Position numbers and translations under genes: made by a program
Source: a virus
DNA length: 64,000 nt
Reading direction: 5' to 3' (one strand)
Virus record (IMG/VR): IMGVR_UViG_3300041955_000531
In this document: positions 1-64,000 of the stretch, one piece after another
How the letters are laid out: every line of letters begins with the position of its first letter
Numbering within the stretch: the stretch's first letter is position 1
Notes under the pieces: generated by a model
The model's database searches: none
Told to the model about the DNA's origin: nothing
Seen by the model: only the letters and a program-made list of their open reading frames with translations

Positions 1-18
1 GGCTCAGTCCCTTATGAT

Positions 19-738
19 TTGGAAGACTTGATCAATAATCCCAATGGGGGAATGGGACTCTCCATCTACAATCCAGATGGTACACTTACCACAGATCTCC
101 AGAACAACTATTCAACCTACACAGGGACAGATCTGAAGATCATCGTGGATCTAGTCAACACAGACACCACAAGCACGATTCGCAAGAACCAGAAACAGCT
201 GATTGAATGCACTACTTTCACTGTCTCCATCCACAGAGAGAAGTCTGCTGTGCGCGCGGCAGGCTACATCAATCCTAAGGGCTTTGCCCGCGGGCGCCGT
301 ACAATAGCCGGTACGATGGTGCTCACTCAGTTCACCGTTGATATCCTGTACAGGTTCCTGATGGCTAACCAGTTATCCGCTCACGACCTGTCCAAGGATA
401 CCTTCTATGTCAAGGTCGACCAACTTCCTCCATTCAATATGACCATGATCTTCACGGATGAGTTTGGCAATGCCAGCTATCGGCGTGTACTTGGTGTAGA
501 CTTTGTGACCGATGGTGTGGTATACTCTACTAACGACATGATGACTGAACAGACTATCAGTTACATGGCCTCGGACTTCACACCTCTCTTGAACTTTGAA
601 GCCAGTGCTTTGTTCCGTTCTGACAACGCTGGCCAGAGCGTGGCTACCGAGAATACCGTCGAATCAGTCATGAACAGCAAGCAACAGTTTGCTATCCCTC
701 CGACCAACATCTTTTCCACACAAGGTAGTGGGTACTAA
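19..738 (+). CDS. Virion structural protein, tail-tube-like
   Basis: Motifs SIHREKSAVRAAGYINPKGFARGRRTIAGTMV and DQLPPFNMTMIFTDEFG, recalled from tail-tube-like proteins of large myoviruses; lies upstream of chaperone and tape-measure genes. TTG start uncertain. Confidence 0.65.
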   Translation: MEDLINNPNGGMGLSIYNPDGTLTTDLQNNYSTYTGTDLKIIVDLVNTDTTSTIRKNQKQLIECTTFTVSIHREKSAVRAAGYINPKGFARGRRTIAGTMVLTQFTVDILYRFLMANQLSAHDLSKDTFYVKVDQLPPFNMTMIFTDEFGNASYRRVLGVDFVTDGVVYSTNDMMTEQTISYMASDFTPLLNFEASALFRSDNAGQSVATENTVESVMNSKQQFAIPPTNIFSTQGSGY

Positions 739-2072
739 TGGCACTTTACAGCCCAGTCGTATTGACCGTCATTGATGGGACAACCAATGATCCTGTCGAT
801 GATGCACAGGTGTTTATCAATGGCTCGGGCAACTTCGATCCCACGCAGTTCACAGTAGTAACTGACTCAACAGGCAGTGCGACATTCCAAGTGCCTTTGA
901 ATCCCGTGCAGGTTCAGATGCAGATCAAGGCTGTTGGATATCAAACTCTGAGTCAGCTTCTGTCAGTTAGCACAACAGTTGCTCAGTCAATACAGATTAC
1001 ACTGACTCCTACTACCCCAGCCAAAACTAATATTGAGTTGTGGTTTATCCCCGCGGTCCCTGGTATCTCCTGGGGTCTTTCAGGACCAGCCAGCGACAGT
1101 GGAGTAACAGATAATGCAGGGACTTCCACAACCCTGAATCCCATCCCGCTCGGCACATATACCCTAGCCGCCACTCTCGCAGGCTATCAGCCTTATAGCC
1201 AACCCTTTGTAGTTACAAACCAGATTGATGCTTATACGATCACTTTGGTTAAGCTGGCTGACCCAAACAACGGACAGCAAACAGGCAATGCTACTGACTC
1301 ATCCCAAAGCACTTCCCAGCCTTCCAGCATTGTAAGCAGCACTTCTACCGTTCCTCCTGCGCCGGCGGAATACACCTATCCTAACTCCGAGTACGACAGG
1401 TACTTCACCGTCACCGGCGCGCGTATGTACATCGGAAATATCTTCATAGATGAGCTGAACTCCGTTCAGTATGCCCTCCAAGATAACGCGGTTCCTATCT
1501 ATGGTTATGCCAGCCGCTACGTGGATGCTTATGCCCAAGGTCGATCGCTGGTACAGGGGCAGTTCACTATCAACTTTGTGACAGAGGGGTATCTGTACAC
1601 TGTCATGCAGGAGTATCAGAGGTTCCTGCAGAACACTCAGAATACCCAGGCTCTGGTAAACAGCCCCGCCCAGCAAACTATCATTACTATTTTGGGTAAG
1701 ATGGCTGCTCGTGATAGTCTATTACAGCAGGCAAATAACAACCCGAACGATACAGGTTCGGCTAAGCAGGCGGCCAATCTACAGATCCAAATCAATGCTC
1801 TGAGAGCTGGTTTAACTCCAGAGCAGATGCAGACATTGGCGACGAACATCACACAGCAGAACACTAGCTTTTCTGATGTGATTGGGTTCGACAATGCCGT
1901 TTACCAGGATGTGCTGTTTGACATCCGCATTGAACTAGGTAACGAGATCACGGGAGTAAAGCGTGTTCGCTACTTGGAGAAGTGCAAGCTGATTTCGAAT
2001 GAACAGGTGATGGCCCAAGATGGCCAGACCATTCTGGACTCCTATGGGTTCATCGCAAGGCGGCTAAGATAA
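738..2072 (+). CDS. Virion protein: N-terminal Ig/carboxypeptidase-regulatory-like beta domains plus C-terminal tail-tube-like domain
   Basis: VTDSTGSATF and GTYTLAATLAGY beta-sandwich patterns, S/T/P linker, then YFTVTGARMYIGNIFIDE...PIYGYAS...GRSLVQGQFTINF; TAATG overlap with previous gene. Confidence 0.6.
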   Translation: MALYSPVVLTVIDGTTNDPVDDAQVFINGSGNFDPTQFTVVTDSTGSATFQVPLNPVQVQMQIKAVGYQTLSQLLSVSTTVAQSIQITLTPTTPAKTNIELWFIPAVPGISWGLSGPASDSGVTDNAGTSTTLNPIPLGTYTLAATLAGYQPYSQPFVVTNQIDAYTITLVKLADPNNGQQTGNATDSSQSTSQPSSIVSSTSTVPPAPAEYTYPNSEYDRYFTVTGARMYIGNIFIDELNSVQYALQDNAVPIYGYASRYVDAYAQGRSLVQGQFTINFVTEGYLYTVMQEYQRFLQNTQNTQALVNSPAQQTIITILGKMAARDSLLQQANNNPNDTGSAKQAANLQIQINALRAGLTPEQMQTLATNITQQNTSFSDVIGFDNAVYQDVLFDIRIELGNEITGVKRVRYLEKCKLISNEQVMAQDGQTILDSYGFIARRLR

Positions 2073-2153
2073 TGCATTGGGGTGATATCATATTTTGTGT
2101 CGTGGCTGTCATCGTTGTGGCCCGCGGCATGATCAAGGAGTGGAAACGAGTTT

Positions 2154-2312
2154 ATGGAAACCATGGAAGATGTGATACGGAAGAGGGGTAGTAAGTATTG
2201 TGTCCTCTCTGAGAAGGGTAAGAACCTAGGCTGCAGCAAGTCTAAGCATCAGGCTCACGTCCGACTTGGTCAAGTTGAGTTTTTCAAAAAGAAGTCTCGC
2301 AAGAAGAAGTAA
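2154..2312 (+). CDS. Small basic phage protein (52 aa), not in ORF track
   Basis: Translated by hand: METMEDVIRKRGSKYCVLSEKGKNLGCSKSKHQAHVRLGQVEFFKKKSRKKK; resembles a recurrent phage motif IRKRGxKxCVxSxKGKNLGC. Start could be GTG at 2172. Confidence 0.6.
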   Translation: METMEDVIRKRGSKYCVLSEKGKNLGCSKSKHQAHVRLGQVEFFKKKSRKKK

Positions 2313-2342
2313 TGTTATAATAGATCATCAGGAGAATCTAGA

Positions 2343-2807
2343 ATGACTACCGAAGATGTAGTAGCTACACCAGAACAGCCCGAACCAAAGCCTGTCGACA
2401 AGTCAAACATGGACCCTCACGAGTTCCTCGCATCCCTGCCTGGCGCCCCCACGAAGGACATGATTGCTGCCTGGAAGCAGCAAGCTCCCAACAACAGACT
2501 CGAGGTCTTCACTCCCGACGGTAAGCGTGCTTACATCGTCCGCGGATTGACAGGTCTTGAACTGACCACGATCCAAAAGCAGATCCAATCCATGGCGACC
2601 CCAGTGGCGGATCCCGAACTCGAGATGCAACTCCATGCTGTTGTCAAGGCCGTTGTCTGGACGAACGCAGGCCAGAATGGAAAGCTCACCGATGTCGGTT
2701 TGCGCACTGGCGCTGCTGGCCTCCCGGCCACCTTGTTCACCAAGGTAACAAAGCTGTCGGATTTCATGGATCCGCAGCAGATTGAGTTCCTTTCCGCTGA
2801 GCTGTAA
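2343..2807 (+). CDS. Probable tail assembly chaperone
   Basis: AGGAG RBS, TGTTATAAT element upstream, position between tube-like and tape-measure-like genes. Confidence 0.55.
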   Translation: MTTEDVVATPEQPEPKPVDKSNMDPHEFLASLPGAPTKDMIAAWKQQAPNNRLEVFTPDGKRAYIVRGLTGLELTTIQKQIQSMATPVADPELEMQLHAVVKAVVWTNAGQNGKLTDVGLRTGAAGLPATLFTKVTKLSDFMDPQQIEFLSAEL

Positions 2808-2809
2808 TC

Positions 2810-3376
2810 ATGACAACTAGGGCCGCCACTTGGCCCAGTGGGACACGTGTAATCTGGCGTGACCTCACTTGGGGAGAGTACCGAGATGCCCGTTCTCGTC
2901 AAGGGCCTCCCGCTGAAGTAGCCCTACACGTCTATAAACTATGTGTTATCCACGGTCCACGGCCGGAAGAGCTTCCGGCCGGGATCATGATGTGGATCTA
3001 CAAGGACCAGCTTGAGAAGAGCCCCTTCTCTGGATCCTTCCAGACTATATCTCTTCCGCTAGAGAATGCACGCAAGAAGGTATCAGAGTCTTATCTTCTG
3101 TGCGCGCAGGCTTTCATAGCATCTGTATTCAAGATCCCTTTCGAGGTGATGAATGACTGGAGCGCGGAAACACTACTCGTACGCCTCGCCCAGGCTGAGT
3201 TTGTTAGCGGCGTGCCACTCAACCCGGTGGATCCTAAGGCCACTAAGTCTGCTAAGGGCAGTAATAAGAGACCGAAGCGGCCCCTTACCGACGCCCAGCA
3301 AATAGCAATAGAGAGGAAAAATGATCCAGCTTTCAATCGCCGCCCAGGACAAGCTCGCCAGCGTCCTCAAAGATAA
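2810..3376 (+). CDS. Probable second tail assembly chaperone
   Basis: VIWRDLTWGEY motif and synteny. Confidence 0.5.
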   Translation: MTTRAATWPSGTRVIWRDLTWGEYRDARSRQGPPAEVALHVYKLCVIHGPRPEELPAGIMMWIYKDQLEKSPFSGSFQTISLPLENARKKVSESYLLCAQAFIASVFKIPFEVMNDWSAETLLVRLAQAEFVSGVPLNPVDPKATKSAKGSNKRPKRPLTDAQQIAIERKNDPAFNRRPGQARQRPQR

Positions 3377-3659
3377 TCCAGATCTATCAGCCGTCAGGAT
3401 GGGTGTAGAAGGTGGCGGCTGTTCGGGCTTTCAATATCACATGAGTCTAGGGCCTTGTGAGAGGTGGCCTGCTGATTATGAGACAGCCTGGAATCTATAT
3501 ACTTTTGGAGACTTAAAGGTCTATGTTGACCCAATGAGTGAGATGTATCTAGATGGTGTTACCGTAGACTACATCGATACCATTCCTGAGTCCGGATTCA
3601 AGTTCACTAACCCAAACGTAAAGACAGCCTGTGGTTGTGGTAAGAGCTTCAGCGTTTAA
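3321..3659 (+). CDS. iscA: A-type Fe-S carrier, HesB/IscA/ErpA family
   Basis: GGGCSGFQY, VYVDPMSEMYLDGVTVDY and GFKFTNPNVKTACGCGKSF; all three conserved Cys present; GAGG RBS. Confidence 0.95.
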   Translation: MIQLSIAAQDKLASVLKDNPDLSAVRMGVEGGGCSGFQYHMSLGPCERWPADYETAWNLYTFGDLKVYVDPMSEMYLDGVTVDYIDTIPESGFKFTNPNVKTACGCGKSFSV

Positions 3660-3664
3660 TATGC

Positions 3665-6600
3665 ATGGCAACCTGGCACCAAAAGCATTTCTTTCACGTT
3701 CTCGACGTCGAGACCACAGGCCTGTCCGCTGGACATAAGAATACAGGCCTGCTCCAGATCTTCGCTTCAAAACTCCCTCCTTACGTAGCATCCCCGTTTC
3801 ACCCCACCACGTTAGTAAAACCCCGCACAGGATACACCGATCCTGTGAGCGGGGTTCACATTCCATTTGCATACAACTATGAGAAAGGTCAGCATGTTCT
3901 TTCTCAGGCCATGAAGCTTGGCCAGGAGAGTGAAGAAGAGTCAGCTCGACGCTTCTTTGCTTCCGCTGAAGAAGAGCTGTCTCGTAAGAAGCGTTTCCTG
4001 CTAACTGGCTGGAACGTCAAATATGATACTGGTGTGCTCACTGAGATCGCCAATCGTTATCCCAGCCTGCATGGATACAAAGACTTCTTCCAGCGCAAGG
4101 GGGTAAAGGTCTTCGGTCTGGAGCAGTCGTTCTTCGAACTTGCTTTGGGCTATGGTCAAGACAACCCAGAGTTCGCAGAACGTTACCTGCGTATGGGTCC
4201 TTCCACACCTATTACCAAGACTACAGGTCCTGGTATGCTGGCACGTAATGTTGAAGAGATGCAATGGGTGCCTGGCTGGAAGGTGGAGAATATTGCTGGA
4301 GCGGCTGGCGGGATGGAACGACTGCTGGGTCCTAAGCTGGCTGGGGCTGCTGGGTATCATGAGGCCGTGACTGACGTCAAGGTCGAGCAGACTCTCTTTG
4401 AGCGCCTGCGCACAGCCAGAAAGAATCTGCAGCGCGGTCACAGCTGGGAAGAAGCTCTTGGATCCGCACAACTCTTACCTGAAGGTGAGACTGCGGAGAC
4501 GTTCTTCTCCAAGATCTATGCCAACCCGTGGGCTGAGAAAGTAGCTGCTCAGGCTGAGCGTGGCGCCAAGGTCCTGCCCAAGAAGATGAGCGGTATAGGG
4601 AAGGGTCTTTCTCTCGCTCTTGTATTCGCCGGTGCAGCAACTGCAGCCTGGGCTATTGCTAGCAGCAAGCGAAGTGATCGCCAGACTCAGATCACTGGTC
4701 TCAGTGATACAGGTATGGCTGCTGACAGCCGTCATAAACTTACTGATTTCGGTTCAGGTTGGCAAGGACAAGATAATAGCCATACACTGCGACTGGCTAG
4801 TCTTCTGGTCGGTGGCGCCGCAGTCTTGGGAGCTCACAAGTTTGCTCTCGAGAACTGGTCTGGCTACGCAGAAGGAATCTATCAGTTTGCGAAGAAGATA
4901 GAGACTCGTTCTCCTGGTGCAATCTTTGGCACCTTCAGATTCTCTGAGCGAATGTCCAGCTACCTGCCTGAGGAAGTCTCCTTCAAGGCCGAGCAGTTGG
5001 TGCGTGGTTCAGAGCTTACCGAAATGGGTAAGCACATCCAGCGATTGATTGGTGTCAGCGCCCTGGATAAACGCTTTGCTAAAGAGGGAATGAGATTCAC
5101 TAGAACTTCAGCTTCCTCTCCATACTTGAGTTTGGTTGGTGGAAGAGGCGAATCTATTCGCTTTGCCCAGCGCGGACGGCTGACAGGTTCGGCTGCTTCG
5201 TTCGGTGGCCCACTCAAAGAACAGGTATTCCCTCGTACCCTGACTACTGAGGGTCCTCTGGCTGAGATGTGGGAGATGTTCCAGAATCTCCGCGGTAGTC
5301 AGAGACCAGGCACTCCTCTTACCAAAGGTCAGGCATTCAAGCAACAAGCTGGTGGAGAGTTCCGCTTCTTCGAACCTCTCTACGGCCGCAAGCCTGGATT
5401 CGTAGGTGGTGTAGAGTCTGCTTATAGAACAGGACAGCGTGCACTGTTTGAAGCTGCCGAGCGTCCTCTTCGCCTGCTGTCTGATATCGGTATGGGTCTG
5501 CCTAAAGGCTCATACAACAAGCTGTTCCACATCCCATTCCATGGCGAAGGTGGAATGCTCAATGCGTTGATGCTCAAGCGCGTGCTGCCTGCATATCTTG
5601 CTATCACGGCCGCGCGTTACATCAACTACCAGCTGGACAACAAACCAGCTGAGAAGCTCGCCGAGATACCACTCAAAGCTCACCTCGCTTGGGCGCGCGC
5701 AACAGATACAATCCCGGGTCTTCGTGCGATCACCGACAAGTATGAGGAGATCGTACCAGGTCCACAGTACGGTCCTGCAGCCATACCGATCGGTGCTGGT
5801 GCTATCGGTGCGGGTATTCACTGGTTCAACATCGCTCGCGGAGCAGAAGAGTTCCAAGTTCATGCTGCTCGAGCCGCTGCTTCTCGCAAGGCCTTCTGGA
5901 AGGGATTCGGTATAGGAGTCCTCATTGCTGCACCATTTATCCCTGGGATGATTGGCAGCCGCAAGACCGAAGACGAACTGCAACGTATCTACTCTGGTGA
6001 AGAAGAAGTTCCAGTCCGTGCAGGTCGTTGGTGGGATGTAGGTTCCACTCCATTCAGTGGCGGTCGCATCAAGTACTTCCGTCCGCACTGGTATCAGTTG
6101 ATGAAGTCCAAGGCCGAGATGGTCTCGACTTATGGATCAGAAGATGCTTATTGGGAACACCACCCACTGCTACATCCGTTCAAGTATATCAAGGATCCAT
6201 ACTGGCTAGAACGCGCGAACTATGCTAGCCGTCCGTATCCAATCACCTCGCCTGCGTTCTCCAACGTTCCTCTCATCGGTCCGTTGCTAGCTGCCACAAT
6301 CGGCCGCATCGTAAAGCCACCACAGAGAATGCACGAGGGCGAATGGGATATCAACAACTATACGTTGTATAGCCCACGTCTGGAACCCAACATGGAGTTG
6401 GGTGGTCTGCCGCCATCCAAGCCTCGTGAGGAGTTCGGCTTCAAGGATGTAGCTACCCGTGAAGCTGTGTCCTTCGCTGAATACACAGGTCTGCCTGGTT
6501 TCATTGCTACGACACTCTATGGCCAAGCAGGCCCACAAGGAACTCCTGGCAAGGATGTGATCCTGCAGGGCAGCCGCCAGATGACAAACCTGGCTCGCCA

Positions 6601-8584
6601 GTATTATCAGCGTGAGTTGGGTGCCGTGTCAGGTTTCAACCCGAGTGGAACAGGCGGCATGCCATTCGGCTATTCAGAACCTCTCCGCCGTTTCATTCAG
6701 CCTGATAAGCTAATGCCTCAGGCCAATGAAATCCCCAATACAATGCCTCGCTGGCTGCCTGGCGAAGACTACATGATCAACTTCCGTACTGGCGATCCGT
6801 TCGCCAAGATACCGGAAGGTGGTGCTCGTCTCCCAGGCCGTGGCTATGCCGCTCTGCACCCAGAACTCCGCGGGCTAAAGCCTGAAGACTATCCAGACAT
6901 TACTCGCTACAAGATCCTGGCTGACGTTGCTCCTTGGAGCAAGGAGTACATGATCTATCGTGCCAAGGTACGTGCGGCCGCACAGAAAGATCAGCGTACA
7001 GCGATTGAGTTTGCACGCACTGAAGACCAAGTGCGTCAGATGAAGGAATCCACGATCCAGATCCAGCAGCGTCGTTTCACTGCTCCGATCGAACAGCTTC
7101 AGGGTACAATCACCAAGGCTACACCAGAGGGTATAGAGCTGGAGCAATACCCGGGTCGTAAGTTCATGCTCAGTTCTCTGGGTATGTCCGCGGCTGATCT
7201 CTCAGCTATGACCCTCGGCGAGGAGAATGAACTTACCCGCTCTCAGAGTGCCAAGGCAGTTACAGATAAGCAAGCCGCTCTCGAAGAGTATCTGACTGGT
7301 CAGATTGGTATGCAGGCTACTCTTGTGGTTCCTAAGGGAACTGAGCAGCATGCTGCTGAAGCTCGTGCTGTCCTCTTCGTCGATAACGTTAACATCAACA
7401 AGGAGATCATAGACAAGGGTCTCGGTCAGTTCAGAAAGGACTATGGCGGAGCTGAAGCTCAAGCCATGTATTCCTCCACCCAGGTGGCTCTAGGTAAGTA
7501 TGCTGAGACTTTGTCTTTCACTGGTGAAGGTGGTCCTCTTCGTTTCGTCCCGACTCCATTCCATACTAAGTACTGGAATGAGCGCACAGCTCTGTCCCTT
7601 TATCAGGAGCAGGAAGTCTACGGTGCTCGTATGCGTAGATGGCAGCACCCGTTCCGTGATATGATTGCTCCATGGGCTCGTGGTGCGTACCGTCGTTTCA
7701 CTGGCGGTATGTTGGTGCCAGAGCAAGTTGAAAATCGCCGTCTGATGGACAGCTTGGTTGATCAGTTGGAATATCTGCGTGCAGATATCCAAGCAGGTGC
7801 ACATCCTGGGCAGAAAGGCAGGTATACTAGTCAGGGAAAGAGAACGAATATAGGTGCCAATCTATTTGGCAATCCTCAGTTTATCTCTCAAACCCTCCCT
7901 CGGCGCGAGAAGCTTTACTTCCCAGCATTCCTCCAAGAAACAGATCCGGAGAAGCGCCAGCAGATCCTACAATCTGTCTCTCCGGAACTAGCTCGAGCCC
8001 TTACTGCTCAGTGGGTAAAAACTGATGCTATACTTGCTCGCCTCGCGGGCAAGAGTGTGCCAGCCATTGAAGAAGGCGGAGTCCTCTACACAGAGGAAGG
8101 CCTCAAAGAGTATGAGCAAGCGAAAACAGACCTCAGCTATTCCGACTACATCCGTTCGAAACAAATCGCCGAAACCTTTGGCAAGCTCGGCTTTGATATC
8201 CCCGGTCCTGGTTCTCCGCTATGGGAGCAAGGCATTGACTATGAGGATGTCAAGCTTAAGATTATTCAGAACGAGGGCTATGATTACCACGACTTCAACA
8301 TCTACGACGACAGGGCAGCCCTCCTCTGGCGCAAGCCCTACATCGATGGAGCTGTTAGAGAGCTTGTTTCTAGCGGTTCACAACCTACAGAGCGCATACG
8401 ACAAACTGTGGAGCGTATTATCCTCGAGGGACAAGATAAGAATCCGCAAGTGGTCGCCTCGGGCGGTCCTAACCGAGTGGCAGGCTCCAACGTGTCTATA
8501 AACGTCGACGAACAGGGTGACAAAGAGGTTATGAGGGATATTCGCCGTAATGAGGACGAGTACCGGGAAGAGAGTACCAGCTAA
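3665..8584 (+). CDS. Tape-measure/ejection-like giant protein with N-terminal DEDDh (DnaQ-like) 3'-5' exonuclease domain
   Basis: ExoI LDVETTG, ExoII GWNVKYD, ExoIII HEAVTD; several hydrophobic G/A-rich segments; position after chaperones. Confidence 0.7.
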   Translation: MATWHQKHFFHVLDVETTGLSAGHKNTGLLQIFASKLPPYVASPFHPTTLVKPRTGYTDPVSGVHIPFAYNYEKGQHVLSQAMKLGQESEEESARRFFASAEEELSRKKRFLLTGWNVKYDTGVLTEIANRYPSLHGYKDFFQRKGVKVFGLEQSFFELALGYGQDNPEFAERYLRMGPSTPITKTTGPGMLARNVEEMQWVPGWKVENIAGAAGGMERLLGPKLAGAAGYHEAVTDVKVEQTLFERLRTARKNLQRGHSWEEALGSAQLLPEGETAETFFSKIYANPWAEKVAAQAERGAKVLPKKMSGIGKGLSLALVFAGAATAAWAIASSKRSDRQTQITGLSDTGMAADSRHKLTDFGSGWQGQDNSHTLRLASLLVGGAAVLGAHKFALENWSGYAEGIYQFAKKIETRSPGAIFGTFRFSERMSSYLPEEVSFKAEQLVRGSELTEMGKHIQRLIGVSALDKRFAKEGMRFTRTSASSPYLSLVGGRGESIRFAQRGRLTGSAASFGGPLKEQVFPRTLTTEGPLAEMWEMFQNLRGSQRPGTPLTKGQAFKQQAGGEFRFFEPLYGRKPGFVGGVESAYRTGQRALFEAAERPLRLLSDIGMGLPKGSYNKLFHIPFHGEGGMLNALMLKRVLPAYLAITAARYINYQLDNKPAEKLAEIPLKAHLAWARATDTIPGLRAITDKYEEIVPGPQYGPAAIPIGAGAIGAGIHWFNIARGAEEFQVHAARAAASRKAFWKGFGIGVLIAAPFIPGMIGSRKTEDELQRIYSGEEEVPVRAGRWWDVGSTPFSGGRIKYFRPHWYQLMKSKAEMVSTYGSEDAYWEHHPLLHPFKYIKDPYWLERANYASRPYPITSPAFSNVPLIGPLLAATIGRIVKPPQRMHEGEWDINNYTLYSPRLEPNMELGGLPPSKPREEFGFKDVATREAVSFAEYTGLPGFIATTLYGQAGPQGTPGKDVILQGSRQMTNLARQYYQRELGAVSGFNPSGTGGMPFGYSEPLRRFIQPDKLMPQANEIPNTMPRWLPGEDYMINFRTGDPFAKIPEGGARLPGRGYAALHPELRGLKPEDYPDITRYKILADVAPWSKEYMIYRAKVRAAAQKDQRTAIEFARTEDQVRQMKESTIQIQQRRFTAPIEQLQGTITKATPEGIELEQYPGRKFMLSSLGMSAADLSAMTLGEENELTRSQSAKAVTDKQAALEEYLTGQIGMQATLVVPKGTEQHAAEARAVLFVDNVNINKEIIDKGLGQFRKDYGGAEAQAMYSSTQVALGKYAETLSFTGEGGPLRFVPTPFHTKYWNERTALSLYQEQEVYGARMRRWQHPFRDMIAPWARGAYRRFTGGMLVPEQVENRRLMDSLVDQLEYLRADIQAGAHPGQKGRYTSQGKRTNIGANLFGNPQFISQTLPRREKLYFPAFLQETDPEKRQQILQSVSPELARALTAQWVKTDAILARLAGKSVPAIEEGGVLYTEEGLKEYEQAKTDLSYSDYIRSKQIAETFGKLGFDIPGPGSPLWEQGIDYEDVKLKIIQNEGYDYHDFNIYDDRAALLWRKPYIDGAVRELVSSGSQPTERIRQTVERIILEGQDKNPQVVASGGPNRVAGSNVSINVDEQGDKEVMRDIRRNEDEYREESTS

Positions 8585-8664
8585 ACTCCTAGAATGCCCC
8601 GTAAAGGGCCCTAGGAGTCGATTAGAGCCATTAAATCAGTGAGATAGGACCAGACTACCAGATT

Positions 8665-11600
8665 ATGTTTACCGGGTTCCTAAAAGCCGTTAAAAGCCTT
8701 GCAACCGAACATCCAGGTGTGGCCTTTGCCACTGCCTTTGCCTCGGCTACGGCCCCTATTTTCCTTAGGGATGAGAACCGCGGTTACTTCCGGACTGCCG
8801 TCATAACTACCCCTATCGTAGCGGCTATGGGTCTTGCCGGCCCGGGCTTGGTAACATCTGCCTCCCGCACAGCTCGAGCTGGCATGCAGTTCGCACGTGA
8901 GATGCCTATGTTTTTTGGTAGCAATAAAGCTACTAGATTCAAGGACTTACGTTCAGCTCTGGAAAAGACAGGTGGGGGTGCAGGAGCTCTCAATCCCATC
9001 TTCCGTACCTGGGCCGACAATGCGGCCGTAGACTTCTTCAGCCAGGTTGACCGCGGTGGTCCACCGATCGAGAAGAGCATGGAGCAGGCGGAGAACCTCT
9101 TTCATGAGCTTCTGGGCATGTCCAACAAGCGTGATCTGCTTACCTATGCTGTGGAAGGCGCCAGACAGCGGGTAGCTTCTCCGTTAGATCTTACTAGAGT
9201 TGCGCGCGGAGGTCCTCTGGCCGGCATGGCAGAGTCAGAGCTCCGCGGTATCGTCAACGCCAATAGAGCTGATCCCCGCTTCGTCAAGGAGTTGAGCAGC
9301 CGTCTTGGCTGGGCCAAGAAGCTCAAGGATCTCGGTCCGTTTGCTAATCCACTCAAGATGAGCATGACTGGGAAGACTACCAGTATGGAGTGGCTGGAAG
9401 CTTATGGTCAGTTGCATGGTCAGCGTCCAGAAGTGGCTGATGCTATTCAGCGCGCGATCCGTCAGGGACAGGTGTCCTCTGCTACGGTCGTTGCCGAGCA
9501 GGTGGCAGATGGAACTGTCGGCCGCATGCTGGGTGTCAATATCAAGGGTCCAAAGGGCGAACTTCATATTCCTCTGTTTGATCCCAAGACAGGATCCGTC
9601 AACATTGAAGGCAAGGTTGGAGTCGGGCGCCACATTCACACACCAGAACGAGTATTCGAACTGGATACATTCGTTGCTGAACACCTGACTCAGGATTGGG
9701 GAAAGCTGAAAGGTGACATTGGTCGTGCTGCTTATTTCGGCGGCGTGGTCCCCGAAGACCCATTCAAGCTTCAAACACGTCTTGAATCTCAGCTTGCCAA
9801 CCTTTCTCCACAAGCTCTGTATATCCGTTCTCGTGCTGCTATTCCTAGCAGCTTGCCTGTTTATGGAGGCAAGGTATTTGAGGATCTGTCAGACCTGGAA
9901 CGGATCCAGTACACTATCAAGATGCTGGGTCGTGGTATGACTCGCATTGGTTCTGAGGGAGGCACATCGAAAGGTGTGTTCGAGTTCGCTGAATCGGAAC
10001 TCTACATCCCGGGAGGTGCGCCTTCGCTCGCTAAGCAAACGTATTTCTATAGATCCTTCACCAAGGACTTGCAGCTGAAAGCTGAGACCATTGGTGAGGA
10101 GTTCCGTCCAAGCTTTACAACCTCCGCGGTTGAATCCATCGGAGGCGTTCCGGAAATACAGATGTCCGTGGCTGGTGTGTCGCCACAACAGAAGTCGCTG
10201 TTCGGCGACTTGCCGAAAACAGCAGAAGGATTGGCTGGCTATAAAGAGACTGCTATCCAACGTATACTCGCCGACAATCCAAAGCTGACACGCGCCCAGG
10301 CAGAAGCTGCTTGGGGTAAGATCAGTGGTAAGCTCGGAGAGAAGGGCTACCTAGAGGCCGGTCGCGGCCTGGGTGGACTAGGTGAAGGTGACATCATCCT
10401 CCACGAGAAGTTCCGCCGGCTGAAGATGGAGTCGCGTAAGAACGTCTATGTCGACAAGCTCCATCTCAATCCCGAGGATTACATCAAAAAGTCTCTCAGC
10501 CCAGAGACACTAATCGGATTTGAGGGTTTGAATCCTGTCACATCGGAAGCTCCTTCTACATTCATAGAAGGCTGGTCCACTACGCCTAGCGGTCAGTTTG
10601 AGCTCAAGCTGCGTCAGGAGTATCCAGTCGAGACAGGAGCTAAGATAGACATCGCTGGTGTGAAGGGTTTGGCTATAGTACCCGAGGAAGACATCTTCCG
10701 TCGCCAGGTCGAGCTGTTGAATCTATACGGTGAGGCTACTGGGTCTAAGACTGCTATCCCTAGCTTTGTGGAAGCTCTAGCTCCGCTACACTACATGCAA
10801 GCTAAGACTAGCGATCCTTTCCGCCTTATGGTATCGCAAGCAGCTGCCGTGTCTAGCGACATTGCTGCTAACAGTGTGCATCTAAAGGCTGACTGGGCAA
10901 ATCTGGAAGCGTTGGATCGTGTCGATAAGTACATGGCTGATCTTGCTGCTCAGGGTATTCGTGCGCAGCGTACTGGTACTGGAAACAATGTCTTCCGTCT
11001 GCTCGAAGATTCGGAATACGTACGCAGCCTGGATCTGGAAGGCCGTCGACTCCGTATGCAATCGGTGGGACAGCTCACAGAAGACTACCTGCGTGATGTT
11101 GCTGGCTTTGCTCAGCGCGGTGCTCCTGGAACCGAGGGTGAACTCTTCTCTGCCTTCAGACGCAGTGGTGAAGAAAGTCTGATGAACTACATGCAGAAGA
11201 ACGCCATGTTCTCCTTTGCGGCGTTCTGGGATAGCACTCGCCGTAATGTACCTCAGATGGTCGGCGCCACATACGATATGTTCTCCGAGATGTGGAGAGC
11301 TGGTAATGTGGAAGGTATGCGGGAGTTGATGAGCCGCTTGGATTTCCATGGTGGAGATCCGGGAAGAGCTTCTGCTTTTGCTGCCCAGTTCGTAGGTGGT
11401 GACTTCACCAAGCCTCTGGGGACTGTTATCCCCATAGAGGAGGCTGCAGCCAATCTCAGAATAGGCATGATGGAAGGCCGAGTTGGAGGTATCTTTGATC
11501 CCTCAAACAAGCTCGTCCAAGAGAACTTTTCTATCAAGCTCGATCAGCCGGTGTATGCGCGTGTGGCTGGGCGTGACCTTGAGGTTACTCACATTCCTGT

Positions 11601-13434
11601 CCTGGGTAAGCTGGCACATGGCGGTGGTAGCAACCTCTATGAAAAGATTGGTGAGGGTCTTACTTATAGCCCCACGGATTATGAAAAGACACTGGCGGAT
11701 GTAGTCAAGTGGCAGAAGGATCCCGTCATGATGTCCGCGGCGATCTCTGCCCACCTCGATGAAGCTCAGCGTGTACTGTTCGGAAAGGAAGGATTCTACC
11801 GTGCCCGCGGCACAGATGTTCTGGGAGCTGTGTCTGGCTTCATTCAGACGCGCGCCCAGGAAAACCCATTTGAACTCCTTATCAATGAGCAGATGGCCGG
11901 CCGAGTCCGCGACCCTGAGATCCGTAAAGCATTACTCGCCGGAGAAGATATCTACGCTACGGCTGCTCGTCACCCTATTCAGTCAGCTCCTTACATGCGT
12001 GTGAAGGTGGCTCCTGATGCTGGCATGGGTCCTAACATGGTCGGTATGGATGAGCGCATCCGTGGCTTGTTCGGCGCCGATGATGATAAGGATATCCTGA
12101 ATCTGTTCTTCTATCGCAAGGGTTCTCAAGCCGAACGTGAAGCCCAAGCTGCTATCAATGCTCTGAATAGCAACCAGTGGAGAAGCCTGAAGACCCTTGA
12201 GATGCTGTACGGGAGCGTTGAAGACTCACGCAACATCGCAGAAGCTGGTGTGAAGACTCTGCCTTCTATGCTTGAAGAAAGTCTTAAGTTGGCTAGTGCA
12301 GGTGGAAGAGCAGAACAAGTCACACAGCGTATGGCTGGTGGTGTGGTTGGTGCTTACTCGAACTTGCTGACTCGTTTGTACATGAACGTCGAGATGCATC
12401 CTACGATCGGTGTGAAGCCGATGGAAAGAGATCTCCTCGGTCACATGCTGTGGACGATCCGTCAGGTACCTATCTCTGCCCAGAAGGGCAAGATGAAGTT
12501 GAATCCTGAGGATCCTCTGGGGTTGTACAGAAGACTGGTAGGTGGTTTGGAATCTCGCACGCCAGAAGGTGTGGCTAAGTTCACCGAAGGTATGAGAGAA
12601 GTCATCGCTGGTTACGGTAAGGAATCGATCATTACCGCAGAGACTGCTCCTTTGTTTGAAGAGCTTACTGGGATGAAGGTAGCTCCTGGCACTAAGCGGA
12701 ATGTCTTGATGGACGTGCTGGACTCCGAGAAGTTCCAAGGTACACTCTCCGAGTTTATCACAGGACGTAATGTTAGGGCAGATCGTGCTGCCGAGCTTCT
12801 GACTAAGGCAACTACGGATATGGAGGGTGATTCCCTCTATCGTCTGCAAGCTTTGTACAAGGAGATGGGTACGCCTCCTCCTTGGTTGATTGGCCTGGCG
12901 CGCGAGAAAGGCTCGGGGATGTCTGTATCCAAGGTCCTCGGAGCTATCAATGAAGGCCTCAAGAGTACTTATAGAGAGTCCAAAGGTAACCTAGGTGTTC
13001 TGGCTATTGGAGTCGGAGCCGCGGCTGTAGGAGCAGTTCTTACCAGCCATGTCAAGAAGGTTACTCCGACGCAGGCTACTTTCGGTCGGCCGCGTGGGAA
13101 CTTCAGACCAGAGACTACCGAGACTGTAACAGATCAAGTCCCGGGCGAGCCAATAACCGGTGCTATGTCTTCTGTTAACCCACCTCGTCGTCAGCTTCCT
13201 CTGCGTGGTGGTACATCTACAACGATCGTGGCGCCAATGCGCCAGCGTACAGATCTGGAAGTAAGAATGAAGGCTCAGAATCGCCAGGATACGATTGAAA
13301 TGCAACGTATGATTAGTCAGATCTCTGGCAATAATGGTGTATCAAATATCAATGTGAACTATCGCAACGGATGGAGAAACAAGATGAGTACTCTCCGCCG
13401 TCGTGAGACGATTCGAGAACAACTGGAATCCTAA
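8665..13434 (+). CDS. Putative virion single-chain two-barrel (DPBB) RNA polymerase
   Basis: Collinear motifs: GEGDIILHEKF and ETGAKIDIAGVKG (beta-like), then LFGKEGFYR, ARHP and FGADDDKD (beta'-like DxDxD), then GVVGAYSN and QVPISAQKG. Confidence 0.75.
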   Translation: MFTGFLKAVKSLATEHPGVAFATAFASATAPIFLRDENRGYFRTAVITTPIVAAMGLAGPGLVTSASRTARAGMQFAREMPMFFGSNKATRFKDLRSALEKTGGGAGALNPIFRTWADNAAVDFFSQVDRGGPPIEKSMEQAENLFHELLGMSNKRDLLTYAVEGARQRVASPLDLTRVARGGPLAGMAESELRGIVNANRADPRFVKELSSRLGWAKKLKDLGPFANPLKMSMTGKTTSMEWLEAYGQLHGQRPEVADAIQRAIRQGQVSSATVVAEQVADGTVGRMLGVNIKGPKGELHIPLFDPKTGSVNIEGKVGVGRHIHTPERVFELDTFVAEHLTQDWGKLKGDIGRAAYFGGVVPEDPFKLQTRLESQLANLSPQALYIRSRAAIPSSLPVYGGKVFEDLSDLERIQYTIKMLGRGMTRIGSEGGTSKGVFEFAESELYIPGGAPSLAKQTYFYRSFTKDLQLKAETIGEEFRPSFTTSAVESIGGVPEIQMSVAGVSPQQKSLFGDLPKTAEGLAGYKETAIQRILADNPKLTRAQAEAAWGKISGKLGEKGYLEAGRGLGGLGEGDIILHEKFRRLKMESRKNVYVDKLHLNPEDYIKKSLSPETLIGFEGLNPVTSEAPSTFIEGWSTTPSGQFELKLRQEYPVETGAKIDIAGVKGLAIVPEEDIFRRQVELLNLYGEATGSKTAIPSFVEALAPLHYMQAKTSDPFRLMVSQAAAVSSDIAANSVHLKADWANLEALDRVDKYMADLAAQGIRAQRTGTGNNVFRLLEDSEYVRSLDLEGRRLRMQSVGQLTEDYLRDVAGFAQRGAPGTEGELFSAFRRSGEESLMNYMQKNAMFSFAAFWDSTRRNVPQMVGATYDMFSEMWRAGNVEGMRELMSRLDFHGGDPGRASAFAAQFVGGDFTKPLGTVIPIEEAAANLRIGMMEGRVGGIFDPSNKLVQENFSIKLDQPVYARVAGRDLEVTHIPVLGKLAHGGGSNLYEKIGEGLTYSPTDYEKTLADVVKWQKDPVMMSAAISAHLDEAQRVLFGKEGFYRARGTDVLGAVSGFIQTRAQENPFELLINEQMAGRVRDPEIRKALLAGEDIYATAARHPIQSAPYMRVKVAPDAGMGPNMVGMDERIRGLFGADDDKDILNLFFYRKGSQAEREAQAAINALNSNQWRSLKTLEMLYGSVEDSRNIAEAGVKTLPSMLEESLKLASAGGRAEQVTQRMAGGVVGAYSNLLTRLYMNVEMHPTIGVKPMERDLLGHMLWTIRQVPISAQKGKMKLNPEDPLGLYRRLVGGLESRTPEGVAKFTEGMREVIAGYGKESIITAETAPLFEELTGMKVAPGTKRNVLMDVLDSEKFQGTLSEFITGRNVRADRAAELLTKATTDMEGDSLYRLQALYKEMGTPPPWLIGLAREKGSGMSVSKVLGAINEGLKSTYRESKGNLGVLAIGVGAAAVGAVLTSHVKKVTPTQATFGRPRGNFRPETTETVTDQVPGEPITGAMSSVNPPRRQLPLRGGTSTTIVAPMRQRTDLEVRMKAQNRQDTIEMQRMISQISGNNGVSNINVNYRNGWRNKMSTLRRRETIREQLES

Positions 13435-16400
13435 TGGGACAGATAATCACAACTCGAGATGACAATCAAGCGGGATACTTCCGTATTGGTAACCTTGTAC
13501 TGAACATTCCTCCGGAACAGATTCAGTGCCACAAGGTTATCAACGGCGAAGAGGTTATGCCTCTGCGCTTCCCGTTCGCTATTCCTATCAAGACTGGTCA
13601 GTCGCGTTGGGATGTAACGTGGACCTGGAAGTGCGTTGCTGATTATGATAATGCCGACTACTCAGCATGGACTGATGTACAGATGCTCCTGGCTATGTTT
13701 AAGGCTGCTCCCTTCGTTGAAGTAGAGAACGATCATATCCGTCAGATCGTGAACCCTGCGGTTCTAACTCAAGGGGCTACTGCAGATGACGTTATGGCTT
13801 TTGCTCTGCGTCAGATGCGTGTGGAAACTAATCCTGATTTGATTGACACGCTGCAAGTTACCATGACGATGTCGTACTTCAACTATCGTCCGTACTCCAA
13901 GAACTTCCAGTATGATGATTGGACAGGCAACTCTACTTCCAGTGCTCTGAACTCGCCACTTTTCACAGCTTACTTGTTGAACTGGATCCAGACGAATCTG
14001 AACAGTGATCCTACCCAACAGCCTGATACAGGTATGACTGTCTCCTCCACGAACTGGCAGGGACAGATACCTGGCAGTATTACGTTTACTGCGCGCGAGT
14101 ATGCTGCTTGCGCACTGCCTAATGATACAGGTCTCAATCCTCCGCCGGCCGGATCTGGAGCCCTCAATCCAGCCAATCCTGGAGCCACTCGACAGGGTAC
14201 TGCTGCACAGGGGAAAGCCAGCGCTGGAAACTTCGTAGATAACATCGTTATCGACACAACTGATATACACAATCCTGCTATTCAGTGGTGGGTGAAGTCT
14301 GCTGCCTTTCCGGAATCCAACAACAACTATTCGGCGATCAACAAGTCTACAGTGACCAATACCGGCAAGCCTTCGGCTGCAGTAGGTCTTCTGCAGTGGG
14401 TGCGCGCGGCTGCTATTGATGCTATGAAGGCAGCTGATACTTATCTTGGCACACACTATGTTTCTGTGGCTGTGCAGAGTGGTTATCTGGTTGCTGCTCG
14501 TACTAACAATGGATACAACTGGGCATCTAAGTCTGTTCCAAGTCCACAGTCAACAGATCCTGTATTGGCAACCTATATCTCTTGGATGATGAGCCCGCCT
14601 ATCACAGGTGGACAAGCCCAGCTTCAGAATGACATGGCTACAGGTTGGGCTATCCTCAAGCTGCGTGCTAACAATGGTTCTGCTCTGTCGGCTTGGGAAG
14701 CACATCGTTTTGGACAAGGCATCGTGAATAATGGACAAGGTTCTCCAAGTATGGATAACACTTGGTTCACGAAGGCTACGAATACTTACCGCACACTATC
14801 GAATGATCCAAATGCTTTCACTCCTCAGGAAGGTACAATACCGCCTGCTGGTAATCCTAACCCGGCAACGAATACTACTCCAGTGGTAAGCGGTAACAAC
14901 ACAAACACACCTCCAAACATTTCTAACTCAACCAACCCACCACCGACTGCGACAACTCCGCCGCCGATGACAACGCAGATTCGCTATCTGTTGAACAACA
15001 ACTATACGTATGACTACGCTACTGAGTCTGCTGCGTTCCTATACAAAGAACACTACATCAAGATGACAGCTAAGGAGAATGATGATCAGCCGGCCAGCTC
15101 GGATATCGAAGATATAGATCCAGAGCACTTTATCTATCCGATGCAGATCTCTGTTGTGTTCGTCAATAACATCTCCCAGATCCCGTTGGCTGGGTATCAG
15201 TATCCGACCTATCAGCACTTGGGTCCTGGGTCTACACTGGTGTCTGTTGGCTTGCTGTCGAATGCCAAGATTCCAGAAGCTGCTGACAGTTATCCAGAAC
15301 CGGAACATACTGGACTCAGCTTGCTGTCCAACATGACTAAGATGCTGGAAGATCAGTTCCAGAGCTTGCGCAATGAGTGGCGCCGTGTGAACTCTATTCA
15401 TCGTATGCAATCGATAGCAGTCCAGAACCAAGTCCTTAACATGCTGGGTATTCGCGGCTTGTTGACAAAAGAACTGACAACTGAAACCATACCTGAAGCA
15501 GCAAGTGAAGTAACTGCCCAGTACAATGCCATTCAATATGAGAACGTCTATTATGCTGAGGGCCCAAATCCATATCAGGTGAATACAACACCCTTTGGAT
15601 TCTCTCAAATCTGGCTGAAGATCCTGCGTGACGGCACGATCGTCAATGACTTCTCTGGTGATACATCACTCACTGCCTTGGTGAACTTGGCAAAGATGAT
15701 GACGTATTCAAATACAGTATCTACCGCTGTTTCTTCAGTGACGGGTACTACTGCTACTGGAGCAGAAGCTAATCAGTTCTTGTGGAACTGGTTAACTCAG
15801 CAATCACCGACTGTAACACCAGCCGGAGGTGCAGTATCAGGTGCTATTGGGGGTGTTGCATTAGGCACAGCGGTGCAGCAAGCGCTTACGCATTTTCTGG
15901 CTCCGCCTCCTATCTCTAGTGAAGCTTACAATGTGTTGTCTCCTGCTCCTTTCGAGCAACAGGAGCAACTGCTGATGGTTAAGTTGCTAGATGAGTTTCC
16001 AAGCAGCCTGACGGGTCTGAGAGACAATACCTTCACCGAAGACTTCCCAGATATAGCGAATCGAATCAAGAGTCATGGTGGTCAGTTAAACTACTCCGAC
16101 TATTTCCTGATTAAGAACTGGCCAACTCTATCTGAGCTGCCGGATTATCAGCTGTTTCAAACCTACTCCAAGAATATTGATGCCCGTGTCTCTGCGGCTC
16201 TGGCTGCGGATCCTGCTTTAGAGTCACCAGTCAATCAGCTGTGGGATCAGTTTGTAGGCTTTGCCTATGCTAACAACTATCAGTTGATTCGTGACCAAAT
16301 GCAACGCGCGCAGTCGTCTCCACAGCTGAAACCTCTGTTTGTGACAACACAGACGACTACCACACCTGGTAATGCTCAGCTCCCAGGACACTCGTGCTAT

Positions 16401-19292
16401 CTGGATATGGGTCTCAAAGATGTTACATACGTCGGCCGCGATAACAATCCGGCCATGTACTTCCATGATGACAATGCTGACTTGATTGCCAGTATGCAGA
16501 AGCAGATCACTTCCATTGTTTCGCAGACAATGACTTCGGTAACAAACTTCGAACAAGTAACTCCTAATGTCGACACAGGGAAGCTGGTTCATACAAATAC
16601 AGCATCCTTCACGGGTAATGCACAGGCTATCATTTCAAATGTTAAGCCTTCTAGCTACACGATGTCCAAGGCATTCCCCACATTCAAGTTGTTCCTGATG
16701 GAAGACAACGCGCAGAAACCGTTTTATGCTTACGATAACTTCTACTCGTACGCTACGGTTCTTGACATGGAGATCATTCGCTATCGGGATAGACCCGACA
16801 CAGCGGTCATTCAGGTCTCCAATCTACTGCACATGCTGGATCAGCACATGTTCGATGGCACGCCGCAAGGTCGCCAGGAAGCAAGACTGCACGCGCCGGT
16901 AACAACTAATATACCAGCCGATCAGCAGCTTGTCATCCCTGCTGGTGGTGTGGCTAGTATGGATATCAATCAGCCTACAGCTGATGCATGGACTCTTGAC
17001 AATCGATTCCCTCAGATCGCGGCCCATCATCCTGTTGACACTACTACAGCGAATCGCCAGATCGATAACAAGTTTCCGCTTCGTTATTTTGCTCTGCAAA
17101 CAGGCACTAAGGTACAGGTGCGTATGGGGTTCTCGAATAACCCTGACTTGCTTGTGCCTGTCTTTACCGGCCAGGTAACGCAAATCGAAGGTGACGAGAT
17201 TCTCTCGATCGTTTGCCAGAGTTACATGCTCGAACTGGTTGTGCCGGCTCAAGATGAGATCCGTAAGGATGGATTCACGATTGATGGCCGCATCAATAAG
17301 CTGACCAATGCTCTAGTGAAGAGTGTTCGCGATTTCCCTAGCAATATACCTAATATTCCAGGTGATTTGCTTGGTGGTATCTTTGGTAATACACCTGCCT
17401 TTGGAGGCAACAGCACTGTTGGAGGCTATAAGATTCCTGGGCTTAACTCTCCAGGTGGGACTGTGGCTGATGTTATGAGTGCCATGCTGGGTGTTAGCAC
17501 AGCTAAGCATTTTGGTCGTTGGCAGCTTGGCGCTCCGACGGATCACTATATCAAGGGCCACAACTGGAACACCCTGCTGGGTTCAGTCTTGATTCTGACT
17601 AGCAGTTCGCCTCTGACTGCTGGGGCAACCGGTTTGGAATCAGGCTATGATCGTAGCTTTGAGAACATTCTAACAACACACATCTTTGGACCAGATGGTA
17701 CAGCTGTAGCTGATGCAAATGGTGGAGCTCGTACGTGGTGGTACGAACTGCCGGGCGGCTATGGTTCGCCAGAGTACTATATTCCCAAGGACTCTATCAT
17801 GACTCCTTGGACGTATATCCAGGACATCGCGCGCCGCTATCCTGAGTTTATCCTCGCCGTTAAGCAATATGGTTTTCCATATACTGCGGATGCTACTCTT
17901 GTGTTTGCTAATCCACACGATTTCTATTCTTCGCGTACGCCAGTGCCAGGCGAAGTCGAGTTGCAGCAGCAGGCAGCTTCAGATACGACCCAGTTTAATC
18001 TCTGGTGGACAGGTGGCACCAATAGTGGACAGGCTCAGTTCAGGGCCTTCTGCAATGGTGTTGGTTCTCAATGGGCCTCTAGTGCAGAGAACCAATACGA
18101 ATATACTCTGAATGGCGCCACAGAAGGCTCAGAGTTCTATACTTTCTTCATAGCTACTGTGGGTGCAACTTTACAAAGTCCTAATGCGGCCGCTGATAAG
18201 ATGATAGGCTACATCAATGGTGGTGGGCCTGGAGTCTTCTTCAACATCACTAATATCTTCGCGCAGCAGATGGCAAGTAATGTTTCTTCTCTTGGCTTGG
18301 TTATAGGCACGACTCCTGGCAAAACCATCTCTCCATTCCAAGGTGAACAGGGTCTTCAGCAACTAGTCCAGAACTACTATACTTGGCTGAATCAACAGAC
18401 TCAACCAGGTGCCAATCTGGCTGTGAACGCTCGTATGAAACCCGTCCGTCGTTGGCACTTAGTGAATGGTGACAACATCATTCATAATGGTATCAATCTG
18501 AATGAGAACTTCTACAACACAGTCCGTTTGGTGAATCAGACGTTACCAGCGAACGAAGCGATCCCATCACAGTATCGTCGTATGTTGCTTGCTGATCCAT
18601 TCATTGTGGACAAGAAGAACATCAAGGGTGATACACCTTACACGAATGCTTACATGCAGAGCTTTTTGCGTGATGAACTAGCTAAGGCTTATCGTGGTGA
18701 GCTTGTGCTTCTTGGTAACCCGGAGATCGAGCCTTTCGATGTCCTGATGCTTCTGGATCCTTCCACTGGCATCTCGGGCCCAGTTGAGGTTGATAGTGTG
18801 ATCCACTCATTCAATCAGGAAACTGGCTTCATTACGATCGTGCGTCCACGCGCGTTTGTTGTGATCAATGATAAGCTGAGCATGCCTATACACCAGGCTG
18901 TGTGGGATATGCTGACCAGAATGGAAACCCAGATTGAAGGTTGGACGATACACAATCCACTAATCAATAGCTCTAACTTGCCTGTGGTTCAGGCTGAGTT
19001 AGGTATTCTTGCCTTGATTGGCGCCGCGGCTATCAGTCCTTGGATTGCTGTGCCGGCCGCGCTAGCAGGCGGAGCGGCTATCTTCTGGACTGGTAAGGTC
19101 GTTAACCGCCTCAATCCAATGGGGATTGCTCCGCTTACCCGCTTCCAGAGACCCTGGATTTCAGGTCTCGAAGGCTGGAAGGTGGACGATGTCCTGGGTA
19201 CTTTGCAGACAAAGTGGCAGTATTTCAAGGAAGACGAAATCGAGCCCCTTATGTTCTCGTTCCGCCAGGCCCGCAATATGGGTCTTATCTAA
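13434..19292 (+). CDS. Baseplate hub-like giant virion protein with lytic transglycosylase-like motif
   Basis: ESNNNYSAIN...AVGLLQW (SLT motif I/II); VQVRMGFSNN...VFTGQVTQI and C-terminal GELVLLGNPEIEPFD...VDSVIHSF hub-type motifs. Confidence 0.7.
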   Translation: MGQIITTRDDNQAGYFRIGNLVLNIPPEQIQCHKVINGEEVMPLRFPFAIPIKTGQSRWDVTWTWKCVADYDNADYSAWTDVQMLLAMFKAAPFVEVENDHIRQIVNPAVLTQGATADDVMAFALRQMRVETNPDLIDTLQVTMTMSYFNYRPYSKNFQYDDWTGNSTSSALNSPLFTAYLLNWIQTNLNSDPTQQPDTGMTVSSTNWQGQIPGSITFTAREYAACALPNDTGLNPPPAGSGALNPANPGATRQGTAAQGKASAGNFVDNIVIDTTDIHNPAIQWWVKSAAFPESNNNYSAINKSTVTNTGKPSAAVGLLQWVRAAAIDAMKAADTYLGTHYVSVAVQSGYLVAARTNNGYNWASKSVPSPQSTDPVLATYISWMMSPPITGGQAQLQNDMATGWAILKLRANNGSALSAWEAHRFGQGIVNNGQGSPSMDNTWFTKATNTYRTLSNDPNAFTPQEGTIPPAGNPNPATNTTPVVSGNNTNTPPNISNSTNPPPTATTPPPMTTQIRYLLNNNYTYDYATESAAFLYKEHYIKMTAKENDDQPASSDIEDIDPEHFIYPMQISVVFVNNISQIPLAGYQYPTYQHLGPGSTLVSVGLLSNAKIPEAADSYPEPEHTGLSLLSNMTKMLEDQFQSLRNEWRRVNSIHRMQSIAVQNQVLNMLGIRGLLTKELTTETIPEAASEVTAQYNAIQYENVYYAEGPNPYQVNTTPFGFSQIWLKILRDGTIVNDFSGDTSLTALVNLAKMMTYSNTVSTAVSSVTGTTATGAEANQFLWNWLTQQSPTVTPAGGAVSGAIGGVALGTAVQQALTHFLAPPPISSEAYNVLSPAPFEQQEQLLMVKLLDEFPSSLTGLRDNTFTEDFPDIANRIKSHGGQLNYSDYFLIKNWPTLSELPDYQLFQTYSKNIDARVSAALAADPALESPVNQLWDQFVGFAYANNYQLIRDQMQRAQSSPQLKPLFVTTQTTTTPGNAQLPGHSCYLDMGLKDVTYVGRDNNPAMYFHDDNADLIASMQKQITSIVSQTMTSVTNFEQVTPNVDTGKLVHTNTASFTGNAQAIISNVKPSSYTMSKAFPTFKLFLMEDNAQKPFYAYDNFYSYATVLDMEIIRYRDRPDTAVIQVSNLLHMLDQHMFDGTPQGRQEARLHAPVTTNIPADQQLVIPAGGVASMDINQPTADAWTLDNRFPQIAAHHPVDTTTANRQIDNKFPLRYFALQTGTKVQVRMGFSNNPDLLVPVFTGQVTQIEGDEILSIVCQSYMLELVVPAQDEIRKDGFTIDGRINKLTNALVKSVRDFPSNIPNIPGDLLGGIFGNTPAFGGNSTVGGYKIPGLNSPGGTVADVMSAMLGVSTAKHFGRWQLGAPTDHYIKGHNWNTLLGSVLILTSSSPLTAGATGLESGYDRSFENILTTHIFGPDGTAVADANGGARTWWYELPGGYGSPEYYIPKDSIMTPWTYIQDIARRYPEFILAVKQYGFPYTADATLVFANPHDFYSSRTPVPGEVELQQQAASDTTQFNLWWTGGTNSGQAQFRAFCNGVGSQWASSAENQYEYTLNGATEGSEFYTFFIATVGATLQSPNAAADKMIGYINGGGPGVFFNITNIFAQQMASNVSSLGLVIGTTPGKTISPFQGEQGLQQLVQNYYTWLNQQTQPGANLAVNARMKPVRRWHLVNGDNIIHNGINLNENFYNTVRLVNQTLPANEAIPSQYRRMLLADPFIVDKKNIKGDTPYTNAYMQSFLRDELAKAYRGELVLLGNPEIEPFDVLMLLDPSTGISGPVEVDSVIHSFNQETGFITIVRPRAFVVINDKLSMPIHQAVWDMLTRMETQIEGWTIHNPLINSSNLPVVQAELGILALIGAAAISPWIAVPAALAGGAAIFWTGKVVNRLNPMGIAPLTRFQRPWISGLEGWKVDDVLGTLQTKWQYFKEDEIEPLMFSFRQARNMGLI

Positions 19293-19302
19293 CCGCGCGA
19301 TA

Positions 19303-19317
19303 TGGTATACTAATCAG
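19303..19317 (+). promoter_or_regulatory. Phage promoter-like motif TGGTATACTAATCAG
   Basis: Extended -10-like element in an intergenic gap directly before a GAGGAGG RBS; the same 12-mer recurs in three other intergenic or gene-end positions. Confidence 0.65.
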
Positions 19318-19328
19318 AGGAGGTAGAT

Positions 19329-19988
19329 GTGGCAAAGGATCAACGTAACGCTGAGCTAGGTCTCAGGATTGCCAGCACATCGGATTCTACTAAGTCAGCT
19401 GCTCAGAAAGAGTTGGCGGTAGTTAGTCCCTGCTCGCACTGTCAGAACTTCAGCAAAGCCGGCGATACATCTACTGACCCATACCGTACCTCCTGTCCGC
19501 GGCGTATCTGGATTCAGCAACAAGCAAATGCAGATCCTGATAGTGGTCAAGGACCCGACCCCGTTCTATATCTCTCCGGTACGACTGACCCTAATAAACT
19601 TGCGAATCCGGTCGTGGATCAGAATACTGGTAACTACTTGGTCTGGATTGCCGCGGTAGAAGACAATGCAGGCGTTGTGGATGACCAGGGGAATGTTGTC
19701 ACTACAGGGATCCTCGATAGCAAGTTCGACAACACCTACATCAGATGCCGACTTCTTCCGTATGTATCGGAACAGCATCATGATATTCTTCGCACCCTGG
19801 GTCCATTCCAGGAGATGGATCATGTCGTGGCAGAATCACATCGTATTCCTCCCATGACTACTCCATTCACCTCTACCAGTGTTCAGTATCAGGAAACACC
19901 TATAGCGGGCACTGTTTCAAAGGCCTCCTTCGCATATTCCTTCAATACGGTCAACCCAGATGATCATGGGATAGTTGGTGGCACCTAA
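19329..19988 (+). CDS. Hypothetical baseplate-region protein (CxxC-containing)
   Basis: GTG start with strong RBS; synteny. Confidence 0.6.
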   Translation: MAKDQRNAELGLRIASTSDSTKSAAQKELAVVSPCSHCQNFSKAGDTSTDPYRTSCPRRIWIQQQANADPDSGQGPDPVLYLSGTTDPNKLANPVVDQNTGNYLVWIAAVEDNAGVVDDQGNVVTTGILDSKFDNTYIRCRLLPYVSEQHHDILRTLGPFQEMDHVVAESHRIPPMTTPFTSTSVQYQETPIAGTVSKASFAYSFNTVNPDDHGIVGGT

Positions 19989-20404
19989 TGTCAACTCCTG
20001 CCAATGCGATCGTGAATGACCAGCAGCTTCCCTTGTTTGCTCCGCCGGGCACGCAAGTACCTAAGCTTATACACGCTGGTACGGATTGGGTTGGACAGCC
20101 ATACGTCTTCATTGATGACGCGTCGGCCGCTATGTACAGTAAGTTGGGCCTCGGCATCTTGGTAGACAACATCTTCGGTATCGCTATCAGTGGTCCGACA
20201 TCGTTCTCCGAATCATTGGAGAATATCCACTTTGGTTGTGGTTATTGGACTCTCAATCCAGTCCAGCTTTCAAGTATAGGGTCGAGCGCTGCGGTTCCGG
20301 TGCCAACCCTAGTGAACGATACTCCTCGTCTTTTGTCCTCAGCTGCTACTGTCTCCAGTTCAGTCAGCAATCTACAAGCAGCTGATCCTAGTTTCCCAAG
20401 CTAA
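19988..20404 (+). CDS. Hypothetical baseplate protein (possible spike)
   Basis: TAATG coupling; position before gp25-like gene. Confidence 0.45.
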   Translation: MSTPANAIVNDQQLPLFAPPGTQVPKLIHAGTDWVGQPYVFIDDASAAMYSKLGLGILVDNIFGIAISGPTSFSESLENIHFGCGYWTLNPVQLSSIGSSAAVPVPTLVNDTPRLLSSAATVSSSVSNLQAADPSFPS

Positions 20405-20811
20405 TGGCAACTTCACCTACAATCCCGGGCGGCTTCGTAGACTTCCAGTGGATGTCGCAAGGCGACTTTATCCTCTCTGGCGGTGATCTTGCTACCACTA
20501 ACCCTTCTACCCTGGCAAGTATCCAGGACATGACACGTACCCGATTGAAGGCGGCGCTTAATGGCTGGCAGCTATATCCAATCGGGGCTGACCTGCAAGC
20601 CAGACTAGGTGATACGATTAATCAGGAGCTTAACATCACCTTGCGTCGGCAGGTAAATAACTCTCTGACCAATCAGTTCCTTCCTCGCGGTTCCTTCAAT
20701 GTCCAGAGTATTCAGGACAATGATATCATCACGATCTACGTTTATCTCAATCAGTCCTTGATCGCAACAGCAACGCTGAATCCATTGACAGGGACATCGA
20801 CGGTTTCCTAA
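20404..20811 (+). CDS. Baseplate wedge protein, gp25/GpW-like
   Basis: GDFILSGGDLA...TRLK...GWQLYPIGADL pattern, size 135 aa, directly before J-like gene. Confidence 0.75.
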   Translation: MATSPTIPGGFVDFQWMSQGDFILSGGDLATTNPSTLASIQDMTRTRLKAALNGWQLYPIGADLQARLGDTINQELNITLRRQVNNSLTNQFLPRGSFNVQSIQDNDIITIYVYLNQSLIATATLNPLTGTSTVS

Positions 20812-20812
20812 T

Positions 20813-22015
20813 ATGCCCATACAGCAACCTACCTCAGCGACCACATTCCAAAATCAGATCCTAAGCGCTCTGGCAACTACAGCCATCACTCAGTTGTCGC
20901 CTGGTGGTAAGGCGCGCGCGATCGCTGACATCGTTGGAGATGTGCTGGGCACTACAGAGACAGACTGTTTCAATATGGTGTCTCAGAGTCTGCTGCCTTA
21001 TGCTACTGGCAGCTCCCTAGATTTGATTGGAGATGTCTTTGGTGTGACGCGTCTAGCTCAGACGAATACTACGGTCATTCCAGATGACAACAACTTCGAG
21101 TTCTACGTACGTTCTGGAACCTTCGGTACAATCAATAACGGTCAGAACATCGTAGTGCCTGTAGGTACTACAGTCAGTTCTAGTAGTCCTGGTGGGCCAG
21201 TATTCGTTCTTACGCAGCCTGTGACTTTGGTGGCTGCAAACAGTTCGGCTTATTTTGCCGCAGCCAGCCAGACACCTGGTTCCGCAGGTAACATTGCTTC
21301 AGGTGTCATTGATACTTGCAACTTCCTGAACTATGCACAGTCACAGTACGGCACCCTGCTTGTAACGAACAACTTCGGTGTGGTTGGCGGCGCCGACGCG
21401 GAAGGTGATGATGACTACCGCTACAGAATCAACCTCAAGATCACGTCCAGAGCTGGAGCCAATCAAGCGGCTCTACAGTTCGCTATTCTACAAGTCCCCG
21501 GCGTGCAGAATGTTGTTTTCCAGCCTCAGGCGGGCACGTTTATCTGTTATGTTTATGGGATCGCCCCTCAAGTCCCTCCAAGTTTGCTCCAGCTCGTCCA
21601 AACAGCTATCAATAACACCGCAGCCTATCCATTAACAGGGTTGGCTGTAGCACCGAATCTCGTCGGCATTAGCCTTGAGACAACAGTCACCTTTGTTGCT
21701 GGTGTGTCTTCGGCCAATCAAGCCAGCATCATTCAAAATGCCGTGGCGGCCGCACAGAACTACATCAACAACTTAAGCATCGGGAGTCCCTTGATCATCA
21801 ACGAACTCGCAGCCCAGATAATCAACGCTGATCAGAATATTCTTGACATTGGAACTCCCGATGATCCTATAAACAGTATCTTCATCTGGCGCAGCCGCGC
21901 AGACAATACAAGATACAGCCGCTTCCTAGTACAAGACTACACGCCGGCTTTGGGCGAACGTATTGTAACTGAGTACTCGATCTCTAACCCGATCAACTTG
22001 ATCCCAGCATCCTAA
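20813..22015 (+). CDS. Baseplate J-like protein
   Basis: ATGSSLDLIGDVFGVTR, GSAGNIASG, GGADAEGDDDYRYRI, LQVPGV. Confidence 0.92.
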   Translation: MPIQQPTSATTFQNQILSALATTAITQLSPGGKARAIADIVGDVLGTTETDCFNMVSQSLLPYATGSSLDLIGDVFGVTRLAQTNTTVIPDDNNFEFYVRSGTFGTINNGQNIVVPVGTTVSSSSPGGPVFVLTQPVTLVAANSSAYFAAASQTPGSAGNIASGVIDTCNFLNYAQSQYGTLLVTNNFGVVGGADAEGDDDYRYRINLKITSRAGANQAALQFAILQVPGVQNVVFQPQAGTFICYVYGIAPQVPPSLLQLVQTAINNTAAYPLTGLAVAPNLVGISLETTVTFVAGVSSANQASIIQNAVAAAQNYINNLSIGSPLIINELAAQIINADQNILDIGTPDDPINSIFIWRSRADNTRYSRFLVQDYTPALGERIVTEYSISNPINLIPAS

Positions 22016-23553
22016 TGAGCACACCGCCAACAATCTATTCGCACCTGACCCAGGTGATGCTGAACTATTACCCTGATACGGATATCCGTGTTCGAGAGAA
22101 TCCTGTCACTGTTGTTGCTCAGCTGTTAAACTCTATTGCTAATCCGATGGAGCTTCAGAACATGCAGATCCAACGGGAACTTCGCGCGCTGAATCTATCG
22201 GATGTCCCGATGAACATAGATAATGGCGGTGTCTACTATGGAGCTTTGGTCCCTCTATCGTTTAACCTGCCTTATGATGCTCAAGGCAATCTCCTGCCGC
22301 CGACCACTATCAAGGGTCAAATAGTTGGGGGACCTTTAGTCACGTTGACAGCCTATGATGATACGCTTCCGGTGCCTACGCGTATCTATCAGGACTCTAG
22401 TATTCCAGCTGTGGCTTTGTCGAACCCTCAGCTCATCAATGTGACTGGAGATGGGGTTACGCCCTTCAATCTTAGTCCTGGTGTCTTGCCTCTGCCTAAT
22501 GCTATCTTGTTCACAGTACACGGGATGGGCTCAGTAACCACAGCCTTTAGTATCTCGATTACAGGATACCTGAATCCTCCTGCTGTGTGGCCCCAGGACA
22601 TCAGTACCCGCAATGAAGTCCTGGTCATTTCAGATGACGGCTTCTATCAGACAGACTCCGTCTGGTATTCGATTAGCAGCATTAGTGTGACAGGTCTGCC
22701 TGCAGGCTGTCAGCTGATAGGTTATGTGCTGGGTGTTCAGCTCCCGGCCGAGCAGGATATAGATCGTCCATTCACACATCCTGCCTACCGTGGCATTACC
22801 TTCCCACGTTACTGGCAGCTAGATGATGTGACGCTAAAGGAAGTCTACAAGCGCAATAGATTCGCTGGGTATGAAACCTACCAGACTTATCTACTGACAT
22901 CTACGATGGTTGATTGTGCGGTAGAACCGAATACCAACGGTATGTTCCTGGCTGACGGTACGAACTTGATCTACGCCGATCGTCGAACACCGATGCCAGC
23001 CAATCTGATCGAGACTGGACATACGTCAGAGCCACCCTATACCATCAATGTGTGGTATGATTACAACAAACCTGGGGATACGAAGTATGCTTACATTTCC
23101 CCAATAGCAATGGCACAAGCCTCAACAGTAACGCAATGGCGTTACATCATTGAGGATCCGAATGGTGTTCTGTATGTGCTTTTGCCGAGCGGTATTCTTC
23201 AGCAGTACTCAGGTACAGGAGGCTGGAGTGATGGCTATCCTACACCTGTTGCGTTTCCACTGACGGTCATTGGTACTTGGCTAATCTCCCTGGAAACATT
23301 GGGGACAAACAATGTCAAAGCAGCCGACACCTTCCCGTTCGGAAACTTCGAAGCCCAAATCAAAACTACTGTCAGTCTGGCCTCTGTGGTTCCTGCCATA
23401 CAGGGTATTGCGTTTGATGCCTACGACAAGCTCTGGGCCTGGACCGGACAGTTCGCAATCCCGCTAAAGATCTCCTACGATGCCTATGTGTGGGATCCTA
23501 GCACTAGAACGATTTACGCAACAGACGATTATTCGTCCGTCACTATAAGCTAA
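22015..23553 (+). CDS. Baseplate/virion structural protein
   Basis: Long ORF, TAATG coupling, beta-rich composition. Confidence 0.65.
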   Translation: MSTPPTIYSHLTQVMLNYYPDTDIRVRENPVTVVAQLLNSIANPMELQNMQIQRELRALNLSDVPMNIDNGGVYYGALVPLSFNLPYDAQGNLLPPTTIKGQIVGGPLVTLTAYDDTLPVPTRIYQDSSIPAVALSNPQLINVTGDGVTPFNLSPGVLPLPNAILFTVHGMGSVTTAFSISITGYLNPPAVWPQDISTRNEVLVISDDGFYQTDSVWYSISSISVTGLPAGCQLIGYVLGVQLPAEQDIDRPFTHPAYRGITFPRYWQLDDVTLKEVYKRNRFAGYETYQTYLLTSTMVDCAVEPNTNGMFLADGTNLIYADRRTPMPANLIETGHTSEPPYTINVWYDYNKPGDTKYAYISPIAMAQASTVTQWRYIIEDPNGVLYVLLPSGILQQYSGTGGWSDGYPTPVAFPLTVIGTWLISLETLGTNNVKAADTFPFGNFEAQIKTTVSLASVVPAIQGIAFDAYDKLWAWTGQFAIPLKISYDAYVWDPSTRTIYATDDYSSVTIS

Positions 23554-24356
23554 TGGCCCCTACAACAATCACAACGATTACCCAGACCAACAGCACTACC
23601 TATGCTGATGAGGTAGGAGTACTGATAGGTCTAAGCCGCCTGCCTGGTGAGACGTCTGAAGCGTACATCAAGCGCCTGAATAACGCTACTCGCATCGATA
23701 CTAGTCAGGACTATGTAGGGTTGCTGAATGAGTTGACCCTTCAGCTGGGTCTGACGATAGGTAACGTGATCTCCCTGGCTAGTGTGTCTGGTAATCCACT
23801 GCAGGTGGATATAGCTTTGAATGGTATCACTTTAACTGATACAATAACTCTAGCTACCCAGACCGTTCCAGTTGTGTTGGTGGATATCGACGATGCTTGG
23901 ACTTGGTACATGCTATCTGATGTTGTGGGGACGATCAACGCGGGCACGGTTGCAACGGCTACGCTATTGGTTGCAGACGGGCCAACTATTCGAATATCTC
24001 GGCAGTCAAACCTCCTCACAGTCATTGCGCAGCCGATCTCTGGTCAGAATGTTAACGTTGGGTATACCAATGTTATCCCTGGCTCAGAACTCTTTAACGT
24101 GCCTGTTTCCTCTTACACACCCAACTATGCTACTGGCACGTTTGTCTTCAGCTCTCCAGTCCCAACTGGCACACAAATAACCTATAAGCGTTTGGTGTGG
24201 CCATACAATATCATTGGTGGGGATGTTTCTCTCTACTCGTTGCTGGATCCCGCCGTCGGTCAGATGGCACAAGGTCCTGCGGGTACTATGGTGTATCAGA
24301 TTCAAGAAGCTGTTGAAGCTATCATGCAGCAAGATCAGAGTTATTGGGCGACCTAA
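23553..24356 (+). CDS. Baseplate wedge protein (gpI/gp7-like N-terminus)
   Basis: ADEVGVLIGLSRLPGETSEAYIKRL motif. Confidence 0.65.
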   Translation: MAPTTITTITQTNSTTYADEVGVLIGLSRLPGETSEAYIKRLNNATRIDTSQDYVGLLNELTLQLGLTIGNVISLASVSGNPLQVDIALNGITLTDTITLATQTVPVVLVDIDDAWTWYMLSDVVGTINAGTVATATLLVADGPTIRISRQSNLLTVIAQPISGQNVNVGYTNVIPGSELFNVPVSSYTPNYATGTFVFSSPVPTGTQITYKRLVWPYNIIGGDVSLYSLLDPAVGQMAQGPAGTMVYQIQEAVEAIMQQDQSYWAT

Positions 24357-27300
24357 TGCTACAGTTCTTCAAAGATGCAGGCTTGACCCTGCCTATCACA
24401 AACTTCACACCTAAGTGGACGTCTGTTCCGACGAAAGGCGCCATCAAGATCACATCCGTGTATCTTGGAGATGCTTATACATCTATTGTTTCGCAGGTTG
24501 TGTCGCCCTCGGCAACAACGATTTACTTGACCCAAGTGGATGAGCTCTCTCCATCAGGTGGTACGGTTACCATTGATGGCGAAGTTATACCTTACGCTGC
24601 GGCTTCCAAAACCCCATCTCCAAACATCAGTGGTTGTACTCGTGGCGTAGGGGCTGCTGGACATCTGGTAGGTGCGATTGTTTACCCACAGACTACATAT
24701 CCTACTGTGTCTGGTGGCAACATCACGATTTTGATTAACGGTATGACAGCTGCCCCGATTGGTTTGGGCTTGGCTACCGCGTCGGGTATCTTTGGACCTC
24801 CTGGTGTTCCCCTCCTGCTTCCAGTAAGTAGTGTGGTTTCAGGTGTAGCTGGGGCAATCCAAATAAGGCTGCAGTTTACTGCGCCGGCTGGAGCAGAGGC
24901 ACAATATCACAACCTCTCTATCATACCTATATTGATGTATCATCCTGCTGATGTGAATGATGTGTCTCACTACTTTGTGCAGCCTTCATGTATTTTGTAT
25001 GTTCAGCAGCGTGACCAAGGTTTGGTTCAGAGGATGCGTTTGCTACCAGCAAATCGCCAGGTGACTTCCGATCTGCCTGGCTTCACTTGGGGACAGTATC
25101 GCTGGCGCGACAACACAACCGAGAACTCGGTTGCTATCGTACCTACAAAGTGGGATACAGATACTAATCTAATCACACAAGACTTCATTGGTGGTGTGGG
25201 CAGCATCGGTGAGACAAACGACCTGGAGCCTATTGAACTACAGGAGATCGATAGTTCCATCTACCTGCGTGCGCGCCAGGGGCAGTACTTCACAGGTGTG
25301 AAGCGCTACTTCTTTCCATCAGATAACTGGAACCTAGAGTTCCTTCCGTGTGCTATCGGCGGTTCTTTGACATACCAACTCATTGCTCCACCGCGTGAAC
25401 AAACTACAGTCTTTGTTGGTAACTGGCGCTTGGATGGTCAGGGCTTCTATGAATATAATCTGAATGCTCGCTATACCTTCGGACCGAACTTCAATCCTAC
25501 GGATACAGTCAACCCACAGTTTACCGTCGATCGTGTAACAGGGATATTGACAATCAATCCTGCAGTTCAAAGTCCCCAGACAACTATCTTACTAGGTGTG
25601 TTGTCGGGCGGTGTTACCGAGTACTTTGATCTGCCATACTATCCAGTTGATAGTGTGCTCCAACTATACGTTACAGGCCCTATAGTCAATATCCCTGCCT
25701 ACACCTTCAATCGTGAGCAGGGATTCATCACGTTCCCAAAGGCTAGCGGTACTGCTGCTGGGCAGCCGCTCTTTGCCTTGGTCAACCCAGCTATAGCAGT
25801 CGAGTATGAGTATGATGTTCCAGATGAGACTGAGATCCAGAATACGAATATCCCAGATGAACAGGATCTCCTGAAGGATACACGCCTTCTGACTCCAGAT
25901 GTGAATCCTGCATTCTCTGGACTGTCAAGTGGTTATATGTACTTACAGCATCGCGTTCTTCGTCCAGTGGCTGTGACTCTGTCGGCAGACAAGCCGCAGA
26001 TTGCCATCCCTCCGACGCTCGACTCGATTATAGGCTTAATAGCCTATGGTCCTGTCTATTACAATGGTGATCATGCGCTACTGACAGCTACGGCCATCGG
26101 AAGCTTGCCAAATGAAGTGATACCTGGCGCCCAGCTACAAGTTGTGCCTGGTGGTTATAACCCATTGAATGGTCAGCCGCTGCAGAGCTATCCTTTCCGC
26201 GGCTTGATCAACGGTGTAGATCCCAATACTACTCCAGTGATTGTTGTAACTGGTGGTGACGGGATTGCAAACCTTGTATATCAGCCTGACAATGATTTTG
26301 GTTTCTACATTCCAACTACTGCTCCGTGGCTTGTCACTAGTGTCACACAGACTCCTTCAGCTACACCTACCTGGACTGCAGTTTCAGGTGGTGGTTATGC
26401 AACCGTTGAACTGCCATCTCCTCTGCTGCATGAATACTGGGCAGGTGGTAATCTTCGCCTGACGGGCTTTGCGCCTGCGACATGGAATGGTGACTGGCAA
26501 ATATTGACAGTTGATGCTGCTATCAATACGCTGACTATTAATATGCCGAATGATCCAGGAGCGGTAACTGTACCTGGATTGGCCGGACCAACAGATACGC
26601 TAGTCCTGCCTGTTCCAATCTCTATTAGCCAACTTTGGGCTGCGCCGCCATCTAATGAAGGCTGGCTGGATTATGTTTATCCTGTTCTGAGTAATCAGCC
26701 TCTGTTCGGTCTGAGTTCTCTGCCTCTGACAGGTAATGCTTCCATTGTAGGTGGTACTGGAACCGTACAAGTAGTAAACAATCCACCGATAATGTTGGCA
26801 GCCGGCAATCCTATTACTATCTCCAATGCCACTTCATGGATATTGGATGGCCCTTGGGTTATCAGTACGGCATCTTTGGTTTCTGGTGTATGGACAGTTA
26901 CATTCGCTGCTCCTGGGTCTCTGTCATCGATAGCACAGACGGCTGGTAGTTTGCTTGCTACAGGCGCCGTGCCTTTCGTAACAGATGGTACTGTGGATGG
27001 CGCCGAGACTATTCTTAGTGTCACATGGGCAAGTAATGTTGCCCACTATACACTAGCTGCTACTCCGACCAATCTTGAAGAAGGACAGAACGTCCAGATC
27101 AAGGGATGTACGACCTCTACTTTGAATGGCTTTCAGAATGTCCTGTCGATCGTCGGCAATGTGGTTAGCACTCCCACAACTACTGCAGGTTCAGGAACTG
27201 AGTCTGAAGCTGGAGCCACACTGACATACAGCAACTTTGTTATGAACGGTGTGATCACTGAATGGACTAAGAGTCTTATTCCTTGGACTTCAGGTTATGC

Positions 27301-28081
27301 TTATCAAGCTGGGGATGTGATTCTGGATCCCAATGGAAACATTCAGCTGGTCACTATTGGTGGTACGTCTGGTGTATCTGTTTCCTGGAGCGCTTTATTC
27401 AATCAGCCGACGGTAGATAATGCTGTTACTTGGGTCAATCGTGGTGTACCTGGACCAAGTACAGCTGTTCCTATCCATGTCTATGATAAGAATGGGAACG
27501 ATTACTTTGATAACATTTTCAGTCTAATAGGGAATGCAAGTATTGATGGTTCTGGTGTAGCAACAGTTGAGGTTGTGCAAGGACCTGGTGCGAGCACGCT
27601 GACTGTAAATGATATCATCAATGTCTACAATGCAACATCTGCTAGCCTAGACGGCTCATGGAAGATTTTGACTGCATCTCCAAGCACTCCATCGGCTGGC
27701 TTTACAACTATTACGTATCAAACGAATGCTGCGATACTTGCTCCTACGTTCCAACATTCTGGTACGTTGAATGATACCTCACAGGGATTCAACGGTGACG
27801 CCGTGCAGGTTGTATTCAACCAGACGCTGCCTAATCCATCTCAGGGATTCGTACAGGCTTATCTGTTCCAGTTCCTGGAAAGAGAGATCATCCAGATGCA
27901 GGTGGTGGGTACAAACATCTATAGCAACTCAATCATGTTGCAGATGCAGCCGCCAAATCAGCTTATCAATAATCCGTATATCGTACCAAGTACGGACCAA
28001 ACTGCAGTTCCGCCGTATTATCCGACGCCGCTTTCAAACAGCGTGCTCAACCAAAACAGATTGGGGATCGTCACTCCATAA
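24356..28081 (+). CDS. Large baseplate/fibre-associated protein with repeated beta modules and a CBM5/12-like module
   Basis: Start moved to the coupled ATG at 24356; four repeats of the type G.xITISNAT..LDG.W.I; WTSGYAYQAGDVI...VDNAVTW module. Confidence 0.7.
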   Translation: MLQFFKDAGLTLPITNFTPKWTSVPTKGAIKITSVYLGDAYTSIVSQVVSPSATTIYLTQVDELSPSGGTVTIDGEVIPYAAASKTPSPNISGCTRGVGAAGHLVGAIVYPQTTYPTVSGGNITILINGMTAAPIGLGLATASGIFGPPGVPLLLPVSSVVSGVAGAIQIRLQFTAPAGAEAQYHNLSIIPILMYHPADVNDVSHYFVQPSCILYVQQRDQGLVQRMRLLPANRQVTSDLPGFTWGQYRWRDNTTENSVAIVPTKWDTDTNLITQDFIGGVGSIGETNDLEPIELQEIDSSIYLRARQGQYFTGVKRYFFPSDNWNLEFLPCAIGGSLTYQLIAPPREQTTVFVGNWRLDGQGFYEYNLNARYTFGPNFNPTDTVNPQFTVDRVTGILTINPAVQSPQTTILLGVLSGGVTEYFDLPYYPVDSVLQLYVTGPIVNIPAYTFNREQGFITFPKASGTAAGQPLFALVNPAIAVEYEYDVPDETEIQNTNIPDEQDLLKDTRLLTPDVNPAFSGLSSGYMYLQHRVLRPVAVTLSADKPQIAIPPTLDSIIGLIAYGPVYYNGDHALLTATAIGSLPNEVIPGAQLQVVPGGYNPLNGQPLQSYPFRGLINGVDPNTTPVIVVTGGDGIANLVYQPDNDFGFYIPTTAPWLVTSVTQTPSATPTWTAVSGGGYATVELPSPLLHEYWAGGNLRLTGFAPATWNGDWQILTVDAAINTLTINMPNDPGAVTVPGLAGPTDTLVLPVPISISQLWAAPPSNEGWLDYVYPVLSNQPLFGLSSLPLTGNASIVGGTGTVQVVNNPPIMLAAGNPITISNATSWILDGPWVISTASLVSGVWTVTFAAPGSLSSIAQTAGSLLATGAVPFVTDGTVDGAETILSVTWASNVAHYTLAATPTNLEEGQNVQIKGCTTSTLNGFQNVLSIVGNVVSTPTTTAGSGTESEAGATLTYSNFVMNGVITEWTKSLIPWTSGYAYQAGDVILDPNGNIQLVTIGGTSGVSVSWSALFNQPTVDNAVTWVNRGVPGPSTAVPIHVYDKNGNDYFDNIFSLIGNASIDGSGVATVEVVQGPGASTLTVNDIINVYNATSASLDGSWKILTASPSTPSAGFTTITYQTNAAILAPTFQHSGTLNDTSQGFNGDAVQVVFNQTLPNPSQGFVQAYLFQFLEREIIQMQVVGTNIYSNSIMLQMQPPNQLINNPYIVPSTDQTAVPPYYPTPLSNSVLNQNRLGIVTP

Positions 28082-28091
28082 GGAATAACAC

Positions 28092-30722
28092 ATGCCTTCT
28101 ACTCCATCTCTCTATCGCTATATTGACTTCATCGGGGGTAACATCCTCGATGCCAGCAACGTGACGTTGCTGCAGACTATACTCGAGGGTCGCTCGGTCT
28201 CCGCGGTGAACGGAATCACGGGTATGGCACAGCTGTTTGCGCAAGGTACGCTGCTCAACTGTGTGTTCAATATCACTGGCTCCACGATCGTAATGACGCA
28301 TGCAAATGCTAGCTATCCAATCTATGTATTGGTGAACGATCGCTTTGAATCACTTGGTAATACTGTTACGATCGCCGGCTCGCAGCCAGGTTCTGGCACG
28401 GTAAACCTCTATTTGAACTGGGCATGGAATCAAGTTACCAGTGCAACCGATCCATCATTCCTTGATGGTATTACTGGCCAGCCTACGATTCAGGCTGGGC
28501 AGTTGGCATTGGATGTAGACTGGGCAGACACTCATGGCTCTCCAAGTCCAACTCAGTTTGCAATAAACTCTGCGCCGATCGTCCTGGCTATCTTCAATAT
28601 GAGTGCTACACCGAATGTAACGGTCACTTACATCAACGGTGTGCTTCCTTATGCTCAAGGCAATCCTAATCAAGCTGGACTGGTAGCTCTTACAGATGAT
28701 TCTGGTCTTGCTGTTGGCAGTACAGATTCTCGTCTGAGTGATGAACGTGTTCCTGCACCAGGAAGCGTTTATAGCTCCTCGGTTGCCACATTGTTGGTGA
28801 CAGGTATACGTAGTTCTGGTTTGCCAGCTTGGCTGCCAGGTCTCGCCGCTCCAGGAGCAGAAGTAGTAGACTCTGCTGGGAATCTCGAGACTTGTATCGG
28901 TACAGTGATAACCGCTCAGGCTGTAGTACCTTGGATACCTGCGGATATCCCTGCAACACTCGTAACTGACCTCTACTACAATAATGTACCTGGCGGACCT
29001 GCCTGGGGTTGGAACCCCGTTATTGGCAATCTTACACTTCAGATCATCGCCAATAACGTCGGTGCTGCTTTGTGGTGGGCATGGCGGAATGGTGGACCAG
29101 CAGGTGTACCTGCTTATAGCCCGACAGCTTCTGTTGCTTTCACCCTCACAGGCGTTACAGTTTCTGGAAATACCGCAATCTATGCTGGAGCTATTACAGG
29201 CACTATCGGTAGTGAACCTATCACTGGTGCTGCTAGTGCTCTTGCTGGCTTGCGCTTTACCATTACAGGATTTACCAATGCAGGAAACAACGGTCCAGAG
29301 TTGCTCTGCACCTCTTCTACTGCTACAAGCCTGACGTTAGTAAATCAGTATGCAGTACCAGAAGGCCCAGGAACATATACAGCCACTCTCAATCAGGGTG
29401 GTGTCTCCAGCGATGATCTCATCTATTCAACTCAAAGCCAGACTGTAACACAAGCTCTGGACGCATTGAATGCTGGGTTGGCTGGTAGTGGTACAGTCAA
29501 GTCCGTTTTCGGCCGCACTGGAATCGTAGTAGCCCAAGCCGGGGACTATACAGCTTCTCAGGTTGGCGCTGCTCCTTCTTCCCACGTTGGTCTACAGCTG
29601 GGATTACCTGCAAGTCACCCTGCTTCCGTGACTTCTAACACAAGTGGTTTCACAGTTAATGAGGGTGTGGGTGCTTTGTCTGGTGATGCGGTTGCTTTGC
29701 TGGATAGCGCCAGTTCTCGTAAGGCAGCTATCACTCACAGCGGAGATATCTATTCCCTATTGGCGAATGCAGCTAATGCTCAAGGTAAGAGTGGAACCGG
29801 CGGGCCGGCTACCTATCGTGGCACTTTGGGACTTATGTCCCTGATTGCTAACGTACTCGCTGAGCACGTTAACTATAACACCTCGCCCAATAACAATCCT
29901 CATGGTTTGACTGCAGGGGATATCGGTGCAGCCAGCGAGACTTATGTTAATACCACCGTGGCTGGTATTATCTCAGATGTCACCGCTTATACTGATGCAA
30001 AGACAAACATCTCTATTCGTGTTGTGACTACTCCTGGACCTGCCTTCCCGAATGACATGATCAATCCTGCGGGCGGAAGTACGACAGGTCAGCCTGGGTT
30101 GCCCCATAACTCTCCAGGTCAAGCAGCTATTGCTTACCCAAGTACTTCGGCTTCTATTACCTATGTCATCGTGAACTTTGGCGGCTTCTTCGAAATCGCT
30201 TTCGGTAACGGTGTGTACGCTGGTACTCAGCAAGTAGCTCTGCCTGAAGCAACAGGTTGGAGTGGTACAAACTTCTATGCTAGTGCCTCATTGTCGTTTG
30301 CTATGGATATCACCTATGATACCAAGGGCAACTATTATGAAGCCGTCGTTAATAATAGTACTCGTATTGTCAAGGTCATTGGTACAGCTGATGAGAGCCA
30401 CAACTACGTATGGAACGGTATCGCTGCAGTAACAGCGATTGCATGGAGAAATCTGACTGCGAATGCATTGATCATCAGTGCATTCGATACAACAACTCAG
30501 ACCTTCAACCAGGGTTCTGTTGGAAACACTGTTCAGATACAAGGTCGTAACTTTGGCAGCTCCGGCACACTTTCTTTCAATGGCTATGCTGCGTCAATCT
30601 CTGGCTACTCTTCGACAAGTATTACTTGCACAATCCCTGGGACTGCAACAACAGGTGTTCTGACTGTTACCCCAACAGGTGGTACGCCAGTTAGCAGCCC
30701 ATTCGTCTTTACAATCGTGTAA
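28092..30722 (+). CDS. Tail fibre protein with C-terminal IPT/TIG domain
   Basis: VKSVFGRTGIVVAQAGDYTASQVGA and NNPHGLTAGDIGA fibre motifs; GSVGNTVQIQGRNFG...SITCTIPGTATTG IPT domain. Confidence 0.8.
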   Translation: MPSTPSLYRYIDFIGGNILDASNVTLLQTILEGRSVSAVNGITGMAQLFAQGTLLNCVFNITGSTIVMTHANASYPIYVLVNDRFESLGNTVTIAGSQPGSGTVNLYLNWAWNQVTSATDPSFLDGITGQPTIQAGQLALDVDWADTHGSPSPTQFAINSAPIVLAIFNMSATPNVTVTYINGVLPYAQGNPNQAGLVALTDDSGLAVGSTDSRLSDERVPAPGSVYSSSVATLLVTGIRSSGLPAWLPGLAAPGAEVVDSAGNLETCIGTVITAQAVVPWIPADIPATLVTDLYYNNVPGGPAWGWNPVIGNLTLQIIANNVGAALWWAWRNGGPAGVPAYSPTASVAFTLTGVTVSGNTAIYAGAITGTIGSEPITGAASALAGLRFTITGFTNAGNNGPELLCTSSTATSLTLVNQYAVPEGPGTYTATLNQGGVSSDDLIYSTQSQTVTQALDALNAGLAGSGTVKSVFGRTGIVVAQAGDYTASQVGAAPSSHVGLQLGLPASHPASVTSNTSGFTVNEGVGALSGDAVALLDSASSRKAAITHSGDIYSLLANAANAQGKSGTGGPATYRGTLGLMSLIANVLAEHVNYNTSPNNNPHGLTAGDIGAASETYVNTTVAGIISDVTAYTDAKTNISIRVVTTPGPAFPNDMINPAGGSTTGQPGLPHNSPGQAAIAYPSTSASITYVIVNFGGFFEIAFGNGVYAGTQQVALPEATGWSGTNFYASASLSFAMDITYDTKGNYYEAVVNNSTRIVKVIGTADESHNYVWNGIAAVTAIAWRNLTANALIISAFDTTTQTFNQGSVGNTVQIQGRNFGSSGTLSFNGYAASISGYSSTSITCTIPGTATTGVLTVTPTGGTPVSSPFVFTIV

Positions 30723-30723
30723 T

Positions 30724-32292
30724 ATGCCAACAGCCAATCGTGGAGTACAGTTCGTTTACTACACTCCGAATCTACCCAATAGGTCGATTCCGATAGCTCA
30801 TGTGTCTACTACGCCTGAGTCACCATCCCAGCTGACAGATGTGAACAATAACGTCTATCAGCCTGGCGCGCTGACAATGACGCAGTTGACTACTCCCTTT
30901 ACAGTGTTTACTGCTCCTGCCCTACAATCCTCTATATCTATCTCTGGGGCTACGCAGTATCAGTTTGCGAACCAGTTCTTCGAACTGACTGATCAGGTTG
31001 ATGGGTCTGGGAGTCCGCTGTATTACCAGCACTATCTGCCCACTGAGGTATCAAACGTAACGATCTTAGATCTGAATGGTAATACTGTAGCAACTCCGAC
31101 TATGACATCTACATCAGGTCCTATTATTCGTTCACTGACTCGGGGAAGTGTCACAGCTAACTTCCTGCTTCACTCCTTCCCGAGTGTCAACAATACTACC
31201 TTGCCTTACGTGCAGTATCAGGTGCGTTATATCGATGATGTTGGCTTCCTCCATCTGGAGATCTTGAAGTTCTACAATGTAATCGCTCCCGCTGTGTTTA
31301 CGCCCAGCTCGAGTACATATGTAACCTCAACGATTGTTCTTACAGTCAATGCAATCACAGCTTACTATTTGAGATGGTATGCTCAGAACGGGTATCAAAT
31401 CCTGCAGCCGTACAACGACATTCCAAATGACCCTTGGCGCGCGCGTATACGATTCAGTCTGCAGAACATCCCGCCTGAATATGGCAATCAAGTATGGACT
31501 CCGCAAAAGCCTTACCAACTTGGTACCTGGGTCCCAGGAACTTCAACAGCGACGCACTTGATTCAGTTCGAGCGTCGTCCTATCCTCTATAACAACACCT
31601 ATCCTAATGTGTTGATATACGATAAGAACTATGTCTTGAAGTATGCCTTGGCTGGTCAGACAGGCAATGGTTTCCTGTATCCGTGGCGTCTCAATCAGTT
31701 CGTGGATATCGATCCTAATACTGGGGTTGTACAGGTGGCCGTCGAGACAGATCCAACGGACATCATATTCGGATTCTTCTCCTACCTGGAGCCAGATGTA
31801 GTCTTCACTGGCCTAGATATAAACCCATACACTAATCCGAGTGTTCGGAACAAAGTCATTTCGTTCTATCAAAAGACTAATGGGGAAGATCCTCTGCATT
31901 ACATCTACTACCAGGTACTGGATGAGAGCGGCAATGTAACTGCTACGAATGACCCAGCCCCTGCTACAGGAACCAACCATTTCTTTGGTACGATTCTGGT
32001 AGGCCAGGCTGTATCAGTGGGAGACTTCACCTTCACTGATGCACGCGTGCGTGGTGGCGGATTATCATCACTCTACCAGCACATTCCTCAGGCAGTCAAC
32101 TTCTGGGATCTTGGGTTCTGGGATGGCAAGCCCTTCCCGGCCGGCGGAGCAATGATGCTATATCTGCCAGTCACACTCCTATCGACATTCACTTCCGCGG
32201 AAGTATCACAGATCGTAAACGCCGTTGTGCCTATGGGCACAATACCAGTCATAGTCTACTATGATTCGGAAGGCAATGAGACGACAGTATAA
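30724..32292 (+). CDS. Virion structural protein
   Basis: Start moved to ATG 30724 just after the upstream stop; C-terminal DARVRGGGL...WDLGFWDGKPFP motif recalled from large-phage virion proteins. Confidence 0.65.
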   Translation: MPTANRGVQFVYYTPNLPNRSIPIAHVSTTPESPSQLTDVNNNVYQPGALTMTQLTTPFTVFTAPALQSSISISGATQYQFANQFFELTDQVDGSGSPLYYQHYLPTEVSNVTILDLNGNTVATPTMTSTSGPIIRSLTRGSVTANFLLHSFPSVNNTTLPYVQYQVRYIDDVGFLHLEILKFYNVIAPAVFTPSSSTYVTSTIVLTVNAITAYYLRWYAQNGYQILQPYNDIPNDPWRARIRFSLQNIPPEYGNQVWTPQKPYQLGTWVPGTSTATHLIQFERRPILYNNTYPNVLIYDKNYVLKYALAGQTGNGFLYPWRLNQFVDIDPNTGVVQVAVETDPTDIIFGFFSYLEPDVVFTGLDINPYTNPSVRNKVISFYQKTNGEDPLHYIYYQVLDESGNVTATNDPAPATGTNHFFGTILVGQAVSVGDFTFTDARVRGGGLSSLYQHIPQAVNFWDLGFWDGKPFPAGGAMMLYLPVTLLSTFTSAEVSQIVNAVVPMGTIPVIVYYDSEGNETTV

Positions 32293-32804
32293 TGACTACC
32301 CTACCCACTCCTGGAGTTTATCTGAACTGGACACAAGGTACAGCCGTCCTAATCGGACTGATGAACACTGTCTTCCAGGAAAATCAATGTGTCCAGGGAA
32401 TCACTTTCCCTAGCAATGCTACAACTCCAATCAACGTACGTATGTCCTCTAGTTCCCACGATTTGCAGACATTTGATACGTTCCGCAACGTGAAGCTATA
32501 TCTTACTGGGGACCCTGCTCAGATTGCCATAGTTCAAGGCCTCTGGCCTACTCAGGGTGGCGGCCTCTTCATCAGTTATGATGGTGGCAAAACGTACACC
32601 CCTTTTACTACAAGTTATGGCTATGAATCTAATCCTGCGACCTGGGTGCTTTTGCCAGCGGTAGCCATAGGATTGGGTGGATTGGATGGTATTCTTGGTC
32701 CTTTTGATTCGGCGAACTTGGTGCTTAAGTACATCATCCCCGAGCAAGCGAACCAGTATCAGATCTACAACGTGTCTCTAACAGCGGACTTTGACGTGGC
32801 CTAA
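32292..32804 (+). CDS. Virion structural protein (hypothetical)
   Basis: TAATG coupling within the structural operon. Confidence 0.6.
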   Translation: MTTLPTPGVYLNWTQGTAVLIGLMNTVFQENQCVQGITFPSNATTPINVRMSSSSHDLQTFDTFRNVKLYLTGDPAQIAIVQGLWPTQGGGLFISYDGGKTYTPFTTSYGYESNPATWVLLPAVAIGLGGLDGILGPFDSANLVLKYIIPEQANQYQIYNVSLTADFDVA

Positions 32805-34828
32805 TGCAACTACTTGGAAACTATCAATCGAACCTTACTGCTTATCTATATGAGCAGTTACTGGGTCAGCTCGAGACCGACATCGCAGCCGGCGAGTATG
32901 GTGGTGGAACTCTGTTTGATACGTCGGCAGCCCAGACTATCCAGGCTGAAGGCCAGAGTTTCTCTACTCTTACTCTCCCATCGGCGGGCAATACTGCCTA
33001 TGTGACGGACGTCAATACACCAGTGCAGACTCTGCAAGCGCGCTACAACGCAATCACAAGTGAAGTGGCGAACATGCAGACAACAATCACAGCTCTGCTT
33101 GCCACCATCCAGAAAGAATCTGATCTGATTGACAAGACCATCGCCGCGGCTGAGATAGAGGTGTGGGGCTCTCAACAGCCATACTTGCCAACTGCTCAGG
33201 TCAACCTTTGGAACTTTGAATCAGGTCATGGCGCCACCAGCAAAACTTATCCCACTACAGGTGGGGCTACTTACCAGACAGACCCTACTAATGGTGTAGC
33301 TTGTCTTACTGCGGTGCCAGACGTATCCTACGTCTTCAGTGAATATCTGACACCCGCAGGCACAGGAGTAGCTACGCAAGGTATTGGCTCCCCAACGATT
33401 CATCGTAGTATTCCAGTGAAGGATATTTCCTGGAGCTTTACTCCTAACTCAGGACAGACACAGTTCGAGACTATCTATGCTAACGACCAGACTTGGGCGT
33501 ATCTCTCTACTCTGGAGCCCTCTGCGATACTTACGTTTGGGGCGCCTGTTATCGCAGTGCAACTGCCGGTGGGCGGCTCGGCCGTGGGGCTCTATACTAC
33601 CACAGGCTCAGTGGCAGGCGGCAGTCTTCCAGTCTATGTTAGGATCCTATTCTACCCTCGTCAACAAAATATCTTCGTCAATAACCTCGTATCCGCCCAG
33701 GTCATCCAGCTCTCTGCTTACAATGTAACCGCGGATACTGTCCAGGTATTTACTGCAACCAAGGTCTTTACTCAAGGTATTGACTTCACCGTCAATGATA
33801 CCTCTGCTCTTACTGTGCTGCCTACGGGCGCGCTGCCAGGTCAGAGTGTCACGATCATGTTCGAAGAGTACTACCCAGCCTATCAGTGTTCAATCGACCA
33901 GACGCACTGGAGTCCTATCTTCATGCTGGATCAGAGTCGTCCATATCCAGATGACACTACGGACTTCATTCCGATCGATATACAGAATGGTAACTTCCCT
34001 CTCTTTGATGAACTGGGAGTGCCTCTGGGGCTTTATCTGCAGGTGGTTGGTAGCCCAACAAATCTAGCTGCTGCAGGAGAGATGGTTCTACTTGTCACTA
34101 CTCCAGGCTCAGGAACTTTTGGTGAGATTGCTCAGCTGACTATTACACTAGAGCAAACTGTCTACATGAGTGGGTTGCACTTTGAGCCATTCACCAACTT
34201 CCCTGCAACTATCACTAGCATTGTTGCTTACGGCTTTACGGATGTAGCTCAGACTACGATAGTAGATATACCATTCATTCTCGATCGCGCTGTTACTTTC
34301 AAGTTCCCGCGCCAGCTAGCAAGAACTTTTGTTGTGACCTTCGCCCAGACAAACTATGCGTTGAAGGAATACTTGGTACAACAGCCAGACTCACTGCGCC
34401 GTGATACCTTGGCTCAACTCCAATCTAGTTTGCCTTTCTCTGTGCAACGTCCACAGCCTGGTATTCCGCAGCACTATGAAGGTGCCCTCTATGAGTTTGG
34501 TATTCAAAACATTGCAGCGTATGATGACCTCCCTAATCTCCCTGGTGTATTTAGTAGCGGACCTTATCTTGTCCAAGGTACACCGGAAGTCATTCGCCTA
34601 GATTGCGAACTGACGAATATGCCGACGAACGCAGTCTATCTCGGCTATATTTCATACGATGCCAACGACGCAGTTCTCGAGCAGAGTGAGATTGCATTCA
34701 CACCTGGAACTACGATCTTGTATCCAGGTGCTTTTGTCGCCGACCACGTCGACTTCTTTGTTAAGCTTGTATTCCGTGAGGAGCTGTCAGTAGCACAAGC
34801 CCTGCAGCTACAGGTTACCACACGCTAA
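32804..34828 (+). CDS. Virion structural protein, coiled-coil N-terminus and beta-rich C-terminus
   Basis: Long coupled ORF. Confidence 0.6.
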   Translation: MQLLGNYQSNLTAYLYEQLLGQLETDIAAGEYGGGTLFDTSAAQTIQAEGQSFSTLTLPSAGNTAYVTDVNTPVQTLQARYNAITSEVANMQTTITALLATIQKESDLIDKTIAAAEIEVWGSQQPYLPTAQVNLWNFESGHGATSKTYPTTGGATYQTDPTNGVACLTAVPDVSYVFSEYLTPAGTGVATQGIGSPTIHRSIPVKDISWSFTPNSGQTQFETIYANDQTWAYLSTLEPSAILTFGAPVIAVQLPVGGSAVGLYTTTGSVAGGSLPVYVRILFYPRQQNIFVNNLVSAQVIQLSAYNVTADTVQVFTATKVFTQGIDFTVNDTSALTVLPTGALPGQSVTIMFEEYYPAYQCSIDQTHWSPIFMLDQSRPYPDDTTDFIPIDIQNGNFPLFDELGVPLGLYLQVVGSPTNLAAAGEMVLLVTTPGSGTFGEIAQLTITLEQTVYMSGLHFEPFTNFPATITSIVAYGFTDVAQTTIVDIPFILDRAVTFKFPRQLARTFVVTFAQTNYALKEYLVQQPDSLRRDTLAQLQSSLPFSVQRPQPGIPQHYEGALYEFGIQNIAAYDDLPNLPGVFSSGPYLVQGTPEVIRLDCELTNMPTNAVYLGYISYDANDAVLEQSEIAFTPGTTILYPGAFVADHVDFFVKLVFREELSVAQALQLQVTTR

Positions 34829-34829
34829 T

Positions 34830-36344
34830 ATGTTCAATCCAGTCTTCAACTCCGTTCAGACCAGCCAGCTAATCCTTAACAGGATCGCGCGCGTTGCTAA
34901 TCAACTGCGTTCATTCAAGGCTTATACTCAGGTTGACTACCAGGCAGAGGTTTACAGCGCTGTTAATGGCGTGCTGAATCTTGGAAATAAGATGACTCCG
35001 CCTGCTTACTTCGCTGGACAGACGCCAGCTACAGTAGGAAATATAACTACCTATCTAGGTAACCTGAATAATGATGGGAATGACGTCGCCGCGGAAGTGA
35101 CTTCTATCGAGACTCAGATCGCCCAGTATTATAACCTATCCGCCGGGGTTCAGAATACCCTGCGTCAAACAGTCCGTGAGCAGGTATACGCTTCGATCGC
35201 CAATCAATACATTGAAGCGTTCGTCAATGATGCTCAGATGCAGCCAGGTTATACAGCCAACCTGGACTTTAATGCTGGTGTGGCTACATGCCCTCTGACT
35301 TCGGATACTACAATCAATCCGACCACCGTTATTACAGGACCATCGAGTATTAGCTCAACAGCTACAGCAAACAATAACTACGATCCGATGCAGCTGCTGA
35401 ATCCTACAAACTCTGTAACAAATGTAGTGGTATGGAATGGCTCCCAGCTTGAGCTGCAACTACAGTTCTCTACTCCTACGCCACTGAACCGACTGATTAT
35501 TCACCAGGACAACTATGAGGGTCTGGAGATCATAAGCCTGACTAGTTCGCCTGATGGGATCTACTTCGATGAGATCGATGCGGAACTCTTCCCGTCGGAT
35601 CTTACACTTGATGCGCAGTCTGGCAAGTATAGTGGTGACGCGATCATCGACTTCAACCCGCGCACTGTCAGCGTTCTTAAGCTTGTGGTTGCTGACTTGA
35701 TTGGACAAGGCTACGTCGCTCTTCGCGGCATCGAAACACACCAGCGAGTCTTCGCTTCCTCGGGGCAGTTCACTTCCAACCCGATATACACTCCTACAGG
35801 GCTCGTGAACTTCTCGACTTTGCAGCGTATCTATCCTCAGCTGACACAGATCACTCACCAGCTCTCCTATGACGGAGTCCACTTCTCAGTGATACAACCC
35901 GGGCAGGCTATCTCCCTGGTTAGCTCCCCGTTCTGGTACCGTGCACAGCTGGACGTCGTCACTACGGCTTTCAACTCGGCCGCCAGCCCGCTAGCACAAG
36001 GCAATGGGGACCCTGGGACATCTCCGAACTATACCCTGGGTAATATAACCAGTACTAATCTTAATGGCGGGGTATTACAACGTAATATAGTATTCACTTC
36101 GGTGACCGGCCCGATCGTTTTGAATGAAACCCCGATCCCGAACACCTTGGCTGTCTACTACGGTTCTACCTTGCAACCCTCGACGGCTTATGTATTTACG
36201 AACAATACCCTTACTCTGGCAGTGTTGCCGCAGAGCAACGTAACGGTCCGCTATCAGACCTCCACCTTTGGTACGGCCGGCCTGGCATCCCTGCAGAACA
36301 ACTTTACGCCCTATCTATTCCAAGCATCATTCGAGCAAGCATAA
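34830..36344 (+). CDS. Virion structural protein
   Basis: Long ORF, same coiled-coil plus beta architecture. Confidence 0.6.
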   Translation: MFNPVFNSVQTSQLILNRIARVANQLRSFKAYTQVDYQAEVYSAVNGVLNLGNKMTPPAYFAGQTPATVGNITTYLGNLNNDGNDVAAEVTSIETQIAQYYNLSAGVQNTLRQTVREQVYASIANQYIEAFVNDAQMQPGYTANLDFNAGVATCPLTSDTTINPTTVITGPSSISSTATANNNYDPMQLLNPTNSVTNVVVWNGSQLELQLQFSTPTPLNRLIIHQDNYEGLEIISLTSSPDGIYFDEIDAELFPSDLTLDAQSGKYSGDAIIDFNPRTVSVLKLVVADLIGQGYVALRGIETHQRVFASSGQFTSNPIYTPTGLVNFSTLQRIYPQLTQITHQLSYDGVHFSVIQPGQAISLVSSPFWYRAQLDVVTTAFNSAASPLAQGNGDPGTSPNYTLGNITSTNLNGGVLQRNIVFTSVTGPIVLNETPIPNTLAVYYGSTLQPSTAYVFTNNTLTLAVLPQSNVTVRYQTSTFGTAGLASLQNNFTPYLFQASFEQA

Positions 36345-37645
36345 TGGCTACCTCAATCATACCTCTCGTAGACGGCACAACTGGAAGTGCTTCCGCGGTC
36401 CAGGCGAACTTTGATGTCCTGATCAACCAAGGTCAAGCTGCCATAAATGAGTGTGTTGTCCTGCGTGAAAACACCCTTCTCCTGTTTAATAACGCACTGT
36501 CGGAACTGAATGGGAAGAAGGTCCGTGCCAACCGCCTGGCTCAGATAGGAGTACCTGTCAAGTTCCTGACCACAGATGACAAGGATATCAACCAGCCGAT
36601 CACCACAGCCACCCTCCGGTGCGATGCGGGCAATGTCACCCTTCGCGAACGACAGGCTCCAGGAGAGGCGATCGTCTCCCAGGTAAGGTTCTCTGCCAGC
36701 CAGGGCACGATCCAGGCTCTACAGGTCCCCCAGACGGGTTCTAGTGGCAATCTAGGAGCCCTTTACAGGGTCGCCACCCAGAATGGGGCCGTACCGGTAG
36801 GCACCTTCGATATCCAGCTTGTCAACCCTGTTACGACCGGGCTAATCATCTTTGATATGATGGATATGCCCGCAGGTCCAACGGTCCAGCCTTATATTTC
36901 ATTAAATGGAATAAACTTCGCTCCAGCCGTCACCTTGACTCAGAATGGGTACCGTCTGGCTGCCTGGTTCGCGCCGGCTGAGACACAGTATATTCGCCTG
37001 GCTATCACTCCAGCCCTCCCTGACGTCCTGGGTGGAGATGTCTTTACCTTCGGACTAACCGACTTCCATGCCTTCTCGGTACAATACCATCTGCAGTCAG
37101 ATGTTTATACTAATCAGATACAGCTGACACCCCAGTCTGCCTTTTTGGAGTTTGACACGGATACGGTCTCGGGTGTTACTTACTTCCTGTCCTTGGGAGG
37201 TAATCCTGCCCTCGAGGTATTCCCTGGCGCCATAGTCCCAGTCCCTGGCGCCACAGTGGTAACCTCCACATCAGTGCCTTTAGACTCGGGAACGGGCCAG
37301 CTACAACTACCTAGCCCAGCTGTGACTTACCAGCTGCCGTCCGATGCCTATCCTTCTTCTTTGGTAATAACCGACGTAACAAATCCAGCAGCTCCTGTAG
37401 AAATGAGGATTGCTCCTGGGTTGTCTGCTGCAGCTACACCCCCATCGAATCAATACTTTACATTGGATGGCTCGGGGAATATGTATCTGGTGACGTACCA
37501 TTCAGGGCCAGATGCTTCGCGAGTATTCGATGTGTCTTATACGACTGGGCCAGCACAACTCACAGCTCAGCTTCATGTGCAGCTTACAACTTCAGATCTT
37601 AACACTACGCCGGTCTACTCTGGCGCCCAGCTTGTAGAGGTATAA
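36344..37645 (+). CDS. Virion structural protein
   Basis: TAATG coupling, beta-rich. Confidence 0.6.
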   Translation: MATSIIPLVDGTTGSASAVQANFDVLINQGQAAINECVVLRENTLLLFNNALSELNGKKVRANRLAQIGVPVKFLTTDDKDINQPITTATLRCDAGNVTLRERQAPGEAIVSQVRFSASQGTIQALQVPQTGSSGNLGALYRVATQNGAVPVGTFDIQLVNPVTTGLIIFDMMDMPAGPTVQPYISLNGINFAPAVTLTQNGYRLAAWFAPAETQYIRLAITPALPDVLGGDVFTFGLTDFHAFSVQYHLQSDVYTNQIQLTPQSAFLEFDTDTVSGVTYFLSLGGNPALEVFPGAIVPVPGATVVTSTSVPLDSGTGQLQLPSPAVTYQLPSDAYPSSLVITDVTNPAAPVEMRIAPGLSAAATPPSNQYFTLDGSGNMYLVTYHSGPDASRVFDVSYTTGPAQLTAQLHVQLTTSDLNTTPVYSGAQLVEV

Positions 37646-38865
37646 TGAGTAACCTTAACGTACCTACGGTAGAACTAGTCTCGACTCTCCGCGCCGCTCC
37701 TTTGAATGGCGCCGCAAGTTCGCAAGACTACAACGACTCATGGACCGAGTCGTTGGCAGACCTGGCTTCTTTGGCTGGATTCATCAATGATATCTTGATC
37801 CCGATGCTCAATGGTTTGAGCTCGAACATTCAGCCTACGTTGGTGGCTACACCTAATGGACTGGAAGGTCGTTTTATATTCAGTGATACGACAGATACCT
37901 CTCAGGTCTTCTTTGATAACCTGTCCAATACACCGAATACGATCGCGGACTCACTGCGAGTGCTGGAAGGAATCGTAAATGCTGTACAGGTAACGATCGG
38001 GAACCTGAACATCGAAGTCACTGCGTTGCAGACGGCGCTGTCTTCCACCAACCAGAATGATGTAGCTCAAGCATTGCAGAACTTTGCGGCTGCTTTGGAA
38101 AGTTTGACTGCCCAGGTAAATGCGAACACAGCTGCTATTGCTGCCATCTCGCTTACCTTGATGACAGATGGTGTGCCTAACGGTACGCAGAATATCTTGA
38201 ATCTGACGTCTGGCACAGGTATTTCCCTTGTTGCTGGTGCTGGTGGTCTTGTAACGATTGCTTGTACCGTAGCCTTAGCCTCGCTAAAAACTAACTCAGT
38301 TACTAACTCCACCCAGACTTTGCTGAATCTGACTGGTGGAACAGATATCTCATTGGTTGAAAGTGGCGGTACTGTTACGATTGCTTATACGGGCTCGGCT
38401 GGTGCTCTCAGTCTTAAAACTAATGGCACTACCAACTCAACCCAAGCTCTGTTGAATATAGCTGATGGACTTGGGATTCACGCTTCGGAAGCTGCAGGTA
38501 CAGTTACATTAGGTTTGTTGACTCCTCCGTTTGATGTGCCTGTCTTTGCTCCTGGGTTGGGTTCCGCCAGTCAGACGCTGCTGCGTATTCCTATCGCGCG
38601 CAATGTATTGTTCCCGTCTGGTGCTACTAACTCTTTTGCCACAGCATCCGCGGTTGCAGCAGCAAGTACAACATTCACTTTCTCTCACGCTGGAACTCCT
38701 TTTGCCACTGTGAACTTTGCTCTTGGCTCCTCGACTGGGGTATTTACGCAAGCATCCGATCAAGCTTTTGCTCCTGGCGATCTTCTGGAGATCGACGGAC
38801 CTGCCACACCAGATACAACTCTTGCTGATGTAGGCATTGTGCTGTGGGGATATAGAACAAGCTAA
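37645..38865 (+). CDS. Tail fibre/adaptor protein, paralog 1
   Basis: About 205-aa N-terminus shared with 41624..43558; three internal LxTxGxxNxTQxxLNLxxGxGI-type repeats. Confidence 0.75.
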   Translation: MSNLNVPTVELVSTLRAAPLNGAASSQDYNDSWTESLADLASLAGFINDILIPMLNGLSSNIQPTLVATPNGLEGRFIFSDTTDTSQVFFDNLSNTPNTIADSLRVLEGIVNAVQVTIGNLNIEVTALQTALSSTNQNDVAQALQNFAAALESLTAQVNANTAAIAAISLTLMTDGVPNGTQNILNLTSGTGISLVAGAGGLVTIACTVALASLKTNSVTNSTQTLLNLTGGTDISLVESGGTVTIAYTGSAGALSLKTNGTTNSTQALLNIADGLGIHASEAAGTVTLGLLTPPFDVPVFAPGLGSASQTLLRIPIARNVLFPSGATNSFATASAVAAASTTFTFSHAGTPFATVNFALGSSTGVFTQASDQAFAPGDLLEIDGPATPDTTLADVGIVLWGYRTS

Positions 38866-41615
38866 TGAGTATAGCTCTCGTCCAAGCCGTTAACGGATTC
38901 TGGGTAAGCAGTAGTGTTGTCTCTAACACTTTTACTTCTCCTGTCACGGCTGGGAACTTGCTGATTGCTCATGTTGTTGGAGAGTGGACATACACTCGTC
39001 AACTGACGATTATAGATACACTCGGTAATGCTTGGATTCCTATCTTCGTTACTCAAGATAGTCTGTCGGGTGAACAAAGCAATGTCTGGTATACTTTCTC
39101 ACAGGCTTCTGGTGCTAATACTGTCACGGTCTATGGAGCTAATAACTCTTTTAATGGAGTAGCTCTGGCTGAGTTCTCGGGTGTTATCGGCATTGATCAG
39201 GTCACTAGACCCGTAACTCAAAGTGGAGGTGGCTCTTCCCCGTTATATACAAATACTTCCAATCCTGTAACTACTCTATATGTTCATGAGTTGCTAATCT
39301 CATTTGGATGTATTGCTGTAGGTGGTTATGGGGGAGGTGCTGGTGGAACCGTCGTAGCTCCAATGAGCCTTCTGGCGAATATAGAGTGGACGGGTGGTCC
39401 TGACTGGTTCGGTCAGATGGGCTATCAGATAGTAAGTTCTATCCAGACTGGCTATACAGCACAGATGGGGATTGGTAGCAACAACGCCGACATCCAACTG
39501 ACTACTTTCTATGGTGATGCTTCGTTACCGTTGACGGTGAAGCAACCATATCAACTAACTAGCTACCATGTCGATGTTGTAGGTGGGGTCACAAACCCGA
39601 TTATTGAAGCTGCTTTGATGCCTGACATAGCAGATATGTATGCTGTGTTTGCTTATGCTGCCAACGGACAAAGCTCTCATGCTATTCCCACTTCTACAGT
39701 GCCTGTAGCCACCTATGAGAATCTCAGTGCTACTACGATAACGGCTTCTCTTACGCCAGCTGCTGCTAATGAGTGGGCTCTCTTTTCTTATGCTTCCCAT
39801 AATCAGAGTACGAACTTTGGTCCTGGCGCCGGCTGGACGAAACTCGATGATGGTTATAACGGTCAATCTATCTATTCACAGTTCTTGCCCAGCACTTCTC
39901 CTATTACAGCGACAGTAACTCTTGATAACCCAGGACAGGCTGGAGCTGGCATTCTAGCACTCTTCAAGACTAACGGAAGCACGCCTGTTATGGTGCAGAA
40001 AGGAGTTGGTGGTGGGGCTTGGGGTACTATCACTCCCACATTTTCTGGTCCTATAACTCCGGGTAATGCTTTGATTGCGGTTGCTTCAACAAATACTACA
40101 TTTCAAGGCGCGATTGTCACAACGGCTTCGGATCCAACATATGGAAATGTCTGGGTGCCTATTGGTTTCATTCAAACTGGTGGACTAACTGGTGTCGCAA
40201 CTGCGGTCTTTGTTTGCTATGACCCGAATCCCAGCACCTTAGATGTAACGTTAACTCAATCTCCATCTGCCAGTTCGTCTGATGCCTGGATCTTTGAAGT
40301 CACCAATATTGTGCCTGGACTTGTAGGCTGGACAGAGATTGGTCCTACAGTTGCAGGTCAGGGTATATTCTCTCAAACTATTAGTGCTATTGCTCCTGTT
40401 GGAGCTGTAGTCACTCTGGGAACTCCAAGCGTTTCTGCATCAGCAACGATAGCTCTTATACCTACTGCTAGCACGCCAGCAATCGTTCAGAGTGCTTCAA
40501 GTGCCACTCCCATTACAGGTGCTAATGGTGGGTTTGGATGGAGAACAGTTTTTACCAGTCCTGTTTCAACCAGCAATAGTGTGATTGCTGTGCTGACTAT
40601 AAGTGATGCTGTTCATGGTGGTGTGTTGTGGGCTAATCCAGTCGATGATGCTAATCAATGGTATCAGGTGGGTATAGCTCCAAACACAAACCTGAGTGCT
40701 CTACTAGCAGACTCGGCATCTGTATTTGTGTGGTGGTGTCCGTCGCCACAGAGTGGAACTCAGACGCTTGATGTAATGGCATTCAATGGTCCTACTGGTG
40801 GATTCACAGGTACTTGGTCTATCTATGAAGTCTCTGGTTTGAAGATACCTACTATACCAAAGCTTGTAGAAAAGATTGTGACGGCTGTATCACCTGCTGG
40901 TACGATTGGACCGGATCTTGGACAGCAAGGGACGGCTCCGATCTCGATTACAGGGACGCCAGCACAAGGGAACGAGTGGTTAATCTATCTTGGTTCTGGT
41001 CAGAACTCTCACCAGGAAAACAATAGTGTGCCCTCAGGCTTCACAGCATTTCCTAATGGGCCATCATTTTATCAAGGGATAATGGCGTGGTTGGATCAAG
41101 CTTCTCCTTCTCCTGTAACAGCTGTTTCAACTATTGGAACTCATACAGCTAACTGGGCTGCAATGCTGGCAATGTTCTATACCCAGCCGACAGTGATACA
41201 AGGGAGTAACCCAGGTGGACAGGGTGGTGGTTCTACGAGCTTCAGCAGCACGACACCAGGAAATGCGCTTATTCTTGGTCTCACGATAGGGCAGACAAAC
41301 TTTACATTTGCACCTCCTATCAGTATCTGGGATTCACAGAACAATGCTTATCAGTTGCTGGGAGTAGTTAACAATCCGAATAACGATGTTAACTATGGCT
41401 TCTATTCAAATGCTGTGTATCTCTATATTGCACAAGATATTGTAGGTGGTCCAGTAGAAATCCACACCCAGTATACCTATAACTACGATGGTGGGGGACC
41501 TCCTTATTACTACTTCCCGGAGTATCCGGAGATTCAAGGTTGGGTTGCAGAAATCACTCCCTTGCTGGCTCCATTGCTGTCAGGTTTTGTTGTGATCCCG
41601 ACATTCTTTCAATAA
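38865..41615 (+). CDS. Putative receptor-binding/fibre protein with repeated beta domains
   Basis: Recurring modules such as FTSPVTAGNLLIA, FSGPITPGNALIA, FTSPVSTSNSVIA and FSSTTPGNALIL. Confidence 0.7.
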   Translation: MSIALVQAVNGFWVSSSVVSNTFTSPVTAGNLLIAHVVGEWTYTRQLTIIDTLGNAWIPIFVTQDSLSGEQSNVWYTFSQASGANTVTVYGANNSFNGVALAEFSGVIGIDQVTRPVTQSGGGSSPLYTNTSNPVTTLYVHELLISFGCIAVGGYGGGAGGTVVAPMSLLANIEWTGGPDWFGQMGYQIVSSIQTGYTAQMGIGSNNADIQLTTFYGDASLPLTVKQPYQLTSYHVDVVGGVTNPIIEAALMPDIADMYAVFAYAANGQSSHAIPTSTVPVATYENLSATTITASLTPAAANEWALFSYASHNQSTNFGPGAGWTKLDDGYNGQSIYSQFLPSTSPITATVTLDNPGQAGAGILALFKTNGSTPVMVQKGVGGGAWGTITPTFSGPITPGNALIAVASTNTTFQGAIVTTASDPTYGNVWVPIGFIQTGGLTGVATAVFVCYDPNPSTLDVTLTQSPSASSSDAWIFEVTNIVPGLVGWTEIGPTVAGQGIFSQTISAIAPVGAVVTLGTPSVSASATIALIPTASTPAIVQSASSATPITGANGGFGWRTVFTSPVSTSNSVIAVLTISDAVHGGVLWANPVDDANQWYQVGIAPNTNLSALLADSASVFVWWCPSPQSGTQTLDVMAFNGPTGGFTGTWSIYEVSGLKIPTIPKLVEKIVTAVSPAGTIGPDLGQQGTAPISITGTPAQGNEWLIYLGSGQNSHQENNSVPSGFTAFPNGPSFYQGIMAWLDQASPSPVTAVSTIGTHTANWAAMLAMFYTQPTVIQGSNPGGQGGGSTSFSSTTPGNALILGLTIGQTNFTFAPPISIWDSQNNAYQLLGVVNNPNNDVNYGFYSNAVYLYIAQDIVGGPVEIHTQYTYNYDGGGPPYYYFPEYPEIQGWVAEITPLLAPLLSGFVVIPTFFQ

Positions 41616-41623
41616 GGTAATCT

Positions 41624-43558
41624 ATGGCAAATCTCGATCTATCAACGGTAGAACTGGTCTCGACGCTGCGCGCGGCGCCGCTGAACGGATCTCCCAGCTC
41701 GCAGGACTACAACGATTCCTGGACGGAATCTCTGGCTGACCTTGCTGCTCTGGCTGGCTTCATCGATGACATTCTCATTCCTATGTTGAATGGGTTGATC
41801 TCGACTATCCAGCCGAATCCCAGCAATGCTCCGTACGGATTGGAAGGTCGTTTCATCTACGCCGACACAACAGACAGCAGCCAGGTCTTCTACAATAACC
41901 TCTCGCAGACTTCCAACTCGATAGCAGATGCCCTTCGAGTAATCGAAGGGATCATTGATACTACTCAGACTTCGATCAACACTTTGAGTGTTGAAGTGAC
42001 GGCCCTGCAGACAGCGCTATCCAGCACAAATCAGAATGATGTGGCCCAGGCCCTACAGAACTTTGCCTCAGTCCTACAAGCCCTGACAGCTCAGACAGTT
42101 GCCAACACTCAGGCTATTGCCGCTATATCTCTCACGCTCATGACGAATGGTGTGGTGAATGGCACACAGAATATATTGAATCTGACTGCTGGTGCGGGTA
42201 TCTCTGTGGTATCTGGAGCTGGCGGCTTGGTTACAATCGCTGTTACTCCTGTTACTCTAGTGACTAGCATTGCTGGGTTGTCTGGTGTTGTTACATTAAG
42301 CAGTTCGGATAGCTCTGTAACTATCACTCCTGCAGGAAGCAATATAGACTTCGTCGCCGCTGGCGGCGGTGGAGGAACACCTGGACTTCCTGTAGGATCT
42401 CTACAAGGCAATAACGCTGGTGGTTTTGGTGGTGTCCCGGGTACAGTCGTTGACTTTACGAATGGGTTTATTTCTGTAGCCCCGCCGAATACAGGTGTTC
42501 TTGTTCAAGCTGCATTGACTATTACTGGTGACGATGCTCCCAATAATCTGCAGGAATGGTACCAGAACGGTGTTCCAGGTGCTCCTGTTCTATCGGTTGA
42601 TGCTTATGGAGATTTGATCTTCGGTGCAGATGCTGCTTTGTATCTGTCCGCTACTGGTGCTCTTCTTTTTGATTCTGCTTATTCAGCAGGTACTCTTGGT
42701 CAAGTATTGACTAGCACAGGTTCTGGTATACTCTGGGCTTCTGGCGGAGGCGGAGGTGCACCAGGAGGCCCAACAGGATCGGTTCAGTACAACAATGGTG
42801 GAACTTTCACTGGTGACACTGGGATTGCAGTCAACTATCCTAGCCCAGGATGTAAGCTGTGGGTTCAAGATAACGGTTTTGATGCTTCTCTTGCGGTCGG
42901 TGGTAACACTTACGGTTCGGACATTCAAGACTGGTTTATCAATGGTCATACAGGCCAGGCAGATCTTCAGGTAGATCGATATGCCAATCTGATAGCGAAT
43001 GTTGGTTATGTTCAGCCGCTTCATGGTATTAAGGACGGCAATAGTAGTCTTGGAACGGATGGACAGGTTCTTACCAGTCAGACTATAGGCATAAATCGTT
43101 CTGTAGCTTGGGTAACTCTCACTGGGGCTGTTCTATCGATTCAGGTACCTATCTCATCATCGCAAATCCTTAACCTATTTACCAATCCAGTGACCCTCAT
43201 TCCCGCGCCAGGTAATGGTTACTTCATTCAGATTGTTGGTGGGTCTATAGAGTACAAATACAATACTACTCCGTATACACCAGCATCAGGTTCGAACGTC
43301 ATAGGTATTTTTACTGATGGAAGATCCTATGTAGCAGGAGGTCTGTTGGGTGGTATGAGTGTTACAGGTGCTATGGATCAAAGTCAAAGCATGCTTGCTA
43401 ACTGGTTGGCTTTTGCAGGTAATAGTGGGCAGGATGCAAACTTGATTGCAGTTTCAGATGTAAATAATAAAGCTATTGTTCTTAACTGTGACGCCTCCCC
43501 AACTGGTGGGGATGGTACGTTACTTGTTAATGTGCAGTATATTATACTTCCGCTTTAA
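41624..43558 (+). CDS. Tail fibre protein, paralog 2
   Basis: Shared N-terminus with 37645; two GGGG.PG.P.GS.Q.NN.G.F.G and two GT.GQVLTS fibre repeats. Confidence 0.8.
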   Translation: MANLDLSTVELVSTLRAAPLNGSPSSQDYNDSWTESLADLAALAGFIDDILIPMLNGLISTIQPNPSNAPYGLEGRFIYADTTDSSQVFYNNLSQTSNSIADALRVIEGIIDTTQTSINTLSVEVTALQTALSSTNQNDVAQALQNFASVLQALTAQTVANTQAIAAISLTLMTNGVVNGTQNILNLTAGAGISVVSGAGGLVTIAVTPVTLVTSIAGLSGVVTLSSSDSSVTITPAGSNIDFVAAGGGGGTPGLPVGSLQGNNAGGFGGVPGTVVDFTNGFISVAPPNTGVLVQAALTITGDDAPNNLQEWYQNGVPGAPVLSVDAYGDLIFGADAALYLSATGALLFDSAYSAGTLGQVLTSTGSGILWASGGGGGAPGGPTGSVQYNNGGTFTGDTGIAVNYPSPGCKLWVQDNGFDASLAVGGNTYGSDIQDWFINGHTGQADLQVDRYANLIANVGYVQPLHGIKDGNSSLGTDGQVLTSQTIGINRSVAWVTLTGAVLSIQVPISSSQILNLFTNPVTLIPAPGNGYFIQIVGGSIEYKYNTTPYTPASGSNVIGIFTDGRSYVAGGLLGGMSVTGAMDQSQSMLANWLAFAGNSGQDANLIAVSDVNNKAIVLNCDASPTGGDGTLLVNVQYIILPL

Positions 43559-43578
43559 GACTCAAAGGAGAAACACAA

Positions 43579-43809
43579 ATGGCAACAAAATCAAGAGGAG
43601 CTATTCTTTCAACTCCCCCAGCGTCGACTCGGCCGCGTCCTGCAGCTAAGGCCCCTTATATCAAGGGATCTCAGGGCACCAAGCCAACACCGACGACTAT
43701 CCCAAGCAAGCCAGTGAACTTTTCGGTAACTCAGAACACTGGTCTGTTTCCGCCAGCTAAGCCAGTTGCTCCGGCTAAGCCCGCGGCTCCGCCAGCTGCC
43801 AAGAAGTAA
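43579..43809 (+). CDS. Small basic Pro/Ala/Lys-rich protein
   Basis: AAGGAG RBS; low-complexity 76-aa ORF. Confidence 0.65.
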   Translation: MATKSRGAILSTPPASTRPRPAAKAPYIKGSQGTKPTPTTIPSKPVNFSVTQNTGLFPPAKPVAPAKPAAPPAAKK

Positions 43810-43813
43810 GGCA

Positions 43814-44002
43814 ATGGCTGCGAAGCGTACACATACAAACCGCAAGGTGACGAAGTTCAAGCCTGGCGCCGTGATGGCCCAGCCTTCTTCGCCCGCGGGG
43901 AAGATGCGTACTAAGAAGGGGAAGATAGTCAATCTAGGTTTCCCGGATCCGATGGCTCCCAGCTGGCGCAACCCGCCATTTGTGGGCACATTCAAGGTAT
44001 GA
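43814..44002 (+). CDS. Small basic hypothetical protein
   Basis: ATG at 43814 after AAGG; ATGA overlap with next gene. Confidence 0.55.
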   Translation: MAAKRTHTNRKVTKFKPGAVMAQPSSPAGKMRTKKGKIVNLGFPDPMAPSWRNPPFVGTFKV

Positions 44003-44382
44003 GAAAAGGAATCCCGCGATCGGCCGCACGAAAGCATAATCGCAAGCGTCCCAAGACTTCGATTGAGAAGCTAGTGGCTGCTTGGTTGGACGCCGATGGG
44101 ATTCCTTATCGTACTGAGGTTAGGTGTGGTCGCTGCCACATCGATATTGTGATAGGCAAAAAAGGCGCCGTAGAGCTGAATGGCTGCTACTGGCACTGCT
44201 GTCACCGCTGCTATCCGAAGAAGACCCGGAAGCAGCAAATGAAACGATTCCAGGACATCCATAGGTATCAGTACCTGGGACGTAAAGGCTTCAAACTACT
44301 CATCTTATGGGAGTGTGATATCCTCAACCATCCGGATGAGACAAGAGAGACTCTGCGTAAGTACGCGGAGACTGTGAAATGA
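43999..44382 (+). CDS. Vsr/DUF559-like PD-(D/E)XK endonuclease
   Basis: TSIEKLV...HIDIVI...AVELNGCYWH...D...GFKLLILWEC. Confidence 0.85.
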   Translation: MRKGIPRSAARKHNRKRPKTSIEKLVAAWLDADGIPYRTEVRCGRCHIDIVIGKKGAVELNGCYWHCCHRCYPKKTRKQQMKRFQDIHRYQYLGRKGFKLLILWECDILNHPDETRETLRKYAETVK

Positions 44383-44933
44383 TTAGAATCAACGTAGCGA
44401 ATACCATGCCTGAACCTATGCCGTTCAGTCCTGTCAACTGGGGCCGTAACAGAGCCATGTCGACAATGAGGGGCTGGAAGAGCTATGCTAGCTTGACTCC
44501 GGCCGCGCGCCTACCTAAGGCTTGGGGATCTGTAGGCAAGGGATCCTTTCCTTTTGCTCTCGGTTTTGGTGTTCAGTCTGCTATCATGGCGCCGCGGCAC
44601 CAGAAGTTGTCTTCTGGCCTGGCAACTGGGTTATCGATCGGAGTAACAACTGCTCTATCTGTTGGAGTTAGCGCTCTTACGGGCTTGCCTCCTATGTTGA
44701 CGGATCTGGCTTTACAAGCCATGGTTCAGCCGACTATGGATAGGATGTTCCAAGGAGCAATCCAACCTCTCGTGGATTTCGGCACCAACCAACGACGAGT
44801 TAACTTCGGTGGGGATTATAGAGATACAGCTACTGCTCATACAATGAGGCAGGTAGCTGCTCGAGAGATGTCAGCATCTTTGATGAACGCGCGCCAATGG
44901 CTCGGCCAGGAAGCGGCCTTCATGGCTCAATAA
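44379..44933 (+). CDS. Hypothetical protein with hydrophobic segments
   Basis: Coupled ORF; two G/A-rich hydrophobic stretches. Confidence 0.6.
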   Translation: MIRINVANTMPEPMPFSPVNWGRNRAMSTMRGWKSYASLTPAARLPKAWGSVGKGSFPFALGFGVQSAIMAPRHQKLSSGLATGLSIGVTTALSVGVSALTGLPPMLTDLALQAMVQPTMDRMFQGAIQPLVDFGTNQRRVNFGGDYRDTATAHTMRQVAAREMSASLMNARQWLGQEAAFMAQ

Positions 44934-44943
44934 GGGGAATACA

Positions 44944-45351
44944 ATGGCTATACCAGCACAAGTTAGCGCAATCTTCAATAGGCTCACAGCTTTAGATGGT
45001 ATCACTTCGCCTGTTCCGTCCGCCGCGGCCGTCCCAACGATCGAAGCGGATCTGAACGGTATCCATACGACTATCAGTCAGGTAACCCTGACGATCCAAG
45101 CCCAGCTGAATGAAGTAACTCAGCAGGTTGCTACTCTTCAGGCTACTGTTAACCAAATCCTTGGCAACGCTGGTATCCAGCTTCCTGCTTACGCCACGGC
45201 TTTGCTTCCTACTGGGATAGCAGGTCAGATGGCTTATGCTACCGATGGTCGTAAGATAGGTGAGACTACCGGTCACGGAACAGGAGTACCAGTCTACTTT
45301 TCGAATGGTGCTTGGAGAGTATATTCGACGGATGCAGCCGTCCAATCTTAA
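44944..45351 (+). CDS. Short fibre-like protein (coiled coil plus small beta tip)
   Basis: Heptad pattern then LPAYATALLP...GQMAYATDG...GTGVPVYFSNGAWR, a motif recalled from phage fibre proteins. Confidence 0.6.
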   Translation: MAIPAQVSAIFNRLTALDGITSPVPSAAAVPTIEADLNGIHTTISQVTLTIQAQLNEVTQQVATLQATVNQILGNAGIQLPAYATALLPTGIAGQMAYATDGRKIGETTGHGTGVPVYFSNGAWRVYSTDAAVQS

Positions 45352-45384
45352 TCGGAGAAAAGCGGTTCCGACAAGGAGAATGCA

Positions 45385-45585
45385 ATGAAGTCAGTAACAC
45401 TATCAGCAGCACAGCAGACGCAGGCTCTTGCTCTCAAAGCAACGTTCACTGCGGCGCAGCAAAACGCACGTACAGCTCACACAGCTTATGTGAACTTCTT
45501 GGCTACGGCAGCAGGAGTTACCGTGAGACCGGGTCAGAGACTTCAACTGACCGATGATGGTTCCTCGGTGGTGGTCATTCCATAA
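45385..45585 (+). CDS. Small hypothetical protein (possible fibre chaperone)
   Basis: AAGGAG RBS; last gene of the + strand operon. Confidence 0.6.
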   Translation: MKSVTLSAAQQTQALALKATFTAAQQNARTAHTAYVNFLATAAGVTVRPGQRLQLTDDGSSVVVIP

Positions 45586-45602
45586 CCGAGTCTTATACAG
45601 AT

Positions 45603-45649
45603 AAAAAAAGGGGCCTATTTCCATTCTTGGAGATAGGCCTTTGCTTTTT
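45603..45649. terminator. Bidirectional intrinsic terminator overlapping the 3' end of the EndoVII gene
   Basis: A7 tract, stem GGCCTATTTCC/GGAGATAGGCC, then TTTGCTTTTT, at the convergence of the two strands. Confidence 0.75.
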
Positions 45650-46115
45650 CTATGAGTTCGGGATGCTTTTCAACCATTGCGATTATCTGATTGTTGCATT
45701 TTGAATGAAGAATACTACGAGGTTTTCCAGTTTCATGATTGTGATCCCAATGACATTTTTCAAGATTGACTGGTAACTCTTTCCCGCATAATCCACATAT
45801 ACCTTTTTGCTTCTGGTATTGTTTTAGCTTGGCTTCGTGCGTAAAATACGTGTTTGAAGCAGATGTTATTCCTTCTGAACGGAATCGTTTCCCTTTGCGT
45901 TCTTTGCTTTGACGTTCCCCACAACATCTTGGGCAGCCTTTTGATGTCCCCGAACGTAAAGAATGTCCGAATACTTCTTTCGTTGTATGTTCACACACTA
46001 CTTTCCAAGTTTGTAGTCGAACTTTCTTTCCTTTGAAGATGTAAGTTCGCTTGCGTCCTTTTCCAATAACAAGCCAGTTCCCAAATACTTGTCCTTTCAA
46101 ATCAATCTGTCTCAT
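45615..46115 (-). CDS. Endonuclease VII-family HNH (probable homing endonuclease)
   Basis: QKGICGLCG...WDHNHETGKPRSILHSKCN; N-terminal IDLKGQVFGNWLVI module; start moved to ATG 46115 with GAGG RBS. Confidence 0.88.
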   Translation of the reverse strand: MRQIDLKGQVFGNWLVIGKGRKRTYIFKGKKVRLQTWKVVCEHTTKEVFGHSLRSGTSKGCPRCCGERQSKERKGKRFRSEGITSASNTYFTHEAKLKQYQKQKGICGLCGKELPVNLEKCHWDHNHETGKPRSILHSKCNNQIIAMVEKHPELIEKAKAYLQEWK

Positions 46116-46130
46116 GATAGCCTCTCGAGA

Positions 46131-46142
46131 CTGATTAGTATA
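46131..46142 (-). promoter_or_regulatory. Promoter-like motif TATACTAATCAG
   Basis: Exact 12-mer 15 nt upstream of the EndoVII start. Confidence 0.6.
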
Positions 46143-46145
46143 GAC

Positions 46146-46188
46146 ATAAAAATAGGGCCTCCATTGCTGGAGGCCCTTGTTTTGTTTT
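46146..46188. terminator. Intrinsic terminator, probably bidirectional
   Basis: 10-bp stem AGGGCCTCCA/TGGAGGCCCT flanked by A-rich and T-rich tracts. Confidence 0.85.
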
Positions 46189-46374
46189 ATAATCTTATCT
46201 TTGCGCCTTCCCACGAGACCAACAAGCTGAATGCTCTCTTGAAGATCTTCTATAGCTCCTGCCGTTGTGTCGGATGCTTGGGTTAGCTCGGCCGTCGTAT
46301 AGTATTACGTTTTTAGCCGCCGACTCGATGTGCCTCGTAAAATAGACACACCCGCGGCAAGCTATCATGTACTA

Positions 46375-47130
46375 TTATTTGAAAGCCACAATCTCAACTG
46401 CTTCGTTTTGATTGAAGTCGAATGCATTTAGGCAGATAACCTTGGTTCCTTCCCTTTCCTGAACGTCTTTCAAATGCATGTGTCCGTAGAAATGGTATGT
46501 AGGTTTGAACTTGTTGAGCAGCTGTGTAAATCCAGGACATCCTGGAGGTACTGTCTCATCGTGATCTAGTCCCAGGACTCCGCGCAAACCTTCTGGTACT
46601 GGTTTGCCTGCGAACTTCCATGGCACAACAGCCGTCGAACAATCATGTGTAACTAAGACATCTACCGGCCCATCGTACCTGAGAAGCTCAAGGACGTGAG
46701 GACGATAGATATGCAGTGCTTTCAAACTACCTGGAACCGAGTGATTCCTTGCGCACTTAACTATATCAGGATTCATCCAGCTCCGAGGACTGTAGTTACC
46801 CCAGACGGATGCAACCTTTATTCCAGCGATGTCAGTGACACCGCCATCTGGCAGGAGATGCAAGCGAGCGATTCTATCTGGCTCGGCTTGCCACTTCTTG
46901 ATAGACTCATGATTCTCATGGTTGCCCATGTTGACATAAGTCTCTATTGGAACTTGCTTGTCGACTTCCCAGAGATGTTTCCACTGGGTGCCGAACTGAT
47001 CAACTCCAAAATCACCTACGTGAACTACCGCGTCCAGCAAACTGCTCGTACGTAGTTGCCAGGCAGCCAACGCGACATACATCTCATAGAAATGGTAGTG
47101 ACAATCACCAACGAACGCTATGAGAGACAT
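46375..47130 (-). CDS. Calcineurin-like metallophosphoesterase, Dbr1-like
   Basis: GDCH, GDFG, GNHE, THD and GHMH motifs. Confidence 0.9.
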   Translation of the reverse strand: MSLIAFVGDCHYHFYEMYVALAAWQLRTSSLLDAVVHVGDFGVDQFGTQWKHLWEVDKQVPIETYVNMGNHENHESIKKWQAEPDRIARLHLLPDGGVTDIAGIKVASVWGNYSPRSWMNPDIVKCARNHSVPGSLKALHIYRPHVLELLRYDGPVDVLVTHDCSTAVVPWKFAGKPVPEGLRGVLGLDHDETVPPGCPGFTQLLNKFKPTYHFYGHMHLKDVQEREGTKVICLNAFDFNQNEAVEIVAFK

Positions 47131-47149
47131 TACTTCCTTCCTTTACACT

Positions 47150-47500
47150 TGGTGGAGGCGCGGGGAGTTGAACCCCGGTCCAAAAAGCATCACAACTGCG
47201 GTACTACATGCGTAGTCCTATCACTTCTATCGTCGGCCACAGTAAGCAAGGACAACTCTCTGTAGCCCCGTTCCCTATTGTTTTAAGCACTCATAGTTAG
47301 AGCAGCACTATGAATCACCGAGCCTGCTAGTTTACGCCCTAGCCCAGTCAGCAGACATCGCCAGGTAGGACGTGGCTGCATTAAGCAGCCAACGGCAGTT
47401 CAAAAGCTTCTGCAGTTAAAGTTTTCCATTCTCTTACGGTGGTATGGGCACCGGCATGCACCTAGGTCGATCAGGCTTCTGTCGAAACCAAGTCGCCCCC
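47150..47500 (-). ncRNA. ssrA: tmRNA; tag peptide (A)AEAFELPLAA* at 47413-47381
   Basis: 5' GGGGGCGACTTGGTTTCGAC, 3' GGGTTCAACTCCCCGCGCCTCCACCA, G3.U pair, 351 nt, tag ending in LAA. Confidence 0.97.
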
Positions 47501-47705
47501 AAGATCAAAAGTTCGGGATAGCAGGCTTGAAGATCTTCTTCGATCTTGTTAGCCTGTAGAACAACCCGCTGATAGACATCTGGCCGTAGTCTACTCCGTA
47601 TGCATACTGCAGACTACAGAAGGATACCCGATGATACGGGTGCGCTCCTTGTTTGTACATCGATGTACATACTTCCAGAATGCCATCATAATCATTATAA
47701 CACAG

Positions 47706-48479
47706 TTACCCTGCTACGGAAAGCAAATCGGCCTTAAGTTGTGCCGCATCGAAGCCGGCAGGATCCCAAGCAGCGCCCAGCAAAGTGTGGGATTCATCAC
47801 AATACTTATCCCAGAAGGCCACGGTCATCTTCTGGAGCTGGCCCCAAGTGATGCAAGTAATGGTTGTAGCTCCGCCGGCATTAGTGTCCTTGACGTGGTA
47901 GGCTGGGCAATAAACAGCGTGACCGCCAACTATACCACCATCATGCTTGACAACGTCCCAGATCTTACCATTCTGATTCTGGATGATGGCCGAATAGGGA
48001 ACCTGCAAACCAATATAGACACCACCGAACTCTGCAACCGAGTGCATGATGTGTCCGAAGTTCTGAGGCTGTGGGCTAACATAAGCCTCCAGCACATGAC
48101 CGCCAAACGTCTGCTGATACCATCTCTTGAGGACTGTGCTCTCGTCGCCGCCGTTATCTGTATTGGGGTTACCAAGAACATAACCATCCCACTCTTCGTA
48201 CTTAGCCAGGATGAGGCTGTCTGGAGGAGTGATTTTACCCTTTGTCCAGACTTGAATAGCATGGCCTGGAGCGGCGATGGTGCAGTCTCCTATACCATCC
48301 GTGGGGACGTTCTCCCCGTAGTTGTTCGGACCGTTGAGCATCATGCCCCAGCTTGTAATGCCGTAAGTATTCTGGGCATAAGGCGGTGGGGTGTAGGAGG
48401 ACTTGATATAGTCCTTCATGCGTGGCTCGTAAGGGTCGAACTTAGCAGCTGTCTTACCGAGTTTGGGGATGAATGTCAT
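47706..48479 (-). CDS. Papain-like (C1-type) cysteine peptidase
   Basis: IGDCTIA (Cys), DNGG, GGHAV (His), ITWG. Confidence 0.75.
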   Translation of the reverse strand: MTFIPKLGKTAAKFDPYEPRMKDYIKSSYTPPPYAQNTYGITSWGMMLNGPNNYGENVPTDGIGDCTIAAPGHAIQVWTKGKITPPDSLILAKYEEWDGYVLGNPNTDNGGDESTVLKRWYQQTFGGHVLEAYVSPQPQNFGHIMHSVAEFGGVYIGLQVPYSAIIQNQNGKIWDVVKHDGGIVGGHAVYCPAYHVKDTNAGGATTITCITWGQLQKMTVAFWDKYCDESHTLLGAAWDPAGFDAAQLKADLLSVAG

Positions 48480-48490
48480 ATTGTCTCCTA

Positions 48491-49432
48491 TTAGACTGAT
48501 GGTCGATGGTGATGATGGTGATGGTGATGCTCGTGATGATGATGTCGATGATCATGGCATTCTGGATTCTTGCAATGCCATTCATCAACCAGCGCGCGCA
48601 TCTGAGGTGGCTTGTTTTGTGCGGCGTAATAGCGATGCGAGAGGGTGTTGTTCACACCTGATGTGGTTTGATTTTCCCACATACGCTCTTTCCAATGGAC
48701 CCAGTCTTGTATCCCTTGGGGTCCAATCTGTGGGTGCCACATGTGCAGAACCTGTCCAGGCATAGTCTTGTGCATTCCATAGAGTGTATCCATGGCACGC
48801 ATAGCGGCATGATCCTCACCGCCCCAGCCGCGGAAGCGAACATCCCAACCACCTACCAGCTCAAAAGCCTCACGAGGTACGATCTGAATCATTGCCCCAT
48901 AGTAATGACCGACTCCTGGATCAGTATCTCCCAGGATATACTCTGCATCTGGGGGAGAAGAGAATGTTGATGGTGATGCAGGATCAGATTGTAGCAAGTG
49001 CTTCGATGCTGTCTCTGTCAGACGATAGAACTTGCGATAAGGAACGAACCAGAGCTTATGCCCACGCTTACGGGCGTGGCGAATCTCCTCTACGCAATGT
49101 ATAACTACATCAGCAGTAACATATCCGTCTGCATCCACGATGACAAATACATCACCGCTAGCTTTGGATGCTGCAGCGTTCACTGCAACTGACTTGGAGA
49201 ATGGTTCTATATTAGGCTCGTCGCCAATAATGATCTCGGCGCCTGGAAGCTGAGTAGCCCAATATCTCTTAAGCCATGCAATGTTTCTTATGCGGGGACT
49301 TGATTGGTCGGTGCAACGGAATGGAATCAAGATACTTACTCCATGTCCCTTACGCAGCCGCCATGCAGCCAGGTATGCGAGGCCACTCGCAGCCAAGACT
49401 GACATAGCTGTGATGAGCATAACTGGGGTCAT
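48491..49432 (-). CDS. GT-A glycosyltransferase (GT2/GT7-like) with N-terminal TM helix and His-rich tail
   Basis: SILIPFR, FSKSVAVN, VDAD, GGWDVRFRGWGGED; C-terminal poly-His run. Confidence 0.9.
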   Translation of the reverse strand: MTPVMLITAMSVLAASGLAYLAAWRLRKGHGVSILIPFRCTDQSSPRIRNIAWLKRYWATQLPGAEIIIGDEPNIEPFSKSVAVNAAASKASGDVFVIVDADGYVTADVVIHCVEEIRHARKRGHKLWFVPYRKFYRLTETASKHLLQSDPASPSTFSSPPDAEYILGDTDPGVGHYYGAMIQIVPREAFELVGGWDVRFRGWGGEDHAAMRAMDTLYGMHKTMPGQVLHMWHPQIGPQGIQDWVHWKERMWENQTTSGVNNTLSHRYYAAQNKPPQMRALVDEWHCKNPECHDHRHHHHEHHHHHHHHRPSV

Positions 49433-50205
49433 TTCAACTCCCTTCCAAGCGCTCTGAAGGCATCATAGACGGCGAACTTGACATCTTCAACAAAGAACCT
49501 GTTAGGTGTTGTTACTTTCCCTGTAATGAATGGTGTCTTGATCGAGGCGCTGTAGTCCCTGAACTTGAAATCCCCACCATCTTTTGTCAGCTTTGGGCAC
49601 ATCTCCACTCTGCGTGGAATGGCGAAGCCATCTGCTACAATCATACCGTGTAGCGAAGAGGTTACAATCTTGCGGCATGCACCGATCTGGCGTATGACTT
49701 CCAGTGGGTCACCAGTCGGGTCAATAACTTTAGTGGTATAAGGCTTTTGAATCAGAGGAATGAATCGTGCTGCCAGCTCTTTGTCTTGCCAGTGCGGCAC
49801 GATGCCTAGGTCCCATTGCTTCTCTTGTAGTCCTACAAGTTCATCGGCTAGTATGCCTGGATCGCCGATAGCAAAGCTACCTGGTATTCCTTTTGCTGAT
49901 AATGGGCCACGAATGGCGAGTATCTTGGCTGTTACGCCAGACTTAAGTTGTTGCAGTTGCAGGCGGGAGTTTTCAATCAGCCTGCCAGATCCAAGAATAT
50001 AGCCGTCCCACAATGGCGGGATGTGTTCAAGTATCGAACCGACTGATGCTATTGAAGAATGAGAAATCGTATCCCACTCCACCTTGACTTCGGCGAAGTG
50101 TTCGAGCAATAAAGGCGCCATCGTATCGCCAAAGTTAGGAACTTGATTCCACCAATACGCTTTGACTGTATGATCTGCGAAGGGGTTTTGAAACCTGAAC
50201 TTCAT
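49429..50205 (-). CDS. Polysaccharide pyruvyl transferase (ExoV-like)
   Basis: NFGD, VGSIL, IRGPLS, GDPGIL, GIVPH, TSSLHGMIVAD. Confidence 0.9.
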   Translation of the reverse strand: MKFRFQNPFADHTVKAYWWNQVPNFGDTMAPLLLEHFAEVKVEWDTISHSSIASVGSILEHIPPLWDGYILGSGRLIENSRLQLQQLKSGVTAKILAIRGPLSAKGIPGSFAIGDPGILADELVGLQEKQWDLGIVPHWQDKELAARFIPLIQKPYTTKVIDPTGDPLEVIRQIGACRKIVTSSLHGMIVADGFAIPRRVEMCPKLTKDGGDFKFRDYSASIKTPFITGKVTTPNRFFVEDVKFAVYDAFRALGRELK

Positions 50206-50225
50206 TTAGGCCGTCTTCCAGAATG

Positions 50226-50654
50226 TTATTTCGATAAACTCAGTGCCTTCAACAGTACTGCAACACGGGCTAATGCTCTTTCGAGATCGCCCGAAGCTGC
50301 CTGAGGACCGTGCTGAGGTTGAAAGCCATTCAGCCACAGGTCCATCAGCTTGCCCCATAACTTACCAGCTACCTTCGCGCGCCAGGCATGAGTAGACATC
50401 GTCTCATCCTGCGCTCCCCATAAGACTACCACGTTCAGGAAGATATCCAAAGCTACCAGCGCTCTGTGCCAGTATGGTTCTGCTGCTGCCTTGGCTTCTG
50501 CCAGAGGTACATCATCAGGATAGACAAACGGCTTGGCGCCCTTATCTATCCAGTGTCTAACGGATCCTATTGCTACTGAAAGGAATACAAGTCCTGCTAC
50601 AGCGCTGCCGAATATCTCGCCGCCCAGTAGGAACTTGTGCAACAGATCCATCAT
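50226..50654 (-). CDS. Membrane-associated phage hypothetical protein
   Basis: GGAG RBS; TM segment; LDIFLN...DETMS motif. Confidence 0.7.
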   Translation of the reverse strand: MMDLLHKFLLGGEIFGSAVAGLVFLSVAIGSVRHWIDKGAKPFVYPDDVPLAEAKAAAEPYWHRALVALDIFLNVVVLWGAQDETMSTHAWRAKVAGKLWGKLMDLWLNGFQPQHGPQAASGDLERALARVAVLLKALSLSK

Positions 50655-50669
50655 TGTGTTTCTCCAAAA

Positions 50670-50748
50670 TGGTCGGAGAGGAGAGATTTGAACTCTCGAT
50701 CTCGTGCGCCCAAGGCACGCGCCTTAAACCGGACTAGGCCACTCTCCG
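50670..50748 (-). tRNA. tRNA-Pro(TGG)
   Basis: Cloverleaf, loop CT-TGG-GC, encoded CCA. Confidence 0.95.
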
Positions 50749-50749
50749 T

Positions 50750-50823
50750 TGGTACCCGAGCAGAGACTTGAACTCTGTTCTCCAGCTTGAAGGGCTGGTG
50801 TCTTACCCATATACGACTTGGGC
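50750..50823 (-). tRNA. tRNA-Glu(TTC), C33
   Basis: Stem CCAGC/GCTGG, loop CC-TTC-AA, CCA. Confidence 0.85.
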
Positions 50824-50825
50824 AC

Positions 50826-50984
50826 TTAAGACTTTGTTGTACCTGGCAGGATGTTCTTGATCCATGCTAGGATACTATCAACGCGCGCGATGAAGTTAGG
50901 ATAGTGCTGCTGGAACTTCATGCCGCCAAAGAAAACAAGAAGGGTAAGAATCCCTTCCACTACAACCTTGAGAAGTGTGAACAT
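50826..50984 (-). CDS. Small membrane protein (52 aa)
   Basis: AGGAG RBS before MFTLLKVVVEG; one TM segment. Confidence 0.65.
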   Translation of the reverse strand: MFTLLKVVVEGILTLLVFFGGMKFQQHYPNFIARVDSILAWIKNILPGTTKS

Positions 50985-51070
50985 AACGTCTCCTAAACTC
51001 TGGCTACGCTTCGGCTCGAGGCGCCCACGTAGCCATGCGATGTGTCCTCGCTTAGACACATCTAAACTGT

Positions 51071-51145
51071 TGGTAGTCTCGGCGAGATTCGAACTCGCGT
51101 GACCAGCTTGAGAAGCTGGCATCCTCGCCACTAGATGACGTGACC
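51071..51145 (-). tRNA. tRNA-Glu(CTC)
   Basis: Loop TT-CTC-AA, CCA. Confidence 0.92.
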
Positions 51146-51154
51146 ACCGAAAAC

Positions 51155-51190
51155 TGGCGGGACCAACGGGATTTGAACCCGTGATCCTGC
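51155..51190 (-). pseudogene. 3' remnant of an Asp-like tRNA
   Basis: GCAGG-ATC-ACGGG-TTCAAAT-CCCGT-TGGTCCC-GCCA: T arm and acceptor strand only. Confidence 0.8.
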
Positions 51191-51197
51191 TAAATCT

Positions 51198-51272
51198 TGG
51201 CGGAACCAGCGGGAATCGAACCCGCATCCCACCCGTGACAGGGGTGCGTCATAGCCATTAGACCATGGCTCC
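51198..51272 (-). tRNA. tRNA-Asp(GTC)
   Basis: Loop CT-GTC-AC, GCCA end; its first 15 nt overlap the HNH ORF end. Confidence 0.95.
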
Positions 51273-51593
51273 GTGATGTTTCATTCGGTGATGGTTAGCA
51301 CACAGGATGTCACACTTAGCTATTTCTTCCTGGATGCGTTTCAACGACCATCCCTTACGATTAAAGGAGCCGATCTCGAAAGACTTCTGCGCAGGATTTC
51401 TGTGATGGAAATCCAAGGCACTTGGGTGTTCTTTGAAACCACATACCTTGCAGCCTCTCTCGAGTTTATAGTCTTCGATCCACTTCTTGTTCCGAGCTAT
51501 CCGTAGCTTATCACACTTGCGGACGGCTTTCAAATGCTTCTTGCGATTCGCTGGATTACTATACCACTTCTTCCAAGCTTCTTGATTACTCAT
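51258..51593 (-). CDS. HNH endonuclease
   Basis: GCKVCG...LDFHHRNP...EIAKCDILCANHH; GAGGAG RBS. Confidence 0.9.
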   Translation of the reverse strand: MSNQEAWKKWYSNPANRKKHLKAVRKCDKLRIARNKKWIEDYKLERGCKVCGFKEHPSALDFHHRNPAQKSFEIGSFNRKGWSLKRIQEEIAKCDILCANHHRMKHHGAMV

Positions 51594-51596
51594 TGC

Positions 51597-52000
51597 TGCT
51601 CCTCGGATAGAGGAGTCAGCCTATCAACATCCCGCCATCGGCTAACCGCCGCGGTTTACCATCACGATTGCTTTGTCAAGGCAACCGATAAATACGAGGA
51701 TCTAACTGCAACACTCAAAGGCGACGCCAGCTCTCCCCCGTAATATGAGGGGGCACCAGCTTATGCAGTGGTGTCTGCAGCTCCTGCAGATCCAAGATGG
51801 GCGCGAGCAAGCCCGAAGCCTGACACTGTTCGGCTTTGGCCTCGGTAAGAGCGAGCAAAACAGTAAAAGGAACGCTCACTTACCCGCAAAGAACAACTGA
51901 CCTGAGTGATAAGTCTCACTCTATCCCGCGAGCGCTTTCCCAAACATCGGGCCGATGTAACGTCGCTTGCCGCTTTCCAAAGCGGCCAGGATAGAAGGAC
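51597..52000 (-). ncRNA. Candidate large structured ncRNA (about 400 nt), family unassigned
   Basis: No credible ORF; about ten hairpins visible by eye. Strand inferred from the surrounding operon. Confidence 0.6.
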
Positions 52001-52003
52001 TAC

Positions 52004-52171
52004 TCACTTACTACAGGTCAAACTCTTCAATCTTTCAATCTCGTTTGCTGCTTCTTCCAGAAGATCGGCGATACGATCAGGCTTGCCTTCCTGTACGCTC
52101 TTGCGTGTAGTTATCTGCCTTCGTATCTCGGCGCGCTTGCGCAGCCTGCTAATCAGATCTTCCGTACTCAT
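52004..52171 (-). CDS. Small phage hypothetical protein (55 aa), not in ORF track
   Basis: Hand translation MSTEDLISRLRKRAEIRRQITTRKSVQEGKPDRIADLLEEAANEIERLKSLTCSK; pattern recalled from other phages. Confidence 0.75.
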   Translation of the reverse strand: MSTEDLISRLRKRAEIRRQITTRKSVQEGKPDRIADLLEEAANEIERLKSLTCSK

Positions 52172-52176
52172 AAACT

Positions 52177-52250
52177 TGGTCCCTTGGGATGGGCTCGAAC
52201 CATCATCTCCTGATCTTCAGTCAGGGGTCCTACCATTGAACGACCGCGGG
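52177..52250 (-). tRNA. tRNA-Phe(GAA), atypical body
   Basis: Loop CT-GAA-GA; two acceptor-stem mismatches; CCA. Confidence 0.75.
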
Positions 52251-52252
52251 TT

Positions 52253-52341
52253 TGGAGGAAGGCCAGAGAATCGAACTCTGTCTCGCCTTTCGACGAGTCT
52301 CGGTTTTCGGGACCGTTGCCGACCATTCAGCGCTGCCCTCC
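52253..52341 (-). tRNA. tRNA-Ser(CGA), C33
   Basis: Loop CC-CGA-AA, long variable arm, TCCA end. Confidence 0.8.
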
Positions 52342-52347
52342 TAAACT

Positions 52348-52437
52348 TGGCGGAGGGTGTAGGATTTGAACCTACGCTGGCTTTCACCAGGCCTCAGGTT
52401 AGCAACCTGGCGCCTTTCCAAACTCAGCCAACCCTCC
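52348..52437 (-). tRNA. tRNA-Ser(GCT)
   Basis: Loop TT-GCT-AA, long variable arm, GCCA. Confidence 0.93.
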
Positions 52438-52506
52438 GAATACACGGGTAGATCGTGATGAGTTTCTACTACTCGAGTTGGCTGTTGCGTTCATCATACT
52501 AATCCT

Positions 52507-52584
52507 TGGCAGGCCAGGATGGATTTGAACCACCGTCATCGGTTTTGGAGACCGAGGTCCTGGGCCAGACTAAACGACCGGCCT
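52507..52584 (-). tRNA. tRNA-Trp(CCA)
   Basis: Loop CT-CCA-AA, GCCA. Confidence 0.95.
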
Positions 52585-52588
52585 GCGA

Positions 52589-52801
52589 TTAAACTATACC
52601 ACCGAATGGCGGCTGGCCAGCATCCACCAGCTTCTGTTCGAGAACCCTGATAGCGCATACGAGAGTCTTGATCAGATTCTCGTTATCGGTATCCTTGAAG
52701 GGTATGTCCAACAGTACTTCGCCACCAACTACACCGACAAAAGCTCTCTTCTGCTTTGTGTCGGGGTCTACTATTTCAGTTACGTATGATTCGATGATCA
52801 T
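52589..52801 (-). CDS. Hypothetical protein
   Basis: 70-aa ORF filling the gap between tRNAs, AAGGA RBS. Start approximate. Confidence 0.6.
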   Translation of the reverse strand: MIIESYVTEIVDPDTKQKRAFVGVVGGEVLLDIPFKDTDNENLIKTLVCAIRVLEQKLVDAGQPPFGGIV

Positions 52802-52811
52802 TGTCAGTCCT

Positions 52812-52848
52812 TGGTGGAGCAGATGGGAATCGAACCCTCTCTCAAAAC
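52812..52848 (-). pseudogene. 3' half of a disrupted tRNA-Ala
   Basis: GGG-TTCGATT-CCCAT-CTGCTCC-ACCA; acceptor strand is complementary to the 5' half at 53456-53499. Confidence 0.85.
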
Positions 52849-52886
52849 CTTATAGCTCCTATACTATTCAAATATAGAGGAGCTTT

Positions 52887-52962
52887 TGGTGGAGCATGCG
52901 AGATTTGAACTCGCCGCCTCCGCATTGCAAGTGCGGCGCTCTCCCAAATGAGCTAATGCCCC
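52887..52962 (-). tRNA. tRNA-Ala(TGC)
   Basis: GGGGCAT/ATGCTCC with G3.U70, loop CT-TGC-AA, ACCA. Confidence 0.97.
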
Positions 52963-52963
52963 A

Positions 52964-53455
52964 ATGAAAACTATAACACGAACCTGCTTAAATCCAAAAT
53001 GCAAGAAACAGTTTGAAGCTGAACTCCGAGAAGTACATCGCGGTAATGGTAAATATTGCTGTTTACAATGCTGCCTTAATCACATAAGACCAGTAGGTCG
53101 CACTTTACATACACTAACTTGTTCCTACTGCTTCAAAGAGTTTAAAGATGATCGACCCCTTGTGCCAGGTTTGCCTGATATTGTAGTGCCAGATATACTG
53201 CCTCGTCGATACTGTAGTCGGCAATGTAAGGATCTGAATCATAGAAATGATTGTCATGATGCTCGAACACTGGCGTTTCGCAACTTTCCACATAAATGCA
53301 ATCGCTGTAACTGGGATACAGAACCAGCGGTTCTGGAAGTTCATCACAAAGACCGCAACAGAGAAAACAATGAGCTATCTAATCTTGAACTACTTTGCCC
53401 AACTGATCATTGTTTAGATCACTTTCTTGCAAAAGATGGCAAGTGGCGCAAGTAA
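52964..53455 (+). CDS. HNH endonuclease with N-terminal Zn-finger modules
   Basis: CLNPKC, YCCLQC, CSYC, YCSRQC, then CNRC...LEVHHKDRNRENNELSNLELLCPTDH; AT-rich; the only clear + strand gene in the island. Confidence 0.92.
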   Translation: MKTITRTCLNPKCKKQFEAELREVHRGNGKYCCLQCCLNHIRPVGRTLHTLTCSYCFKEFKDDRPLVPGLPDIVVPDILPRRYCSRQCKDLNHRNDCHDARTLAFRNFPHKCNRCNWDTEPAVLEVHHKDRNRENNELSNLELLCPTDHCLDHFLAKDGKWRK

Positions 53456-53499
53456 CTTATGCTTGCAAAGCATCTGCGCTCCCGTTGCGCCACTGCCCC
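53456..53499 (-). pseudogene. 5' half of disrupted tRNA-Ala(TGC)
   Basis: GGGGCAG-TG-GCGC-AACGGGA-GCGC-A-GATGC-TT-TGC-AA-GCATA: acceptor strand, D arm and anticodon arm, then it stops. Confidence 0.88.
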
Positions 53500-53510
53500 A
53501 CGGAAAATCT

Positions 53511-53621
53511 AATCCTAGATTGACAGCCGGACCAGCGGCGATAAGGTATGTCCGGATTGTGCGCGGCTTTTCTGGTTAGTATCCTGCGTCTAACCATCCT
53601 ATTGACCGCCAATCTAGGGTT
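53511..53621 (-). ncRNA. Candidate structured RNA (about 110 nt)
   Basis: About 15-bp closing stem plus two internal hairpins (TGGTTAG/CTAACCA and CCGGAC/GTCCGG). Confidence 0.5.
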
Positions 53622-53652
53622 GATGACCAACTCAACTTGAGTTTGTCAAACT

Positions 53653-53730
53653 TGGTCGGGGAGGGAGGATTCGAACCTCCGTTCTCCTGAATCCGAATCA
53701 GGCGCCTTGGACCAGCTAGACCACTCCCCG
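53653..53730 (-). tRNA. tRNA-Pro(CGG)
   Basis: Loop TT-CGG-AT, ACCA. Confidence 0.93.
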
Positions 53731-53780
53731 ATACTAAACCTTTACGGTCGTTCGGGTCGTGGCTCTAGTCCGCGCGTCAT

Positions 53781-54134
53781 TTAGAAACTCATTCCTAGTA
53801 TCTTGCGATTACGGATCACCATAGCGGTTTCTCCGATCGCTACTGCTCCCCAAAAGATGTATGCGGCCGGCATGCTGTAGTAAGCAAAAGCCCCGCCTGC
53901 AAAAGTAACAAAGGCGCCTTCAAGGAAACAAGTCAAAGCTTGTCCTATCTTGCCGAAGAGCCAGCGATTCCAAGGACTCATTTCTTTATCGCCCTTGGAA
54001 AGGCCAATACCAGTATACCAGCAATCACCGAGCATGGCAACTATAGTATACACGTACACCAGGAACAGCCCTAGAGAATCCCAGAAGCCTGGCTGATTAG
54101 GCCACAAACGCGGATCATCGGGTAGTTGAAACAT
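53781..54134 (-). CDS. Membrane protein (DUF5658-like)
   Basis: DxxxT..GL..G.KE..P motif between TM segments; AAGGAG RBS. Confidence 0.65.
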   Translation of the reverse strand: MFQLPDDPRLWPNQPGFWDSLGLFLVYVYTIVAMLGDCWYTGIGLSKGDKEMSPWNRWLFGKIGQALTCFLEGAFVTFAGGAFAYYSMPAAYIFWGAVAIGETAMVIRNRKILGMSF

Positions 54135-54155
54135 TGTTTCTCCTTCTATAAACTC

Positions 54156-54245
54156 TGGTGGAGACGATAGGATTTGAACCTATTCTAGTCCCATTGGGAC
54201 CTGGGGTTACGGCCCAGTGCAGATCCCCGTCTCTGCTGCGCCTCC
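54156..54245 (-). tRNA. tRNA-Tyr(GTA), C33
   Basis: Loop CC-GTA-AC, long variable arm, ACCA; unusual 5-bp D stem. Confidence 0.85.
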
Positions 54246-54313
54246 ATGGAAGCGCACCTCTCCGTGCGCTCATTAAGCGCTACGATAACCGACTCCGCTG
54301 CTCTGTCCACCTT

Positions 54314-54631
54314 TCATGGTACATTCCTATAGTTGTTCACTGTGCAGTAGACGTGATAAGCTGCCTGGCACAAATACCCAACTCCAAATCCGTATCCTGC
54401 AGGTGTCCAGTAATGCGCTGCAATACCTGCTACAAGAACCTCGAGTGCTACGGCAATGCTGCTACGAACCCACATCCTCTTCACTGAAGGATCATCGGTG
54501 CCGTAGATCCAGATCATGATTCGATCTGCTTCAGTGTAACCTTTCCTCAGAAAGCGAGCTGTGCTGACTCCATCCGCTGTTGCAGCTGGGATCAGAATAC
54601 CCACTGCGATCTTGAGAAGCGTTGGTATCAT
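54314..54631 (-). CDS. Membrane protein, probably related to 53781..54134
   Basis: DGVSTARFLRKGYTEAD motif plus TM segments. Confidence 0.6.
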   Translation of the reverse strand: MIPTLLKIAVGILIPAATADGVSTARFLRKGYTEADRIMIWIYGTDDPSVKRMWVRSSIAVALEVLVAGIAAHYWTPAGYGFGVGYLCQAAYHVYCTVNNYRNVP

Positions 54632-54858
54632 TGCGCTGTCTTTCTCCTGTATTGACGAACCTTTTCGAAAACCCAGTTGACCGTTGAGTACGCGTGCTCA
54701 TCTTCTAACTTGTGATCCTCGATTAGGTGCACAGTCATTCGGTTGCACATGCCGCGAATAACACAGTGTTTGCAGAGTTCACAATCACGAAGCATCGGGA
54801 TGTCCGGATCGAACTGGGGTTTCTCTTTGAACCAACACAACAAAAATCCGAATGTCAT
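54628..54858 (-). CDS. Small protein with C2H2-like pattern
   Basis: Start moved to ATG 54858 outside the tRNA; CELC...HLIEDH. Confidence 0.55.
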   Translation of the reverse strand: MTFGFLLCWFKEKPQFDPDIPMLRDCELCKHCVIRGMCNRMTVHLIEDHKLEDEHAYSTVNWVFEKVRQYRRKTAQ

Positions 54859-54877
54859 CGTGCTCTCGCTATAAACT

Positions 54878-54962
54878 TGGTGTACCTGAGAGGATTCGAA
54901 CCTCCACGCCTTGCGGCACGCGGCTCTCAACCGCGGCTGGCTACCAGTTTCAGCACAGGTAC
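54878..54962 (-). tRNA. tRNA-Leu(GAG)
   Basis: Loop TT-GAG-AG, long variable arm, ACCA. Confidence 0.93.
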
Positions 54963-54963
54963 T

Positions 54964-55052
54964 TGGTGCTGAAGGAGAGATTCGAACTCTCACGGCTTTC
55001 TAGGGCCACAGGGGCTTGAGCCCTGCGCGGCTGCCAGTTACGCCACTCCAGC
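54964..55052 (-). tRNA. tRNA-Leu(CAA)
   Basis: Loop CT-CAA-GC, long variable arm, ACCA. Confidence 0.93.
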
Positions 55053-55065
55053 ACATCTATAAACT

Positions 55066-55144
55066 TGGTGCGCTGGGTGGGATTCGAACCCACAAAATCT
55101 CCTCGGTCTGAACGAGGCGGCTTTGCCATTTTGTCCACCAGCGC
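55066..55144 (-). tRNA. tRNA-Leu(CAG), short variable region
   Basis: Loop TT-CAG-AC, 7-nt unpaired variable region, ACCA. Confidence 0.88.
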
Positions 55145-55234
55145 CTTGAACTACAAGGTCCGGGGACGGCAGTCCGCGGGCCTGCTAACTAAGCAGGCCT
55201 AGCAATCGAATACATCCGCCCATTGTATCGTTCA

Positions 55235-55639
55235 TCATGATTCCATTGTATCACACTGCCAGGCGTTCAGGCCATGGAACAGTGACTTACCTTTCTTCCT
55301 CGAACAAAAGACTGCAACCGCGGTTAAGAGGGCTTCTTCTGTCTGATAGTACCCGGGGTTGGTATCGCGAAACTCTTCCCACGGTAGACGCGCGTGTGAG
55401 ATTTGATGACGGACTTTCTCCAGCTCGTTGCTGTCAACGACTTTGAGGATGATGGTTGTGTGCTCTTCATCAGGGTCCAGTTTAAGTCTCAACTTCAGTT
55501 TCGATACTACATGACATGCCTGGGCTATACAACGGCCGCAAGACATCGGAATAATCTCCCTCAGGAACATCGTAGGTGATATTACGAATGAAGGGAGAAT
55601 AACGTAAATCCTTTTTTCAACTACGGTGCCTGGGGCCAA
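55235..55639 (-). CDS. Peptidyl-tRNA hydrolase type 2 (Pth2)-like protein
   Basis: MSCGRCIAQACHV, TTIILKV, FRDT, LTAVAV. Confidence 0.8.
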   Translation of the reverse strand: MAPGTVVEKRIYVILPSFVISPTMFLREIIPMSCGRCIAQACHVVSKLKLRLKLDPDEEHTTIILKVVDSNELEKVRHQISHARLPWEEFRDTNPGYYQTEEALLTAVAVFCSRKKGKSLFHGLNAWQCDTMES

Positions 55640-55997
55640 GGACTCTACCTCTCAAAGCCATTCCAATCTTGGCTTTGTGTTCCTCAGACATAGGACCGCG
55701 TTTTGTTCCTGTCTGAGAACCACGGATCTTCGCTGCAATCGCTGGACTACCAGCTGTACGAATAGCATGACAGTTAGCGCAAACTAAATCGCACTTATCA
55801 GCCTCTCGTTTCAGTTCTTCAAGAGATCGATGTAATCCCGAGCTAATAGAAAAGAGTTTAGTACTCGGGTCACGATGATCAAAATGAAAGCAACAGTCAG
55901 GAAAGATATGATTGCAATCAAGACACTTGCCACCTTTGTAGAGAACAAGCTGATGTTTCTTCTCTTGGCGTTTACTCTTTAATCCTAACCATGTCAT
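55617..55997 (-). CDS. HNH endonuclease with C-terminal NUMOD3 motif
   Basis: KGGKCLDC...FDHRDP...EADKCDLVCANCH; MSEEHKAKIGMALRG. Confidence 0.9.
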   Translation of the reverse strand: MTWLGLKSKRQEKKHQLVLYKGGKCLDCNHIFPDCCFHFDHRDPSTKLFSISSGLHRSLEELKREADKCDLVCANCHAIRTAGSPAIAAKIRGSQTGTKRGPMSEEHKAKIGMALRGRVLGPRHRS

Positions 55998-56034
55998 TGC
56001 GCTTCTCTACTTTGGGCGTCTCTTTCATAAGCTT

Positions 56035-56110
56035 TGGCTGGAGCGGAAGGAATCGAACCTTCAAGTGGATGAGTAACAGTCATCTGCTGTACCGGTTGAG
56101 CCACACTCCA
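56035..56110 (-). tRNA. tRNA-Asn(GTT)
   Basis: Loop CT-GTT-AC, GCCA. Confidence 0.92.
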
Positions 56111-56448
56111 GTAGAATCTTTTAGTTGTAGGGAGCTAGCTCGCCAGGACGGCAAGCCGAAGAGGAGGGTTACTTACTCTTTGGTTGCGGTAATGGCTTCT
56201 GCGGCTTATACATATTGACTGTCGCCGCTGCTAGTCGTGTGGCCCCATGGTTGAACCATGAGGCCTTCCGAACTTTCTTCTTGCCGGCCATTACCGTTTC
56301 CGGTTAGGCTGACTTGACGCCCGAGTTTGCCACCTTCGGCTGAGTCGGCTTGATAGCCTTTGCCTTGTGTGTGGTCGGGGACGCGAAGATCGGGTCGCCT
56401 ATATACGGGGTCTTGCTAAGTTGTGCTGGGGGTGTCTTAGACCCGTTA

Positions 56449-56580
56449 CTATTCTTCATGTTGTTCTCCATTATTCTGTTTTTGCTTCTGTCGCCAGCCA
56501 CAATAGGGACAGACGAACTCGTCTTTCGGTTCCTTCTTTGAGGCTTGCTTATTGCATACAGGACACTTCATAGTACACAT
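56449..56580 (-). CDS. Small zinc-ribbon protein (43 aa)
   Basis: CPVC...CPYCG; GAGGT RBS. Confidence 0.6.
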   Translation of the reverse strand: MCTMKCPVCNKQASKKEPKDEFVCPYCGWRQKQKQNNGEQHEE

Positions 56581-56598
56581 AGCATACCTCTTGGATAT

Positions 56599-56733
56599 CA
56601 ATAGCGCACGGCTTACATGACAACCGCGCTGGCCTTCCGGTGGGCCAACTTCCAAATCGTCCAGCGTCCCGAACGATTCAGCACCTGCCCTCGGTGTACA
56701 GAGGGGCTACCTTGTCACTTTTCGCGCTACCAA
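56599..56733 (-). ncRNA. Candidate multibranch structured RNA (about 135 nt)
   Basis: Closing stems GGTAGCGCG/TGCGCTATT and TGACAA/TTGTCA enclosing three hairpins. Confidence 0.55.
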
Positions 56734-56737
56734 TCTT

Positions 56738-56849
56738 TGGAGCTCCAGGTGGGTTTTTCACCATACCGATTTTCACCGGCAACAGGAGTTTAGCCTGCCA
56801 CGACCCCCGGATTAGAAGTCCGGTGCTCTAATAACTGAGCTACTGAAGC
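56738..56849 (-). tRNA. tRNA-Arg(TCT)-like with a 36-nt structured insertion in the T arm
   Basis: Normal acceptor (GCTTCAG/CTGGAGC-TCCA), D arm and anticodon arm (CT-TCT-AA); 112 nt in total. Confidence 0.75.
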
Positions 56850-56868
56850 TAGAAGCCTTCTCAATCTC

Positions 56869-56944
56869 TGGAGCGGCTAATCGGATTCGAACCGATACAT
56901 CCTGCTTGGAAGGCAGGCATGCTGGCCGTTAACATCACAGCCGC
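56869..56944 (-). tRNA. tRNA-Gly(TCC)
   Basis: Loop CT-TCC-AA, TCCA. Confidence 0.95.
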
Positions 56945-56953
56945 TGGTCCCGA

Positions 56954-57076
56954 TTATCCCTTAAGAGGACCCACCGTGTACTTTGGTGATTGGTCGGGTC
57001 GAAAACCTTTCTTGAAGAACGGCGCGAAGTAAACAGCGCCCAGTAAAATAGTGCAAGTTATTGCATAAGCTAGCAT
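56954..57076 (-). CDS. Small membrane peptide (40 aa)
   Basis: ATG outside the tRNA; one TM segment; weak RBS. Confidence 0.45.
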   Translation of the reverse strand: MLAYAITCTILLGAVYFAPFFKKGFRPDQSPKYTVGPLKG

Positions 57077-57085
57077 AAGATCTCG

Positions 57086-57159
57086 TGGAGCGAAATGCCG
57101 GATTCGAACCGGCGCTCGAACCTTGGCAAGGTTCTGTACTACCACTATACGAATCCCGC
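57086..57159 (-). tRNA. tRNA-Gly(GCC)
   Basis: Loop TT-GCC-AA, TCCA. Confidence 0.93.
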
Positions 57160-57169
57160 TCATTCCCTA

Positions 57170-57181
57170 CTGATTAGTATA
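57170..57181 (-). promoter_or_regulatory. Promoter-like motif TATACTAATCAG
   Basis: Exact 12-mer 10 nt upstream of tRNA-Gly(GCC). Confidence 0.6.
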
Positions 57182-57355
57182 GTAGTTGCCTACGTATAAC
57201 TAACCAATAGAACCTACAACACTTATCTGATTTCACCAATCTACAGCGTATCTGAAAGCTTCCATCTCTTTCTATGGTGCGCAGCCGGAAAACAGCGCGC
57301 CACCATTTAGAGCAGGTAGGATAGATTGGATCGAACACAACCCATTATACCATAC

Positions 57356-57565
57356 TTAGATCAGCTTGGATGGCCCAAATGCGAATCTCTTGCCACCATT
57401 GGTTCCTTCGCTGATGGCGGGGCGGCTCATGAACTCCCATTGCTTTGTTGTATGGTTCCACGTTCGATTCACTCTGACGCCAAGCATCATCTTGGTGCCG
57501 CCAGCCAAGGTGACACCCTGACCCACTGATGGGCATTGCTTCGGTGCTGGTCTTCCTTGGTTCAT
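57356..57565 (-). CDS. Hypothetical protein
   Basis: GAGGT RBS; fills the gap downstream of tRNA-Thr. Confidence 0.5.
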   Translation of the reverse strand: MNQGRPAPKQCPSVGQGVTLAGGTKMMLGVRVNRTWNHTTKQWEFMSRPAISEGTNGGKRFAFGPSKLI

Positions 57566-57575
57566 TGTGACCTCG

Positions 57576-57660
57576 TGGAGCAGGGTGGAGGACTCGAACC
57601 TCCGTGGATTTTACTCGCCGCATTACAGGTGCGGTGCTGTCGCCACTGAGCCAACCCTGC
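57576..57660 (-). tRNA. tRNA-Thr(TGT), C33, long variable region
   Basis: Stem CCGCA/TGCGG, loop CC-TGT-AA; G1-C72, C2-G71 and U73 are compatible with Thr. Confidence 0.78.
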
Positions 57661-57671
57661 TAGTAATCTTG

Positions 57672-57745
57672 TGGCTGCCTTCGAAGGACTCGAACCTTCA
57701 TATCCAGCTCCAGAGGCTGGCGTCCTACCATTAAACGAGTAGGCA
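57672..57745 (-). tRNA. tRNA-Gln(CTG)
   Basis: Loop CT-CTG-GA, U1-A72, GCCA. Confidence 0.92.
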
Positions 57746-57752
57746 ACGGTAT

Positions 57753-57899
57753 TTAGAAGTTCGGATTGTTGGCTATCTGGTAGGTGATATAAGCATAATA
57801 GCTTGCTACCACCGCTAGGGTAATCAGAGCAAGTGCAAATGCCCGCCATCCGATCTCTGCTATGTGCTTGACTTCTTTGACTTCTCTTTCTACGCTCAT
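57753..57899 (-). CDS. Small membrane protein (48 aa)
   Basis: GAGG RBS; one TM segment. Confidence 0.6.
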   Translation of the reverse strand: MSVEREVKEVKHIAEIGWRAFALALITLAVVASYYAYITYQIANNPNF

Positions 57900-57916
57900 G
57901 TATGCCTCTTTAAACC

Positions 57917-57993
57917 TGGCGGGCCTGGAGAGATTCGAACTCTCTAGTTGGCAGGTTAGAACTCTGCTGCTCGTCCAATCGAGCTTCAAGCCC
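57917..57993 (-). tRNA. tRNA-Arg(TCT), imperfect anticodon stem
   Basis: GCAGA-GT-TCT-AA-CCTGC with an A31/C39 mismatch; GCCA. Confidence 0.75.
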
Positions 57994-58001
57994 GCGAAAC
58001 T

Positions 58002-58081
58002 TGGCGCGCTATGAGAGATTCGAACTCCCGACCCCTCGGTCCGTAGCCGAGTGCTCTTGGTTTCCGCTGAGCTAATAGCGC
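58002..58081 (-). tRNA. tRNA-Arg(ACG)
   Basis: Loop CT-ACG-GA, enlarged D loop, GCCA. Confidence 0.93.
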
Positions 58082-58082
58082 T

Positions 58083-58157
58083 TGGTAGGTTCGGCGGGCA
58101 TCGAACCCGCAACTCCCTGCTTAAAGGGCAGGTACTCTACCATTGAGTTACGAACCT
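58083..58157 (-). tRNA. tRNA-Lys(TTT), C33
   Basis: Stem CCTGC/GCAGG, loop CC-TTT-AA, ACCA. Confidence 0.9.
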
Positions 58158-58160
58158 ACG

Positions 58161-58235
58161 TGGTTGGTAGACCTGGACTCGAACCAGGATCTTGGGGTTC
58201 AAGGCCCCACGTGCTACCATTTGCACCACCTACCA
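58161..58235 (-). tRNA. tRNA-Gln(TTG), C33
   Basis: Stem TGGGG/CCCCA, loop CC-TTG-AA, ACCA. Confidence 0.9.
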
Positions 58236-58238
58236 GTG

Positions 58239-59135
58239 TTACTGTGGCAGGTTGGTTCGTTGCTGGTTTGTATCAGCTGTCCTACCTGGTTCATCTTTCA
58301 TGCGATCAACCAAAGTGGACCTCGTTTCTGGCTTGCCTTTCGACTTCTTACAAATAGCTTCGTACGCGGCCAGAGCGCGATCACGGATGTCTTCATCCGG
58401 ATGCATGTATCCTACTATCTCGAGCGCTTCTCGAGTGTGGTGCCGGAAGTGAATAGGCAGGTTGCCCCACTCCGACGGATACATTTCGAATCTGGTCTCC
58501 AAGTTCATGAACTCTCTGTCCTTCATGTAGTGCGTATCTTCTTTCACGTTCTTCATTACAACCCAACGCAACCAGTGTGTAATTCTTCGGACTTCATCTT
58601 CTGTGGCGATGTCCGATCCGCGCATGGCGCAGAATAAAGCCGACTGCATCTTGCCTGTCAGCTGTAGAACCCAGTCCTGTATTACCCATTCGCCGCGGGC
58701 AATAGGACTGTCATCTTTCAGGCGCTGGATTATATCCACACGATCTTCTGGCAGAATACTCTCGTGCTCTGTCAGATCATGATAGGCCTTCAATGCTTTT
58801 GCCTGGGTCCACTCGTCAGGGTGGAAGAAGGCTATGATAGCCAATGACTGTTTCAGGTGATCGTAGAAGTGTGTCTTCAGACGATCCCATTGCCAAGCAT
58901 CTTGATCCATAAGCGCTTTGATATCAATGAACTCTGTGTCTCTCATGAAATGAGATCTCGGATTGTTCAGCTTGATGCACTGCTTACGGATCCAACGTAC
59001 GACTCTCTTCACTTCTGGTGAATCATCTGAGTCGGCGCCACGGAAAGAGGCAACAAGCTCGGACTGCATACGTCCGGACATGCCGACCTCTTTGATCCAG
59101 TCCTTTAGATTGCACTCGCCTGGCTCGATGATCAT
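58239..59135 (-). CDS. Hypothetical protein made of two tandem homologous helical domains
   Basis: Repeated DW...MQS.L....RG.D...W.R...HF..H....L.I....HPDE pattern. Confidence 0.85.
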   Translation of the reverse strand: MIIEPGECNLKDWIKEVGMSGRMQSELVASFRGADSDDSPEVKRVVRWIRKQCIKLNNPRSHFMRDTEFIDIKALMDQDAWQWDRLKTHFYDHLKQSLAIIAFFHPDEWTQAKALKAYHDLTEHESILPEDRVDIIQRLKDDSPIARGEWVIQDWVLQLTGKMQSALFCAMRGSDIATEDEVRRITHWLRWVVMKNVKEDTHYMKDREFMNLETRFEMYPSEWGNLPIHFRHHTREALEIVGYMHPDEDIRDRALAAYEAICKKSKGKPETRSTLVDRMKDEPGRTADTNQQRTNLPQ

Positions 59136-59473
59136 ACAACTCTCTCAAAGTATTCTATCGCGAACTTCTGTCTTTCTTCTTCTAGCTCGCGTAGTCGTTC
59201 TTTCTCACGCACTAGAGCCTGGGCTTCTGCTATCTTTACAGGATCATGAAACTCCAGCCAGGCTCGCATGTAACAGTCACAGTAGGGAGTACCATTGTGA
59301 TACTCATCTCCTCTCACTGGGAGCATACTCCCTTCGTGGAAGCGATTATCACCTATATGTGCCGTCGCGTGTATCTCAAATGCTCGTTCCCAGATGGGCG
59401 CTGTTTCCTTACGCGCCTGCTCTGTTGGCAGAGGATATCCCTCACCGAGCACTTCTTTTGGGGTCTCTAACAT
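59132..59473 (-). CDS. Hypothetical protein
   Basis: GAGG RBS; ATGA overlap with next gene. Confidence 0.7.
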   Translation of the reverse strand: MLETPKEVLGEGYPLPTEQARKETAPIWERAFEIHATAHIGDNRFHEGSMLPVRGDEYHNGTPYCDCYMRAWLEFHDPVKIAEAQALVREKERLRELEEERQKFAIEYFERVV

Positions 59474-59489
59474 CTGCCCTCTTTAAATC

Positions 59490-59567
59490 TGGTACCGCGT
59501 CAAGGATTTGAACCTCGGACTTCCTCTTTGTAAGAGAGGCACTCTGACCGGACTGAGTTAACACGGC
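59490..59567 (-). tRNA. tRNA-Val(TAC)
   Basis: Loop CT-TAC-AA, ACCA. Confidence 0.94.
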
Positions 59568-59639
59568 ACATAAATCCAAGGCCGACCCCAGATACGGCCG
59601 CCAATGTTGCACTGGGACAGCTGTCGGCACTAATCTCAT

Positions 59640-59710
59640 TGCAGGGTGCTGGAATCGAACCAGCGTCTCCGGTCTTCATGGCCGGTATTCTTCCACTGCA
59701 CCAACCCTAC
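59640..59710 (-). pseudogene. Atypical or pseudo tRNA, anticodon undetermined
   Basis: Good acceptor and T arm (GCTGG-TTCGATT-CCAGC), 9-nt anticodon loop CCATGAAGA, weak D stem, no CCA. Confidence 0.7.
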
Positions 59711-59722
59711 GGCCTGCAGAAC

Positions 59723-59920
59723 TTATTTCACCTTGATTTCGGTGACGGGATAGTTGCTGTATGGAGTCTTCTGTACCGCGGCGAAGACGTCGCCAGTAAG
59801 GCGATCGATTACGTGCTTCACTTCGTCACGCGTCAGATCACGTCTCTTGTTGTTCACTTCGATTGTGATCCTGGTACGGGTGTTTCCATCATCTGCGACT
59901 ACTGTTGCGACTCGTTTCAT
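59723..59920 (-). CDS. Hypothetical protein
   Basis: AAGGAG RBS, 65 aa. Confidence 0.7.
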   Translation of the reverse strand: MKRVATVVADDGNTRTRITIEVNNKRRDLTRDEVKHVIDRLTGDVFAAVQKTPYSNYPVTEIKVK

Positions 59921-59940
59921 GGTCGTCTCCTTAAACTGAT

Positions 59941-60009
59941 TGGGGAATCCGGTCTCGGTCCGGAATCTCCCGGTACTATCCGGGGCTTTCGATCTTAAGC
60001 TATTCCCCA
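59941..60009 (-). ncRNA. tRNA-like cloverleaf with non-canonical loops
   Basis: Four perfect stems; 6-nt anticodon loop ATAGTA; T loop ACCGAGA; no CCA. Confidence 0.7.
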
Positions 60010-60018
60010 GGCTTACAA

Positions 60019-60450
60019 CTATTTCTCACGTGTGTAATGTTGACATTCTTTACACAAGTGATGTAATCCATTGAACTCACTTCTGTTCTTATTGAACTGT
60101 GAAATAGGAAGCATCTTCTTATGCCTACTACACCAGTTCATTCCTTCTGGCCTTTTGATAAAAGGTATGCCTTTTGGTGAATGAGGTCGATCAGGTTTAT
60201 TACAAGCAACATGTGAAAATGCTATGTTATTCAAATCCCAAAAGAGATCTGAACTAATATGTAACCACGGCTTTTTGTGCTCAATAGAAAAGTCTTCGAT
60301 CTTTTCTATTCGTGATCCACACTTGTAACACAGATCCTCATTCAATCTTTGTGCCATTCGAAAGAGCAAACTCTTTCTAAGTTTGGCCATTGCTGTACCA
60401 AACGGCATTCCCAACTGTGATGCCTTCACAGTGTTTGAAGTATTTGGCAT
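60019..60450 (-). CDS. HNH endonuclease with C-terminal Zn module
   Basis: CYKCG...SIEHKKPW...LNNIAFSHVACN; WCSRH...F.KN...GL..LCKEC; AGGAGG RBS; AT-rich. Confidence 0.9.
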   Translation of the reverse strand: MPNTSNTVKASQLGMPFGTAMAKLRKSLLFRMAQRLNEDLCYKCGSRIEKIEDFSIEHKKPWLHISSDLFWDLNNIAFSHVACNKPDRPHSPKGIPFIKRPEGMNWCSRHKKMLPISQFNKNRSEFNGLHHLCKECQHYTREK

Positions 60451-60471
60451 GGATACCCTCCTGCCTTTTAC

Positions 60472-60557
60472 TTGCGGAGGCTGGATTTGAACCAGCGGTG
60501 CCCTTTCGGTTCCAGTTTATGAGACTGGCGACATCGGCCTGACTAGTCGACCCCGCA
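60472..60557 (-). tRNA. tRNA-Met(CAT) with extended variable arm, no encoded CCA
   Basis: TGCGGGG/CTCCGCA acceptor, loop CT-CAT-AA, variable region AACCGAAAGGGCACC. Confidence 0.75.
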
Positions 60558-60572
60558 ACAGAAAATGAAAAT

Positions 60573-60920
60573 GAAATGAACGGCGTGGATTCCCGTCTCC
60601 ACCACGCAATAGCCTTTTCTCAACCGACGGCCACGGGTTCCGTTGAGTACTGCCCGTGTAGAGCAGCCCGCTTTATCCCCGCGCGTTTACTTTCTCCCGC
60701 CTTGACGCCAGCCCTGAATCAACCTCGCTTGACCGTCCCCTACGGGGCGCAGACATCACGAGGGCCCTGCTGACGTTATTATATAGCAAGAGCGTCCTAT
60801 TCCGCCACGTTCATTTCGGAGGGCTCATGACAGGATGCGATCCTAACTCATATCCCTCGTTGCCGCGTCTAGTTCGCGGCCATTACCCTCCATCGACAGG
60901 CATTGACGCCTGCTGGAGGG
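60573..60920 (-). ncRNA. Candidate structured ncRNA region (about 350 nt), unassigned
   Basis: 10-bp closing stem 60573-60582/60808-60817 around a GC-rich 245-nt domain, preceded by three hairpins; no credible ORF. Confidence 0.5.
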
Positions 60921-60928
60921 GATTACGA

Positions 60929-61150
60929 TTAAAGCTTTGCCTTGATCTTCGAGATCTCGGCGAGAACCCAGGTCTTGGCGATAGCTACATCAGCCAGGCC
61001 CTTGCTCTCGAGAACAGCCAGGTCAGTCTTGAGCTCAGCTAACAGCTTCTCCGGCTCACCGATGCCCAACTTCACACCAGCGTAGAAACCGCCGCAGAAT
61101 ACTGCGAGCTCTGCAACTGCTACTAATACAAAAACTCCTAAAGTAACCAT
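60929..61150 (-). CDS. Small membrane-anchored protein (73 aa)
   Basis: AAGGAGG RBS before ATG 61150; N-terminal TM segment. Confidence 0.75.
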   Translation of the reverse strand: MVTLGVFVLVAVAELAVFCGGFYAGVKLGIGEPEKLLAELKTDLAVLESKGLADVAIAKTWVLAEISKIKAKL

Positions 61151-61166
61151 TTGATCTTGTTCCTCC

Positions 61167-61634
61167 TTAAGGAATGTAAGACTTTGTTCTTGAGGGCTCT
61201 GTGCCCAGGTAAACCTTCCGACCTCTGTAAATAGCCACGGGCCTGATATTAGTATAACACGAACTCTCATTGAACAGCAGCTCTAGGCACTTGCCTGGCG
61301 AGCCATACTGATCCAAAGGAGGCTTACTAGCATCGGCACTGAATAACATACTATCACACTTTGTGCTTAAGTCAAAGAGTATAGTCCGGGCTGCTCTTAT
61401 ACCAGCCTGGGCATCATCACAGGTGCCAAGAACGTCTACAAAGACGTGCCAAGTGTCCACCCAGACTCCGAGATCGGAGGGTGGCGGACAAACATATTGA
61501 TTAGAGGGGAGGTCGAAGTCGACCACTGAGCAGTCTGGCTGTAAGGATAACAGCGGTTGCACAAGCTTAATCAGCTCGTCCTTACTGTGAGCCTTTGGGA
61601 GGCTCCAACCATTGCAGGATGGCTTCAAGGTCAA
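61167..61634 (-). CDS. Hypothetical protein; start uncertain, possibly frameshifted
   Basis: Only long ORF in the gap; TTG start has no clear RBS. Confidence 0.35.
   Translation of the reverse strand: MTLKPSCNGWSLPKAHSKDELIKLVQPLLSLQPDCSVVDFDLPSNQYVCPPPSDLGVWVDTWHVFVDVLGTCDDAQAGIRAARTILFDLSTKCDSMLFSADASKPPLDQYGSPGKCLELLFNESSCYTNIRPVAIYRGRKVYLGTEPSRTKSYIP
61243..61259 (-). promoter_or_regulatory. Promoter-like variant TGTTATACTAATATCAG
   Basis: Variant of the recurrent motif, at the head of the tRNA array. Confidence 0.5.
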
Positions 61635-61736
61635 TCTCCAGACCTTTGTCGCTCAGCGCGCCCGGGAAGGGCATCCAAGGCCTATTCTACGCTGGGTCTA
61701 GAGAGGACCTTGGGGCCCTCTATCCCCTAAGTCCTA

Positions 61737-62876
61737 TTATAACAGAGATCGTATGTCCGCCAGGGCTTGCTTTACTGCTGCCAACTGGCCGGCCTGATAC
61801 GGTCCTGCTGTATTCAACTGCTGGTACTGTACTGCCAAGATATTCTGTAGCAAGTTCAAGTCGGCCACCGTCAGGGTCCCGTTCTGCATGTGGGCCACCG
61901 CCGTTTGGATCGCTGTTTGTTGAGTAGTTTCAAATGGTGAAGCCACGCCTTTGATCAAACCAAGGAAGAAGTTCGATATGAAAGTGACATCTGCTGCTGC
62001 GACCGAACCTACTTGAATCGTTGCTGTAGTGGTAAGGGTGCCTACTTCATCTGATGCGGCCGTTATCACTGTCAAGCCAGGTGCTACTGCTGTGACCAGT
62101 CCTGTGTGAGCTCCAACAGTTGCAACACCTGTGACCGAAGAAGACCAATCTGTTACGTTGGTCGTGCCGCCGGTGACCACGCCACCAGCAAGCAGTAATG
62201 TCTGTCCAGCTTCATCGATCTGTGCGCTGGATGGGCTGATAGCAGAGATCGCGAGGATCTTGTATACCGCGGAGCCTACAGCACTATCCAAATAAGTAGC
62301 CGTGCTGTCATAAGCAAGGGCTTTCAGAGTAAGACCGTGTGGTACTTGAACTGTAGTCGCAGCCAGTATTTTGAAGGTGCTTGGGCCAGCTACACCACCT
62401 ACTTCAGTAGGAGTGGTGCCATCAACCGAATAAAAGAAATGAGTTGCATTGGCACTGGTAAGAGTTACTGTCTGTGTTCCAGCGTACAGCCCGGCAACAG
62501 GACTAAACGTCGGTGTGGCCAAAGATGATTGTGTCCCAACGAAGTTGCATGCAAGATCAGTAGTTGTCTCTACTATGTTGACTGGGACAAATGTCCAGCC
62601 AGTCTTGGTTGGTGTTACAGTGACGGTGCCTGTGAGGCCGCCGAAACTGAAAGTTCCAGGTGCGCCTGTGGTTGCACTTGTTTGACCTGTGCAAGCAACT
62701 GTGACACCTGAGATCGGGTTGGTACTGCCGTCAACAATGGTTCCGGAAACGGTATAACCCACAGCCAAATCAACGGGACCAGAATACTGGTAAGAGTCCT
62801 CAGATACAGGAAGATAGACAGCAGGATTGTCTGTCATCTGGACGACTTTCTTGGTGATTACCTTCATGTTAGTCAT
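61737..62876 (-). CDS. Multi-Ig-domain protein (carboxypeptidase-regulatory-like, chitobiase C-terminal/Fn3-associated, Big_2); probable virion decoration
   Basis: TVSGTIVD..NPISGVTV; ATPTFSPVAGLY...FYSVDGTTPT; WSSSVTGVATV...GLVTAVAPG..VITA. Confidence 0.8.
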   Translation of the reverse strand: MTNMKVITKKVVQMTDNPAVYLPVSEDSYQYSGPVDLAVGYTVSGTIVDGSTNPISGVTVACTGQTSATTGAPGTFSFGGLTGTVTVTPTKTGWTFVPVNIVETTTDLACNFVGTQSSLATPTFSPVAGLYAGTQTVTLTSANATHFFYSVDGTTPTEVGGVAGPSTFKILAATTVQVPHGLTLKALAYDSTATYLDSAVGSAVYKILAISAISPSSAQIDEAGQTLLLAGGVVTGGTTNVTDWSSSVTGVATVGAHTGLVTAVAPGLTVITAASDEVGTLTTTATIQVGSVAAADVTFISNFFLGLIKGVASPFETTQQTAIQTAVAHMQNGTLTVADLNLLQNILAVQYQQLNTAGPYQAGQLAAVKQALADIRSLL

Positions 62877-62888
62877 CGGGCTATGTCC

Positions 62889-63998
62889 TCAAGAGCTGAT
62901 TAGTATAGCAGGCGCTGGGGTTGGCACAGGGACCTTAAACTTGGACTTCAGGAACTGAAGGATGTCGTTATGGATCCGTTGAACCTGGTTGATTGACATC
63001 TTCATGGTCTCGGAGATCTGCTTCCAGGGCATCTCCTGGACATAGTACAGGTAGATCAGATGTCTTTCTCTATAGGTCATGTTGGCAAATAGAGGATCTG
63101 TTGTGCCTTCTACCCAGGCCGGCGTGATGGCAGACAGGTCTAAACACTTTGTTACCATCGACATGTCAGCCGCCCAGGAATGACCACTACCGTCTGTGAG
63201 ATCACCATCTGCATGGGGAACATCGCCGGTGTAGTCCATATCTTCTCCGCCCGCGGTTCGATGCTCGAGTTGGAGCATCTTCTCCCACGCGCGCGCTTCG
63301 AGAGTCTTCATCTGTTCATCGATATGTTCCTGTAAGTAGTAACGGAACCATGTCTGAACAAAGTATACGAAGCCGATCGGACCTGAAGAAAGGAACTCTT
63401 TGCTTGGTGGCCACTGTTCAGTGGTCTGGTATCCGATTAGCTTCTTGCCGGCGCCGCGGATGGCATGGATGTAGCCCTTCCGCGCGAGCAAACGAACAGA
63501 GCCAGTTGGATCGTACTTCACTCTCTTCTGGATCTGATCAAGTGTAATGTGCTTGTTCTTCTTGAGCTGGCCGATGAGCTTGACGATCTCTTTGATCTTG
63601 TCGACATAGCTGGGATCATACTTCTTGATGCAGCGGAGGAGCAACGTATTCAGGACGTCATAGACGTCCGTTGCTGTGTGCTGTGGGAATGCCAAGTGCA
63701 AATGCTTTGCCACCCGGGCAAAGGCAGACTTGGCTTGCTCTTGTGTATCCAAGGGCTCGCTGGCTGGTAGGAAATACTTGAGGAAGCGACGCGTATCTCC
63801 ATTGAAATAGTGTTGCTGCGGGAGGTGCCCGGCTACAATCAAGTCAGTATACTTATAGACATAACCATGGAAGTACTTAACTAGCTCGAGGAGTTTATCT
63901 TCCTTGTCTTGGCTATCGTGCATCAACGCATAGTCGATGCCCGCCTGGTTGACGATCTGCAGATCGTTGAACTCACTATCTTTAGGTAGCGGCCACTT
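62889..63998 (-). CDS. Sigma-70-like phage sigma factor (5' end beyond the window)
   Basis: Region 2-like LLELVKYFHGYV...LLRCIKKYDP...FVYFVQTWFRYYL; region 4 HTH MTYRERHLIYLYYVQEMPWKQISETMKMSINQVQRI; frame stays open to the window edge. Confidence 0.85.
   Translation of the reverse strand, partial: KWPLPKDSEFNDLQIVNQAGIDYALMHDSQDKEDKLLELVKYFHGYVYKYTDLIVAGHLPQQHYFNGDTRRFLKYFLPASEPLDTQEQAKSAFARVAKHLHLAFPQHTATDVYDVLNTLLLRCIKKYDPSYVDKIKEIVKLIGQLKKNKHITLDQIQKRVKYDPTGSVRLLARKGYIHAIRGAGKKLIGYQTTEQWPPSKEFLSSGPIGFVYFVQTWFRYYLQEHIDEQMKTLEARAWEKMLQLEHRTAGGEDMDYTGDVPHADGDLTDGSGHSWAADMSMVTKCLDLSAITPAWVEGTTDPLFANMTYRERHLIYLYYVQEMPWKQISETMKMSINQVQRIHNDILQFLKSKFKVPVPTPAPAILISS
62896..62910 (-). promoter_or_regulatory. 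Promoter-like motif TGCTATACTAATCAG
   Basis: Exact 12-mer with extended TG, about 20 nt upstream of the 62876 start. Confidence 0.65.
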
Positions 63999-64000
63999 GG

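Follow-up and report, generated by a model that had tools for sequence, protein, structure and literature searches.

Phage T4 produces two stable small RNAs of unknown role, RNAC and RNAD, from its tRNA region (PMC3014915). Hairpins that sequester the ribosome-binding site are known for the endonuclease genes I-TevI, I-TevII, I-TevIII, segB (itself located in the T4 tRNA region), and mobE (PMC2988022). Amongst other structured RNAs, GOLLD and ROOL often occur near tRNAs and in prophages, while CyVA-1 is a motif of ~78 nt found in large intergenic regions (Weinberg et al. 2017, PMC5737381). CyVA-1 has also been detected at low abundance in the cyanobacteria of a halite community; no description of a tRNA-array setting was found in the literature mentioning the motif.

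The locus compared here with these systems lies in a 64,000-nt stretch of DNA from the IMG/VR virus record IMGVR_UViG_3300041955_000531 (the whole stretch is hereafter the window), which is phage-like and carries 25 tRNA genes and a tmRNA on the minus strand, as determined by tRNA and Rfam scans. Within the co-oriented tRNA gene cluster sits a gap of ~400 bases, bounded by a 55-aa ORF (P0002, 52004–52171) and an HNH ORF (P0001, 51258–51593), both on the minus strand. The initial annotation read this gap as one densely structured, entirely new RNA of ~400 nt, either free-standing or a partner of the HNH protein. The position of the gap directly upstream of the HNH gene, between the two ORFs, was confirmed. 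The claimed lack of coding potential also held, with all three frames closed across the gap, and the relatives differ by indels of 1, 2, 3, 8, and 95 nt, from which it follows that the gap is non-coding. Folding energies of the 414-nt stretch were unremarkable against chance (z = −2.0 on the minus strand vs. z = −3.1 on the plus strand, such that the antisense strand folds better), including when four sub-segments were folded singly (z = −1.1 to −2.3). As thermodynamics fail to single out the gap, the case rests on comparison with relatives.

At the gathering threshold, Rfam identified only the tRNAs and the tmRNA across the whole window. A scan of the locus (51100–52300) at E ≤ 10 returned no GOLLD, ROOL, or HEARO on either strand, and none of the three occurs window-wide at the gathering threshold; the likeness of the gap to these RNAs is one of setting alone. 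No homolog of the gap was recovered by blastn of the 414 nt against cultured phages, where only the small ORF and the tRNAs matched, and a repeat search identified no second copy of the gap sequence within the window. A promoter and terminator scan of the minus strand detected no sigma-70-like site and no simple terminator in the stretch. The small ORF belongs to a very large family (7993 significant of 8000 protein candidates scored), with relatives typically ~80% identical over ~50 residues. ORFs of this type are encoded by >577 IMG/VR stretches and lie inside a tRNA array in about a quarter of 80 IMG/VR loci; they also occur in Caulobacter Bertelyvirus phages and, unannotated, in the Rhodobacter phage RcXuper.

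Comparison amongst relatives divides the gap into four pieces, designated modules A–D. From 5′ to 3′ along the minus strand, the features of the locus are:

52004–52171, minus strand: small ORF P0002, 55 aa, immediately upstream of the gap, with no Pfam or PHROG family.
51889–52003, minus strand: module A, a closing stem and two hairpins, with clear homology in the window and L006 types alone.
51794–51888, minus strand: module B, a 95-nt block missing from L006, with TCTT on both flanks.
51690–51797, minus strand: module C, an extended hairpin of 32 pairs with conserved internal loops, defined by a covariance model and homologs.
51594–51689, minus strand: module D, 5′ leader of the HNH cassette, conserved only where that gene is present.
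51258–51593, minus strand: HNH endonuclease P0001, 111 aa, free-standing, with a PHROG match; its 3′ end overlaps the tRNA-Asp.
51198–51272, minus strand: tRNA-Asp(GTC), 75 nt, carried with the HNH cassette and overlapping the 3′ end of the HNH gene.

Taking the mosaic, the small RNAs, and the homing-endonuclease leader as one joint reading, we judge it probable that the gap is a mosaic spacer in a tRNA operon, built of four independent minus-strand modules. The sole DNA match to the gap amongst 80 loci fetched via the small ORF was L006, a 215-kb IMG/VR contig syntenic with the window and 82–92% identical across the tRNA cluster. The L006 spacer from the small ORF to tRNA-Asp measures 230 nt and matches the gap over its first ~115 nt and again over nt 207–322, corresponding to a layout of A and C with neither B nor D and the HNH gene; relative to L006, the window has gained the 95-nt block at 51794–51888 and all of the sequence from 51689 down through the HNH gene. 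Three contigs that encode exactly P0002 (L214, L216, and L219) match the window, while a fourth, L215, is 100% identical over 52300–51690 (A-B-C), loses homology exactly at the C/D border, and rejoins the window at 50750, without the HNH gene or the tRNAs for Asp and Glu. In a further group, found through close relatives of P0002 (L223, L225, L224, and L226), C follows directly after the small ORF and there is no counterpart of the first 210 nt of the gap. Searches of IMG/VR and metagenomes via the neighboring 142-aa protein returned no further variant of the stretch.

These layouts bear directly on the proposal of one new structured ncRNA of ~400 nt, free-standing or acting with the HNH protein in the manner of omega/HEARO-type RNAs. 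The region is indeed non-coding, stem-rich, and directly upstream of an HNH gene, and part of it covaries, yet its pieces occur separately in relatives: A and C without B in L006, and C without A or B in L223, L224, and L226. A, B, and C were all seen without an adjacent HNH gene (amongst L006, L215, L221, L224, and L226) and D alone follows the nuclease, contrary to the expected co-occurrence of a partner RNA with its gene. Further, the pieces measure 95–115 nt each and are independent, unlike GOLLD, ROOL, and HEARO, of which not even a match at E ≤ 10 was found; the 111-aa neighbor is a small homing-type HNH enzyme rather than an RNA-guided, IscB- or TnpB-like effector; and the region as a whole folds less well than its antisense. 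A single RNA of this kind is highly improbable, and the lead, though attractive, was wrong in that the locus holds no large nuclease-partner RNA.

What does stand from the initial annotation is the presence of structured non-coding RNA, with strong covariation in C, some in A, and a recognizable family in B. All of the stems that it listed can be read in the sequence, though they fare differently amongst the relatives. TCTATCC/GGATAGA shows two compensatory pairs, GCCGCTT/AAGCGGC is kept as a 7-bp stem at the same position while five pairs differ in sequence, CCCCC/GGGGG exchanges C-G for G-C or A-U, and CTCCT/AGGAG, over the HNH ribosome-binding site, persists in L223 in another sequence. L006 lacks GAGTGA/TCACTC; the local hairpins TCTGCAG/CTGCAGA and CACCA/TGGTG break in L221, L223, L224, and L226, where covariation favors long-range pairings instead; and the suggested ACTGCA/TGCAGT pseudoknot finds no support, its 3′ partner being altered in L006 and L221 without compensation.

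Module D belongs with the nuclease gene. Downstream of C, L223 and L225 carry a stretch with ~85% identity to D and then an HNH gene 80% identical to P0001 over all 111 residues, which in L223 has the same start and length as P0001 and likewise overlaps a 75-nt tRNA-Asp, while D and the HNH gene are both missing after C in L006, L215, L221, L224, and L226. D, the HNH gene, and its tRNA-Asp thus constitute one unit, which occupies an identical junction (between C and tRNA-Asp) in two backgrounds and is missing from their siblings, the pattern of a putative free-standing homing endonuclease. P0001 matches the HNH families phrog_2255 (9.6e-28) and phrog_3106 (3e-24), has no Pfam match at E ≤ 1, and displays the paired-His, Asn, and His residues directly in its sequence. 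The 75-nt tRNA-Asp of the cassette is not the tRNA-Asp found next to C in L006 and L221, which is 79 nt long and has another sequence.

D is made up of three hairpins: the first displays TTGACA in the loop, and the third (51595–51620) has the Shine-Dalgarno sequence GAGGAG as its 3′ arm, 5 nt before the ATG. The middle hairpin shows a C-G to U-A change in the comparison with L223, and L223 has a predicted, longer hairpin (12–13 bp) over AAGGAG in which the sequence of the 5′ arm and loop differs from that of the window. D is thus like the leaders of I-TevI and the other endonucleases in placing the Shine-Dalgarno sequence in a 3′ hairpin arm just before the ATG, with such a hairpin predicted in both copies of the cassette (window and L223), and P0001 is like segB in being an endonuclease gene in a tRNA cluster. 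D differs from those leaders in that no recognizable late promoter lies inside its hairpin, as judged by a scan for sigma-70-like promoters, from which the types used by the phage itself may differ. D is in these respects an ordinary homing-endonuclease leader.

The stretch could also be regarded as debris, either decayed coding sequence from the N-terminal half of a longer HNH gene or the 5′ half of a split tRNA-Asp. P0001 matches only the C-terminal half of the two PHROG HNH profiles, and beyond the cassette the window retains the remnant 3′ part of a resident-type tRNA-Asp; both would fit such decay. Against it, the three frames are closed, the L223 gene retains the same start and length at 80% identity, the acceptor 5′ strand that the remnant would need (GGGACCA) is not in the stretch, D included, and Rfam detects no partial tRNA there. 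The compensatory changes in A and C point instead to selection on RNA pairing, and decay is scarcely credible as an account of the gap. A group I or II intron carrying the HNH ORF was rejected, as the Rfam scan of the locus returned no intron family at E ≤ 10, the small ORF and the tRNA on either side are both intact, and the relatives show simple insertion of a cassette. The cassette occupies 51155–51689 (minus strand) in the window and 391–969 in L223, for comparison with 3396–4031 in L006; L006 has instead a different, 148-aa HNH gene after tRNA-Glu(CTC). At the locus of an HNH relative (L004, 2547–3331), a permuted tmRNA match below the Rfam threshold (RF04321, 42.8 bits vs. 47) extends over 785 nt around the HNH gene; it may mark a tmRNA gene in two pieces, either interrupted by the nuclease gene or lying on both sides of it.

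Module C is a new hairpin RNA, well supported by strong covariation. Between the window and L006, C differs by eight substitutions and one 2-nt indel in the apical loop; six of the substitutions form three compensatory pairs, one converts G-U to G-C, and one falls in a bulge. In a simulation of eight random substitutions in C, at least three compensatory pairs arose with a probability of 5e-6 and no broken pair with a probability of 0.006. A covariance model (R1) built from the window and L006 sequences identified four more distinct homologs, from L226, L224, L223 (with L225), and L221, the last of which is divergent (61.5 bits). The homolog collection proposed in the initial annotation thus yielded a six-sequence alignment with 98.4% of cells paired and double changes at 15 of the 32 pairs, a count reached by none of 500 shuffles, while sliding the partners by 1–3 columns leaves ≤4 such pairs; these statistics are somewhat flattering, given that the alignment is model-fitted and four of the six sequences are ≥85% alike, though the comparison of the window with L006 is independent of this bias. 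Several of the pairs in C are G-U, which would be C-A on the other strand, and the fold therefore belongs to the tRNA-sense minus strand.

In the relatives without the nuclease gene, 0–12 nt separate the end of C from tRNA-Asp; in L221 the tRNA begins at the very next base, and its start lies 3 nt on in L006 and about 4 nt on in L224. No other piece of the stretch is as old or as widely retained, and the ancestral layout has C as the 5′ neighbor of tRNA-Asp. Beyond these sequences, model R1 detected no C in 95 further sources, about 80 of them loci that share the small ORF, the known relative was the sole hit of an IMG/VR motif scan, and a pattern scan of prokaryote genomes gave at least 120 chance matches, with no C among the matches listed. 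Within these searches, C was seen in a single small lineage of uncultured phages only. The claim of novelty was in part correct: C adds one new RNA motif that is small, limited to a single lineage, and tied to tRNA-Asp, while the middle quarter of the gap belongs to a known family (see below). In general kind, C joins the non-tRNA RNAs already known from phage tRNA clusters, though its distribution is narrow.

The main competing reading takes C chiefly as a transcription signal, a long compound terminator or attenuator that closes the small-ORF transcript or gates tRNA-Asp through its U-rich tail UCGUAUUU. In all six sequences C closes with a conserved U-rich octamer (5 or 6 U), and where D follows, as it does in the window and L223, its perfect TTGACA could give the HNH gene a fresh start of transcription. 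The promoter scan, however, found no acceptable −10 box after this TTGACA, the terminator scan of the minus strand was empty, and the basal helix is only moderately strong, with three G-C pairs out of seven plus a G-U. The internal loops of C are conserved, though a terminator has no need of them, and termination in the middle of the array would cut off the downstream tRNAs. On balance, a role for C chiefly as a transcription signal appears unlikely.

Module B is a new, divergent member of the CyVA-1 family, falling just under the family threshold with every structural feature present; the statement of the initial annotation that no hallmark of a known family could be recognized does not hold for this segment. 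The Rfam scan of the locus matched 51805–51885 (minus strand) to CyVA-1 (RF02965; model positions 1–77, the full length) at 38.1 bits (E = 1.1e-6 in the 1.2-kb scan), whereas A, C, and D had no match at E ≤ 10. The score lies below the gathering threshold of 41.4, and the match is not listed in the gathering-threshold scan. B has the three-stem architecture of the family, with P1 enclosing P2 and P3, and one non-standard pair in P2, flagged at both of its positions in the Rfam alignment; an independent minimum free energy fold of 51793–51897 recovers the same three stems. The conserved loops L2 and L3 are present as UUUUACUGUUUU and GAACAGUGUCA. Of the stem given in the initial annotation as GGTAAG..GAGC/GCTC..CTTACC, the GAGC/GCTC portion corresponds to P2, while GGTAAG/CTTACC competes with P1 and P3. 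B is like CyVA-1 across the whole 77-position model, in P1, P2, and P3, in the conserved loops (UUUUACNGUU and GAACNGUGUCA), in size (81 nt vs. an average of ~78 nt), and in its loop-loop pairing, and differs in a longer P1, a longer 5′ side of loop 2, and its position in a phage tRNA array.

About a dozen distinct viral relatives of CyVA-1 were recovered from IMG/VR with a motif scan built from the two conserved loops. Five of these pass the Rfam threshold (46.5–62.1 bits), while the copy in L179, like that of the window, falls just under it (39.7 bits). The conserved columns of L2 and L3 are invariant across 11 viral and window sequences, most of those bases having been fixed by the search pattern. 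P3 is a perfect or near-perfect 8-bp stem in the viral copies with a different sequence each time, including double changes at all eight pairs. A loop-loop pseudoknot between UACNGUU (loop 2) and AACN′GUG (loop 3) forms all seven pairs in 11 of 11 sequences; most of its bases were fixed by the search pattern, though N and N′ were left free on both sides and covary with zero mismatches (UA, 6; CG, 4; GC, 1; AU in L148). The pairing is seen in the threshold-passing viral members as well, and covariation supports the CyVA-1 pseudoknot.

The viral copies also provide CyVA-1 with a concrete setting, namely viral contigs and, in two contigs besides the window, a position in or beside a tRNA array. 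The L179 copy lies between tRNA-Lys and tRNA-Thr in a 21-tRNA array, and the L150 copy follows tRNA-Trp on the same strand at a distance of ~25 nt (51 nt for the core); the remaining copies are not near tRNAs. Several copies (L199, L237, L241, L141, L165, and L142) have a TATAAA-like box 5–8 nt before P1 and a run of 5–7 U right after it, and look like self-contained small-RNA genes in which P1 may double as a terminator stem. The window copy has neither the promoter-like box nor the U-run, which fits an RNA embedded in a longer transcript. Ten ORFs flanking the threshold-passing viral copies had no Pfam match.

Module A folds as a three-way junction, recovered when the window and L006 copies were folded singly. 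An RNAalifold consensus of these two sequences, the only ones on which the covariation of A can be assessed, contains 25 pairs, of which five are changed on both sides and none is broken, and the first hairpin retains a perfect 7-bp stem though five of its pairs differ in sequence. The L221 spacer at the place of A is also structured (z = −3.1), with an alignment to A too weak to call homology.

A, B, and C are most likely small RNAs co-transcribed with the tRNAs and accompanied by the leader of a homing endonuclease, a reading for which RNAC and RNAD of T4 are the nearest precedent. Like these, A–C are non-tRNA structured RNAs in a co-oriented phage tRNA cluster and would presumably be matured from the same precursor as the tRNAs; unlike them, C is a motif defined by covariation, and no sequence or Rfam relationship between the two sets was found. 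From their strand and position, A–C would be compact RNAs excised by the tRNA-processing enzymes, and in the layouts without the nuclease gene, the RNase P cut at the 5′ end of tRNA-Asp would release C, a long hairpin ending in a U-rich 3′ tail. B would have arrived between A and C as a self-contained block of 95 nt, and D, the HNH gene, and their own tRNA-Asp would have been inserted later, exactly between C and the resident tRNA-Asp. With the Shine-Dalgarno sequence hidden in the last hairpin of D, read-through transcripts of the operon would be expected to translate the nuclease poorly. More speculatively, C, and perhaps A, could represent a new class of phage small RNA that is carried as the 5′ leader of a tRNA, freed by RNase P, equipped with a U-rich tail like those of the Hfq type, and active in trans against targets of the host or the phage, and CyVA-1 could be a phage small RNA gene with kissing loops and a compact, roughly tRNA-sized fold that the tRNA-maturation machinery can excise from copies located in a tRNA array; we offer this as a tentative possibility.

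Contigs that have or lack the HNH cassette, and that have or lack CyVA-1, form a ready comparison set for the remodeling of phage tRNA operons by small RNA genes and homing endonucleases. In L215, an otherwise 100% identical strain variant, 120 nt of unrelated sequence (2983–3102) replace 939 nt of the window (50751–51689), comprising D, the HNH gene, tRNA-Asp, the tRNA-Asp remnant, and both tRNA-Glu genes, and the phage population is therefore polymorphic for three tRNA genes. A short ENA contig (L220, 1403–1411) joins window position 51811, inside CyVA-1, to position 50297, 1.5 kb downstream; the contig may reflect either a genuine deletion or chimeric assembly. L006 lacks ~2.5 kb of the window (47689–50226) that lies between the 142-aa gene and the tmRNA; the segment includes genes for which the gene tables of L214 and L215 record Pfam matches to pyruvyl-transferase and glycosyltransferase families.

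Follow-up and report, generated by a model that had tools for sequence, protein, structure and literature searches.

How can a mobile gene settle inside a conserved tRNA gene, and what becomes of the gene that it splits? In the phage sequence studied here, a tRNA-Ala(TGC) gene is divided by an insert that carries an HNH endonuclease gene together with a second, complete tRNA-Ala(TGC) gene. A preliminary description, made from the sequence alone, proposed a splicing-free destroy-and-replace homing element that targets the resident tRNA gene and rescues its function with a cleavage-resistant cargo tRNA, and it pointed to a similar arrangement at tRNA-Asp. We examined the window (the whole 64,000-nt stretch of IMG/VR record IMGVR_UViG_3300041955_000531) and compared it with loci and contigs retrieved by sequence search, which are denoted by L numbers.

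The window is part of a large tailed-phage genome, as indicated by a baseplate wedge gene; the longest contig with this HNH protein is 163 kb. It contains a minus-strand array of about 28 tRNA genes and a tmRNA, and this array holds four HNH genes. Six other, independent assemblies carry the same insert at 99.8-100% identity. Since an empty allele also exists and the layout recurs in unrelated phages, a chance arrangement or an assembly artefact is refuted. The parts of the locus are as follows.

53456-53499, minus strand: 5' half (nt 1-44) of the resident tRNA-Ala(TGC) gene, with the acceptor 5' strand, D arm and anticodon arm
52964-53455, plus strand: HNH endonuclease gene of 163 aa, with N-terminal Cys-rich zinc-binding modules and a C-terminal HNH motif; its stop codon abuts the 5' half
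52887-52962, minus strand: cargo tRNA-Ala(TGC), complete with CCA and G3.U70; its 5' end lies 1 nt from the HNH start codon
52854-52884, no strand assigned: hairpin with a -10-like TATACT on the plus strand (52860-52865), the probable HNH promoter region, firing through the antisense of the cargo tRNA (promoter function inferred)
52838-52853, minus strand: 3' junction zone, with 8 nt matching old tRNA positions 40-47 (including a 5-bp repeat), then 6 extra nt and two changed T-stem bases
52812-52837, minus strand: 3' half of the resident gene, with most of the T arm, the acceptor 3' strand, discriminator and CCA
53442-53451, plus strand: arm of a 10-bp inverted repeat (last HNH codons, K-W-R-K), complementary to 53485-53494

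All of the named parts were found where the preliminary description had placed them, and its observation is confirmed. The acceptor strands of the two halves pair at 7 of 7 positions with G3.U70. The HNH protein matched PF13392 above the cut-off and PHROG HNH families, and its gene has 41% GC against 50% for the window. The cargo tRNA was recognised by ARAGORN and by Rfam (67 bits) and is 68% identical to the old gene. The hairpin has a fold z of -3.1. However, a sigma-70 scan found no full promoter and no -35 box there. A 23-codon reading frame (52896-52967, plus strand) runs through the antisense of the cargo tRNA and stops on a TGA that overlaps the HNH start codon, while in L024 and L029 (two further split loci) the HNH frame itself is open through the cargo from an upstream ATG. 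This is a possible route for translating past the tRNA, but it may be chance.

Next, we asked whether an uninterrupted allele exists, a point that had been set beforehand as a test. A pattern search found the intact 75-nt gene in two viral contigs (L011 and L021; positions 5576-5650 in L021), whose flanks are 82-92% identical to the window in the same gene order. The 215-kb record, estimated complete, has no member of the HNH family. Against this allele the window keeps 44 of 44 nt at the 5' end and 26 of 26 nt at the 3' end, with 618 nt inserted between them at the variable loop. Five nt of the intact gene are unaccounted for at the identity boundaries. Joining at the 5-bp repeat (53456-53460 and 52849-52853) gives 81 nt, 6 more than the original, with a mismatch in the T stem. 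ARAGORN accepted nearly every in silico join of the halves at the relaxed threshold and is therefore uninformative about the junction.

To see which features of the junctions are general, we compared the window with the sister insertion L024. Here the same tRNA is split at the same place (41 and 27 nt identical to the intact gene), but the HNH gene is only 72% identical in DNA, with saturated synonymous sites (pS 0.84), and the cargo tRNA is 61% identical. The 5-bp direct repeat is absent in L024, which rules it out as a general target-site duplication. The 10-bp inverted repeat beats shuffles in the window (2 of 2000 reach it) and in the folded transcript it would pair with the old acceptor/D strand. 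Nevertheless, L024 has only 5 bp of it and it overlaps the conserved K-W codons, so we rejected it as a terminal repeat. Both repeats are real in the window but lineage-specific. The 6 extra nt, which the preliminary description had called consistent with decay, are shared with L024, so they belong to the cassette end rather than being private decay.

The two halves are unexpectedly pristine. Four-fold sites of shared genes differ by 32% between the window and the empty-allele phage and by 54% between the window and L024, and the gene next door differs at 6 of 71 third positions. Neutral pseudogene halves would have drifted, yet these differ only next to the junction, where the window and L024 share a core with the 6 extra nt. 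This means that the halves are recent, refreshed by repeated homing, or functional. Other tRNA genes at the same place in the array (window 47150-60558 against L021 and L024) are either nearly identical or wholly replaced between relatives, for example Leu-CAA, Pro-CGG, Asp, Glu-CTC, Lys and Thr at 47-77% against Ser-GCT at 100%, which indicates gene-by-gene turnover. A 145-nt structured insert (53508-53652; a long stem with inner hairpins, z -2.8, no Rfam match) lies between tRNA-Pro(CGG) and the Ala 5' half. It is absent in the empty-allele phage, and L024 has a different insert of similar size at this place.

We then collected homologues of the HNH protein by protein similarity only and reduced them to 73 clusters at 90% identity. 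A tblastn search of cultured phages gave no match. Fifty-six clusters have an ARAGORN tRNA-Ala within 200 nt, and ten more have an Ala-like gene found by HMM, often with a non-canonical T loop, which makes 66 of 73; Phe and Pro follow with 9 each. Eleven clusters (the window, L024, L027, L029, L038, L039, L046, L047, L059, L064 and L127) show 5' half, HNH, cargo and 3' remnant, in ten different tRNA-Ala genes. Acceptor positions 4-7 pair with their own partner at 38 of 40 positions, against 21 on average for permuted partners, and none of 100,000 permutations reached 38. This test is partly circular for L038, L046 and L064, whose 3' remnants were spotted by eye. Ten of 13 orphan 5' pieces end between positions 36 and 46, just 3' of the anticodon, mostly at the HNH stop codon.

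Split loci lie in several parts of the HNH tree, although this was a quick tree with many open branches and bounds the number of independent splits only as 2 to 6. In the window's own clade (99% support) four of five loci are full splits of three different tRNAs. L024 and L029 share a cargo (87%) but not a target, so HNH and cargo moved together. The -10-like hexamer in a hairpin behind the cargo is kept in four of the five, with the same hexamer at the same place in L024, L026 and L029. In 48 homologues His127/128, Asn140, His149 and the Cys residues are invariant, and pN (0.10-0.26) is a quarter or less of pS (0.67-0.92) in most pairs, so the nuclease is under purifying selection. A Foldseek search of the PDB gave no match at E 0.001 and only weak HNH matches, including I-HmuI at E 0.9.

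The family also has more complicated members. L118, L131 and L154 are multiply nested, with two or three tRNA-Ala genes or halves of different anticodons (TGC, CGC, GGC) around one HNH gene. L191, a Floridaenema flaviceps contig, has a full-length family member with an adjacent tRNA-Ala in a cyanobacterial genome's tRNA array, and L204 shows a split Val(TAC)-like gene around a family member, a possible switch of isotype. Of 61 tRNA-Ala genes beside this HNH family, among them those at L032, L033, L035, L037, L043, L072, L075, L093, L111 and L116, 22 have non-canonical T loops and many have an unusual D arm, and several are missed by ARAGORN. This would fit escape from T-loop-reading nucleases such as SegB. 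A distant subfamily of the same HNH group (genome loci L193-L270) lies directly 5' of tRNA-Ser(TGA) on the same strand, often overlapping it, in most of the 80 genome loci, mainly from Patescibacteria/CPR genomes. It is a second isotype-locked HNH-tRNA pair, in cellular genomes, and a literature search found no description of it.

The tRNA-Asp locus, in contrast, is only a partial parallel and was rejected as a second full example. At 51158-51593 there is an HNH gene of another family (111 aa, PHROG 2255) on the tRNA strand, whose end overlaps tRNA-Asp(GTC), followed by an orphan 3' half like that of the HNH-free Asp gene in L024. The 5' half is missing and is replaced by about 130 nt with a hairpin and TTGACA. 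Two more HNH genes lie behind tRNA-Asn and tRNA-Met (55617-55997 and 60019-60450), and an endonuclease-VII-type gene (45615-46214) lies near the array. The empty-allele phage has an HNH-like gene behind tRNA-Glu(CTC) instead.

Taken together, we favour, with reasonable confidence, a free-standing homing endonuclease that attacks tRNA-Ala(TGC) genes and travels with a replacement tRNA, which looks like a natural cut-and-replace gene drive aimed at one tRNA gene. In this view the HNH protein nicks or cuts the gene just 3' of the anticodon, and repair from a donor phage copies in the HNH gene plus the linked tRNA-Ala, leaving the recipient gene in two halves. The cargo tRNA, co-transcribed with the cluster, would restore Ala(UGC) decoding, so that no splicing is needed. 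The cargo would be trapped between the HNH start codon and its probable promoter, which keeps the two together. First entry into a new tRNA allele would be by non-homologous repair of the break, while later spread would use the halves and flanks as homology arms, and the halves would be refreshed or kept by that use. However, homing normally co-converts flanks from the donor, so refreshing needs crossovers close to the junction. Our analysis demonstrates the insertion, the empty allele, the isotype specificity, the repeated splits, the clustered break points and the selection on the protein, whereas DNA cleavage and its site, cargo resistance, promoter activity, homing with biased inheritance and the absence of splicing are inferred. 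The interpretation in the preliminary description is therefore partly supported. Its cleavage-resistant cargo has only weak support: C31-U32 occurs in 6 of 10 split genes and in 15 of 61 intact neighbours (p 0.03, post hoc, no phylogenetic correction), and every target-cargo pair differs within positions 31-39. Moreover, the sister cassette L030, 63% identical in protein, sits beside a tRNA 88% identical to the window's old gene. That may be a counter-example, or a sign that sister nucleases differ in specificity and displace each other's cargo, since the 5' remnant of L030 resembles the window's cargo.

We considered whether the HNH gene and a tRNA-Ala could simply form an old linked module, with the tRNA between promoter and start codon. 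The nuclease would then cut tRNA genes generally, like SegB, or another site, and the module would land in tRNA-Ala genes because its own tRNA gives homology for faulty recombination, with a cargo that rescues by accident and is not resistant. It is true that 55 or so of the 73 clusters show no halves, that cargo sequences are very diverse and 15 of 61 keep the commonest anticodon-arm 9-mer of the split genes, that some family members sit on the other side of the tRNA or beside other isotypes, and that SegB is not isotype-specific. Nevertheless, a crossover in tRNA homology gives hybrid tRNAs and not a whole cargo nested between two halves with non-homologous junctions. In addition, the break points cluster at 36-46, and the Ala linkage survives saturation of the HNH sequence and turnover of the cargo sequence. 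We regard this reading as unlikely. It is even less likely that the halves still work as RNA, either because an unknown splicing route removes the insert as an intron with a nested tRNA, or because processing of the cargo leaves a two-piece tRNA-Ala nicked in the variable loop. Such function would explain the pristine halves and the retention of the anticodon arm, G3.U70 and CCA, and a similar nest in Lak phages was read as an intron (PMC6784885). However, no group I or group II intron model matched in Rfam at gathering or at E up to 10, and the insert is filled by the ORF, the tRNA and a 34-nt hairpin. The junctions differ between the window and L024, no cut points restore the 75-nt gene, and the window's T stem has a mismatch. 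In other loci (L127, L046, L038, L064) the halves are broken inside the anticodon arm or have lost the T arm, and a same-anticodon cargo makes them redundant.

A broader reading is possible but tentative. Isotype-specific HNH-plus-tRNA cassettes may be a widespread, undescribed class of home-and-rescue selfish elements, in which each nuclease family reads one anticodon arm in DNA, destroys that tRNA gene and carries a resistant isoacceptor, and successive variants displace each other's cargo, as the relation between the window and L030 might suggest. This cycle would explain the high sequence diversity, odd T loops and rapid turnover of tRNA genes in phage arrays. On the reading that we favour, the element is a third way, beside splicing and att-site restoration, for a mobile element to occupy a conserved tRNA gene. 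It offers a testable cause for the diversity and turnover of tRNA genes in large phages, now mostly ascribed to codon usage or escape from host tRNA nucleases, and an alternative reading of "enigmatic" phage tRNA introns. The locus is well suited to a test because the exact intact target, the occupied allele and four sister cassettes with different targets and cargos are all in hand. If specificity is confirmed, these 160-aa nucleases would be a set of small, anticodon-specific DNA-targeting enzymes.

We searched the literature on HNH, homing and split, partial or nested tRNA genes and, within a collection that covered few subscription journals, found no paper describing an isotype-specific HNH cassette with a replacement tRNA; Al-Shayeb 2020 has no passage on nested tRNAs. 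HNH genes are known as the commonest ORFs in tRNA arrays of mycobacteriophages and plasmids and were proposed to spread or diversify tRNA genes (PMC5966550, PMC6409571, citing Pope et al. 2014), but these two papers describe no isotype specificity, split genes or replacement cargo. Phage T4 SegB, a free-standing homing endonuclease, is likewise encoded by an intron-less gene in a phage tRNA cluster, which cuts inside tRNA genes, is absent from relatives and spreads with neighbouring tRNA genes (PMC2330249; PMC13096335). However, SegB is a GIY-YIG enzyme that lies between tRNA genes, recognises the T-loop motif common to many isotypes and cuts near CCA, whereas here a gene with HNH family matches only lies inside a tRNA gene, is tied to one isotype and carries a same-anticodon copy. 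In Lak megaphages a whole tRNA is nested in an insertion that splits a tRNA-Thr(TGT) gene, and alleles with and without the insert exist (Devoto et al. 2019, PMC6784885); it was read there as an intron, with no endonuclease reported in the passage concerned and no mechanism proposed. Fungal mitochondrial homing-endonuclease elements (Allomyces atp6, Ophiostoma rps3; PMC4019555) also neutralise insertion by a carried replacement piece and not by splicing, and the displaced original end stays as a remnant. They replace only the 3' end of a protein gene by in-frame fusion, while here a complete stand-alone RNA gene is carried and both halves of the old gene are abandoned. Finally, elements that integrate into tRNA genes by an integrase also keep tRNA function, but they restore the target by supplying its 3' end through one crossover. 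Here the insert holds one HNH ORF, there is no integrase and no att core, and the target is not restored.

Follow-up and report, generated by a model that had tools for sequence, protein, structure and literature searches.

The odd member of the tRNA array

The window, a stretch of 64,000 nucleotides of viral DNA (IMG/VR record IMGVR_UViG_3300041955_000531), carries an array of 25 tRNA genes and one tmRNA gene, all of which were identified by ARAGORN on the minus strand between positions 47150 and 60558. The array adjoins baseplate and tail genes. On the same strand, at 56738-56849, lies the gene of a tRNA-like RNA of 112 nt (position p of the RNA is position 56850 - p of the window), for which ARAGORN, run on the window, gave no tRNA call.

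Reading of the minus strand gives a 7-bp acceptor stem, in which RNA positions 1-7 (56843-56849) pair with 102-108 (56742-56748), a D arm at RNA 10-25 (56825-56840) with a loop of 8 nt, an anticodon arm at RNA 27-43 (56807-56823) with a 5-bp stem, a 7-nt loop and UCU at 56814-56816, and a variable loop of 5 nt. These cloverleaf features, i.e. the acceptor, D and anticodon stems, are recognised both by direct reading and in the covariation analysis on 10 relatives. The T stem is split, with four pairs before and one pair after an insert of 36 nt at RNA 53-88 (56762-56797), the boundary of which can be slid by one G. The 5' strand of the outer T stem, RNA 49-52 (56798-56801), stands immediately 5' of the insert and pairs with 56749-56752; the inner T-stem pair, a 7-nt T loop and the 3' strand of the T stem make up RNA 89-101 (56749-56761). 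The remainder, RNA 102-112 (56738-56748), consists of the 3' strand of the acceptor stem, a U at the discriminator position and an encoded CCA. The insert forms two hairpins. Hairpin 1, at RNA 53-67 (56783-56797), has a stem of 4-5 bp and a loop of 7 nt and is present in all predicted folds, and hairpin 2, at RNA 70-85 (56765-56780), has a stem of 6-7 bp that is capped by a GNRA tetraloop (GAAA).

The anticodon loop of the window RNA, with its 7 nt, U33 and a purine at position 37, is a canonical Arg-UCU loop, and over its 5' two thirds the molecule is close to an ordinary tRNA-Arg(UCU) of bacterial type, with 93% identity to L006 across 30 nt. The canonical elbow, in which G18 and G19 meet T54-Psi55-C56, is missing, the D loop being without GG and the T loop without TTC. 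The continuous 5-bp T stem that characterises the Rfam tRNA family (RF00005) is likewise absent, 36 nt being placed between its pairs 4 and 5. The original prediction, made from the letters of the window, had described acceptor, D and anticodon arms, a CCA end, and a T stem broken by 36 nt in two hairpins; this anatomy proved correct in every detail, the absence of TTC from the T loop included. The second Arg(TCT) gene that it placed at 57917 corresponds to a canonical tRNA-Arg(tct) in the ARAGORN output, at 57917-57993, 1.1 kb upstream of the odd RNA.

The Rfam tRNA model recognises the gene with 34.2 bits (cut-off 29) over 56778-56849 only: the alignment stops inside the insert at 56778, and its 3' end is forced and partly mispaired. 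The homologue in L001 (see below) scores under this cut-off. Nothing besides tRNA was found in Rfam for the window RNA at E-values up to 10, and this includes intron families; the YrlA / bacterial Y RNA model gave no match either at the gathering threshold or at E-values up to 10.

No promoter-like or terminator-like site was found near the gene on its strand, from which we infer that it is co-transcribed with the array and receives tRNA-type end processing. In most relatives that possess a tRNA array the odd RNA is located in it shortly after the tRNA-Gly gene or genes. The locus is also a rearrangement hot spot: the window ceases to align with L001 precisely where tRNA-Gly(tcc) ends and aligns again just past the CCA. 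HNH genes are found close by.

Several further RNAs were observed next to the gene. In the window a conserved structured RNA with a zinc-ribbon mini-gene (56599-56737, minus strand) directly follows the odd tRNA, and the same pair of elements stands directly after it in L021 (14638 onward). In L001 the structured RNA extends from 12941 onward, about 670 nt from the odd tRNA, with an ORF (12506-12885) in between, and in L009 the two are separated by a Y-shaped RNA of 61 nt. The small downstream ORFs gave nothing above the Pfam cut-off, and their only recognisable character is that of a generic zinc ribbon. The Y-shaped RNA of about 61 nt, which adjoins the odd tRNA at L009:5038-5098 (plus strand), has similar counterparts in L230 (about 4246-4302, minus strand) and L001 (about 12272-12330, plus strand) and is missing from the window. 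It is composed of a tRNA-like closing stem of 8 bp, nearly identical in sequence to the acceptor stem of the family described below, a long hairpin with a GNRA cap, a short hairpin and a GCCA tail; its predicted fold has an energy of -40 kcal/mol (z = -6.4). Directly after the homologue in L230 a tRNA-like RNA of 100 nt is found (L230:4063-4162, minus strand), in which the D loop is enlarged by about 26 nt, the anticodon loop is closed up and the T loop has the canonical TTCGA.

Two observations concern the other tRNAs of the array. The tRNA-Thr(tgt) gene of the window (57576-57660, minus strand) is 85 nt long, compared with 83 nt in L009 and 75 nt in L001; in the window clade about 10 extra nt occupy its variable region, and a short stretch of it resembles the T-loop region of the odd tRNA of L009. 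In our own reading of the sequence, the working tRNAs of the window for Lys and Thr carry C33.

A family of tRNA-like RNAs with a conserved frame

Contigs of relatives were retrieved from IMG/VR, JGI, ENA and Logan by means of DNA patterns and of the relatives of a 298-aa protein, the gene of which lies 1.4 kb upstream of the odd tRNA (31 relatives, 50-100% identity). A custom covariance model (R1), built from the first three copies of the RNA, was then applied to them. The window gene scores 135 bits against R1, the window copy being one of the three source sequences of the model. The family comprises at least 11 distinct tRNA-like RNAs from related, uncultured jumbo phages of about 210 kb, and the R1 search of the fetched loci gave one homologue per phage lineage. 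The insert is present in L007, a copy from a second metagenome with the same sequence as that of the window, in L075 (111 nt) and in L009 (113 nt). Homologues in which it is absent are found in L001 (77 nt), L018 and L010 (76 nt each), L026 (74 nt), L021 (73 nt), L022 (about 75 nt), L014 (71 nt, with no recognisable anticodon arm) and L230 (76 nt). ARAGORN missed ten members of the family and called the eleventh, that of L230, a tRNA-Lys; L075 and L026 were outside this run.

The gene is retained, at shifting positions in the locus, in every relative whose contig reaches far enough downstream, with the exception of L023, where the downstream region is unrelated. The P0033 and P0035 contigs stop short of the locus, and the P0034 contig has an unrelated downstream region. 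A covariance alignment that presented the L022 copy as an insert-bearing RNA of 125 nt was rejected: this RNA ends at an internal acceptor strand with CCA (about 75 nt), and the remainder is a tRNA remnant. ARAGORN found no tRNA in the 14 kb of L022, in which the odd tRNA-like RNA nevertheless persists (L022:9323-9447, plus strand), followed downstream by the apparent 3' half of a lost tRNA.

Outside these loci, the region had no relative among GenBank phages, where all matches were to generic tRNAs, and the search with the baseplate protein retrieved distant myoviruses only. In a pattern scan of metagenomes L075 was the sole relevant locus among the matches listed, and more variants may exist. 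The metagenome contigs L028-L146 contain dozens of tRNA genes of 90-118 nt, with an acceptor starting GCCCCGG and extra sequence 3' of the anticodon; these look like archaeal intron-bearing tRNAs, unrelated to the window RNA. A match to the D-arm word in the genome_contigs set was set aside as a degenerate tRNA-Val-like stretch in a Chloroflexia MAG, also unrelated. A gene on a 237-kb IMG/VR contig of a different phage (L186:3149-3224, plus strand) is tRNA-Arg(CCU)-like, has a D loop without GG and a T loop without TTC, and scores 55 bits against R1; it may be a more distant member of the family.

The fold of the family is well preserved. Among 10 distinct members, standard pairs are found in 98.3% of the alignment cells, and 15 of the 31 pairs show double-sided changes. 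None of 500 shuffles reached the observed percentage of pairing or the covariation score, and in controls with slid partners the pairing falls to 31-51%. All 7 pairs of the acceptor stem are kept in the 10 members, 4 of them with double-sided changes; the fourth pair is U-G in 8 members, and pair 6-67, which spans the insert, is A-U in the window and G-C in L009, a compensatory change. The anticodon stem covaries in each of its 5 pairs across the family and the D stem shows no variation in the 10 members. In the outer T stem the 4 homologous pairs all covary across the family, yet the three insert-bearing variants have them unchanged. Conservation is greatest in the acceptor stem, the D stem and the U-CCA end, the last being invariant in 10 of 10 members. 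The neighbouring protein is 60-90% identical among the lineages in which the covariation is seen. Because the pairing has been kept and the acceptor, anticodon and T stems covary, the gene is not decaying: it is maintained by selection and is probably functional. This comparative evidence argues more strongly for a non-chance structure than do the MFE z-scores of the entire RNA (-2.4) and of its T domain (-2.1).

The loops have fared differently from this frame. GG is absent from the D loop throughout the family, and the T loop is without TTC in most members, with or without the insert. UCU is combined with U33 in the window and with A33 in L009, L001, L018 and L021; the loop has UUU with A33 in L230 and UAU in L022, and it is shortened to 6 nt in L075, L026 and L010. 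Every anticodon loop that is present has U-A-A at its end, like the tRNAs for ANN codons. The label tRNA-Arg(UCU), given in the original prediction, fits the UCU loop of the window; since this anticodon is not conserved among the relatives (UUU, UAU and the 6-nt loops), it names the RNA of the window genome only. The window RNA differs from that of L075 at 8 positions, 6 of them inside the 17-nt anticodon arm, and the flanks are about 90% identical. A generally fast evolution of the RNA was considered and dropped: its overall divergence is similar to that of the neighbouring canonical tRNAs, and its rate is not clearly higher, so that fast change is confined to the anticodon arm.

One of the relatives is complete. 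G001, the contig of L001, has 215 kb and contains a single copy of the family, without the insert. It encodes one T4 Rnl1-like RNA ligase and has two more ORFs that belong to the RNA ligase family PF09414, the three lying at 194727-195302, 198893-199528 and 214331-214735. The search of this genome found no RtcB and no EndA / archaeal-type splicing endonuclease (PF01974). A second small tRNA cluster (Ile, Leu, Lys) is located near 205 kb.

Gain and structure of the T-stem insert

The insert is shared by at least three sequence variants on at least four contigs (window, L007, L075 and L009) and is missing from L001, L018, L010, L026, L021, L022, L014 and L230. In the window sub-lineage it has a length of 36-37 nt and lies between T-stem pairs 4 and 5; at the same place the insert-less relatives have an unbroken T stem of 5 bp with a loop of 7 nt. 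Among the matches listed, L230 is the closest insert-less relative; its D loop is the same, its 5-bp T stem is continuous and its 7-nt T loop is similar. As the T stem of the insert-less relatives is intact exactly at this site, the insert is a clean gain that is specific for one clade. GG and TTC have been lost across the family regardless of the insert, which therefore did not replace the T loop.

The GNRA-capped hairpin 2 has changed in two compensatory pairs. In L075 a C-G pair is replaced by U-A, and in L009 a U-A pair is replaced by C-G, together with one extra pair and a GUAA loop; the GNRA loop is thus retained as GAAA or GUAA. Hairpin 1 is the same in all three variants, and covariation speaks neither for nor against it. 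What supports hairpin 1 and the outer T stem is energy, together with homology to the T stem that covaries across the family. The idea that the 36 nt represent an ordered insertion rather than decay is borne out by the intact T stem of the insert-less relatives, by the existence of three variants and by the compensation in hairpin 2, and the possibility that the insert is unique to one genome was looked at and does not hold, given its occurrence in L007, L075 and L009. The covariation among homologues that had been proposed as a check on the insert is seen in the two compensatory pairs of hairpin 2, whereas the invariant hairpin 1 gives no such signal.

With these two hairpins the T arm would likely become a small four-way junction. 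As the three insert-bearing copies show no change in either hairpin 1 or the outer T stem, it is homology and energy that argue for this modelled arrangement. In the MFE fold of the isolated T domain the GGUG that follows the insert pairs with the 3' strand instead. Of the 11-nt receptor for GAAA tetraloops (CCUAAG and UAUGG in one helix), UAUGG alone was found, directly 3' of hairpin 2; its counterpart in L009 is UACGG, together with a GUAA loop in hairpin 2. A BLAST search with the insert and T arm against the window, the first 27 loci and L075 gave no further copy, so that in those loci the insert is not a repeated mobile element.

Possible functions and comparison with known systems

The tRNA frame is under selection, and yet the anticodon, D and T loops, which are the parts relevant to translation, have all been altered; one sub-lineage has moreover added a structured module where EF-Tu contacts the T stem. 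In the interpretation that we favour, to which we give roughly an even chance, the RNA would be a tRNA-derived mimic that matures like a tRNA and keeps the insert as an expansion segment, and not an ordinary decoder. It would be cut from the array transcript in the manner of a tRNA, by RNase P at the 5' end and by a 3' nuclease at the CCA, and the insert would stay in the mature molecule. The look-alike may then interact with a tRNA-binding protein, for which a host nuclease aimed at ANN-reading tRNAs of the Arg-UCU and Lys-UUU type is the most plausible candidate. EF-Tu grips the part of the T stem in which the insert is located, and the ribosome and RNase P contact the adjacent elbow; from these known contacts, the lost elbow and the T-stem insert would be expected to keep the RNA from EF-Tu and the ribosome.

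The variable anticodons, A33, the 6-nt loops and the lack of an anticodon arm in L014 suggest that the family is not one of conserved decoders. In the window, moreover, the RNA would be redundant with the canonical tRNA-Arg(tct) 1.1 kb upstream. A context of conflict is suggested by the ligases of the complete relative and by C33 in other tRNAs of the window; T4 Rnl1 repairs tRNA-Lys that has been cut by anticodon nuclease. Against a mimic speak the fully canonical Arg-UCU anticodon loop of the window RNA and the acceptance by ARAGORN of the L230 homologue as a tRNA-Lys. The predicted four-way junction, with its backing from homology and energy and the alternative GGUG pairing, also counts on this side. 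On balance we consider a mimic more likely than a working arginine tRNA.

A working tRNA-Arg(UCU) would decode AGA with the insert in place, its odd elbow and insert serving to evade host tRNA nucleases or modification enzymes. We regard this as unlikely. By structural background the insert occupies the T-stem part that is gripped by EF-Tu, beside the elbow that meets the ribosome and RNase P; the array already has a canonical tRNA-Arg(tct); a discriminator U is unusual for Arg; and the loop has only 6 nt in L075, despite flanks that are about 90% identical, and A33 in other relatives. In favour of a working tRNA, the window copy has its stems intact, an encoded CCA, an anticodon loop of canonical form and a 5' part like that of bacterial-type tRNA-Arg(UCU), and the insert-less form in L230 is a tRNA-Lys for ARAGORN. 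Anticodon-loop changes by which phage tRNAs evade nucleases have moreover been described (PMC10264068). Somewhat more doubtful is a role as a processing signal, in which the tRNA shape would recruit RNase P and 3' trimming enzymes and so free a downstream mRNA consisting of the structured leader and the zinc ribbon. In the window and L021 the structured RNA indeed starts right after the CCA, conservation is highest in the acceptor stem and CCA, and no promoter or terminator was found nearby, but the elements are about 670 nt apart in L001 and have a 61-nt extra RNA between them in L009, and the context is different in L022 and L230. A mere cutting signal, furthermore, does not need conserved and covarying D, anticodon and insert hairpins.

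The original prediction had offered a non-canonical intron, an elbow-modified mimic and a nuclease decoy. Of these the intron has the least support, since a bulge-helix-bulge is lacking and the complete relative yielded neither EndA nor RtcB; we consider it very unlikely that the 36 nt are an intervening sequence, excised by an endonuclease, with the halves rejoined (e.g. by phage RNA ligases) to give a 76-nt tRNA with a T arm of normal length. It is true that deletion of RNA 53-88 gives exactly the 5-bp stem and 7-nt loop of the relatives, that the complete relative has the Rnl1-like ligase and two PF09414 ORFs, and that predicted introns termed 'enigmatic' have been reported in the tRNAs of megaphages (PMC6784885). 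The insert, with its 36 nt in the T stem, is however far below the size of group I and group II introns (the group I core has about 200 nt or more and usually resides in the anticodon loop), and Rfam gives a tRNA only. Both the consensus and the MFE prediction place the insert boundaries at helix ends of a multi-helix junction, unlike the bulge-helix-bulge arrangement, in which a 4-bp helix is flanked by two 3-nt bulges. The genome in which EndA-like endonuclease and RtcB were not found is itself without the insert. The restored RNA would remain without an elbow, and in L075 the product would have a 6-nt anticodon loop, so that little would be gained by splicing. A new kind of T-stem intervening sequence, which is cut by some nuclease and resealed by the phage Rnl-type ligases and would amount to protein-dependent tRNA splicing in a bacterial virus, seems to us highly improbable. 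Least probable of all is a decaying duplicate of a tRNA gene, with the insert as a neutral scar, for instance of homing-endonuclease traffic elsewhere in the array. The low Rfam score, the silence of ARAGORN, the nearby HNH genes and the rearrangement hot spot, with the L001 homology breaking exactly at the gene borders, would all agree with decay. It is contradicted by the pairing in 98% of the cells and the 15 double-sided pairs across lineages in which the neighbouring protein is 60-90% identical, by the compensatory changes within the insert, and by the retention of the gene in every relative with a contig that is long enough downstream, except L023 with its unrelated downstream region.

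If the RNA imitates the target of a tRNA-cutting defence or of a tRNA enzyme, as in the favoured reading of a mimic, it would represent a new class of phage counter-measure; if instead the insert is removed, bacterial viruses would have a new splicing route. In both cases these genes escape standard tRNA finders, and inventories of phage tRNAs are to that extent incomplete. Neither a tRNA decoy of this kind nor a T stem with a two-hairpin insert was found in the literature searches.

With the canonical ANN-reading tRNAs (Arg(UCU) and Lys(UUU); RF00005) the window RNA shares the cloverleaf, the 7-bp acceptor stem, CCA, the 5-nt variable loop and U36-A37-A38. It differs from them in the absence of GG and TTC, the 36-nt insert, the discriminator U and the variation of the anticodon among its relatives. 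Archaeal bulge-helix-bulge introns occur at non-canonical positions of tRNAs, T arms included, and are likewise short inserts in a tRNA arm. The junctions in the window, in contrast, show no bulge-helix-bulge fold, the setting is a bacteriophage with a tmRNA, and EndA was not found in the complete relative. Prediction settings for eukaryote tRNA introns place introns in the anticodon loop. It was with such settings that the 'enigmatic' introns in the tRNA genes of Lak megaphages were predicted (Devoto et al. 2019, PMC6784885), whereas the insert of the window lies in the T stem of a gene with a non-canonical elbow; the two have in common that extra, conserved sequence is found in phage tRNA genes of some genomes only, with no known route of removal.

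Two further cases can be regarded as functional analogies only. The phage tRNAs that escape host anticodon nucleases through changes in the anticodon loop (eLife 2023, PMC10264068) also belong to phage arrays facing tRNA-cutting defences and are also changed beside the cleavage-prone positions 32-34. They are working tRNAs with point changes, in contrast to the odd family with its additional elbow loss, some 6-nt loops and, in the window, the insert. The tRNA-Other of Bacillus cereus, a pseudo-tRNA with no role in translation (PMC3399842), is similarly a tRNA-shaped RNA with a role outside decoding, but it is chromosomal and bacterial and has no insert.

Finally, the closest things that have been described are the stable RNAs in phage tRNA clusters, i.e. 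RNA1 of T5, annotated as a 'tRNA-like stable RNA with unknown functions' (AY543070, 30501-30644), and RNAC and RNAD, stable RNAs in the tRNA cluster of T4 (PMC3014915). Like the 112-nt window RNA, they are tRNA-like, longer than a tRNA, located inside a phage tRNA cluster and co-oriented with it. R1 gave no match in the T5 region 29500-31500, and the T5 and T4 RNAs have been seen as stable molecules whereas the window RNA is known from DNA only. The family of the window RNA, with its selected tRNA frame and its altered loops, offers a tractable case of the stable tRNA-like RNAs of phage clusters that RNAC, RNAD and RNA1 exemplify.
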